The notes: a model not told the origin generated them from the sequence alone. 54,252 nucleotides of DNA from an uncultured Verrucomicrobiales bacterium (GCA_964351815.1 CAYGPH010000003.1:1-54252); one strand, 5' to 3'; shown: positions 1-54,252, numbered from the stretch's first letter. Numbers and translations are program-made.

Positions 1-47
1 GTGGCCGTACGGTAGGTGCCGGTGTCGTTTCTAAGATTTTAAAGTAA
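1..47 (+). CDS. tuf: Elongation factor Tu, 3' terminal fragment (rest of the gene lies outside the window)
   Basis: Translation of nt 3-47 reads GRTVGAGVVSKILK*, the conserved EF-Tu C-terminus. It sits 9 nt upstream of rpsJ, as in tuf-S10 linkage. Confidence 0.8.
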   Translation, partial: GRTVGAGVVSKILK

Positions 48-56
48 GGGAAAAAA

Positions 57-368
57 ATGCAACAAGGACAACGTATACGGATAAGGCTACAGGCCTATGA
101 TCATCGCCTGCTTGATCAATCTGTAAAGGAAATTGTAGGTACTGCAAAGCGCACTGGAGCAAGTGTACGTGGCCCTATTCCTTTACCAACGCGTATTCAA
201 CGATATACCGTGAACCGATCACCGCACATTGACAAAAAGTCACGTGAGCAATTTGAGATGCGCACCCACAAAAGAGTGATTGATATTGTTGATTGGATGC
301 CGCAAACAGTTGATGCTTTAATGAAGCTTGATTTAGCGTCAGGCGTAGATGTGGAAATAAAGGTGTAA
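57..368 (+). CDS. rpsJ: 30S ribosomal protein S10
   Basis: 103 aa. [14 protein letters not shown] and [19 protein letters not shown] are canonical uS10 motifs. First gene of the S10 operon. Confidence 0.97.
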
Positions 369-369
369 T

Positions 370-1008
370 ATGCGTACAGGTGTTATAGCAAGAAAGTTGG
401 GAATGACCCAAATGTTCGATGAAAATGGAATGCAAACTGCTGTTTCGGTTTTAAAAGTTTCTCCCTGCACTGTACTTGCTCAGCGTAAGCAGCAAGAAGA
501 TGGCTACACAGCTGTTCAGTTAGGTTCAGAAGATCTTTCTGCAAGTAAACTTTCCAAACCCTTACGTGGTTTTTTTGAAAAAAAATCTCTTGCGCCAAAG
601 CGATTGATAAAAGAGTTTCGTGTTGATGAAAAAAACCTTGTTGAAGTTGGGCAAAACATTACCGTTGACCACTTTAAGGAAAAGCAGGAAATTGATGTTA
701 CAGGATCCTCCCAGGGTAAAGGTTTTGCGGGTGCTATGAAGCGCCACGGTTTTGGTGGGATGCCAGCTTCCCATGGTGTTTCTATCTCACATAGGGCACA
801 TGGTTCAACCGGACAATGTCAGGATCCAGGAAAAACATTTAAAAATAAGAAAATGGCTGGACAGATGGGTTCAAAACGGGTAACTATATTAAACTTAGAA
901 GTTTACGGCGTAAACAAAGAAGACAATCTTATTTACGTCAAAGGTGCGGTCCCCGGTCCAAAAAACGGTGTTGTCTATGTCCGTGATGCTATTAAAAAAA
1001 TGAGTTAA
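370..1008 (+). CDS. rplC: 50S ribosomal protein L3
   Basis: 212 aa. [17 protein letters not shown] and [12 protein letters not shown] are uL3 motifs. Operon position fits. Confidence 0.95.
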
Positions 1009-1012
1009 AAAA

Positions 1013-1627
1013 ATGAAGGTTGATGTTTTAAATTTAGATGCAGAAAAAGTTGGCGATATTGCGCTAAGTGAAGATGTGTTTTCGTGCAACCCACGCAAAG
1101 ATATTATTTCACGTGTAATAAACTGGCAGCTTGCTAAGCGTCGTTGTGGAAATCATAAAGCCAAAGTACGTGGCGAGGTTTCTGGTTCTACCAAAAAAAT
1201 CTTTAAACAAAAAGGGACTGGTAATGCACGCCATGGCTCTCGTCGTGGAGCTCAGTTTCGTGGTGGTGGTATTATATTTGGTCCATTAGTTCGTGATCAT
1301 GCCCATAGCTTACAGAAAAAAGTGCGTAAACTTGGCCTTAAAATGGCACTTTCTGCTAAAGCTTTAACTGGGAATCTCCATGTTGTTGAAAACTTTATTG
1401 TTGATTCACCCAAGGTAAATGCCAAATTACAAGGGAATTTTAATGCCAAAAAAATTCTTTTTGTCGATAGTGATTCCGTAAATGTAAATTTCTCACGATC
1501 AATAAGTAACGTCGTAGGTTTAGATGTCCTTCCGCAAATTGGCGCAAATGTTTACGATATCGTACGCAAGGAAAAAATCGTTATGACCAAACAAGCGGCA
1601 GAAGCCCTTCAGGAGCGTTTATCATGA
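1013..1627 (+). CDS. rplD: 50S ribosomal protein L4
   Basis: 204 aa. KQKGTGNARHGSRRGAQFRGGG is a uL4 motif. Confidence 0.95.
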   Translation: MKVDVLNLDAEKVGDIALSEDVFSCNPRKDIISRVINWQLAKRRCGNHKAKVRGEVSGSTKKIFKQKGTGNARHGSRRGAQFRGGGIIFGPLVRDHAHSLQKKVRKLGLKMALSAKALTGNLHVVENFIVDSPKVNAKLQGNFNAKKILFVDSDSVNVNFSRSISNVVGLDVLPQIGANVYDIVRKEKIVMTKQAAEALQERLS

Positions 1628-1926
1628 GTGCAATAAAAAATGCCAATTTATACGATATAATTGTGTCGCCTGTTGTTACGGAAAAAAGTCAAAGGAATAT
1701 GGAAGCTAATCAATATTTTTTCAATGTCCTGCCTTCTGTAAATAAACAGCAAATAAAACAGGCTGTAGAAGAAATATTTAAGGTAAAAGTCCTTAACGTT
1801 AGTACCCTAAACCGTAAGGGAAAAAACAAACTTTTTCGTGGCCATGCAGGCAAACGGTGTGATGTAAAACGCGCAATGGTGCGTTTAAAAGATGGCGATA
1901 CAATTAGTGTAGGAGCTGGAGGATAA
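1624..1926 (+). CDS. rplW: 50S ribosomal protein L23
   Basis: 100 aa. [13 protein letters not shown] is a uL23 N-terminus. The start overlaps the rplD stop (ATGA). Confidence 0.95.
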
Positions 1927-1928
1927 CC

Positions 1929-2759
1929 ATGGCTTTAAAACGTTACAAACCTGTTACAAGTTCCCAAAGAGGCTTGGTTAACATTGATCGTTCAGAACTG
2001 TGGAAGGGTCGTCCAGTTAAAGCTCTTGTTTGTGGAAAAAATAAAAAAAGTGGTCACAACAATGACGGACAAATATCATCATGGCATCGTGGTGGCGGTC
2101 ATAAGCAGCTTTATCGTATTATTGATTTTAAACGTGATCGTTTAGATCAAACTGCTGTTGTTGAACGTATAGAATACGATCCAAATCGTTCATCATTTAT
2201 TGCACTGTTAAAGTATAGCGACGGACATTTAACTTACATTATCGCGCCAAATAAACTTAAGGTTGGTGATGAAGTTATAGCTGGCGAAAAAACAGACATT
2301 AAACCAGGTAACTGTATGCGTCTGAAGAATTTCCCTTTAGGAACCGCAATCCATAACATCGAACTTAAGATTGGTAAAGGTGCCCAGCTTGTACGAAGTG
2401 CTGGTTGCTATGCACAAATAATGGGTCGTGATGGTCAGAATGCAATTATTAAAATGGCTTCAGGTGAAGTTCGTTTAATTAATAGTGAGTGTTTTGCAAC
2501 TGTTGGCGTTGTTTCTAACGCTGACCATTCAAACAGAACATACGCTAAAGCAGGTCGTAAACGTTGGATGGGTCGTAGGCCAATCGTCCGAGGCGTTGTT
2601 ATGAACCCAGTTGATCACCCACATGGTGGTGGTGAAGGCCGTACATCAGGTGGACGTCATCCCGTTACTCCATGGGGTGTAAAAACTAAAGGTAAGCGTA
2701 CAAGAAATAATAAACGTACATCAAATATGATTGTTCGTAGAAGAAAAACAGGTAAATAA
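1929..2759 (+). CDS. rplB: 50S ribosomal protein L2
   Basis: 276 aa. [21 protein letters not shown] is a uL2 motif. Confidence 0.97.
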
Positions 2760-2762
2760 GTT

Positions 2763-3038
2763 ATGGCAAGATCAGTTTGGAAAGGTCCATTTTTTGATTC
2801 TTATCTTCTTAAGAAGGTAGAAAAGCTCCGTGAATCCGGAAGGAATGATGTGATTAAAACATGGTCACGTCGATCCACAATAATACCGCAATTTGTTGGT
2901 GTTACATTTGGAGTTTATAATGGCAAAAAGTTTTTACCGGTTCTAGTTTCTGAGCATATGGTAGGTCACAAGTTGGGCGAATTTTCACCAACACGTACCT
3001 TCTATGGTCATGGCGCTGATAAGAAAGCAAAGAGATAG
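2763..3038 (+). CDS. rpsS: 30S ribosomal protein S19
   Basis: 91 aa. [12 protein letters not shown] and [13 protein letters not shown] are uS19 motifs. Confidence 0.97.
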
Positions 3039-3041
3039 CAT

Positions 3042-3407
3042 ATGGAAAATCAGAAGCAAACAACTGTTGTTTTAAAAAATATTCGCGTCAGTCCGCAGAA
3101 GCTTAATTTAGTAGCCAAAATGATACGTCGAATGGATGTTAATGATGCTATAAATGCACTTAAATTTTCACCAAAGCGCGTATCCGACGATGTACTTAAA
3201 GCAGTACGCTCTGCTGTTGCTAATGCGGAATTTAATCATGCTATGGATGTTGACAATTTATACATTAAAGAGGCTCATGTAGGTAAAGGTACTTGTATGC
3301 GTCGTTTTAGTGCACGCGGACGTTCACGTTCAGGTGTAATTCGTAAGTTATTTAGTCGCATTAGTATTGTTGTTGAAGAAAGAGAAACCATGGAGGAGAA
3401 GAATTAG
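3042..3407 (+). CDS. rplV: 50S ribosomal protein L22
   Basis: 121 aa. The [17 protein letters not shown] pattern and the position between rpsS and rpsC fit uL22. Confidence 0.95.
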
Positions 3408-3408
3408 T

Positions 3409-4071
3409 ATGGGTCAAAAAGTAAACCCCATTGGTTTAAGACTTGGAATTAATAAAACTTGGGATTCCAGATGGTTTTCAGGAAAATCATATGCCCATAA
3501 TCTTCACCAAGATTACATGATACGCGATTATATTGAAAAAAATTTTAAGTTAGCTGGTATTGCTAAGGTTGTTGTAGAGAGATCTTCAAAAAAAGTAATT
3601 GTTGCAATTCATTCATCAAGGCCTGGTGTTCTCATTGGCAAAAAGGGTGCTGATATAGAAAAACTTAAGAAAAAAATCAAAACCATGTGTGACCTTGAGG
3701 CAGCAATCAATATTAATGAAATTCGTAAACCGGAATTAGACGCAAAATTAGCAGCAGAAAACGTTGCTCAACAAATTGAACGCCGTGTTTCCTTTCGTCG
3801 TGCCATGAAAAGAGCCATGCAAACAGCCCTTCGTATGGGGGCTCAAGGTGTGCGTATTAATGTATCAGGGCGTTTAAATGGTGCCGATATTGCACGTATG
3901 GAATGGTATCGTGAGGGTCAGGTTCCTTTACATACATTACGTTCAGATGTTGATTATGGAGTTTCAACAGCACATACCACTTATGGTGCTATTGGAATTA
4001 AGATGTGGATATATAAAGGTGAGATCAAGGAAAATGATCCTTTAGCTCATGAAAAAAAAGCAGTGCAATAG
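3409..4071 (+). CDS. rpsC: 30S ribosomal protein S3
   Basis: Start moved to ATG 3409 ([13 protein letters not shown], canonical uS3 N-terminus), preceded by GGAGGAG. The ORF-track start at 3367 would overlap rplV. Confidence 0.95.
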
Positions 4072-4080
4072 GCGGACATT

Positions 4081-4491
4081 ATGTTATCACCAAAAAAAAC
4101 AAAATTTAGAAAAGCATTTAAGGGAAAAATACATGGTATCGCTCGTTCAGGTTATACCGTTGACCATGGTTCATATGGATTAAAGTCTTTAGACCCTATG
4201 CGTATTACCTCTCGACAAATTGAAGCTGCAAGAAGAACCATCGCGCGCCATATGAAACGTGTTGGTAAAGTTTGGATTCGTATATTTCCAGATTTACCCG
4301 TATCAGCAAAGCCTGCAGAAGTCCGCATGGGTTCAGGTAAAGGTTCACCTGAATATTGGGCTTGTCGCGTGAAGCCTGGTAAAGTTATGTTTGAAGTGGA
4401 TGGTGTTCCAGAAAATATTGCGCGCGAAGCGTTCCAATTAGCCGCAGCTAAGTTGCCCGTTCAAACTAAATTTGTAAAAAGAATGTTTTAA
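4081..4491 (+). CDS. rplP: 50S ribosomal protein L16
   Basis: 136 aa. [11 protein letters not shown] and [12 protein letters not shown] are uL16 motifs. Confidence 0.97.
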
Positions 4492-4506
4492 TACCACATA
4501 GGTTGT

Positions 4507-4704
4507 ATGATGAAATATAGTGAAATAAAAAATAATAAAAAAGATAGCCTTTTTAGCACTTATGCTGATTTGAAAAAAGAACTTTTCAATCTACGCATGC
4601 AAAAAGCTGAAGGCAAACTTGAAAAAACTTCACGTTTTCGTGATTGTCGGCGTGATGTTGCACGTGTGCTAACGCGCTTAAGTGAATTAAAGAGGACACA
4701 GTAA
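4507..4704 (+). CDS. rpmC: 50S ribosomal protein L29
   Basis: 65 aa. [13 protein letters not shown] fits uL29. The start could be the second ATG at 4510. Confidence 0.9.
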
Positions 4705-4949
4705 TGCCTAGAAGAATTTTACAAGGTACAGTAGTAAGCGACAAGGCTGATAAAACTGTTACTGTAATTGTTGAACGAAATGTTATGCATCCCGTTTACA
4801 AAAAATATGTTAAGAAACACAAAAAATACGCAGCCCATGACGAAACGAACAGTTATAAAACTGGCGACACGGTACGTATTATAGAAGTAAAGCCAATTTC
4901 TAAAACGAAAACATGGCAAGTGCAAGATAAGGTACAGGTTGGTAAATGA
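4704..4949 (+). CDS. rpsQ: 30S ribosomal protein S17
   Basis: 81 aa. [21 protein letters not shown] fits uS17. One-nt overlap with the rpmC stop. Confidence 0.95.
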
Positions 4950-5314
4950 TACAAGCAGAATCACGGTTAAAAGTTGCAGATAATTCCGGTGCAAAGGAAG
5001 TACTGTGCATTAAAGTTTTAGGTGGGTCAAAGCGCCGCTATGCATCCGTTGGCGATATTATTGTAGTAACAGTTAAATCTGCAATACCAAGGGGTAAGGT
5101 TTCAAAAGGTACTGTTCAAAAAGCAGTAGTTGTTAGAACAAGTCAGCCCGTGCGCCGTCAAGATGGTTCAACTATTCAGTTCGATCGCAATGCCGCTGTT
5201 ATTATTAATAATAATCGCGAACCAATTGGTAGCCGTATTTTTGGACCAGTTACGCGTGAATTGCGTAGTAAAGGTTATATGAAAATAATTTCTTTAGCGC
5301 CGGAGGTATTGTAA
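4946..5314 (+). CDS. rplN: 50S ribosomal protein L14
   Basis: 122 aa. [19 protein letters not shown] fits uL14. Confidence 0.97.
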
Positions 5315-5652
5315 TGACGCAAGTTCGTTTCAAAGTCAAAACAGGTGATACGGTAGAAGTTATTGTAGGTAAGGACAAAGGTAAACGTGGTCTGATATCT
5401 AAAATTAACCTTGAGAAACAAAATGTACTTGTTGATGGTGTAAACATTAGGGTGCGCAACACGAAACCTTCAGCTATAAATCCCCAAGGTGGACGTGTTG
5501 AAAAAAGTCATCCCATACATGTTTCAAATGTTTCCATTGTTAACCCATCTACCGATAAAATAGATCGCATCGGCGTGAAAAAAAATGAAAAAGGTAAAAA
5601 CCAGCGTTATTTCAAAAAAACTGGTGAATTCGTTGAAAGGATAAGCTCATGA
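5314..5652 (+). CDS. rplX: 50S ribosomal protein L24
   Basis: 112 aa. KOW motif [23 protein letters not shown] overlap with rplN. Confidence 0.93.
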
Positions 5653-6191
5653 GCTATTCAAAAAAACTTTTTAATGAGAAATTATCAAAGGAATTGCAGG
5701 AATCTTTAGGTTTTAAAAATCCTATGCAGGTTCCTAGACTTTCAAAAATTGTTTTAAATATGTGCGTTCCCGAAGCAACACAGGATAGTAAAAAAGTTCA
5801 AGGTGCTTTTGATGATATGCAAGTTATTGCTGGTCAAAAACCTGTTTTAACAAAGGCAAAAAAATCCGTTGCAGGGTTTAAACTTCGTGAAAACATGAAT
5901 ATTGGATCTAAAGTAACGCTTCGTAAAGATCGCATGTATGAATTTTTGGATCGCCTAATTAATATTGCATTACCAAGGGTCCGGGATTTCCGTGGCTTGT
6001 CAAAAAAGAGTTTTGATGGTAAAGGTAATTATTCGTTGGGTATTAAGGAACAAATTATTTTTCCAGAAATTAATTATGATAAGGTCGATAAGATTCGTGG
6101 TATGGATATTACTGTATGTACAACAGCAAAAAATGATGCTGAGGCTTTAGCATTGCTTAAAGCGCTTAACTTTCCAATAAAGGGAGCGTAG
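5649..6191 (+). CDS. rplE: 50S ribosomal protein L5
   Basis: 180 aa. [15 protein letters not shown] and PRVRDFRGL fit uL5. Confidence 0.96.
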
Positions 6192-6194
6192 GAC

Positions 6195-6500
6195 ATGGCT
6201 AAAGTTAGTTCAATTCAAAAAAACAAAAATCGCAAGAGACAAGTTGCTAATAAAGCTGAGAGTCGTAAGAAGCTTAAGGATATTATTTATAACCGTGAAC
6301 TTTCTATAGAAGATAGAATAAGCGCAACCTTTAAATTAGCACAAATGCCAAGAAATTCTGCGAAAATACGTGTGCGTAACCGCTGTGAATTAACGGGCAG
6401 ATCACGTGGTTTTTACCGCAAGTTTAGTATGTCCCGAATTATGTTAAGAGAGCTTGGAAACAATGGTTTGGTCCCAGGCGTAACAAAAGCAAGTTGGTAA
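6195..6500 (+). CDS. rpsN: 30S ribosomal protein S14 (long form)
   Basis: 101 aa. The C-terminus RELGNNGLVPGVTKASW is typical of uS14. Confidence 0.95.
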   Translation: MAKVSSIQKNKNRKRQVANKAESRKKLKDIIYNRELSIEDRISATFKLAQMPRNSAKIRVRNRCELTGRSRGFYRKFSMSRIMLRELGNNGLVPGVTKASW

Positions 6501-6503
6501 ATT

Positions 6504-6902
6504 ATGTCATTATTATCTGATCCCATAGCAGACTTCATTACTCGCATACGCAATGCGCAGCGTGTTAGCTTATCTGTAACATCATCACCTTATTCACGCA
6601 CCCGTGAGCATATAGCCCAGGTTCTTGTAGAAGAAGGTTATATAAGAAATTATAAGGTTTCTGAATCTAGTGGTAAAAAAAACATAACTGTTGAACTAAA
6701 GTATTTTGAAGGTAAGCCTGTTATTTCAAAAATAAATCGAGTTTCTAAACCCGGGCGTAGGGTTTATTCTGCAATTGCAGATTTAAAGAAGTTTGCCAAC
6801 GGCTTAGGTATTAATATTTTATCTACAAGTAAGGGTGTTTTGTCAGATAGTAAGGCAAAAGAACTTGGCGTTGGTGGCGAAGTTCTGTGTCAGGTGTATT
6901 AG
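6504..6902 (+). CDS. rpsH: 30S ribosomal protein S8
   Basis: 132 aa. SDPIADFITRIRNA fits uS8. Confidence 0.96.
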   Translation: MSLLSDPIADFITRIRNAQRVSLSVTSSPYSRTREHIAQVLVEEGYIRNYKVSESSGKKNITVELKYFEGKPVISKINRVSKPGRRVYSAIADLKKFANGLGINILSTSKGVLSDSKAKELGVGGEVLCQVY

Positions 6903-6915
6903 GAGTATTAAAATT

Positions 6916-7449
6916 ATGTCACGTGTAGGTAAAATGCCAGTTACTTTTGCTGCGCCAATTAATGTTGATATAGTTGGTCAATTGCTAACTGCATCTAGCG
7001 CAAATAAGAAAGTTGATTATCAGGTTCCAGATTTAGTTTCCGTAGAAAAAACCGCTAACAGCGTTATATTTCAGCCAAAAAACACTTCCAAAACTGCAAG
7101 ATCTTTGTGGGGAACTACTCAACGGAATTTTGCCAATATTATTAAAGGCTTCTCTGAAGGTTTTAAGCTTAATATTGAACTTGTAGGCGTTGGTTATAAA
7201 GCTTCAGTTTCTGGTCAAAAACTAAAATTAAGCTTAGGGTATAGTCATGATATTGATTATGATATCCCTGAGGGTATTAAAATTGAATGTACTAAACCCA
7301 CAGCTATTGTAATTACTGGAGCAAGTAAGCAGAAAGTTGGAATGGTTGGTGCCTATTTAAAATCACTTAGAAAGCCTGAACCATATAAAGGTAAGGGCGT
7401 CATTCGCGAGAATGATTTTATCTTACGTAAAGAAGGAAAGAAGAAGTAA
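6916..7449 (+). CDS. rplF: 50S ribosomal protein L6
   Basis: Start moved to ATG 6916 (MSRVGKMPV, canonical uL6 N-terminus), with AGGAG at 6901-6905. The ORF-track start at 6835 lies inside rpsH. Confidence 0.95.
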   Translation: MSRVGKMPVTFAAPINVDIVGQLLTASSANKKVDYQVPDLVSVEKTANSVIFQPKNTSKTARSLWGTTQRNFANIIKGFSEGFKLNIELVGVGYKASVSGQKLKLSLGYSHDIDYDIPEGIKIECTKPTAIVITGASKQKVGMVGAYLKSLRKPEPYKGKGVIRENDFILRKEGKKK

Positions 7450-7451
7450 TC

Positions 7452-7808
7452 ATGTACTATGCATCTGCTCTTGATCGTCGTCGTCAACGTATTCGGCGCA
7501 AACTCTCAACTGTTTCAACAGATCGTCCACGTTTAGTCGTAAACCGTACTAATAAGCATACTTACGCACAAGTTATTGATACCAATTCAGGAAAAGTTTT
7601 AGTGAACTATTCAACGAATATGAAGATTGCCAGTGATGTTAAAAATGGCGCAAATGTTGCTGCTGCAAAAATTGTAGGAGAAAACATTGGTAAGCAAGCT
7701 GTTAAAGCTGGCATAAAAAAAGTGGTTTTTGATCGTTCAGGTTTTTTATATCATGGACGAATCAAGGCAATTGCAGAAGCTGCACGTGAAGCTGGTTTGG
7801 ATTTTTAG
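7452..7808 (+). CDS. rplR: 50S ribosomal protein L18
   Basis: 118 aa. RLVVNRTNKHTYAQVID and FDRSGFLYHGRIKA fit uL18. Confidence 0.95.
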   Translation: MYYASALDRRRQRIRRKLSTVSTDRPRLVVNRTNKHTYAQVIDTNSGKVLVNYSTNMKIASDVKNGANVAAAKIVGENIGKQAVKAGIKKVVFDRSGFLYHGRIKAIAEAAREAGLDF

Positions 7809-7816
7809 GTAATATT

Positions 7817-8371
7817 ATGGCAAAACAAAATAGAAAAACTGTAGAAGAAAAAGACGAACAAATTATTGAAAAGCTTGTTAACGTTCGCCGTGTAACCAAA
7901 GTTGTAAAGGGCGGTAAAACAATGCGTTTTTCTGCACTTGTTGTTGTAGGTGATGGAAAAGGTCGCGTTGGTTATGCAACAGGTAAGGCCCGTGAGGTAC
8001 CTGATGCTGTAAAAAAAGCTGTTGATAAAGCAAAAAAAATTATGATCCGTGTACCTATGCGTGAAGGAAGAACCCTCCATCATGATACCGTTATGCGTTG
8101 TGGTGCTGGCCGTGTGGTTTTGCGCTCTGCTCCTCCTGGTACAGGCGTTATTGCCGGTGGACCTATGCGTGCTATTTTTGAAGCTTTGGGTATACATGAT
8201 GTTGTTTGTAAATCTAATGGTACGAATAATTATCATAATATGGTTCGTGCTACTTTCGCAGGTCTGCAAAACATACACTCTCCAAAACACATAGCTGCTA
8301 AGCTTGGTAAAAAAATTGGTGATGTTATTGTTCGCAGGGATGGTAAGCAATCTGAAACAGCTGGTGCATAG
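7817..8371 (+). CDS. rpsE: 30S ribosomal protein S5
   Basis: 184 aa. VNVRRVTKVVKGGKTMRFSALVVVGDGKGRVG fits uS5. Confidence 0.96.
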   Translation: MAKQNRKTVEEKDEQIIEKLVNVRRVTKVVKGGKTMRFSALVVVGDGKGRVGYATGKAREVPDAVKKAVDKAKKIMIRVPMREGRTLHHDTVMRCGAGRVVLRSAPPGTGVIAGGPMRAIFEALGIHDVVCKSNGTNNYHNMVRATFAGLQNIHSPKHIAAKLGKKIGDVIVRRDGKQSETAGA

Positions 8372-8379
8372 GTAGTATT

Positions 8380-8583
8380 ATGGTAAAAAAAGAACAGCAA
8401 ACAATTAAAGTAAAACAGATTTCAAGTACGATTCGTCGCCCTGGCTATCAATCCCTTTACTTAAAGACGTTGGGTTTAAAAAGAATTAATCATGAGCGTG
8501 ATGTGTTAGATAATCATGCGAATCGTTGTTTAATTAATAAGATCCCTCATTTAGTTTCTATCGTTGAAGAAGGTAATAAATAA
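8380..8583 (+). CDS. rpmD: 50S ribosomal protein L30
   Basis: 67 aa. IKVKQISSTIRRP and TLGLKRINH fit uL30. Confidence 0.9.
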   Translation: MVKKEQQTIKVKQISSTIRRPGYQSLYLKTLGLKRINHERDVLDNHANRCLINKIPHLVSIVEEGNK

Positions 8584-9044
8584 TGGAATATAAACTTAAT
8601 ACGATTGCAGATAATCCTGGTGCACGCAAAAAACGTATGACAATATGTCGCGGCATAGGTTCCGGTAAAGGTAAAACTGGTGGTCGTGGTGGTAAAGGTC
8701 AGACCGCTCGTTCAGGCTCATCTATTAATGGATTCGAAGGTGGACAAACGCCAATTTATCGTCGCTTACCTAAACGTGGTTTTCACAACATTCATGCGAT
8801 TCCAAAATATGAATTAACTTTCGACAAGGTTTCACAGCTTCTTAGCAATGGATTTGTTAATGAAGGTGATACAATTAATGCTGAGGTCTTGAAAAAATTT
8901 AAATTTATGCCAAACTATTTATCTGAAATAAGGCTTATTGCAACCGGTACTTTGGATAAGAAAATTAATTTTGCTATAACAAAAGCATCAAAAAAAGCTG
9001 CCGAGATGGTTGAAAAAGCCGGTGGTAGTATCGTTTTTGAGTAA
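8583..9044 (+). CDS. rplO: 50S ribosomal protein L15
   Basis: 153 aa. GRGGKGQTARSG and GFEGGQTPIYRRLPKRGF fit uL15. Confidence 0.95.
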   Translation: MEYKLNTIADNPGARKKRMTICRGIGSGKGKTGGRGGKGQTARSGSSINGFEGGQTPIYRRLPKRGFHNIHAIPKYELTFDKVSQLLSNGFVNEGDTINAEVLKKFKFMPNYLSEIRLIATGTLDKKINFAITKASKKAAEMVEKAGGSIVFE

Positions 9045-9050
9045 GGTAAT

Positions 9051-10403
9051 ATGGCATCATCAATAGAACAAATGGCTTCAGGTATCACTTTTGATACCTT
9101 TAAAAAAGCTCACGACTTAAAAAAGCGCATCTTATTTACATTAGGTGTGCTTATTATATATCGTCTTGGAACATACATTCCTTTGCCTGGAATTAACCCA
9201 CTTGTTATTAAGGATTTCATCCAAAGCAATGCCGGTGGTATATTAGGCATAGTCGATATGTTTTCTGGTGGGTCCCTTGGACGTATGACTATTTTTGCTT
9301 TAAATATCATGCCATACATTTCTGCCAGTATCATTATTCAACTTATGACCGCTATTTCACCCCAACTTGAAGCGTTGAAAAAAGAAGGTGATTCTGGTCG
9401 AAAAAAAATAACCCAATATACACGTTATTTAACTGTTCTACTTTGTATTTTTCAATCCTATGGAATTTCCGTTGGATTAGAAAGTATATCAGCTCCTTCT
9501 GGCATGGCTGTAATGGATCCAGGTATGTTATTTAAAATAACGACCGTGATAACATTTACGGGTGGTACTTTATTTATCATGTGGCTTGGCGAGCAAATAA
9601 CCTCACGCGGTATTGGTAATGGAATTTCCCTTATTATTTATGCTGGTATTGTCGCAAACCTTCCCCAATCAGCGTTATCATTCATAAGGTTAGGTCGTGA
9701 AGGTGCGATAGCACCGCTAATAATCATTAGCGTTATACTTCTTGTTATTTTTGTTATTGCCTATGTAGTATTTATGGAACGTGCTCAGCGTAGAATTACT
9801 ATACAGTATCCAAAACGCCAGATGTCAGCAAATATGCCTGCTGTATCACAGACCACACATCTCCCCATGAAACTCAACGTATCAGGTGTTATCCCACCGA
9901 TATTTGCATCATCTTTACTGCTTTTACCTGCAACCTTAACAGGTTTTGCTGGATCAACTGACCAAACTGGTATAGCCGCGACCATAGCACGTCTATTTAG
10001 CCATGGTCATCCTGTTTACATAATAACTTTTACTGTTCTCATCATTTTCTTTGCTTTCTTCTACACAGCAATTACGTTTAATCCAGAAGAAACGGCTGAA
10101 AATTTAAGGAAACAAGGTAATTTCATTCCTGGTGTTCGACCTGGTAAACCCACTTCTGATTTTCTCGATTACGTTCTAACTCGTATTACTGTTGTCGGTG
10201 CCTTATACTTAGCATCTGTCTGCATAATACCTGAACTTATACTTAGTCGTGTATCTTTACCATTTTATTTTGGTGGAACAAGTATACTTATTGTCGTAAG
10301 CGTAACGATGGATACCATTACTCAGGTGCAATCACATTTGTTTGCTCACCAGTATGAAGGTTTAATGAAAAAAGCTAAAGCTAGAGGCAAGGGCAGGTTC
10401 TAG
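9051..10403 (+). CDS. secY: Preprotein translocase subunit SecY
   Basis: 450-aa multi-TM protein. IIYRLGTYIPLPGIN and GEQITSRGIGNGISLII are SecY signatures. spc-operon position fits. Confidence 0.97.
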   Translation: MASSIEQMASGITFDTFKKAHDLKKRILFTLGVLIIYRLGTYIPLPGINPLVIKDFIQSNAGGILGIVDMFSGGSLGRMTIFALNIMPYISASIIIQLMTAISPQLEALKKEGDSGRKKITQYTRYLTVLLCIFQSYGISVGLESISAPSGMAVMDPGMLFKITTVITFTGGTLFIMWLGEQITSRGIGNGISLIIYAGIVANLPQSALSFIRLGREGAIAPLIIISVILLVIFVIAYVVFMERAQRRITIQYPKRQMSANMPAVSQTTHLPMKLNVSGVIPPIFASSLLLLPATLTGFAGSTDQTGIAATIARLFSHGHPVYIITFTVLIIFFAFFYTAITFNPEETAENLRKQGNFIPGVRPGKPTSDFLDYVLTRITVVGALYLASVCIIPELILSRVSLPFYFGGTSILIVVSVTMDTITQVQSHLFAHQYEGLMKKAKARGKGRF

Positions 10404-11050
10404 TGAATATCGTATTTGTAGGCCCGCCTGCTTGTGGTAAGGGCACTCAAGCTTCAATTATTAGCGAAAAATTTGGCCTAAGCCATTTTTCAACTGGTGA
10501 TATTTTGCGTGATGAAGCAAAAAAAACAACTGAGCGTGGATTACTTGTGTCTAGTATTCTAGGTAAAGGTGATCTTTGTCCGTCTGATTTATTAGAGCCA
10601 ATCCTAGAAGAATATATTACAGAAAATTCCTTTGATAACATTTTGTTTGATGGTTATCCACGTAAGTTGGATCAAGGTGTTTTTTTGAATAAAATACTGA
10701 ATGATAATAAAAAAAATATTGATTTTGTTTTTTTCTTTGACATAGATGATGTAAACGTAGTAGAAAGAATTACTGGACGTTTAGCATGCTCTACGTGCGG
10801 TGAAATATATAATACGACAACGATGCCACCCAAAATAGCGAATATTTGCGATGAATGTGGTTCGAAGTTAGCTGCTAGGGGTGACGATAGTAAGGAAATC
10901 ATGATGAATAGATTAAAAAAATATCATGCTGAAACTTTTCCTCTCAAGAACTTCTATGCAGAAAAAGGTGTTTTAAATGTTGTAGATGCGCGTATGTCTG
11001 TCCATGAAGTAACAGATTATATGCTAAATATTATTAAGGGAGACTGTTAG
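10403..11050 (+). CDS. adk: Adenylate kinase (Cys4 lid type)
   Basis: P-loop [10 protein letters not shown] and lid CSTCGEIY...CDECGSKL. The GTG start overlaps the secY stop by 1 nt. Confidence 0.95.
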
Positions 11051-21587: not shown

Positions 21588-23537
21588 TTATGATTCGTTA
21601 GCTAAAACCTTGTGAATTTGCTGACTAATAGTATCAGGTGTTAAGCCAAAATGCTGAAAAAGATCACTAGCTGGGGCAGAGGCCCCAAAGCTGTTGATGC
21701 CAAAAAATTGGTCATTATTTCTTAAAAACTTACCCCAAAGGCCTTCTGTGCTTGCTTCAATAATAAAGCGTGGATCTTTTCCAAGCACACTTTCTTGATA
21801 ATCTTTAGATTGGTTTAAAAACAACTCAAGACAAGGCACAGATGCCACATTAACCTGATAGCCAATGTCCCCAAGGTTCTTAGCCGTATCTACGGCAAGA
21901 CTTAATTCTGACCCAGTAGAAATTATTGTACAGTCTGGTTTGATCGAAGTTTTAACAAGGTAGCCGCCCTTATAGCTTAAATTTTCTTGGCGAAATATAT
22001 TTAGCGTTGGTAGGTTTTGGCGGCTTAAAATCAAAGCTGTAGGCTTACGGCGTTCTTCTAAGGCTATTTGCCAACATTCAGCAACCTCGATACCATCGCA
22101 TGGCCTTAAGGTTAATAAATTTGGTATACTGCGTAAGTGGGCAAGGTGTTCAATAGGTTGGTGGGTAGGGCCATCCTCACCAAGGCCAATGGAATCATGG
22201 GTTAGAACATATATGACACCCTGATGCATAAGTGAAGAAAGGCGCAGGGCTGGCTTTAAGTAATCTAAAAAAACACAAAAAGTCCCGCCATAAGGAATGA
22301 TGGCGTTTGATAAACATAAGCCATTCATTGCTGCAGCCATAGCATGTTCACGGATCCCATAGTGTAGGTAGTTTCCTTGAAAATTATTTTTTGAAATCAT
22401 TTTGCTATGGGTTGTTTTGGTATTGTTCGAAGGGGTTAGGTCTGCTGAACCACCAACCAATGGAATATTTTCAGGTAGGGCGTTTAATACGCTCTCTGAT
22501 AAAGATCTCGTGGCTTTGTTGGGTTTATCAGCGGCAAATTTTCTTTTGAGATCAATGAACGCATTACCAAACTCAATATTAGGTTTAGTTAGTTTTTCTA
22601 ATATTTCCCCTGAAACATTTTTGTACCATTTTTGTACGGTATCTTCTTGCTTACTGCCAATATGCTGCCAGGCATTTAAAATATCTTCAGGTATTTCAAA
22701 GGGTGGGTAAGGCCAGTTTAAATTTTTACGCATGGTCGCAATTTCTTCAGTTCCTAATGGGGATCCATGGCAGCCAGAAGTATTTGCTTTAGTAGGTGCA
22801 CCAAAGCCAATGGTGGTTTTGCAAGAAATAAGACAAGGCTGATTTTGCTGCTTTGCCAACGCAATTGCCTTATCGATGGCTTGGTAATCATGGCCATCAA
22901 TTGTTTGTGTATGCCACCCATAACTTTCAAACCGTTGATTCGTATTGTCTGAAAAACTTAGGCTTGTTGGGCCATCTATACTAATTCCGTTATCATCGTA
23001 GAGCACAATAAGTTTTTTTAAACCCATGTGACCAGCAAGTGATCCTGCCTCGTGGCTAATGCCTTCCATCATGTCGCCATCGCTGGCCATAACATAGGTG
23101 TAATAGTTTATTGTTTCCCCACCAAATCGCGCTGATAATATAGATTCAGCAAGTGCCATACCAACAGCCGTGGCTAAACCTTGACCAAGTGGGCCTGTGG
23201 TTGTTTCAATTCCCTTTAATAAACCAAATTCTGGATGCCCTGCCATGGGGGAATTTAATTTTCTAAAATTTTTAATAGCTTTTAGGTTCGCATCATTATA
23301 GCCACATAAGTATAACGCACTGTATAAAAGCATGGATCCATGGCCCGCAGATAATACAAAGCGATCACGGTTTGGCCATTCTGGAGATTGTGAGGAAAAG
23401 CACAGATGATTTTTGTATAGAACCGTCATTACATCGGCCATACCTAGGGGCATGCCTGGATGGCCGGAATTTGCCTGTTCAACGGCATCAACACTAAGAA
23501 AACGTAATGCTTTTGCAAGCTTGGTATAATCTATCAA
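21588..23537 (-). CDS. tkt: Transketolase
   Basis: 649 aa. SGHPGMPLG and the thiamine-PP region SDGDMMEGISHEA. TTG start. Confidence 0.96.
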   Translation of the reverse strand: MIDYTKLAKALRFLSVDAVEQANSGHPGMPLGMADVMTVLYKNHLCFSSQSPEWPNRDRFVLSAGHGSMLLYSALYLCGYNDANLKAIKNFRKLNSPMAGHPEFGLLKGIETTTGPLGQGLATAVGMALAESILSARFGGETINYYTYVMASDGDMMEGISHEAGSLAGHMGLKKLIVLYDDNGISIDGPTSLSFSDNTNQRFESYGWHTQTIDGHDYQAIDKAIALAKQQNQPCLISCKTTIGFGAPTKANTSGCHGSPLGTEEIATMRKNLNWPYPPFEIPEDILNAWQHIGSKQEDTVQKWYKNVSGEILEKLTKPNIEFGNAFIDLKRKFAADKPNKATRSLSESVLNALPENIPLVGGSADLTPSNNTKTTHSKMISKNNFQGNYLHYGIREHAMAAAMNGLCLSNAIIPYGGTFCVFLDYLKPALRLSSLMHQGVIYVLTHDSIGLGEDGPTHQPIEHLAHLRSIPNLLTLRPCDGIEVAECWQIALEERRKPTALILSRQNLPTLNIFRQENLSYKGGYLVKTSIKPDCTIISTGSELSLAVDTAKNLGDIGYQVNVASVPCLELFLNQSKDYQESVLGKDPRFIIEASTEGLWGKFLRNNDQFFGINSFGASAPASDLFQHFGLTPDTISQQIHKVLANES

Positions 23538-23632
23538 GTTTTATGTTAAATTTTATTTAATACCAAAACTATAGCTTAAGATTTTTCCATATGAAAATCT
23601 TTTCCCATGAATATAGGCTTAATCTATCCAGC

Positions 23633-23998
23633 TTAATGTAAGGATGTTTCTTGCCAAGTTAGCAATGTAGTAATTAATTTTTCTGAAACGTGTTTATAGT
23701 CACCCTTCATGATTTCCTTGGCTTTTGGTTTATCGCCAGCAAGGGCAGCCGTTAGAATATCTGCAGCTATTTTATGAAAAGAAGTATGTTGATCTTTCAC
23801 CGATTGATAATAGCTAGAACTTTTTTCTTCTTCCGTAATACTGGAGCCGTAAAGCCATTTTCCAAACATACAAAGATTATCTTTAGCCGTATCCGTAGGA
23901 TTTTTAGAACTTTCGCCCTTATTAATTGCAAGACTTAAATGAATTTTCCATTTTTTATGGGCGCTAATTGCCTTATTAATTTCATCATAAAGATCCAT
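23633..23998 (-). CDS. Stand-alone CZB (chemoreceptor zinc-binding) domain protein
   Basis: 121 aa. The spacing H-KKW ... C-MFGKWLYG ... H-TSFH matches the CZB 3His/1Cys pattern. Confidence 0.75.
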   Translation of the reverse strand: MDLYDEINKAISAHKKWKIHLSLAINKGESSKNPTDTAKDNLCMFGKWLYGSSITEEEKSSSYYQSVKDQHTSFHKIAADILTAALAGDKPKAKEIMKGDYKHVSEKLITTLLTWQETSLH

Positions 23999-24070
23999 AA
24001 CTTTAAGCTTTGCTGCAAACGATAACTGTAATATTACACGTTTTACTATTAAAAATACGTTAAGAAATTT

Positions 24071-25330
24071 TTATGCAGCCATGGTTAGTCTTGCTTCCCT
24101 TTTAACGGGTTTACGGTCACGCAGTAAATAGTGAAGGCTTATAAAACCAAATATGGCAAAAATTCCAATATAAATAATAACGCCAAAAAGTTTTCCATTT
24201 AAGAACTGGGTTAAGGTACCCGTTACCAAGGGTGTAATGCCTGCAAAAGTACTTAAGCCTGCAGAAAAAGCAAACCCTGATAGTCGTCCACGCAGAAGTG
24301 GTGGTACGTCGTAAGCGCTTAAGGGGTGTACAACCGAATATGCCATAGCCGCCGGAATAATCATAAGGGTTTGAAAAGCCATATAAGCTTGTAACTTTAG
24401 GAAAATAAATGCGGGATATAGTAAAATAAGTTGAACAGCGCAGGCACCTAGTATCATTTTGCGCCAACCAATTTTATCACTTATCCAGCCGGCAATAGCT
24501 GTTAATATATTATGGCCAATTACAGCGTAAACAGTCATTTGAATGGCGTCTTGTAGGGGCAATTTCATAATTTTAGTCATAAAAAAGGAGGTGTAACTTA
24601 GGGGAATCCATATAAAAACACCGGCAACGCCACCAACAATGATTGCGCGGTATACATATTTTTTATGCTTTTTTTCTAAAATGCTTAAATTGCTGGCTTC
24701 TTCCTTGAACTGTTCACGGTAAAATACCGGGCTTTCGCTTACATAACGGCGCAGGTAGTAGGAAAACACTCCAAGGGCTGCAGCGCCAACAAAAGGCACA
24801 CGCCAAGCCCAATCAGGCATGCCAGGCATGGAACAAATAGCTACACAGCCAATGGCAAGCAAACTTCCTGTGCCAGCTGCGGCATTATATAGCCCGGCAA
24901 CGGTTCCAGCTTTTTGCCAGCCATAGGATTCAATTAAAAGTACACCACCGTTGGTAAATTCCCCACCCATGCACATGCCTTGAATAATCCGGCATAAAAT
25001 TAATAGGGCTGGGGCAATAATTCCTACCTGTTCATAGGTAGGTAGTAAACCAATACATAAGGTAGGAACGGCCATACCAAGTACAGATAACATTAGGCTT
25101 TTTTTCCGGCCTTGTTGATCTGCCATATAACCGAATATATAACCACCAATCGGACGAGCCAAAAAGCCAACGGCGAAAAAGAAGCCGCTAATAATTGTGT
25201 CGTGAATGGGATTTACCGGCGGGTAAAAAAGGGGCGCAAGGAGAAAACTAAAATGAGCAAAGATAAAAAAATCAAAATACTCAAGCACGTTACCGCACAT
25301 TAATGCTGGAAGAAGAAATTTTTGACGCAT
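24071..25330 (-). CDS. MFS transporter (metabolite:H+ symporter-like)
   Basis: 419 aa, about 12 TM segments. Motif A-like GYIFGYMADQQGRKKSL. Confidence 0.85.
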   Translation of the reverse strand: MRQKFLLPALMCGNVLEYFDFFIFAHFSFLLAPLFYPPVNPIHDTIISGFFFAVGFLARPIGGYIFGYMADQQGRKKSLMLSVLGMAVPTLCIGLLPTYEQVGIIAPALLILCRIIQGMCMGGEFTNGGVLLIESYGWQKAGTVAGLYNAAAGTGSLLAIGCVAICSMPGMPDWAWRVPFVGAAALGVFSYYLRRYVSESPVFYREQFKEEASNLSILEKKHKKYVYRAIIVGGVAGVFIWIPLSYTSFFMTKIMKLPLQDAIQMTVYAVIGHNILTAIAGWISDKIGWRKMILGACAVQLILLYPAFIFLKLQAYMAFQTLMIIPAAMAYSVVHPLSAYDVPPLLRGRLSGFAFSAGLSTFAGITPLVTGTLTQFLNGKLFGVIIYIGIFAIFGFISLHYLLRDRKPVKREARLTMAA

Positions 25331-25410
25331 AACAAAAATACGCTTTTAATGAATTATGTTAATATTATGATAACTATTCTAAAAAATATCAATAGGTATG
25401 CAAAAAAATC

Positions 25411-26193
25411 ATGAATAAAAATCCTAAAAAAATATTAAATTCTTATAAATGGCTATATTTTTGCCGAAAAAGCACTCTAAACTCACACTTAAAAGCCTTT
25501 TCATTACTTGAAGTTGCTATTTCTTTGGTGGTTATGGGGTTGATTATTAGCGCAGCGGTTCCAACTTATAATCGCTTTGTGAATGCAAAAAAATATCAAC
25601 AATCAAAAAAACTTATGGACTCAACCATGTATGCGCTTGCCTTGTATGTCAAAGACCATAATAAACTCCCATGTCCTGCAAGTAATACTAGTGGTTTTGC
25701 CATGCAAAGTTGTTTAGGTTTTTCAAAGGGATATGTTCCTTATAATACGTTAGGGTTAGATCCTAAGTATGCAAAAAATGGTTTTGGGCGTTGGCTAACT
25801 TATGTCATGGATGGTTTTTACAGCCAGCAAACTTTTCAAGGGCTAGCTATGGATGAAACCAATAAGGGGTTAAGTCATCCTAGTGCTTATTTATGTAACG
25901 CCAAGGGAAATTTTTCCATACAAATTTATCATAGGGACACTCAAACTTATAACAATCACGCAGATTATTCCGTAGCTTTAGCACTTATAAGCCATGGTAA
26001 AAATGGTGGTAACTACGATAACAATGGGTATACCCAGGCGATTACTTCTAACAGTGCAGAAAAACATACAAATGCGGACAATAGTAGCACTATACACATA
26101 GCACCATTTGATCCTAAAAATTTTGATGATTATGTTATATATTTTACGATGCCTCAATTTTTATATGAATATTTAGAAGTTCGCTGTGGTTAG
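25411..26193 (+). CDS. Prepilin-type N-terminal methylation-domain protein (pilin/pseudopilin-like)
   Basis: KAFSLLEVAISLVVMGLIISAAV is a class-III signal with its hydrophobic helix, preceded by an unusually long leader of about 28 aa. Confidence 0.7.
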   Translation: MNKNPKKILNSYKWLYFCRKSTLNSHLKAFSLLEVAISLVVMGLIISAAVPTYNRFVNAKKYQQSKKLMDSTMYALALYVKDHNKLPCPASNTSGFAMQSCLGFSKGYVPYNTLGLDPKYAKNGFGRWLTYVMDGFYSQQTFQGLAMDETNKGLSHPSAYLCNAKGNFSIQIYHRDTQTYNNHADYSVALALISHGKNGGNYDNNGYTQAITSNSAEKHTNADNSSTIHIAPFDPKNFDDYVIYFTMPQFLYEYLEVRCG

Positions 26194-26244
26194 ATTGAAA
26201 AAAATATAATTTTCTGTTATTATCCGTTAAAAATAAAGTATTAT

Positions 26245-26979
26245 ATGATTCCTAAAATAGGGGTTCCCCTAGATTTTATTCGTCTTAATCGACACATAGG
26301 TGCTGACTGGTACGCAGGATCAGACTGGTATGCTATACGCTACCGCTACCACGATGCCATATGTGCTAATGGGGGTTTACCATTTTTCCTTGGTTATAAC
26401 TTTGATTTAATAGATGCTTACTGTGAAAGCCTAGATGGTTTGCTTATTGCGGGCGGTAATATTGATCACGAACCGATTTTAGAAACAAATAACCAGGCTT
26501 GGCAGCGCAATAATAATCCTGACCGCACAAAATTTGAAAGCGCTATATTATCGGCTTTTATAAAAACAAAAAAACCAGTATTAACGGTTTGTGGCGGCTA
26601 TCAGCTTCTTAATAAAATTTATGGTGGTTCCTTGTATAAAGACTTGGAAACAGAATGTACAGGTCTTGTAGAAAGCCATGTGGCAACACAAGATAATCCT
26701 CCAGTGAAAGCTAGCCATAGGGTTAGTATTGTCGAAAATACTTTGTTGCATACCATTGCACAAGAAACCACAGCTAATGTGAATTCAGATCATCATCAAG
26801 CAATAAAAACAGTTGGGGATAATCTTACGGTAAACGCTTACAGTGAAAAAGATAGGGTCATTGAAGGTGTTGAATTAAATAATCACCCGTTTTGTGTGGG
26901 TGTTCAGTGGCACCCTGAATTTTTTATCGATAACCTTGATCACAACCTTTTTAAGTGTTTTATTCAAGCATGCGCATAA
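26245..26979 (+). CDS. Class-I glutamine amidotransferase / peptidase C26 (gamma-glutamyl hydrolase-like)
   Basis: Nucleophile elbow CGGYQLLN and the GVQWHPE motif. Confidence 0.85.
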   Translation: MIPKIGVPLDFIRLNRHIGADWYAGSDWYAIRYRYHDAICANGGLPFFLGYNFDLIDAYCESLDGLLIAGGNIDHEPILETNNQAWQRNNNPDRTKFESAILSAFIKTKKPVLTVCGGYQLLNKIYGGSLYKDLETECTGLVESHVATQDNPPVKASHRVSIVENTLLHTIAQETTANVNSDHHQAIKTVGDNLTVNAYSEKDRVIEGVELNNHPFCVGVQWHPEFFIDNLDHNLFKCFIQACA

Positions 26980-27713
26980 ATAAATGGATAGCCAGTAGTG
27001 GCTTTTGTTCTCGGCGTAAGGCGGAAGAATTTATATTATCTGGTGAAGTTAAAATAAATAACCAAGTTTGTGAAAATCTTGCAACCCAAATTCAGGATGA
27101 TGATAAGGTAGAAATTAATGGCAAGCTTTTAAGCTTGCGTAAAAATATTGGCGTTTGGTGTTTTTATAAGCCACGCGGTGTAATTACAACCCACAATGAT
27201 CCAGAAAATCGCCAAACCGTTTTTGATTTCTTAAAGAAAAAAGGTTTAAGGGAAAGGGTTATATCTATTGGCCGCCTTGACTATAATTCAGAAGGTCTAT
27301 TGTTACTAACTAACAATAGTGACTTTGCTTGTTTTGCAGAAAAACCAGGTTCTGGTTGGGTAAGAAAGTACAAGGTTCGTGTTTATGGAGACTTAACAAA
27401 CATACTGCGAGCGGATTTTTCCAAGGGAATAAAAATTGAAGATACTTTTTATAAACCTTTTAAGGTTGATGCAGAAAAAAATACAGAATCATATGGTGCT
27501 TCTAAAAATCAATGGCTTATTTTTGATTTGATGGAAGGAAAAAACCGTGAAATCCGTAAAATTTGTGAACACTATGATTTACAAGTTAGTAAGCTTATAC
27601 GCACGAATTACGGCCCGTTTTCCTTATTAAAGGTAAATAACCCAGGAGACATTAATAAGAGTTTTCATGGATCTAAACAAGATCTACAAAAACAACTTCA
27701 TATTACTTTTTAA
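26970..27713 (+). CDS. RsuA/RluB-family rRNA pseudouridine synthase
   Basis: S4 domain (MRINKWIASSGFCSRRKAEEFI) and catalytic GRLDYNSEGLLLLTN. Start set to ATG 26970. Confidence 0.88.
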   Translation: MRINKWIASSGFCSRRKAEEFILSGEVKINNQVCENLATQIQDDDKVEINGKLLSLRKNIGVWCFYKPRGVITTHNDPENRQTVFDFLKKKGLRERVISIGRLDYNSEGLLLLTNNSDFACFAEKPGSGWVRKYKVRVYGDLTNILRADFSKGIKIEDTFYKPFKVDAEKNTESYGASKNQWLIFDLMEGKNREIRKICEHYDLQVSKLIRTNYGPFSLLKVNNPGDINKSFHGSKQDLQKQLHITF

Positions 27714-28309
27714 GCACTACCACACTGCAATGAAAGAGACGTAGGTTCAATGCCAAGCATTGCAAGGCTTGCTTTCCAACGCATATCGATAGGTGTATCA
27801 TAAATTAACCGCGTTTCAGCATCGGTTACCATCCAAAAGTTTTCTTGTATTTCTTGCTCAAGCTGTCCGGCTACCCAGCTAGCGTAACCTAAACTTAGGA
27901 TAAAATCTTTCGGTCCTTCATCTGCAGCTATGGCCCTTAGGATGTCTAGGGTAGCAGTTATGGAAAAATCCTTGTCAACTTCTACCGTTGATTCCCTTTT
28001 GAAATCCTTAGAATGCAATACAAATCCCCGACTAACTTCCATTGGTCCACCAGCAAACATGGGTACTTCTGGCGTATAACTTTCTATAGGAATGCTTAGC
28101 TGGCTTAAAAGCTCGTGAAAACTTAATGATTGTAAAGGTTGGTTTATAACTAAGCCAATGGCACCAAATTCATCATGACCACATAGGTAAATAACCACAT
28201 TAGAAAATTTATTATCCCGATGAAATGGGGTTGAAGTTAATAATTTTCCTGTTAGGTAACCTTTTCTATGATTGTGATCCGTAGATAGAGTATCCAAAAA
28301 ATTTCTCAA
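27710..28309 (-). CDS. YqgE/AlgH-family (UPF0301) protein
   Basis: 199 aa. AGGPMEVSRGFVLHS and GYASWVAGQLEQEI patterns. TTG start. Confidence 0.88.
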   Translation of the reverse strand: MRNFLDTLSTDHNHRKGYLTGKLLTSTPFHRDNKFSNVVIYLCGHDEFGAIGLVINQPLQSLSFHELLSQLSIPIESYTPEVPMFAGGPMEVSRGFVLHSKDFKRESTVEVDKDFSITATLDILRAIAADEGPKDFILSLGYASWVAGQLEQEIQENFWMVTDAETRLIYDTPIDMRWKASLAMLGIEPTSLSLQCGSA

Positions 28310-28420
28310 AATATAACCTCTTGTTTGTTTACAAAAGGTATACCTACCTCTCGTGCTGTTGTAATATTAGCTCTCAACAGTTACGAATGTTTTAACAATA
28401 GTGAAAATTGCAGATAAAAA

Positions 28421-29509
28421 ATGCATAACTTAATCGAATGTCAGTCATGCTTTGAAGGCATGATAGGGGATATAAAAATTCAATCGAGAGTCCTAGCAAT
28501 AGATTGCGAGTTTGATCGCCGTACTACTTTTTATCCAAATCTATCACTTATTCAAATTTGTGATGGAAAAAAAATTTGGATTATTGATGGTTTAAAGATA
28601 AAAAAATTTGATTCATTAAAAAAAATACTTGAAGATGAATCAATTATTAAAGTGTTTCATTCGGGGCAACAAGATTACGAGCTGTTGCACCAGCATTGTA
28701 ATATCCTAACATCACCAATATTTGATACGCAAATTATGGCAAGTTTTTTAGGTTACGGAATTGACCCAAGCCTTGAAAAAATGTCGCAACAAGCGTTAAA
28801 TTTGCCCCTTGATAAGCAATATCAAGATGCAGATTGGATGATACGTCCACTTACACATGGAATGCTTGAATACGCTAGTAACGATGTTAAAACCGTTTTT
28901 AACTTATATAATTTCTTTCTTACAATTAACGATTACCGTAAAACTTGGGCTATGCATGAAATGGCCAAGGGTTTTAACCTAGCACAGGCTAACCCGCATG
29001 AATGGTTAAAGCTTATCCCTGTTAAGCCAAGCATTGCTGAAGCATACATTTTAGAAAAATTATGTGCCTGGCGGCAAAATTATGCGGAAAAACTAAATAT
29101 TCCAAAAACGTTTATTTTCAAAAATGGTATCTTTAAAAACAGGCAACTTTTTTCGCTTGGTGATTCTGTTGTAAAGTTTGAAAAGGTTTTGCAGCAATCA
29201 AAGCTTGATAGTGAATCTTTTGAAAAACTTAAAAAACAGTATATGGGGTGGTGTGATGAAGCCATATGCTTACCTAAATCAACTGAAAAGAATATTGCTG
29301 AAATACTTAATGAATATTTTTCTGCAAACGATAACAGGCGCTTAAAAAGCGAAATAAAGGACCTTAAGGACAAGCTAAATTTTTTGTCAGCAAAACACAA
29401 TATACCTGCCCATTACATACTGGCCAAAAAAAACTATCTAAAATATCTGCATAACCAAGATGAATTCATGTCTGATTGGCAAAAAGAGCTTTTAAAAGAA
29501 ACGATTTAA
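28421..29509 (+). CDS. rnd: Ribonuclease D
   Basis: DEDDy exonuclease motifs (LAIDCEF, FHSGQQDYELL, YASNDV) followed by a helical C-terminal region. Confidence 0.88.
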   Translation: MHNLIECQSCFEGMIGDIKIQSRVLAIDCEFDRRTTFYPNLSLIQICDGKKIWIIDGLKIKKFDSLKKILEDESIIKVFHSGQQDYELLHQHCNILTSPIFDTQIMASFLGYGIDPSLEKMSQQALNLPLDKQYQDADWMIRPLTHGMLEYASNDVKTVFNLYNFFLTINDYRKTWAMHEMAKGFNLAQANPHEWLKLIPVKPSIAEAYILEKLCAWRQNYAEKLNIPKTFIFKNGIFKNRQLFSLGDSVVKFEKVLQQSKLDSESFEKLKKQYMGWCDEAICLPKSTEKNIAEILNEYFSANDNRRLKSEIKDLKDKLNFLSAKHNIPAHYILAKKNYLKYLHNQDEFMSDWQKELLKETI

Positions 29510-30861
29510 AAATAATTTTTTAAGCGCTGTAAATCTTGCTGAGGGTTAAAGATTTTGACATCAAGTTTCATGCCTTCAGCCGTAAGTTCGCCCATAACAG
29601 CAATAATTAAATACATATTTGTATAGTAATTTTTGCGCACATTAATAAAATTTAGTTGCGCTTGCACAAGTTGTGTTCGTTGCTGAAAAACATCAAATAG
29701 GATTTTTGTTCCAGCCTGAAGTTCTTGTTCTGTGTTGTGAACGGCATCTTTTTGAGCCTGAACCTGTTTTTCGGCGTTTTGCAAACTTATTTTTGAATAA
29801 TGATAGGTTTCAAAAGTTGATCGGCACTGCTTTATTAAGCTTAGACGAACGTTTTCTATTAACGTGCGCTTAGATATAATGGTTTTTGTTAATTGGCGGC
29901 GCTTTGACCAATTTTCGCCACCATTATACAAAGGAACAGACAACTGTAGTCCAATACTTCCAGCGTTACTGTGCGTTGTATCCGCTAATTCTTCTCCACG
30001 GGCAGATCTTACCCTCTTGTTGTGGTTATGCGAGCCTGAAATGTTAAGGTCTAACCTTGGTAAAAGATCGGCCGTTGCAACTTTTTTTTGCTGTTTCGTT
30101 GCGTGGTAGTCCTGATGGGCTGCAATTATATTTGGGTGGTTAGCAAGGGATTTTTCTTCAATACTTTCATAGGTAGTTGGAATTGATGCTAAAGTTTTAA
30201 GTTGTTCTGGTTTTTCTGGAGCATCTAAGGTTGTAACCCTTTTAAATTCAGCTTGCGCAGAAATAAACTCAGCTTTTGCACTGTTAAGTCTGGATAGGGC
30301 ATCCATATATTCGGAATGGGCAATGGAAACCTGTGTGTTCGTTTCTTCACCAACTTGTTGTTTTTTCGTGGCATTGGAATAGCTTGTTTTGTTTGATCTG
30401 ACAAGTGCCTCATAAACTTGAACAGTGGCATACTTTGCTTCTAATTCAAGGTATGCGGCTATTGCACTAAAGAGAATATTTTGTTCCTTTTCATGTAATC
30501 TAGCCCATAAAGCTTTGATATCAAGCTGGGTTTTCTTTTTTGCAGCAACATCGCGAAAGCCATGAAAAAGGTTTTGAGACAAGGTAATTTGCTGACTACG
30601 TGTTAAATCCTTTGATGTTACCGTTGTTTGACTACGATTCGTTTCAGCTTTACTATTTTCCTTACTAAGGTTACCCGTTGCATTTATTCTTGGTCTGAAA
30701 CCCGCAGTAGCTTGCACAAAGTTTTCATGTTGAGCAATAACTTCTTCACGCATGGATTGCAATTCAGGGTTATTTGTATAGGTAGCAGAGCATATTTCTT
30801 CAACGGTTAAAGGGTAAAGCTGAAAAAAAATGCAGAACAAAGTTAAAAATGCTGTTTTCAT
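29506..30861 (-). CDS. tolC: TolC-family outer-membrane efflux protein
   Basis: 451 aa. Signal peptide and a two-repeat helical/beta pattern typical of OEP/TolC. Lies beside pcm-like and rhodanese genes. Confidence 0.85.
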   Translation of the reverse strand: MKTAFLTLFCIFFQLYPLTVEEICSATYTNNPELQSMREEVIAQHENFVQATAGFRPRINATGNLSKENSKAETNRSQTTVTSKDLTRSQQITLSQNLFHGFRDVAAKKKTQLDIKALWARLHEKEQNILFSAIAAYLELEAKYATVQVYEALVRSNKTSYSNATKKQQVGEETNTQVSIAHSEYMDALSRLNSAKAEFISAQAEFKRVTTLDAPEKPEQLKTLASIPTTYESIEEKSLANHPNIIAAHQDYHATKQQKKVATADLLPRLDLNISGSHNHNKRVRSARGEELADTTHSNAGSIGLQLSVPLYNGGENWSKRRQLTKTIISKRTLIENVRLSLIKQCRSTFETYHYSKISLQNAEKQVQAQKDAVHNTEQELQAGTKILFDVFQQRTQLVQAQLNFINVRKNYYTNMYLIIAVMGELTAEGMKLDVKIFNPQQDLQRLKNYF

Positions 30862-30867
30862 GATGAC

Positions 30868-31197
30868 CTAATATTTCTTTAAATGTGTTTGAACATCTGC
30901 CCAAGCATCGATGCCCCCTGTAATGTTATAAACTATAGCAAAGTTTTTCGATATTAGAAACTGACAAGCACGAGCACTTCGTACACCATGGTGGCACAAA
31001 ACTGCTATTGGCTTATCCGTAGATATTTGATCGAAATCATGAAATAAATTTCCTAGGGGAATATGGTAATCGTGGTCAATGCATACGGTTTTTAATTCAG
31101 ATAATTCCCTAACGTCTAGGACGTAATAGTCAGGGCGGTGATCAATTAATTCTTGAACAGTAATACTTTGCATGCACTTAAAACGCAAACTGGTCAT
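30868..31197 (-). CDS. Rhodanese-domain protein
   Basis: 109 aa. Active-site loop CHHGVRS. Confidence 0.85.
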   Translation of the reverse strand: MTSLRFKCMQSITVQELIDHRPDYYVLDVRELSELKTVCIDHDYHIPLGNLFHDFDQISTDKPIAVLCHHGVRSARACQFLISKNFAIVYNITGGIDAWADVQTHLKKY

Positions 31198-31837
31198 GTT
31201 TTTTTAATGCTTCATAAATCGGCATTTTGGTTGCATATGACTTCATTTCAACAAGCTTATTATTTTGTTTTTGATACACTTTTATATGGCCACAATCTGT
31301 TTTTTCTTGGCTACATATAGCACCCGCCATTAAACCGCCATCAACAAGTAAATTTCCATAGGGCTCTAGAACTCCAGGATTACCAAATTCCCAGATAAGC
31401 CTATCAAAAGGGCCATGGCATGGATCACCTTTTACAATACTTGTTTTAAATATGTGTATTTTTTTATGGTTTGCAATTTTATTGGCACGTTTATAAAAAG
31501 TTTCATTGTCTTCAAAAGCATAAACATCGCACCCAAATTGCGCAAGCAGTGCTAGCGTATAGCCGTAATTACAGCCCAGTAAGCACACCTTATGATTTAT
31601 TTGTATTTCTAATGATTGCAGTAAAAACGCAAGGGCAATAGGACTATACATAGCCCTTGCTTCAGGATTTATTTGAATGGTGTCATCGCAATAAGGTTGG
31701 GCTTGATAAGCGACAGGAATATATTTCGCCCTAGATATACTTTTAAAAGCTTGTAATACTTGTGGATTTAGTATGCCGTTGGCCCTTAACTGATTATCTA
31801 CCATATTATGCATGGCGATATCTTCTGCGTTCATCAT
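31178..31837 (-). CDS. pcm: Protein-L-isoaspartate O-methyltransferase-like protein
   Basis: 219 aa. PCMT-like layout with the SAM-binding segment VCLLGCNYGYTLALLAQ. Confidence 0.72.
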   Translation of the reverse strand: MMNAEDIAMHNMVDNQLRANGILNPQVLQAFKSISRAKYIPVAYQAQPYCDDTIQINPEARAMYSPIALAFLLQSLEIQINHKVCLLGCNYGYTLALLAQFGCDVYAFEDNETFYKRANKIANHKKIHIFKTSIVKGDPCHGPFDRLIWEFGNPGVLEPYGNLLVDGGLMAGAICSQEKTDCGHIKVYQKQNNKLVEMKSYATKMPIYEALKKHDQFAF

Positions 31838-31851
31838 ATTTAGACAATTTC

Positions 31852-31881
31852 TTGACCAAAGCTATTGAAAAAGTGTATCAA
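31852..31881 (+). promoter_or_regulatory. Candidate sigma-70-type promoter for tRNA-Cys
   Basis: TTGACC (31852-31857), 18-nt spacer, then TATCAA (31876-31881), about 27 nt upstream of the tRNA 5' end. Confidence 0.3.
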
Positions 31882-31907
31882 TAATACTAAGTTTAGTAAA
31901 TGCTTTT

Positions 31908-31981
31908 GGCCGGGTGGCAGAGTGGTGATGCAGAGGACTGCAAATCCTTGTACGCTGGTTCGATTCCGGTCCCGGCCTCCA
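31908..31981 (+). tRNA. tRNA-Cys (GCA)
   Basis: 74 nt. Acceptor GGCCGGG/CCCGGCC, anticodon loop CUGCAAA, T-arm GGTTCGATTCC, encoded CCA. Confidence 0.93.
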
Positions 31982-31991
31982 TTTTCTAACT

Positions 31992-33446
31992 TTATTTTAC
32001 AATTATTTGTAGATTACTGTTTCTTGGTATGTGTGATTGAATCAACGCCTGGTTGTTTTCATTTACTACTATTTCTTCAAGCCTTACGCATACATCTATA
32101 AAGAATTTCCCAATACTTTTTAAGCTTACAAGCCCAGAAAAGTCAGCATGGGTTAGGTTTTCGCAATGAAACATAAAGTAATTCCCAATAGTTTTTAAGC
32201 GAATAAGCCCAGAAAAGTCAGCGTGGGTAAGGCTTTTGCAGTGGCTCATAAAGTCATTCCCAACCCTTACTAAGTTTTGAAGCCCAGAAAAGTCAGCGTG
32301 GGTTAGCCTTAAGCAGTTACTCATAAAGTCATTCCCAATAGTTACTAAGTTTTGAAGCCCAGATAGGTCAGCATGGGTAAGCCTAAAGCAGTTCCACATA
32401 AAGCGATCATCAATAGTTTGTAAGCTAAAAAGCCCAGAAAAGTCAACATAGGTAAGGCTTTTGCAGCGAAACATAAAGTAACCCCCAATAGTTTTTAAAT
32501 GCTGCTGACTATCTGTTATACTAATACTTTTACAGTTTATGTTATCTATTGCTGCAGCTATACCCCAAGTTCCATACAAACAACTACCATCAGCTAACCT
32601 ACCATTATCATCTACCCTATCAATATCAACCACCAGGGTTGTCTCTTGATGGATAGCAAAAAAAGCTGTCATAGCTTCTAACTGATGATGAATATCACTT
32701 TCCTTAATCACCTTAAAGGTTGACACCCTATCAGTGTTGTGAACCCAGCTATAGCTTTCTGTGATACAAGCAATAAGTTTGCTTAAAGTACCCTCATCTA
32801 TATGACTTTGCAGAACTTGTTGTTGGGGAGTTAAAGATTTAGCTGTATGCGTATAGATATTATAGGCAGCATACTGGTGGTGTAAAGCAATACGGATAAG
32901 ATCTTTATCAGCAACAGCTTCAGCTTCGGTAGCTGTTAATAAACCTTCTGTTTCCATGGCTTCTAAAATAACATCTGCCAAGTTATGTTTTACGTAATCA
33001 CCTGTAATTAAATCCTGATACTGGCCATGGGCTATAAAGATGTCAGGGGAAGTTTCTTGTAAAACCTTAATAGCTAAAGATTTAAGGTCGCTGCTTTTGA
33101 AAACCCAAGGCGAAGTTGCATCATCTTTTGCTTTCTGGGCTGCGTCAATTGGTTGTAGGCAAGGCAACTGAATAATCAACCCATTATTAATATCTTTAGT
33201 ACTTAAGGGTTGTTTTAAATAAGCTATTTGTTTAACCATCATATTATGCTTATATTCTTCTACAACTCTTTTCAATAAATTTGATGAACTTGCAAGGCTG
33301 TCTAGGGCATCACGATCAAGATGCCTTAATATATTTTGCCAAACTTCCTGTGGCATCTCTGCTAAAACCGGTGTGGGTGAACTACTAGAGGCTGCGCTCA
33401 TAGAAAAGCAGCCCATGACACTAAGAACAATTAATAAATTGTACAT
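31992..33446 (-). CDS. F-box + 23-residue (BspA/TpLRR-type) leucine-rich-repeat protein, paralog 1
   Basis: 484 aa with a signal-like N-terminus. F-box-like MPQEVWQNILRHLDRDALDSL. About 6.5 C-terminal repeats of type FSGLxxLxxIGxxFMxxCxxLTHAD. Confidence 0.75.
   Translation of the reverse strand: MYNLLIVLSVMGCFSMSAASSSSPTPVLAEMPQEVWQNILRHLDRDALDSLASSSNLLKRVVEEYKHNMMVKQIAYLKQPLSTKDINNGLIIQLPCLQPIDAAQKAKDDATSPWVFKSSDLKSLAIKVLQETSPDIFIAHGQYQDLITGDYVKHNLADVILEAMETEGLLTATEAEAVADKDLIRIALHHQYAAYNIYTHTAKSLTPQQQVLQSHIDEGTLSKLIACITESYSWVHNTDRVSTFKVIKESDIHHQLEAMTAFFAIHQETTLVVDIDRVDDNGRLADGSCLYGTWGIAAAIDNINCKSISITDSQQHLKTIGGYFMFRCKSLTYVDFSGLFSLQTIDDRFMWNCFRLTHADLSGLQNLVTIGNDFMSNCLRLTHADFSGLQNLVRVGNDFMSHCKSLTHADFSGLIRLKTIGNYFMFHCENLTHADFSGLVSLKSIGKFFIDVCVRLEEIVVNENNQALIQSHIPRNSNLQIIVK
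32060..32530 (-). repeat. In-frame 69-bp tandem repeats encoding the LRR array of paralog 1
   Basis: The string aagcccagaaaagtcagc(a/g)tgggt recurs at 69-bp spacing. The units at about 32264-32332 and 32333-32401 are nearly identical. Confidence 0.85.
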
Positions 33447-33521
33447 AATAATACCAACAGTTTAAAACATTATTGCATACATAGTATTGGTTTAAGAAAA
33501 TATCAAGGTAAATTCTTAACT

Positions 33522-35213
33522 TTATTTTACAATTATTCGTGTATTACTGTATGCTGGCACGCTTGATTGAATCAATACCAGGTTGTTTTGATTTGCTATT
33601 ATTTCTTCAAGGCGTAAGCAGCGTTCCATAAACGGATCATCAATAGTTTCTAAGCTCTCAAGCCCAGAAAAGTCAGCATGGGTAAGGCTTTTGCATCCAT
33701 ACAAAAAACCCAGACCTAACTTTTGTAGTTTTAAAAAATCTAAAAAATTTATTTTATTTAGGTTTTTACATTGCACCAAAAAAAATTCCCCAATACTTAC
33801 TAACGCCAAAAGCTTTGAGATATTTATACGTGTTAAGCTTTCGCAATCTTGCATAAAGTAATTCCCAATAGTTTCTAAGCTCTCAAGCCCAGAGAAGTCA
33901 ACATTTTCTATTTTATTGCAATTATAAAGAAACCTATCACCAATATTTTCAAGTTTTGGCAGTTTAAAAAAGTTAACACCGGTTAAACTTTCACAACAGG
34001 ATAAAAAGTTATTTCCAATACTTTTAAGGGCTAAAAAACCAGAAAAATCGATGTTATGTAGGTTTTCACAAGAAGATAAAAAGTTATGACCAATTCTTTG
34101 TAAACCAGTCATACGTAAGAGATTTATATGGGTTAATTTTCTACATGTAGACATAAAATCACAACCGATAGTTAGTAGGGTTTCAAAACTAACAAAATTG
34201 ATACTTTTTATTTTTCTAAAACAATATAAAAAGCCTCTTTCAATACTTTTAAGGTGAAGTCTACTATTACTTATAACAAGATGTTCAAGGGCTGTTTTAT
34301 CAAAAAGATCTCCATATAAACAACTATCAGTTGGCAACAAACCACTAGCGTCTACTCGGTCAATATCAAGTATCAGAATAGCTTGGTGTTCAGCAAAGTA
34401 AGCACGCAAAGTTTCCAATTGATGATGTATATCACTTTCCCTTGCAACCTTAAAAGGGGTTAAAGTATCCGTATTGTGGGCCCAGCTATAGTTTTTTTGA
34501 ATGTAACTCATAACTTTACATAAACTTTCCCTTATACCTTTATTATTCTTTTTAAAGGTATCCTTAAGAAGCTGAGTAGTGTTTGGAATATCTTTATTCG
34601 TATACATTGTGTAATCAGCATACTTGTGGTGAAGCGCGATACGGATAAGATCTTTGTTAACGGCAGCACCTTCTTCTTCATATGCTTCACCTTGGAAAAG
34701 ACCCGCAGTTTCCATGGCTTCTAAAATAATATCTGCCAAGTTATGCGTTTCAAATCCTTTGTTTTGAAAACTGTGATAAAAAATACTGTGATAATAAATA
34801 TCGTTGGCTAAAAAAAAATTAGGGTTATCCTTTAGCAAATATTTGACTGCAGAATCCCGCAGATCTTGAGGCGCAAATGCTTCAAGCTTTGTCTGGTTTG
34901 TAGGTGAAAGGGCTATCTCTTTATAGGGCATTAAACATGGAAATCCAAATGTTCCTAATTCTCCATGCAAGCTTGTAGTTTTTATGGGTTGTACAAGATG
35001 CTTAATGATTTTATGTTTAAAAACTTCTTTGTACCTAGTTGTTTTCCTATGTAAGGATTTCGATAGTAGTGTTAAAGTTGCTAAATCTTTTCTTTGCAGG
35101 TATGAAAATATCTTTAAGGTTACCTCTTCAGGTAGTGTATTAAGGGGTTCTATTAAGCTTTGTGCTGCATTTAGGGATAAGCTAAACAGTATTGCTAATG
35201 AAAAATATTTCAT
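33522..35213 (-). CDS. F-box + 23-residue leucine-rich-repeat protein, paralog 2
   Basis: 563 aa with a signal-like N-terminus. Strong F-box match LPEEVTLKIFSYLQRKDLATLTLLSKSL. About 10 LRR units. It shares a central domain and the C-terminal IVK* with paralog 1. Confidence 0.78.
   Translation of the reverse strand: MKYFSLAILFSLSLNAAQSLIEPLNTLPEEVTLKIFSYLQRKDLATLTLLSKSLHRKTTRYKEVFKHKIIKHLVQPIKTTSLHGELGTFGFPCLMPYKEIALSPTNQTKLEAFAPQDLRDSAVKYLLKDNPNFFLANDIYYHSIFYHSFQNKGFETHNLADIILEAMETAGLFQGEAYEEEGAAVNKDLIRIALHHKYADYTMYTNKDIPNTTQLLKDTFKKNNKGIRESLCKVMSYIQKNYSWAHNTDTLTPFKVARESDIHHQLETLRAYFAEHQAILILDIDRVDASGLLPTDSCLYGDLFDKTALEHLVISNSRLHLKSIERGFLYCFRKIKSINFVSFETLLTIGCDFMSTCRKLTHINLLRMTGLQRIGHNFLSSCENLHNIDFSGFLALKSIGNNFLSCCESLTGVNFFKLPKLENIGDRFLYNCNKIENVDFSGLESLETIGNYFMQDCESLTRINISKLLALVSIGEFFLVQCKNLNKINFLDFLKLQKLGLGFLYGCKSLTHADFSGLESLETIDDPFMERCLRLEEIIANQNNLVLIQSSVPAYSNTRIIVK
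33590..34290 (-). repeat. In-frame 69-bp tandem repeats encoding the LRR array of paralog 2
   Basis: 23-aa periodicity (xLxxIGxxFLxxCxxLxxxxFxx). The repeats are more diverged from each other than in paralog 1. Confidence 0.8.
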
Positions 35214-35345
35214 ACTTGCTCTGTACAGGCAATAATCATTTTATAGTTTAAGCAATAAAAGTAATGGCTAACAATGAAATTATGAATGATTTTAGTATAA
35301 TCTTTTCAAGATAATTAAGAAACTCGATCATAGGGCAGGAATATA

Positions 35346-36158
35346 TTATTTTGTGAATATGGTCCTTGGCCTTATTCCTTCTTGTATAAGTTTTTTTTGG
35401 AGTTTTCTTAGGGCCTTAGATTCTATTTGTCTTACCCGTTCTTTTGTTATATTTAAATCTTTACCTATAGCTTCTAAAGTTTCGGAATCTGATGAGAGTC
35501 TTCGGCGTTTTAAAATTTTCCATTCCTTTTCATCTAAACATGTTATTGCCCGTTTTAAACCATCGCTACATTTCTGGTAGATTTCATGTTGCAATGCACT
35601 TTCTTCAACATTAGAATCCTGATCAACAAGTGTATCCATCCAGCTAATATTATCGCCACCAGAAATTTGTTCATCGAGATAGCGATCCTTAGATTGAAGA
35701 CGCATAAAAATACTTTTAACTTCTTCAATACTTGTTTCTACGTGCTCTGCTATCATGTAAGCGGTTTTGTCGTCTAAAAAATCTGTGTCCAGTTCCGATA
35801 CCAGGCGCTTAATGTGCTGCATTTGAAAGAAAAGTTTTTTTTGTTTGTTGCTACTACCAAGGCGAACCATAGACCAGTTTCGCATAACAAACTCCTGGCA
35901 GCAGGCGTTAATCCACCATTTTGCATAGCTTGAAAAACGAATTTCACGTTTTAAATCGAAACGTTTAAGTGCAATAACGACCCCCATTAGGGCTTCTTGA
36001 ATTAAATCTTCTTGCGAAACACCATAATGGCTATATTTTCGAATAATTTTAAAAACAAGAGGCCTGAAAGAGTTTAGTATTTTTTCAGCAGATTTATGAT
36101 GATCACTTTCTTGCCAGGCATGTATCAGATCAGATTCTTCTTTTTCTGTTAAAAACAC
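35346..36158 (-). CDS. rpoH: RNA polymerase sigma-32 (heat-shock sigma factor)
   Basis: 270 aa. Sigma-70 regions 2-4 and an RpoH-box-like NKQKKLFFQMQH. Confidence 0.9.
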   Translation of the reverse strand: MFLTEKEESDLIHAWQESDHHKSAEKILNSFRPLVFKIIRKYSHYGVSQEDLIQEALMGVVIALKRFDLKREIRFSSYAKWWINACCQEFVMRNWSMVRLGSSNKQKKLFFQMQHIKRLVSELDTDFLDDKTAYMIAEHVETSIEEVKSIFMRLQSKDRYLDEQISGGDNISWMDTLVDQDSNVEESALQHEIYQKCSDGLKRAITCLDEKEWKILKRRRLSSDSETLEAIGKDLNITKERVRQIESKALRKLQKKLIQEGIRPRTIFTK

Positions 36159-36287
36159 AAAAACTACCTTTCTGTCTTGTTAGTATCTTTGAAGGATAAC
36201 AAAATATGTGTTTATAGGGCGTTAACGATTCATAAAGTTTTTCCATATATTTTAAAGGAAGTAGTTTTTGAAATTTGCTAGGGTATT

Positions 36288-36524
36288 ATGCGTTTATTGA
36301 TTCTTTTTTTCATGCTGGCCATTAATATTAGTGCGGCGCCATCTTTACTTCCTTACCAAGAACAGGCTGTTGTGGCAGTTATAATGGGTAACCCGGAAGG
36401 TTTAAGTGAAGGGGGTGTAAGTTCTCAAGATCAGTATGTAGATCTTACACAAACAGCTGCAGCCAATAGTAAAATATTAGGTCTTGAACAAGAATACAGG
36501 TCTGAAGTGCCGGCTGCCCAATAA
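36288..36524 (+). CDS. Small hypothetical secreted protein
   Basis: 78-aa ORF with the signal-like N-terminus MRLLILFFMLAINISAAPS. No family recognised. Confidence 0.4.
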   Translation: MRLLILFFMLAINISAAPSLLPYQEQAVVAVIMGNPEGLSEGGVSSQDQYVDLTQTAAANSKILGLEQEYRSEVPAAQ

Positions 36525-36564
36525 TCATACGGCAAGAACTATTGAATCTGCCATTTGTTAGCTT

Positions 36565-37755
36565 TTAACTATAGGTTCTTTCACTTTTGAATCCATCTTT
36601 GTTTTTGAAAGGATTAAGCGGTGAAAGCAAATACCCAAAACACGTTAAAAAGCCGCAAAGTGTCATAAAAATACCCAAGTGGAAAAAGTGACCGTTATAT
36701 AAAAAACTAATAACTTCTACGGATATGGCTGTGAATATTAAACGTAACGCCATCAGTAGCACAGAAATTCTACCTTCAAAGCCTTTAATTAGCCTTAGCA
36801 TCATTGGGTAAACAACTGCGTTTGGAAAGGCAAAAAAGGCACAGAAAATAGCGGTTAAACCAGCAATGATAAAAGGATTGTCGGTTATAAAAATGGCTAA
36901 AAATCCATTAAATATGGAAAAAATAAGCATACCTAACATGGAAAAATTTAAACATTTTTCAAGTTCGAAATACTTTAAAATTTTTGCAGACATAATATTT
37001 ACTATGGCAAACGGTGCAATAATGCTGCCCTGTAATAATCCATAAGTTTTAATATCTACCTCCATTCCTTGCATAAAAAGAATAGGTCCCATGGCTATGA
37101 ATGTCCAAAATGCAATAACAACGGGAAATAGAAATATGAAATATGTTTGCAGTAATTTATTTTTTAACAGTTCAACATAACATTTTAAGTTAATGTTTAT
37201 TGAATAATTGGGGGTTTGGTCTTTTGGAAAATACTTAAAGGAAAATAAAAAACTAAAAATAGCGAGCATAAACAAAAATGCAAAATTTCCTCGCCATCCA
37301 AAGCTTGAAGTAATAAAGCTTCCTAGAGTTGGTGCAAGGGCCAATGATGCGGTAATAATTCCATTTAAGGTAGACACCTTAATTGTTTGATCATCACCCG
37401 TATAAGTTTTGACAATTATTAAGTATGGAATACATGAAATCGCTGCAATACCGAAGCCTTGAACAAAACGACCGGCTAATAATAGTGAAAAAGTATCTGC
37501 AAAGGTACATAAAATGCTGCCAACCCCGTATATGGCAAGACTAAATAAGGTAATACACTTTTCACCGTAACGATCGGCAAGGGGGCCAACAAAAAGTAAG
37601 GTTGCACAAAAACTTATAAAGTTAATCGTTAGGGTATACTGAACTTCTGCGGGGGTAAGTTGAAAAATGTTCTGCAGTTCAGGGTAGCATGGAATATATA
37701 AATCAAGTTCTGCTACTGCTAAAAAAGATACAAGAATAACAGTAAAAAAAAGCAC
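36565..37755 (-). CDS. MFS transporter (Bcr/CflA-like drug efflux type)
   Basis: 396 aa, about 12 TM segments. Motif A-like GPLADRYGEK. Confidence 0.85.
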   Translation of the reverse strand: MLFFTVILVSFLAVAELDLYIPCYPELQNIFQLTPAEVQYTLTINFISFCATLLFVGPLADRYGEKCITLFSLAIYGVGSILCTFADTFSLLLAGRFVQGFGIAAISCIPYLIIVKTYTGDDQTIKVSTLNGIITASLALAPTLGSFITSSFGWRGNFAFLFMLAIFSFLFSFKYFPKDQTPNYSININLKCYVELLKNKLLQTYFIFLFPVVIAFWTFIAMGPILFMQGMEVDIKTYGLLQGSIIAPFAIVNIMSAKILKYFELEKCLNFSMLGMLIFSIFNGFLAIFITDNPFIIAGLTAIFCAFFAFPNAVVYPMMLRLIKGFEGRISVLLMALRLIFTAISVEVISFLYNGHFFHLGIFMTLCGFLTCFGYLLSPLNPFKNKDGFKSERTYS

Positions 37756-37927
37756 TTAGAAAAATATTTTTGCAATCTATGAAAATTATAATATGTACAT
37801 ATGGTTAGCACAATTTTTTTCACAAAGTTGTATGTTAACTTATTTGCATCAATTTAATAAAAGCACTGCCTAGAAGTTTTTATTTTTGCTATTCTTGCCA
37901 CTAATAGCCTAATAAAAAAATATAGAA

Positions 37928-39226
37928 GTGATTTTGATGCGTACTTTTTTTTGTTTACTAAGTGTATTTACTTTTTCCTTGTACCCTTTAAAAATTGAGA
38001 TAACCCAAGGGGCTGTGCAACCTGATCCAATTGCCGTAGTTGATTTTGCAGGTGGCGAAGAAGGTCAGCTAATTACTGATATTATTAAAAATGATTTAAC
38101 GGCTTCTGGCCTATTTTTACCCCTTGATAAAAAAGCGTTTTTAAAAACATCGCTGCAACTTTTGTCTGGTAAACCCAATATGAATAACTGGCGCCCCATG
38201 AAAGCCCGCTTTCTTGCTTTTGGTCAGGTAAAAAACAACAGTGGTAACTTAGAAATTTTATACCATCTTTACGATGTAAAGACTGGCGCCTTAATGCAAA
38301 CGAAAAGCTTTTCTGGAACAAAAAAGACACTTCGTCGGATTGCGCACCTAGTTGCCGATAGTATTTATAGCCGTGTTACTGGGGAAGATGGTTTTTTTGA
38401 TACAAAAATTATCTATGTCGAAAACGTAAGCAATAAGCTTAACCACCCGAAAAAACGTATGATGATTATGGATTGGGATGGTCACAATAACTTACCGTTA
38501 ACCGATGATAAGTACCTTGTTTTAACCCCTCATATATCGCCCAACGGCCAAGAAATTGCCTACCTTGCATACAGAAACAAGGAAGCAAGGGTATGGATTT
38601 TTGACTTAAAAACCAGAAAATCAAGGGAATTAGGTAAATTTAATGGTATGACATTCGCACCAAACTACGCACCAGATAGTCGTTCGTTAACCCTAAGCTT
38701 TGAACGTGATGGAAAAAGCGCAATTTATTTAATGGATTTGGTCAATAAAAAACTTAAACAGCTTTCGACGCATCGTTCAATTGATACTTCTCCTTGTTTT
38801 TCACCCGATGGAAAAAGTATAGCTTTTATTTCAGATCGTGATGGGGTTCAGCCGCAACTTTTTATTATGGATGTAGATGGTACAAATGTCCGACGGATTA
38901 GTTTCGGCAATGGTAGGTACTTTCAACCTTCTTGGTCGCCACGGGGTGATTTAATTGCCTTTACTAAGCAGCGCGGCAAAAACTTTTACATAGGTGTGAT
39001 TTCACCCGATGGTAGTGGCGAACGTTTGATTTGTCAGGATTATTTAGTCGAAACGCCATCTTGGTCACCTAATGGCCGCTATGTCATTTTTAGCCGGCAA
39101 CGCTTTGGTGGCGATAAGATTCAAATTGAAATGATCGATTTAACAGGACGCCATAGCTACAAAATTCCCACGGCAAAAGGTGCCATTGATGGATCATGGT
39201 CACCTTTAATGTCGCGTGTAAAGTAA
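37928..39226 (+). CDS. tolB: Tol-Pal system beta-propeller protein TolB
   Basis: 432 aa. Signal peptide, N-terminal TolB domain and repeated propeller blades (SPxxSPDG / WSPxG). GTG 37928 or ATG 37937 start. Confidence 0.93.
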   Translation: MILMRTFFCLLSVFTFSLYPLKIEITQGAVQPDPIAVVDFAGGEEGQLITDIIKNDLTASGLFLPLDKKAFLKTSLQLLSGKPNMNNWRPMKARFLAFGQVKNNSGNLEILYHLYDVKTGALMQTKSFSGTKKTLRRIAHLVADSIYSRVTGEDGFFDTKIIYVENVSNKLNHPKKRMMIMDWDGHNNLPLTDDKYLVLTPHISPNGQEIAYLAYRNKEARVWIFDLKTRKSRELGKFNGMTFAPNYAPDSRSLTLSFERDGKSAIYLMDLVNKKLKQLSTHRSIDTSPCFSPDGKSIAFISDRDGVQPQLFIMDVDGTNVRRISFGNGRYFQPSWSPRGDLIAFTKQRGKNFYIGVISPDGSGERLICQDYLVETPSWSPNGRYVIFSRQRFGGDKIQIEMIDLTGRHSYKIPTAKGAIDGSWSPLMSRVK

Positions 39227-39243
39227 TACAATGTGAAACAGTT

Positions 39244-39717
39244 CTAGTGTTTTACTTTTGAAAGGGATTGTAGGTAAATATTTAGGGTTTCAAGGTCTTC
39301 AACTTTGCTTTGGCTTAATTCTGATGATTTAATTGGTTTTAACTGAATAGCCTTATGGGATTCTTTCTTAATTTCAATTGGCGCCTTGGAAGATTCCTTG
39401 GAAAATTCATTGGAAAATTCATTGGACGATTCATCAGTTGAAGATTCCGTAGCTAGTGTTTCAGATAATGAATTTTCCATATTTGTTTGAAGACCAGGTA
39501 GTTTATTCAGCTCTTCCTTACTAAGGGTAGATAGCTGGTCAATCATTGTATGCGTGTCTTTATGCATGTTTTTGATAAGACTAATTTTTAAAAAATTTAG
39601 TGTTTTTAACATGTCATAGGCAATTTTTTGCGCCTCGTTAAGTTTTTTAAGATTTTGCTGATAACTTTTCATAACTTTTGTATAATTCCTAACATCAACG
39701 TTGTTGTTTTTGCTCAT
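39244..39717 (-). CDS. Hypothetical protein with a short Ser/Glu-rich repeat
   Basis: 157-aa ORF with no recognisable family. It contains the SSNEFSNEFSKESSK repeat. Confidence 0.5.
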   Translation of the reverse strand: MSKNNNVDVRNYTKVMKSYQQNLKKLNEAQKIAYDMLKTLNFLKISLIKNMHKDTHTMIDQLSTLSKEELNKLPGLQTNMENSLSETLATESSTDESSNEFSNEFSKESSKAPIEIKKESHKAIQLKPIKSSELSQSKVEDLETLNIYLQSLSKVKH

Positions 39718-39745
39718 TATATTTCAAAAAATAATTGTTTAAACC

Positions 39746-41020
39746 CTATATGGGGAACTTTAAAGAAATTTTCAACCCCCCATGCTTAGATTTTGTTAAA
39801 ATAATTTTTCCACCATGGGTTTGCATTGTATCTTTTACAAAGCTAAGTCCTTGTCCATAGGTGTTTTTATTGTTTTTTTTAAAAAAATGTGTGGGATCAA
39901 AAATAGAAATTTTTTCACTATCTTGAACACCTGGTCCATCATCTTCAAAGTTAATAACAATTTCTTGGGTCTTTTCTTTGCATTCAACCCATAAATTTTT
40001 GCTGTACTTATTAGCATTTAAAACAATATTTTCAATAGCGGTTGTAAACTCAAGTAAATTGATACTTAAGGGCTGATTGTTTTCTGGTGTAAAATGCACA
40101 TTAAGATTTTTCCCTGCAGTTTTTGTAAGAATATCCGTTAATGTGCTGGCAATTGGGTGGGGCTGTTTAATTTGGGTTTCTGATTGCTGGGTGAGGGCAG
40201 AAAAATTATCAAGTATGCGTTGTATTTGATTAATATTTTTTTGCAAAGGCGCTAGGGATTTGTCTTTGGGCAATTTCTTAAGATTATTATCCATTTGTTC
40301 AAGGGGTGTGCGTAGGTCATGGGTGATATCTGATAAAATTTGTAATCTGTCGTGAATATAGCGTTCTATTCTGGCACGCATTTGATTGAACGATACCGTA
40401 ACCTTGCGAATCTCTGTTGCACCGTAAATTGGTAATGGTTTATCAAGTTCACCTTTACCAATTTTTTCTGCAGCATCTTCTAAGGCGGTTAAAGGCTTTA
40501 ATTGATTGCGCAGAAAAAGAATTGCTATGGTAAATAATACAAGTGTAGATAGTAAGGCCCAAATAATAATGTAATAGGTGGTCCGCGAAAATAATCTTTT
40601 TTTCGGCATGGAAACACTTAATGTATCCTTTTCATTTATGGCAATATCAATAAATATGAAATCACGCTTAATGCGAAAAAAATAGGGATGTTGTAAACGG
40701 ACAGCCAAAGCATCATCCAAAAATTCATAAAGCCACTTTTCTTTATAGGGACCAACTTTATCTAAAGTTGAGTCTGGATGCATTGTAAGATTCAAATCAA
40801 GTGTTGAAGCTCTTTCTTTGGCTTTTTTATATGGTGAATGTTTTACCTCTTCAACAATAAATGCTACATCACCAGCAATGGTTTTTGATAGCTGACGTAA
40901 AATAGTTTCCGTATGCCGTGTGAAGAAAAAGTAACCTAATACAATTTGCAAAAGCACTACTGGCATTACAACAATTAATAAGGTTCGGAAAAACAAACTT
41001 TTAGGCAAAAATTGTTTCAT
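39746..41020 (-). CDS. EnvZ-like two-component sensor histidine kinase
   Basis: Two TM segments. H-box SDITHDLRTPL, N-box NANKYS, G1 DDGPGV, G2 GQGLSF. No response regulator lies adjacent. Confidence 0.88.
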   Translation of the reverse strand: MKQFLPKSLFFRTLLIVVMPVVLLQIVLGYFFFTRHTETILRQLSKTIAGDVAFIVEEVKHSPYKKAKERASTLDLNLTMHPDSTLDKVGPYKEKWLYEFLDDALAVRLQHPYFFRIKRDFIFIDIAINEKDTLSVSMPKKRLFSRTTYYIIIWALLSTLVLFTIAILFLRNQLKPLTALEDAAEKIGKGELDKPLPIYGATEIRKVTVSFNQMRARIERYIHDRLQILSDITHDLRTPLEQMDNNLKKLPKDKSLAPLQKNINQIQRILDNFSALTQQSETQIKQPHPIASTLTDILTKTAGKNLNVHFTPENNQPLSINLLEFTTAIENIVLNANKYSKNLWVECKEKTQEIVINFEDDGPGVQDSEKISIFDPTHFFKKNNKNTYGQGLSFVKDTMQTHGGKIILTKSKHGGLKISLKFPI

Positions 41021-41080
41021 AGGACTCGCATATCCTTTTTGTTAAACGAACATAGCATAAAATGAGGGCAAAAACAAAGT

Positions 41081-41353
41081 TTATACGGCTTTTAAATCCA
41101 TTGTAGCACTATGAAGCCCCTTGGCGAAAAAGGGTTTTAGGCATTTGTTAACACATTTATGTTGCTCTAATCTTGATAAGTTAGAAAAGCCTGCCCAGGT
41201 TATTTTTATGTGTACATGGGTTGGGTGGTTTGCCTTTAAATCGTGCATGGCAATATGCTTTGCATGTTTTTCGGAATCATCCCTTAATTTTATATCACTG
41301 CCAATAGCAGCTTTTGCAATAGTCTGGTAAATTTGTTCAAGGGTAAATGTCAT
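41081..41353 (-). CDS. bolA: BolA-family protein
   Basis: Start set to ATG 41353 (90 aa, MTFTLEQIYQ...). BolA-like FSNLSRLEQHKCVNKCL...GLHSATM. The ORF-track extension to 41440 is unlikely. Confidence 0.85.
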   Translation of the reverse strand: MTFTLEQIYQTIAKAAIGSDIKLRDDSEKHAKHIAMHDLKANHPTHVHIKITWAGFSNLSRLEQHKCVNKCLKPFFAKGLHSATMDLKAV

Positions 41354-41535
41354 AGAATTTCGAACCAAAAGATATTTTAAGTAAGTGGAATAAAAAATAT
41401 TCAACGTATTAATCAACATTATATGGTTAAAATTATACAAAAAATTAATTTTTTTTTACACAGGGTAATTTTTGTACTTGAATCCAAGAATATAACTCTT
41501 ATATAGGTTAGAAGGTTTTATAAAAAAATATTTGA

Positions 41536-43152
41536 ATGCAGAGAAAATTCTTAAAAATTATTTTTACCATTTGCATGGCTTACAATGTTTTAGAAAGTGC
41601 AGATTTAGATAGAATAGAAAAAGCGCTTTTTATTTACCGCGATGCCCTTGAGGAAGTAAAGGAAAACTTACCCACTCCATCTGTAAAAGATTTTTGTGCT
41701 GAGTGTGAAGAAAAAATTATTTTTTTAGAAGCATCCCTTGGGCAAATAAGGGATGGAAATTTAACGTTATCAACCTTCCTGTGTGATTTTTTAAAGGATA
41801 GAATTGCTGAATACAACAATGATTTTTATATGTTTTGTTCAAGCGGCTTTAATGTTTGTGGACCTGCAACAAAGGAAATGTTAGATTTTTTTGTTGATAA
41901 AAAAATACTCCTAGATTTTACTGAAAATAGCCATATTCGTCCCCTATCTAGGCTTGAGGTGGTCGAAGAAAATTTGATTTTGTCTGTATTTGAAACAATG
42001 GTGAAAAGTGAAACTGTGTTTTCAAATGAACTGATAAAGGTATTATCCTATTCGGTCTCTCTTCATCCCCTGTTGCGCTACGAACGTTTGCCTAATGTGC
42101 AACTCGGCTGCCAATCAGGGCAAAAAATGCTGAAAGACTTTTATATGGTTTTTGAAAAATATTTATCATTCGCAGAAAGGGACTTAAAGAGTAATGACGA
42201 TATCAATAAGTTACTAAAAAAATATGTAACAGATTTAAGTGATGACGTAAATGTTAGCGTCAGGCTTAAGTATTTTTTGTCTCATTACATGCTTAATCAT
42301 TGCGGTTTTATAGTTCAAGGGGAGAGAAATCAAAGGGATTTTCAAAAAATTTTATGCGAAGATGTAAGAGTAAATTGGATTTTAGATCAAAAAAGTATTC
42401 GTAATTTTAGTAAATTGCTTGAGGATTTACAGCAGGTATTTGAAGATTATTACTGTAAATCTGATGTGTTTCATTATTGGACATGTCTAGCTAAAAAAAA
42501 GTATTCAAAAACAAACACTATATATTTCAAATCAATTTCATCTAATCCATTAGATTTTATTCCTGAACAATTGTTGTCTGAAAAAAAGTTAAAGGCTTTT
42601 CGTGGGAGAGGATTGGTTTCAAGTGCTTACTGTGAATTAAAGGAAGCTCATTTTTTTTCAACACATTTCCAATTTAGCCCTGCATCAAGTGATACTGAAG
42701 GAGTATTACAGGACTTGGATGTTCAAGAGACTTTAGGGGTTTTGGATAGGTTTGTGCCAGAGGAAGTTGAAGAAGAAGGGGCAGAGCAAGTAAATGCAAT
42801 GCAAGCACTCTCGCCTAGCAAAGAAACAATTATTGAATATAAGAAAAGAATCATTCCTGTATTACCATATCAAGGGCCGGTTCCTAAAGTTAACCAAAAA
42901 ACGTTAAAGGAACTTCATTTGCTTGTTGAAGAAAAAACAAAGTGGACCTTTAAGCGTTTTAAAAATCTATGGGAAAGACTTGGCGGAAAAATTGTAAATA
43001 ACAGTGGGGGAAGCCATTACGTTTTGCTAGGGCCAAACAATGAAAAAATTTGTGGAATTTTTAGGCCCCATGGCAATGGTGGTGAACAATATTCACCCAG
43101 AATTTTGCGTTATCTTCAGGCTTCATGTTATTATTTAGGTGTTTTGGGTTGA
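41536..43152 (+). CDS. Hypothetical secreted protein with HicA-like C-terminal domain
   Basis: 538 aa with a signal-like N-terminus. The last ~70 aa (LGGKIVNNSGGSHYVLLG...IFRPHGNGGEQYSPRILRYL...LGV) follow the HicA/YcfA pattern. Confidence 0.5.
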   Translation: MQRKFLKIIFTICMAYNVLESADLDRIEKALFIYRDALEEVKENLPTPSVKDFCAECEEKIIFLEASLGQIRDGNLTLSTFLCDFLKDRIAEYNNDFYMFCSSGFNVCGPATKEMLDFFVDKKILLDFTENSHIRPLSRLEVVEENLILSVFETMVKSETVFSNELIKVLSYSVSLHPLLRYERLPNVQLGCQSGQKMLKDFYMVFEKYLSFAERDLKSNDDINKLLKKYVTDLSDDVNVSVRLKYFLSHYMLNHCGFIVQGERNQRDFQKILCEDVRVNWILDQKSIRNFSKLLEDLQQVFEDYYCKSDVFHYWTCLAKKKYSKTNTIYFKSISSNPLDFIPEQLLSEKKLKAFRGRGLVSSAYCELKEAHFFSTHFQFSPASSDTEGVLQDLDVQETLGVLDRFVPEEVEEEGAEQVNAMQALSPSKETIIEYKKRIIPVLPYQGPVPKVNQKTLKELHLLVEEKTKWTFKRFKNLWERLGGKIVNNSGGSHYVLLGPNNEKICGIFRPHGNGGEQYSPRILRYLQASCYYLGVLG

Positions 43153-43172
43153 GTAGCCATTCTGTGATTTAT

Positions 43173-43305
43173 GCATGGCAATATGCTTTACATGTTTTCA
43201 GGATAATCACTTAATTTTATATCGCTTATAATAGCTACTTTTGCAATAGTCTGGCATGTTTATTTAAGGAATAAGTGCCGCAGGATTTCTGGCCAACAAT
43301 TGTTA
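43173..43305 (-). pseudogene. Decayed copy of the bolA 5' region
   Basis: Aligns by eye with 41245-41375 at an offset of 1928 nt. The minus-strand reading QTIAKVAIISDIKLSDYPENM*SILPC compares with intact QTIAKAAIGSDIKLRDDSEKHAKHIAMH. It contains stop codons. Confidence 0.65.
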
Positions 43306-43422
43306 TTATCTGCATAGTACACTCCATAATTGTCTCGGACTAAAACCTTAGACATTGGTAGTATTTGACAAATCTACGATAAGCTGAAAAAGTATATTTA
43401 ATATTAACGTGAAGAATGCTTA

Positions 43423-43701
43423 ATGAACTTTAATATGATAATTGTTGGTGTGCTTTTTTTTAGTGCCGTAGCTCTTCTTTTTTTATCTGCATATTATGCC
43501 CTTAAGTATAAGAAATATAAAAAAACAAAGGATCTGTACTCTTTTTTATACTGTTTTGGTGGAGGTCAGTTTATTTTTTTAGTGCAAGGTTTGTTCATGC
43601 AAAAAGCAAAAATATCAACCATGGGTACTAGCATAAACGTTGTCCTGATGTTTATTGTTATAGGTGTGCTTGCATACCTAAAGGCAAAAAACAAAAAGTG
43701 A
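43423..43701 (+). CDS. Small hypothetical membrane protein
   Basis: 92-aa ORF with about 3 hydrophobic segments. No family recognised. Confidence 0.45.
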   Translation: MNFNMIIVGVLFFSAVALLFLSAYYALKYKKYKKTKDLYSFLYCFGGGQFIFLVQGLFMQKAKISTMGTSINVVLMFIVIGVLAYLKAKNKK

Positions 43702-43827
43702 TTGCCTAGTTTTTTTATAATGAGCTAGGACTTTAAAAATCAGTTTGATGTTTTTCCCAATACTTCTTGTCATTTGAATTGTCATAGATAATACTTAATT
43801 GATAAATTTGATACTTGGTCCGTACTG

Positions 43828-44298
43828 ATGAGTTTTAAAGTATTACCTGATTACGCCTTACCTAACCAGCATGGAAAAATTGTTACGAGTCAAGAACAAA
43901 TCGGATTATGGCAAGTGTATTTTTTTTATCCAAAGGATAATACTCCCGGTTGCACGCAAGAAGCCTGTTCTTTTCGTGATCAATCAAAGGATTTTGAGGT
44001 TGAGAGTGCAAAAATTTTTGGTGTATCGCGTGATTCGGTGCAAAGCCATTTAAAATTTGCCGAAAAACAGCAGTTAAATTTTGATTTGCTAAGCGATGCA
44101 GAAGATACTTTTTGTAAAGCAATGGGTGTTATTAAGGAAAAAACAATGTTTGCAAAAACTTTTTTAGGTATTGAACGGTCTACGTTTATTGTGAATCCAG
44201 ATAACCATATTGTAAAAGAATGGCGCAAAGTTAATATTAAGGGGCATATTGACGACGTTTACCAAAGCCTGCTAGATCTGAAAAAAAATACAAAGTAA
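43828..44298 (+). CDS. bcp: Thioredoxin-dependent thiol peroxidase (Bcp/PrxQ peroxiredoxin)
   Basis: 156 aa. Peroxidatic Cys motif FYPKDNTPGCTQEAC. Confidence 0.92.
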   Translation: MSFKVLPDYALPNQHGKIVTSQEQIGLWQVYFFYPKDNTPGCTQEACSFRDQSKDFEVESAKIFGVSRDSVQSHLKFAEKQQLNFDLLSDAEDTFCKAMGVIKEKTMFAKTFLGIERSTFIVNPDNHIVKEWRKVNIKGHIDDVYQSLLDLKKNTK

Positions 44299-44306
44299 AA
44301 GAAACA

Positions 44307-47820
<3,514 letters not shown>

Positions 47821-47822
47821 CA

Positions 47823-49823
47823 ATGGCGCGTTTACCCAAAGTTCCAAAGAAAAAAACTGCTAAACAGCCAAAGCGTCGTGATTTAAGAAAAACATCTAGC
47901 ATATGGCGTATGTTTCGCTATTTTGTTTTACTGTTAATGCTGTGGACAGCTTTAATAGCTGGTCTTGCTATTTTCTGGTTTGCCCAAGAGCTTCCATCGC
48001 TTAATTCCTTGAACTTAAACACGCGGACACCAAGCGTTACGATTCAAGCAGAAGATGGAACGATTCTTAGTACCTATGGCGATGCCTTTGAAGAATATGT
48101 ATCCGTAGATGATTTGCCAATTTATGTGCCACAAGCACTTATGGCGGTGGAAGATAGGCGATTCTATCACCATTTTGGCATTGATTTTTTTGGCATGGCA
48201 AGGGCTGTGTATGCGAATTATAAGGCAGGAAGAGTTGTGCAGGGTGGCTCTACAATAACCCAGCAATTGGCTAAAAATCTTCTTTTTAATCAAGGTACTT
48301 TTCAAGTTTCCGACCGTAGTATTCGCCGAAAAATTCTTGAAGCCTTATTATCTGTGCAACTCGAATGGCACTTTACTAAAGATGAAATTATGACCATGTA
48401 CCTAAACAGGGTGTATCTTGGTGGTGGTACCTTTGGTATTGAAGCAGCATCACAGCGTTTTTTTAATAAATCCGCACGTCAATTAAGTGTATTTGAATCG
48501 GCAGTAATAGCGGGTTTGTTAAAAGCCCCTTCACGGTATTCCCCATCGGCAAACCCTGAGCGCGCTAAGAAAAGGGCTAAGGTTGTTTTGCAGTTAATGC
48601 AGGAAGCTGGTTTTATAGGCAGTGCACGTAAGCATTTTAATGATGGTTTTAAGGTGCTCGAAAAACCTCAACGAGAGGCACACTTTGGGTATTTTTGTGA
48701 TTGGATTATGGAATCTTTACCTTTTTATGTAGATAGGGTTGATCAAGATTTAGTTGTGGTTGTGACCCTTGATCCAAATATGCAACGCCATGCGGATCAG
48801 GTCACGCGGGAATATATGCAAGAAATGGGGCCGGCATTAAACGCACGCAATATTGCCCTTACGGCTATTGCGCCATCAGGTGCGGTAAAAGCAATGGTGG
48901 GGGGAACAAACTATCAAAAAAGCCAGTTTAATAGGGTTACCCAGGCCCTGCGTCAGCCTGGTTCAGCGTTTAAAATGTTCGTGTACCTGGCAGCCATTGA
49001 AGCAGGTTTAGATCCAGATGATATGGTAGAAGATGCGCCAATTACTATTGGCAATTGGCGCCCCGGTAATTATACGTGGAAAACGCGCGGCGAAGTTCCT
49101 GCGCGACTGGCTTTTGCGCGCTCAGTTAATAGTGTGGTTATACGCTTAATGCTTCGTGTTGGCCCGAAGGCAGTAATCGATACAGCCCATCGTTTAGGCA
49201 TAACAAGTAAAATGGAAGAACATGTATCATTGGCCTTAGGTTCCATAGAAACTACGCCACTTGAAATAACTTCGGCATTTGCAACTTTTATTAATGGTGG
49301 CCGCAGTGTTTGGCCTTTTGGTGTTTTGGAAGTACGCAATAAGCGTGGTGAAATTTTATACAAGCACCAGTTTACGCCTACACCACGTGTAGTATCGCCC
49401 GATGCATACCATAAAATGCGTGATCTACTGCGTGAAGTTATAGCAACTGGCAGTGGTCACCGCATAAATATTGGGCCTGGCGTACGCGGAAAAACGGGTA
49501 GTAATGGTGACCGTGATGCATGGGCAATAACAACTCGTGAAAGGGCTGACTATGGTTTTAGTAATATCGCTTTAGGGGTGTGGGTCGGTAACGATGATAA
49601 TTCAAACATGTCTAAAAAATCTATGGGTAGCGCTATTCCATCAAGGGTTTCAGCTGCTTTTTACCTTGGCCCAGTAGTTTATAATGGCCCCAATAAACCA
49701 CCAAAAAAACAAAAAAAGCCGAATATAACTGATCTTAAAAAAAATACGGGCCATAAACAAAAAAGCATAAAAATTATTGATAATGGCCAAATGATTGATG
49801 AGCTTATAAGTGATATAAACTAA
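47823..49823 (+). CDS. mrcA: Class A penicillin-binding protein (PBP1A family: glycosyltransferase + transpeptidase)
   Basis: N-terminal TM anchor. GT51 motifs EDRRFYHHFGID and GGSTITQQLAKN. Transpeptidase motifs SAFK and KTGS. Lys-rich, non-conserved C-terminal tail. Confidence 0.92.
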   Translation: MARLPKVPKKKTAKQPKRRDLRKTSSIWRMFRYFVLLLMLWTALIAGLAIFWFAQELPSLNSLNLNTRTPSVTIQAEDGTILSTYGDAFEEYVSVDDLPIYVPQALMAVEDRRFYHHFGIDFFGMARAVYANYKAGRVVQGGSTITQQLAKNLLFNQGTFQVSDRSIRRKILEALLSVQLEWHFTKDEIMTMYLNRVYLGGGTFGIEAASQRFFNKSARQLSVFESAVIAGLLKAPSRYSPSANPERAKKRAKVVLQLMQEAGFIGSARKHFNDGFKVLEKPQREAHFGYFCDWIMESLPFYVDRVDQDLVVVVTLDPNMQRHADQVTREYMQEMGPALNARNIALTAIAPSGAVKAMVGGTNYQKSQFNRVTQALRQPGSAFKMFVYLAAIEAGLDPDDMVEDAPITIGNWRPGNYTWKTRGEVPARLAFARSVNSVVIRLMLRVGPKAVIDTAHRLGITSKMEEHVSLALGSIETTPLEITSAFATFINGGRSVWPFGVLEVRNKRGEILYKHQFTPTPRVVSPDAYHKMRDLLREVIATGSGHRINIGPGVRGKTGSNGDRDAWAITTRERADYGFSNIALGVWVGNDDNSNMSKKSMGSAIPSRVSAAFYLGPVVYNGPNKPPKKQKKPNITDLKKNTGHKQKSIKIIDNGQMIDELISDIN

Positions 49824-51388
49824 CAGACATCAATAAAGCTTTTCATTTAAAATCATGAGATTTTTTTCTTTCATGGTGAAATTTTTTTCATTATGTGTTA
49901 CGAATTAAAAAAAATAAATCGAACAAGATATGAAAAAATTTAGCCTAACCTTACTTTTTGTCACATGTTTATATGTTAACAGCCTTTTCGGTGCATCTTC
50001 TATGCCTGCACAATTTAGGGATGCAATAGCTGAATGCATCTTCCTTGAAGCAGAAAGTAATTTTAACAAAGCGCGGGCATTAGGTGAAAATCCAAAGCCT
50101 GTGCACGTTGCTGCCTGGGCTAAAGAACCTGCAGAATATAGCGCATTAAAAGCAATGCCAAAAAAAGAGAGGCAAAAAAAACAATGTGATTTTTATATAG
50201 AGGCGATGGAATTCGCAGGTAGGATTTTCGAAGGTGGTGCATTTTCCATTAGCCGCAATAGTTTATTATATCAAAGAATGTTTCTGCTAAATAACAAAGC
50301 ATCACATAATTTATTCGTAACTTACAAAAATTCAAGCAAGTATATTGAGCTTGATTTACGATCATATGAGGTATTTTATACATTAGCATTGTCAGGTATT
50401 TTTCAAGCTTATAGTGTTAAAGGAAAAAGATTTGTAGAAGACACTTTACTTCCAGAAATGATAAGAAATAATGAAAACATACTTGACCATGTAACATTTG
50501 ACATCGGAGAATATTTTGAAAATAAGGGTTCTAACATTTTTGAGTTTGTAGAAAAATGTGCTTTGAGGGATTTTTTGAATCAAGCAGTAAACGCAATCTC
50601 TGAAAATCATCCTACTTTCATAAGCTTTAAAGAATACTATCTACAGATAGGTATGAAACTACAGGGTGCACTAGAAAGCAGGGCATCAGCTACAAATCTT
50701 TTTAACAAAGCGCGGGCATTAGGAGAAAATCCAAAGCCTGTGCATGTTGCTGCCTGGGCCAATGAACAACAAGATTATAGCGCATTAAAAGCAATGCCAA
50801 AAGTAGAGAGGCAAAAAAAACAACATGATTTGTATTTAAAGGCGATAAATAACTTAGGTGGCTTTGATAAAATTGGTCAGCCTGAACTTTTGTCATGTCG
50901 AACATCACCTGAACAGCGGATGACCCTTAAAGAAAAAATTGTGCATAACCTATACACAATTTATAAGGATTCGCATCAACAGCTTAAAGTTGATTTATCT
51001 GCCTATTCAGATTTTTATAAAACAGCAATTTTGTTTAGTTATTATAAGTTTCACCTGCTTGACAAGGTATCTTTATACGATGTTTTGGTTGAAGAAATAA
51101 TCGAAATAAGTGAAATTCTGCTTGATACAATAACTGTTGATGACAAAGAAGCCTATATTCGAGTTAGGGATCAGCTTTATGATTTTGCTAAGGCTATTAA
51201 TAAAGAAGGTTGTTCAATAAGGGATCTGGCCGGTGTAACTGATAATGAAGAGATGAGAAAAGTCTTTGAAAAAATTTCTTCAAGAACTTCACGTGAAAGA
51301 ATTCAAGATGCAATACTTCTGCAAATGTTCGTGTTAACATAGGTTTTTATTCTGTAATATTTCGCATACCATTATTTAGAAAAACAAC
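49691..51388 (+). repeat. Tandem duplication unit 1 (1698 bp): PBP 3' tail + intergenic region + two-module secreted-protein gene
   Basis: Positions 49703-50004 are identical by eye to 51401-51702 (offset 1698). The unit is bounded by A-rich junctions caataaacca.../caagaaacta.... Confidence 0.88.
49930..51342 (+). CDS. Hypothetical secreted protein, two-module member of a local paralog family
   Basis: 470 aa with signal-like MKKFSLTLLFVTCLYVNSLFGASS. An internal module repeats 213 codons apart (FNKARALGENPKPVHVAAWA...YSALKAMPK.ERQKKQ). Confidence 0.6.
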   Translation: MKKFSLTLLFVTCLYVNSLFGASSMPAQFRDAIAECIFLEAESNFNKARALGENPKPVHVAAWAKEPAEYSALKAMPKKERQKKQCDFYIEAMEFAGRIFEGGAFSISRNSLLYQRMFLLNNKASHNLFVTYKNSSKYIELDLRSYEVFYTLALSGIFQAYSVKGKRFVEDTLLPEMIRNNENILDHVTFDIGEYFENKGSNIFEFVEKCALRDFLNQAVNAISENHPTFISFKEYYLQIGMKLQGALESRASATNLFNKARALGENPKPVHVAAWANEQQDYSALKAMPKVERQKKQHDLYLKAINNLGGFDKIGQPELLSCRTSPEQRMTLKEKIVHNLYTIYKDSHQQLKVDLSAYSDFYKTAILFSYYKFHLLDKVSLYDVLVEEIIEISEILLDTITVDDKEAYIRVRDQLYDFAKAINKEGCSIRDLAGVTDNEEMRKVFEKISSRTSRERIQDAILLQMFVLT

Positions 51389-51400
51389 CAAGAAACTAAA

Positions 51401-51521
51401 AAAAAAACAAAAAAAGCCGAATATAACTGATCTTAAAAAAAATACGGGCCATAAACAAAAAAGCATAAAAATTATTGATAATGGCCAAATGATTGATGAG
51501 CTTATAAGTGATATAAACTAA
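51401..51521 (+). pseudogene. Duplicated 3' fragment of the PBP1A gene (last ~40 codons plus stop)
   Basis: Identical by eye to 49703-49823, including the TAA stop. No upstream PBP coding sequence is present. Confidence 0.85.
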
Positions 51522-51627
51522 CAGACATCAATAAAGCTTTTCATTTAAAATCATGAGATTTTTTTCTTTCATGGTGAAATTTTTTTCATTATGTGTTACG
51601 AATTAAAAAAAATAAATCGAACAAGAT

Positions 51628-52394
51628 ATGAAAAAATTTAGCCTAACCTTACTTTTTGTCACATGTTTATATGTTAACAGCCTTTTCGGTGCATCTTCTA
51701 TGTCAGCACCAGTAAGGGATGCAATAGCTGAATGCATGTTCCAAGAAGCAGAAAGTTATTTTAACAAAGCGCGGGCATTAGGTGAAAATCCAAAGCCTGT
51801 GCATGTTGGTGCCTGGGCCAATGAACAACAAGATTATAGCGCATTAAAAGCAATGCCAAAAGTAGAGAGGCAAAAAAAACAACATGATTTGTATTTAAAG
51901 GCGATAAATAGCTTAGGTGGCTTTTATATAATTGGTCAGCCTGAACTTTTTTCATGTCGAACATCACCTGAACAGCCGATGACCCTTAAAGAAAAAATAG
52001 TGCATAACCTATACACAATTTATAAGGATTCGCATCAACAGCTTAAAGTGGATTTATCTTCCTATTCAGATTTTTATAAAACAGCAATTTTGTTTAATTA
52101 TTATAAGTTTCACCTGCTTGAATTGTCATCCTTATACGATGCTTTTGCTGCAAAAATAACCGAAATAAGTGCTACGATACAATAACTGTTGATGACAAAG
52201 AAGCCTATAAGGCAGTTAGGCATCAGCTTTATGATTTTGCAAAAGCCATTAACAGTAAAGTTTGTTCATTAGAAGATCTGGCCGGTATAACTGATAATGA
52301 AGGGATGAGAAAAGCCATTGAAGGGTCTTATCCAGCGCTTTCACGTGAAAGAATTGAGCTAGCAATATTTGGTCAAATGCTTGCGAGAACATAG
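51628..52394 (+). pseudogene. One-module paralog of the 49930 gene, disrupted by a frameshift
   Basis: The 185-aa ORF stops at 52185. The homologous C-terminal ~70 aa (TITVDDKEAYKAVRHQLYDFAKAIN...) continue intact in another frame to TAG 52392-52394. There is a 7-nt net deletion near 52170 relative to 51110-51125. Confidence 0.7.
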
Positions 52395-52472
52395 GTTTTC
52401 TTTCTGTAATATTTCGCATACTATTGTTTAGAAAAACAACCAATAAACCAAAAAACAAAAGGAAGTTGCATA

Positions 52473-54026
52473 ATGGATTTTAATTTTTGGCCTAAGGGTG
52501 TTTTTTTCATTAGTACATGTGTTAGCGTTAATTTCCTAGCACTTAACGCTGCTACACCTTTAAGTGCTACTGAATTTTCAAATCAGTTTTTTGAACCAGA
52601 AGACAACGTAAAACGTGAATTTGTTGTTGAAGGAATTCATAGTTCCTTAAGGAGCGTTTTGCCAAAAATGGCTTTATCAAGCGGAAGGCATTTTCATGAT
52701 TTTATTTATTGTTTGATGCATAAAAAAATTTTCACCGACCATGATAAAGCTCATCTTTGCAAAATCATTGGTGCTAACCTAGATTCTGAAAAATTTACTT
52801 TTTTGCGTATGTTTGTTAATAAATTTTGGGAAGCAAAGCGACACACCTTTGATATATCAACTATTCACACGGCTATTGAAAGTATATTAAATCCATTGCG
52901 GGGATGTTATTTATTATTTTTAGAAAGTCGCTACACAGCATCGCCAAAAGATCCTTTTCTAAACGGTCTTGGTGATATCACTAGCTTAAATCTTAGCGGA
53001 AAAAAATTAAAGCAATTAGAAGTTGGATGCTTTGCCGCCTTTCAAAGCCTAAAATCGCTTGATCTTAGTGATAATAATTTGGTAGCTTTTCAGGCTCAAA
53101 CTTTTTTGGGTCTTGGCAATTTAAAAGATCTTTATCTCCAAAACAATCAAATAGATGATATTGACGTTAATTCTTTCTTGGGGTTAAAGTTTTTAGAAAC
53201 ATTGAATTTAAGTAATAATAATTTAGCAAGATTTTGTACACAAACCTTAGCGAGTTTTCATTCTTTACAGCATCTATTTCTTGGTGGAAACAAGCTAAAA
53301 AGAATTGAGGCTGGTAGATCAAAAATAAATATTTATTCCACTTTTAGAACCACTGGCGTTGCTTTTAGCAGTGGTGGCGTTGGCAAAGTTGACGATGCAA
53401 AGTTGCAAGGATATCAAAACCTTAAAACCTTAGATTTAAGCTCTAATAACTTAACTGAATTTGACGCAAGGGCATTTCATGGTATTTGTGCATTGGAAAA
53501 CCTGAATCTTAATCATAATGCCCTATCAGAAATCCACCCTGATACATTTCAAGGTTTGGTTCGTTTGACAGTTTTAGATTTAAGCAACAATCAAATTCAA
53601 GGGCTAAATCATAAATGTTTTTCCGCTCTCGCTTCCCTTGTAACGCTTTATATAAGATATAATAGAATAATGATTCTGCATCCAGAGGCATTTGCTAAAC
53701 TTGTATCCTTGCGTGAGCTGTACCTTAAAGAAAATCAAATTAAACTTGATCCTGAGCTAAAATTACCGGCATCTTTAACCGTGTTAGAACTTGATGAAAA
53801 TCGACTTGATAGCTTAAGTGTTGATTTTTTTCAGGGTATGGAAAAGCTTACCAGCCTATCTTTGGTAAACAATAAATTAAAAATATTCCCTGATTTTGAA
53901 AGATTACGTTCTTTGCAGATATTAGATTTATCAGGCAATCCCCTTGAAAAGCTCTCAAAAACGCATGGTTACCTTGGTAAGACTCAACTGCACGATCGTC
54001 TTGGCGCGTGTTTACAGGTTTCATAA
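52473..54026 (+). CDS. Leucine-rich-repeat protein (24-residue typical LRRs) with an unknown N-terminal domain
   Basis: 517 aa with a hydrophobic N-terminus. It has at least 12 units of LxxLxLxxNxLxxxxxxxFxxL (for example LKSLDLSDNNLVAFQAQTFLGLGN). Confidence 0.8.
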   Translation: MDFNFWPKGVFFISTCVSVNFLALNAATPLSATEFSNQFFEPEDNVKREFVVEGIHSSLRSVLPKMALSSGRHFHDFIYCLMHKKIFTDHDKAHLCKIIGANLDSEKFTFLRMFVNKFWEAKRHTFDISTIHTAIESILNPLRGCYLLFLESRYTASPKDPFLNGLGDITSLNLSGKKLKQLEVGCFAAFQSLKSLDLSDNNLVAFQAQTFLGLGNLKDLYLQNNQIDDIDVNSFLGLKFLETLNLSNNNLARFCTQTLASFHSLQHLFLGGNKLKRIEAGRSKINIYSTFRTTGVAFSSGGVGKVDDAKLQGYQNLKTLDLSSNNLTEFDARAFHGICALENLNLNHNALSEIHPDTFQGLVRLTVLDLSNNQIQGLNHKCFSALASLVTLYIRYNRIMILHPEAFAKLVSLRELYLKENQIKLDPELKLPASLTVLELDENRLDSLSVDFFQGMEKLTSLSLVNNKLKIFPDFERLRSLQILDLSGNPLEKLSKTHGYLGKTQLHDRLGACLQVS

Positions 54027-54187
54027 GCTGTTGCTGTGATTATAGTAGCAAGGCAAAGGTGTAAAAAAATAAATGCAATTTTTTTACTTTACAGAATCAT
54101 ATAAAGCATAGCCACATACAAATGCTTGATAATAATCCTGATTATGCAGCCTTCATATTGCAGAAATATTTTTTGGGGAAATTAAAT

Positions 54188-54252
54188 TGGAGCGGGCGAA
54201 GGGATTCGAACCCTCGACTTCAACCTTGGCAAGGTTGCGCTCTACCCCTGAG
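54188..54252 (-). tRNA. tRNA-Gly (GCC), 3' two-thirds (5' end outside the window)
   Basis: The reverse complement reads ...CTCAGGGGTAGAGCGCAACCTTGCCAAGGTTGAAGTCGAGGGTTCGAATCCCTTCGCCCGCTCCA. Anticodon loop UUGCCAA, T-loop GGTTCGAATCC, encoded CCA. Confidence 0.85.

Follow-up and report, generated by a model that had tools for sequence, protein, structure and literature searches.

Two predicted exported F-box/leucine-rich repeat paralogs beside a bacterial tRNA-Cys gene

Introduction

The mimicry of host ubiquitination by bacterial F-box proteins is well established, and its principle is not new. The locus described here raises a question of access: two adjacent genes encode proteins in which a putative Sec-type signal peptide stands ahead of an F-box, and it is to be asked how such proteins could reach Skp1. 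We refer to the whole stretch of DNA that was analysed, 54,252 nucleotides in length, as the window, and to the two proteins as P0002 (484 aa) and P0001 (563 aa).

The best named matches of the GyrB protein belong to the Paracaedibacteraceae (Holosporales), with Ca. Odyssella acanthamoebae at 65% identity, which suggests that the uncultured bacterium is an alphaproteobacterium and that, among named organisms, endosymbionts of protists are closest to it. The suggestion that it lives within or in association with a host draws solely on this 65% GyrB identity to distant relatives. Holosporales are described as obligately host-associated in a 2025 review, which calls their host-interaction mechanisms ‘still poorly understood’, names a type VI system as the sole candidate for a delivery apparatus and does not contain the words ubiquitin, leucine-rich or eukaryotic-like in its text (PMC11909080). 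With P0001 and P0002, an effector candidate that is concrete and open to testing is at hand in a lineage that appears to be related to this order.

Results

Layout of the gene pair

The two genes lie between the flanking marker genes pcm and rpoH, and the first of them is convergent with a tRNA-Cys gene:

31178..31837, minus strand: pcm, protein-L-isoaspartate O-methyltransferase, flanking marker gene (Pfam PCMT)
31908..31981, plus strand: tRNA-Cys (GCA) with encoded CCA (ARAGORN; Rfam tRNA, 60.1 bits)
31982..31991: 10-nt spacer from the tRNA-Cys 3' end to the P0002 stop codon (sequence read directly)
31992..33446, minus strand: 484-aa paralog (P0002), intact ORF
33447..33521: 75-nt spacer between the paralogs (sequence read directly)
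33522..35213, minus strand: 563-aa paralog (P0001), intact ORF
35214..35345: 132-nt spacer from the rpoH stop to the P0001 start, the other putative insertion edge (from the sequence)
35346..36158, minus strand: RpoH-like sigma factor, flanking marker gene (Sigma70_r2 and r4)

After pcm follow a rhodanese and a TolC-like OEP gene (Pfam Rhodanese, OEP), and the relatives of the RpoH-like factor are sigma-32 in their source naming. An initial annotation had described two adjacent minus-strand genes of a single architecture, the first ending 10 nt from the CCA end of tRNA-Cys. Both the ORFs and an end-to-end alignment of the two proteins (36% identity, E 2e-103) agree with this description, and the distance is exactly 10 nt. 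The layout common to both paralogs consists of a putative Sec-type signal peptide, an F-box, an orphan domain of ~200 aa, an array of leucine-rich repeats (LRRs) and a C-terminal cap. Most likely, they are diverged tandem duplicates that encode exported ‘eukaryote-like’ proteins of a small, lineage-restricted family. Promoter and terminator matches near the pair were no commoner than in shuffled sequence.

The tRNA-Cys locus in a distant relative

In a syntenic locus of a distant relative (L007/L008; RpoH 41%), the order is rpoH, 20 nt, tRNA-Cys, pcm, rhodanese and OEP (tolC), with no insert: just 20 nt separate the rpoH stop from the 3' end of a tRNA-Cys that is identical at 67 of 74 positions, and no member of the F-box family occurs on this 11-kb locus. 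It follows that the tRNA 3' end is the exact point at which the pair arose or landed, and it would constitute one edge of the insertion; it is synteny that argues for an acquisition. The other marks of a tRNA-linked genomic island were not found. There is no integrase ORF between rpoH and pcm, no second copy of the tRNA-Cys 3' end even with three mismatches allowed, and no flanking direct repeat around the pair; likewise, base composition (GC 0.33–0.37, GC3 0.26–0.32) matches that of the neighbouring genes. The proposal of acquired DNA at a tRNA gene is supported by synteny, in the comparison at pcm/tRNA-Cys/rpoH that had been suggested along with it, and by no integrase, att-like repeat or compositional anomaly.

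Domain architecture

The predicted parts of the two proteins, all encoded on the minus strand, are the following:

33387..33446, minus strand: P0002 aa 1–20, putative Sec-type signal peptide (MYNLLIVLSVMGCFSMSAAS), 13-residue hydrophobic core, then small residues
33216..33362, minus strand: P0002 about aa 29–77, putative F-box (MPQEVWQNILRHLDRDALDSLASSSNLLKRVV...), Pfam F-box E 0.003 at aa 30–63, aligns with the P0001 F-box
32643..33215, minus strand: P0002 about aa 78–268, orphan alpha/beta domain, kept in P0001
32097..32642, minus strand: P0002 about aa 269–450, LRR array, degenerate entry unit (TLVVDIDRVDDNG...) plus six 25-aa units
31995..32096, minus strand: P0002 aa 451–484, LRR C-terminal cap ending in IIVK, 77% nucleotide identity to its P0001 counterpart
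35157..35213, minus strand: P0001 aa 1–19, putative Sec-type signal peptide (MKYFSLAILFSLSLNAAQS), from the hydropathy profile, with invariant A16-A17
34995..35141, minus strand: P0001 aa 25–73, F-box (LPEEVTLKIFSYLQRKDLATLTLLSKSLHRK...), Pfam match at aa 25–56 and predicted helices
34383..34994, minus strand: P0001 aa 74–277, orphan alpha/beta domain, alternating strand/helix prediction
33627..34382, minus strand: P0001 aa 278–529, LRR array, degenerate entry unit (AILILDIDRVDASGLLP...) plus nine 25-aa units
33525..33626, minus strand: P0001 aa 530–563, LRR C-terminal cap ending in IIVK (structure model)

Signal peptide

A short hydrophobic N-terminus is present in both proteins, as had been noticed initially. 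By inspection and hydropathy, it comprises the n-region, hydrophobic core and small residues of a putative Sec (SPase I) signal, the criteria for which are an n-region, a hydrophobic core of 10–15 residues and small residues at −3/−1. These N-termini resemble those of TolB and the TolC-like protein on the same contig, and a hydrophobic N-terminus with an invariant Ala-Ala recurs in five of five family members; in the structure model of P0001, residues 2–13 form a helix of low confidence. The conserved, predicted signal peptide argues against the usual T3SS, T4SS and T6SS effector routes, and no secretion system is visible on the 54-kb contig. By the same token, the proteins could be located in the periplasm or at the surface, as are many BspA-type LRR proteins.

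As a separate observation, nearby proteins of the LRR_8 and orphan types also bear signal peptides, which suggests a broader host-directed, Sec-dependent secretome.

F-box

Measured against the curated Pfam cut-offs (20.5 bits for F-box, PF00646; 24.3 bits for F-box-like, PF12937), P0001 passes both, with 31.7 bits for F-box-like (E 1.3e-7) and 25.9 bits for F-box, and so, independently, does the distant family member P0244 (27.7 and 26.4 bits). At the homologous position, P0002 scores 17.9 bits for F-box (E 0.003), and P0242 and P0243 have sub-threshold matches at the same place, so that three of the five family members, P0002 among them, lie below the Pfam F-box cut-off. The two members that pass, at one and the same position, share just 25–27% identity. 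An F-box had been claimed for both paralogs: profile and fold bear this out for P0001, while the putative F-box of P0002 fails on its own and is counted through its homology to that of P0001.

An AF2 model of P0001 aa 22–245 has a pLDDT of 74.6, with 80–87 across the F-box, where helices are predicted at residues 29–36, 41–48 and 52–73. When this model was compared with the PDB using Foldseek, ~30 of the 50 top matches were F-box chains of Skp1/SCF complexes, including those of Cdc4, Fbw7, FBXO42, FBXO3, Fbx4, Skp2, FBXL5, FBXL2 and Legionella AnkB, with RMSDs of 1.0–1.7 Å across 33–52 residues and probabilities of up to 0.97. Each single match is non-significant (E 0.3–3) because the F-box domain is short, and it is the enrichment alone that is telling. 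Among viral structures, giant-virus F-box proteins make up 38 of the 50 top BFVD matches, and sequence searches against the PDB reached an E-value of about 0.1 at best, with the Cdc4 F-box as the top single-sequence match. The predicted three-helix F-box fold is superposable on the F-boxes of Skp1 complexes.

Orphan domain

The central domain of P0001, modelled with a pLDDT of about 60–84 over aa 90–245, gave neither a structural match (Foldseek against the PDB and BFVD) nor a sequence match, and that of P0002 is without a match in Pfam, NCBIfam or the PDB.

LRR array and C-terminal cap

The repeat unit is longer than initially stated: a periodicity of 75 nt yields 25 aa rather than 23, with the consensus xxCxxLTxxDFSGLxxLxxIGxxFM. 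The assignment to the BspA type is well borne out, with LRR_5 (PF13306) scores of 80.3 bits for P0001 and 58.6 bits for P0002, well beyond the 27.7 bits that Pfam sets as its threshold. The LRR model of P0001 (pLDDT 80–89) has a strand every 25 residues, and Foldseek matches it to TpLRR-like solenoids at E 1e-6 to 1e-4 (4fs7, E 1e-6; TpLRR 6mlx, E 1.7e-5; also 4h09 and PcpA 4cp6).

There are about 6–7 units in P0002 and 9–10 in P0001; the entry unit of P0001 has an aligned counterpart among the LRR units of P0003. The units A3 and A4 of P0002 are identical at 20 of 25 positions, compared with 36% between the paralogs overall, and the arrays are apparently evolving rapidly, remodelled by unit duplication. 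As the units differ in number and sequence and this remodelling is ongoing, the two paralogs probably have different targets.

Both proteins finish in IIVK, in agreement with the identical C-terminal end noted at the outset. In the P0001 model, the cap comprises a helix (545–551) and a strand (559–562) at a pLDDT of about 87, and it is kept in P0244 as ...EIIVKDN; IIVK is a structural cap strand, and the similar 3' ends of the genes reflect the conserved LRR C-cap. The similarity said to continue some 10 nt past the stop codon shrinks to 5 ungapped nucleotides (AGTTA) and extends to ~10 nt with a 1-nt indel, which is trivial. We also considered a special signal at the similar 3' ends and rejected it, as the conserved cap explains them.

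A rare family

In 1.84 billion representative proteins, five full-length family members are detectable; one sequencing run is the source of at least three, and the whole architecture is kept in members down to 25% identity. When a profile of the F-box and central module was searched exhaustively against the same 1.84 billion, six proteins were retrieved. The family is new, very rare and almost orphan. The 25-aa unit recurs in the nearest LRR relatives that have it, P0003 and P0005, both on AT-rich contigs that are giant-virus- or eukaryote-like, and an LRR subtype common to giant-virus-like contigs fits gene exchange within protists.

Discussion

We consider it probable, at roughly 0.55, that P0001 and P0002 are exported mimics of host SCF ubiquitin-ligase adaptors. 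The F-box profile, the predicted fold, the LRR type and the absence of the pair from the relative's locus speak for the host-targeting E3-adaptor mimic that the initial annotation had proposed; the Sec signal had not been weighed in it. Read from the sequence, a signal peptide of about 20 aa would direct export across the inner membrane and be cleaved, leaving the F-box near the mature N-terminus. The protein would then exit the cell envelope and arrive in the host cytosol, where the F-box, to judge from its modelled fold, might dock on host Skp1 and thereby recruit Cul1-Rbx1. The BspA/TpLRR-type solenoid, about 7 or 10 units long, could bind a host protein on its concave face; that protein would be ubiquitinated, or Skp1 might be titrated away. 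The ~200-aa orphan domain may be a stiff spacer, holding the solenoid in a set orientation to the F-box. That the proteins bind Skp1, are translocated and bind a substrate through the LRR array is here purely what we infer.

A tentative extension of this adaptor reading, possible though improbable in its full form, is that we are dealing with the first candidate for a ubiquitin-system effector family in a Holosporales-like protist symbiont, with a Sec-exported F-box protein that enters the host cytosol without a dedicated injection system, much as periplasmic proteins of Holospora are reportedly released during infection, and with an orphan domain that is a new Skp1/Cul1-contacting or catalytic module and not a passive spacer.

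The proteins might instead be cell-envelope or surface LRR proteins, BspA-like adhesins or receptors after Sec export, whose F-box-like helices serve as an N-terminal cap or oligomerization element with no link to SCF. We regard this as unlikely. The conserved, putative Sec-type signal peptide speaks for it, the best LRR structure matches are bacterial surface or secreted proteins (the TpLRR protein 6mlx, pneumococcal PcpA and the Bacteroides protein 4fs7), and the F-box scores are modest and mostly sub-threshold; but members of 25–27% identity both pass the F-box cut-offs at the same position, and the predicted fold superposes at ~1 Å on Skp1-bound F-boxes. Furthermore, no anchoring domain was detected (no family-conserved lipobox, autotransporter or T9SS C-terminal domain), and we know of no role for an F-box in a bacterial envelope.

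The evidence for the F-box is the same if the proteins were to titrate Skp1/Cul1 and dampen host SCF without presenting a substrate, with the LRR and central domains contributing to localization or stability. There is a precedent in the F-box Ank effectors of Orientia, which are reported to bind Cul1; the nuclear level of Cul1 is lowered by the bacterium (PMC11895443). Fast diversification of the LRR arrays in unit number and sequence is, however, expected of a target-recognition surface and not of a passive module, which makes such a sponge quite improbable. Finally, although the contigs that bear the closest LRR relatives resemble giant-virus or eukaryotic DNA and short-read contigs break within the LRR array, an assembly artefact, host or viral contamination or a pair of functionless, decaying pseudogenes is hardly credible with both ORFs intact (484 and 563 aa), GC and GC3 in agreement with the surrounding housekeeping genes, the full architecture kept at 25% identity, and an independent Logan assembly that equals 33666..39158 of the window at 100% identity and connects the gene for P0001 with rpoH, MFS and tolB.

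Comparison with known systems

With the BspA/TpLRR-type proteins (LRR_5; 6mlx, 4fs7, 4cp6), the paralogs share the LRR fold and, putatively, a Sec signal peptide as in typical surface proteins. However, the unit of those proteins is about 23 aa, compared with 25 aa and a DFSGL insert in P0001 and P0002, and unlike the paralogs, none of them has an F-box.

AnkB/LegU1 of Legionella pneumophila and the Ank-F-box effectors of Orientia are likewise F-box proteins of bacteria and interact with Skp1/Cul1 of the host, and the AnkB-Skp1 structure 5k35 is among the Foldseek matches to the P0001 F-box. They differ in using ankyrin repeats as the binding module and in having no Sec signal peptide. The Orientia Anks are delivered by a T1SS, and their F-box is C-terminal, unlike that of P0001 and P0002. 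AnkB is delivered by the Dot/Icm T4SS (PMC2790608).

Closer in domain order are the GALA/RipG proteins of Ralstonia solanacearum, which are also bacterial, occur as several paralogs and carry an LRR array behind their N-terminal F-box. They are said, in work of 2006 by Angot et al., to bind Skp1-like proteins. For the RipG/GALA effectors, a role as host SCF adaptors has been proposed (PMC13243912). Whereas they have a 24-aa GALA-type LRR, no signal peptide and T3SS delivery, P0001 and P0002 have a 25-aa BspA/TpLRR-type LRR, an orphan domain of ~200 aa between F-box and LRR, and a putative Sec signal peptide. The GALA motif is absent from the 25-aa unit consensus, and the exhaustive profile search detected no homology to GALA/RipG outside the generic domains.

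The remaining counterpart, NEX1a of Neochlamydia, also combines an N-terminal F-box with C-terminal LRRs (PMC4209131). NEX1 is a family of about 138 proteins with a ~50-aa linker, compared with five detectable members and a ~200-aa middle domain here, and it occurs in Chlamydiae, whereas P0001 and P0002 appear to belong to Alphaproteobacteria. The profile search with the F-box and central module against the 1.84 billion representatives found no homology to NEX1 beyond generic F-box and LRR; since a family of 138 would have appeared among the mere six proteins retrieved, NEX1 shows no detectable homology outside the F-box. The term ‘signal peptide’ does not occur in the text of the NEX1a paper (PMC4209131). 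NEX1a is nevertheless alike in domain order, and it is a lineage-specific, duplication-expanded group of an amoeba endosymbiont, for which interference with host ubiquitination has been proposed (Domman et al., 2014; PMC4209131).

Genomic setting of the gene pair

The two F-box/LRR paralogs lie between rpoH and the 3′ end of a tRNA-Cys gene. The initial annotation had located and described the pair correctly, from the open reading frames and the tRNA to the gap between them and the full-length paralogy. The features are as follows:

31908..31981, plus strand: tRNA-Cys(GCA), Rfam 60.1 bits, CCA encoded in the gene
31992..33446, minus strand: intact ORF of the 484-aa protein
32607..32642, within the 484-aa ORF: D-x-D-R-V motif (aa 269-280, LVVDIDRVD)
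33522..35213, minus strand: intact ORF of the 563-aa protein
34346..34381, within the 563-aa ORF: D-x-D-R-V motif (aa 278-289, LILDIDRVD)

The tRNA and the 484-aa gene are convergent, with exactly 10 nt between the CCA end and the TAA stop codon. The paralogs align end to end (36% identity, E 2e-103), and three more repeat units in the longer one are the source of the length difference. Their similarity had been thought to continue for about 10 nt past the stop codon, but the ungapped stretch is 5 nt long. Promoter and terminator scans gave matches that were at least as frequent in shuffled sequence.

Ordinary bacterial genes with housekeeping roles flank the pair: a ribosomal protein/SecY/RpoA cluster, transketolase, malic enzyme, RNase D, a TolC-like OEP, rhodanese and pcm, as well as RpoH, MFS, TolB, GyrB and PBP1. 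The best named matches of GyrB are to Paracaedibacteraceae and Ca. Odyssella acanthamoebae (65%), both within the Holosporales; metagenomic sequences reach 73-75%. We tentatively place the organism near the Holosporales, which live in obligate association with eukaryotes, mainly protists (2025 review, PMC11909080). Positions 33666..39158 recur at 100% identity in a Logan contig of run ERR3534985; the Logan contig ends inside the LRR array. In the literature, no paper names this run, and none combines ‘F-box’ with ‘Holosporales’.

The N-terminal F-box

In the 563-aa protein, the F-box passes the Pfam cut-offs of both the F-box-like (31.7 bits, cut-off 24.3, E 1.3e-7) and the F-box model (25.9 bits, cut-off 20.5). 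An F-box had been proposed for both paralogs; in the 484-aa protein, however, the homologous position scores 17.9 bits against the F-box model and thus stays below threshold. Among the relatives described below, P0244 independently passes both cut-offs, and P0242 and P0243 fall short of them.

We modelled the full 563-aa protein with AlphaFold2 at moderate confidence (pLDDT 64.7); the model contains three helices, at residues 29-36, 41-48 and 52-73. A separate model of residues 22-245 reaches 74.6 overall and 80-87 across the F-box. When this model was searched with Foldseek, about 30 of the best 50 PDB matches were F-box chains of Skp1/SCF complexes, including Cdc4, Fbw7, FBXO42, FBXO3, Fbx4, Skp2, FBXL5, FBXL2 and Legionella AnkB. 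They superimpose at 1.0-1.7 Å across 33-52 residues with probabilities of up to 0.97, but their E-values are no better than 0.3-3 owing to the short domain. Likewise, 38 of the best 50 matches to the N-terminal model among viral structures are giant-virus F-box proteins, and the best single-sequence match in the PDB is the F-box of yeast Cdc4 (E 0.13). The F-box assignment is sound for the family, if weak in some members.

The LRR array and its C-cap

As anticipated, the repeats are of the BspA type, with both paralogs well past the Pfam LRR_5 cut-off of 27.7 (80.3 bits for the 563-aa protein, 58.6 bits for the 484-aa protein); NCBIfam holds no family for either. The repeat unit, originally given as 23 residues, has a period of 75 nt, that is 25 aa, with the consensus xxCxxLTxxDFSGLxxLxxIGxxFM. 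The solenoid of the 563-aa model (pLDDT 80-89) has one strand per 25 residues, and in Foldseek it groups with the BspA/TpLRR-type crystal structures 4fs7 (E 1e-6), 6mlx, 4h09 and 4cp6. In the 484-aa gene, adjacent units are as much as 20/25 identical, compared with 36% between the whole paralogs, which indicates that units are still being duplicated.

The solenoid ends in a helix (545-551) and a last strand (559-562) formed by IIVK. This ending is indeed common to both paralogs and is kept in the distant member P0244 (...EIIVKDN). Since it is confidently modelled as the final solenoid strand, we read it as the LRR C-cap, in preference to a C-terminal secretion signal.

The closest relatives of the array share the same 25-aa unit (C..L..IDLSGL..L..IGN.FL) and are the proteins P0003 (contig L001, 2881..5793; 21% GC) and P0005 (L011, 1442..3922; L012, 2987..5467). 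Genes nearby encode, among others, KilA-N, T5orf172/MUG113, PCIF1_WW, tubulin-tyrosine ligase and dynamin-like proteins, a set such as giant viruses or eukaryotes typically carry, which hints at circulation of the 25-aa subtype among protist-associated genomes.

The central domain

Between the F-box and the repeats lies a domain of about 200 aa that has no match in Pfam, among PDB sequences or in Foldseek. In the 563-aa model, this region alternates between strands and helices, and residues 244-364 are poorly modelled. It contains the most conserved motif of the family, a hydrophobic strand followed by D-x-D-R-V-D-x-x-G-x-L-P, of which the strand and D-x-D-R-V are invariant in all five members, in a region modelled with a pLDDT below 50. 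The motif could be read as the DXD site of a glycosyl- or nucleotidyl-transferase, to which we give little weight: in the BLASTP alignment, DIDRVDASGLL falls on an ordinary LRR unit (..NIDLSGLSNL..) of P0003, and the domain as a whole is without a Pfam or PDB match. Given this alignment, the motif is probably the first, degenerate unit of the solenoid, although a metal- or nucleotide-binding role is still conceivable.

Putative signal peptide and other possibly secreted proteins

The N-termini had also been read as signal-like. At the start of all members, 12-13 residues form a hydrophobic core that is not long enough to anchor a protein in the membrane; an invariant Ala-Ala comes next. The segment is similar to the signal peptides of two proteins encoded on this contig, TolB and the TolC-like protein. 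We discarded a lipoprotein reading, as the family does not conserve the VMGC motif seen in the 484-aa protein.

A 517-aa protein (52473..54026, plus strand) is a second kind of LRR protein on the contig that bears a signal peptide; it matches LRR_8 strongly (279 bits), with a eukaryote-like array, and its hydrophobic N-terminus ends in ...LALNAATPLSA, which contains the LNAA-type motif of the F-box proteins. Two orphan paralogs without a Pfam match (49930..51342, plus strand, 470 aa; 51628..52185, plus strand, 185 aa) share the signal peptide MKKFSLTLLFVTCLYVNSLFGASSM and may represent another secreted, lineage-specific family; the longer one contains a tandemly duplicated module of about 230 aa with the repeat ‘NKARALGENPKPVHVAAWA...YSALKAMPK.ERQKKQ’. 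Two more ORFs (17121..19205, minus strand, 694 aa; 41536..43152, plus strand, 538 aa) match no Pfam family at E<=0.01 and possibly encode further lineage-specific proteins. A partial tRNA (54191..54252, minus strand, Rfam 46.4 bits) is cut by the contig end.

A small family

Among 5.8 billion proteins searched by word index, the neighbouring paralog was the only full-length relative, and all other matches covered just the LRR part. A HMMER profile that spanned the signal peptide, F-box and central region but left out the LRRs was run exhaustively against 1.84 billion representatives. Six proteins in all matched: the two described here, with the 484-aa protein represented by P0242, a variant of about 80% identity; P0243 (485 aa, E 5.5e-23); P0244 (548 aa, E 3.6e-8); P0245, a fragment of 123 aa; and an F-box-only protein that is unrelated. 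The whole architecture is common to all full-length members. Species-representative genomes yielded no match to the F-box and central profile and none to RpoH, and JGI metagenome contigs and viral contigs gave no match; plasmid and phage collections gave weak LRR-only matches. Exact look-ups of the 563-aa protein, P0242 and P0243 returned no contig on record. P0244 adjoins clpX (contig L002, 86..1732; 35% GC), and P0245 lacks the F-box (contig L009, 369..740). Since both come from run ERR3534985, like the contig that matches our locus, this sample contains a fragment and no fewer than three full members of the family. The family is probably scattered over several loci of one genome.

History of the locus

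The pair had been proposed to be DNA acquired at the tRNA 3′ end, and a comparison at the pcm-tRNA-Cys-rpoH locus bears this out in part. A distant relative (L007/L008; identity 41% for RpoH, 39% for OEP, 45% for rhodanese, 28% for pcm and 67/74 for tRNA-Cys) has the order rpoH, tRNA-Cys on the opposite strand, pcm, rhodanese and OEP. Only 20 nt separate its rpoH and tRNA-Cys, where the pair here fills a 3.36-kb interval from the rpoH stop to the tRNA 3′ end, and its entire 11-kb locus contains no family member. However, we found no integrase between rpoH and pcm, no flanking direct repeat, no second copy of the tRNA 3′ end, and no compositional difference between the pair and its neighbours. 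We therefore reject a classical tRNA-integrated island: the insertion is either old or did not come from a classical integrative element. Alternatively, the pair may have been lost in the relative. Synteny is not conserved in two other RpoH relatives (L003, L005), which therefore say nothing on this point. Directly downstream of its TolC-like gene, the syntenic relative carries the flagellar genes FlgI, FlgK and FliW (L007, 6024..11439), where our contig has an RNase D-like gene.

Possible function

The domain identities and the fold described here were established in silico. The best-supported reading, to which we assign a probability of roughly 55%, is that the two proteins are exported and mimic the substrate adaptors of SCF ligases. 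Their signal peptide would be cleaved off on export and the proteins released into the host, where the F-box would dock onto Skp1 and the solenoid would pick a host protein, with the central domain as a putative spacer. The chief problem for this reading is the putative Sec signal peptide, which is at odds with delivery by T3SS, T4SS or T6SS. It keeps alive a rival role as cell-envelope adhesins, which we nevertheless regard as unlikely. Less likely still is that the proteins act as a Skp1 sponge, and an artefact or pseudogene is hardly credible.

Titles cited in PMC11909080 point to a precedent in Holospora, in which periplasmic proteins are released into the host. For a group of symbionts in which the mechanisms of host interaction have been called poorly understood (PMC11909080), the pair provides a concrete candidate effector, and it poses the question by which route a Sec-exported F-box protein would reach Skp1.

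Comparison with known F-box effectors

The repeats of the present family are 25-aa units of the BspA/TpLRR type, whereas the GALA-type unit has 24 aa. The Ralstonia RipG/GALA proteins are T3SS effectors that combine an F-box at the N-terminus with LRRs at the C-terminus (abstract of PMC13243912), a layout also found in the 138-member NEX1a family of Neochlamydia (PMC4209131). Legionella AnkB and the Orientia Anks, also F-box effectors, carry ankyrin repeats in place of LRRs. Unlike all of these, the proteins described here have a large orphan middle domain and a putative Sec signal peptide, and HMMER detected no homology to RipG/GALA or NEX1a beyond generic domains among the 1.84 billion representatives. 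Given its different LRR type, orphan domain, Sec signal and lack of wider homology, the family stands outside the known F-box effector families: as a putative adaptor mimic it would work like them, but is a member of none.
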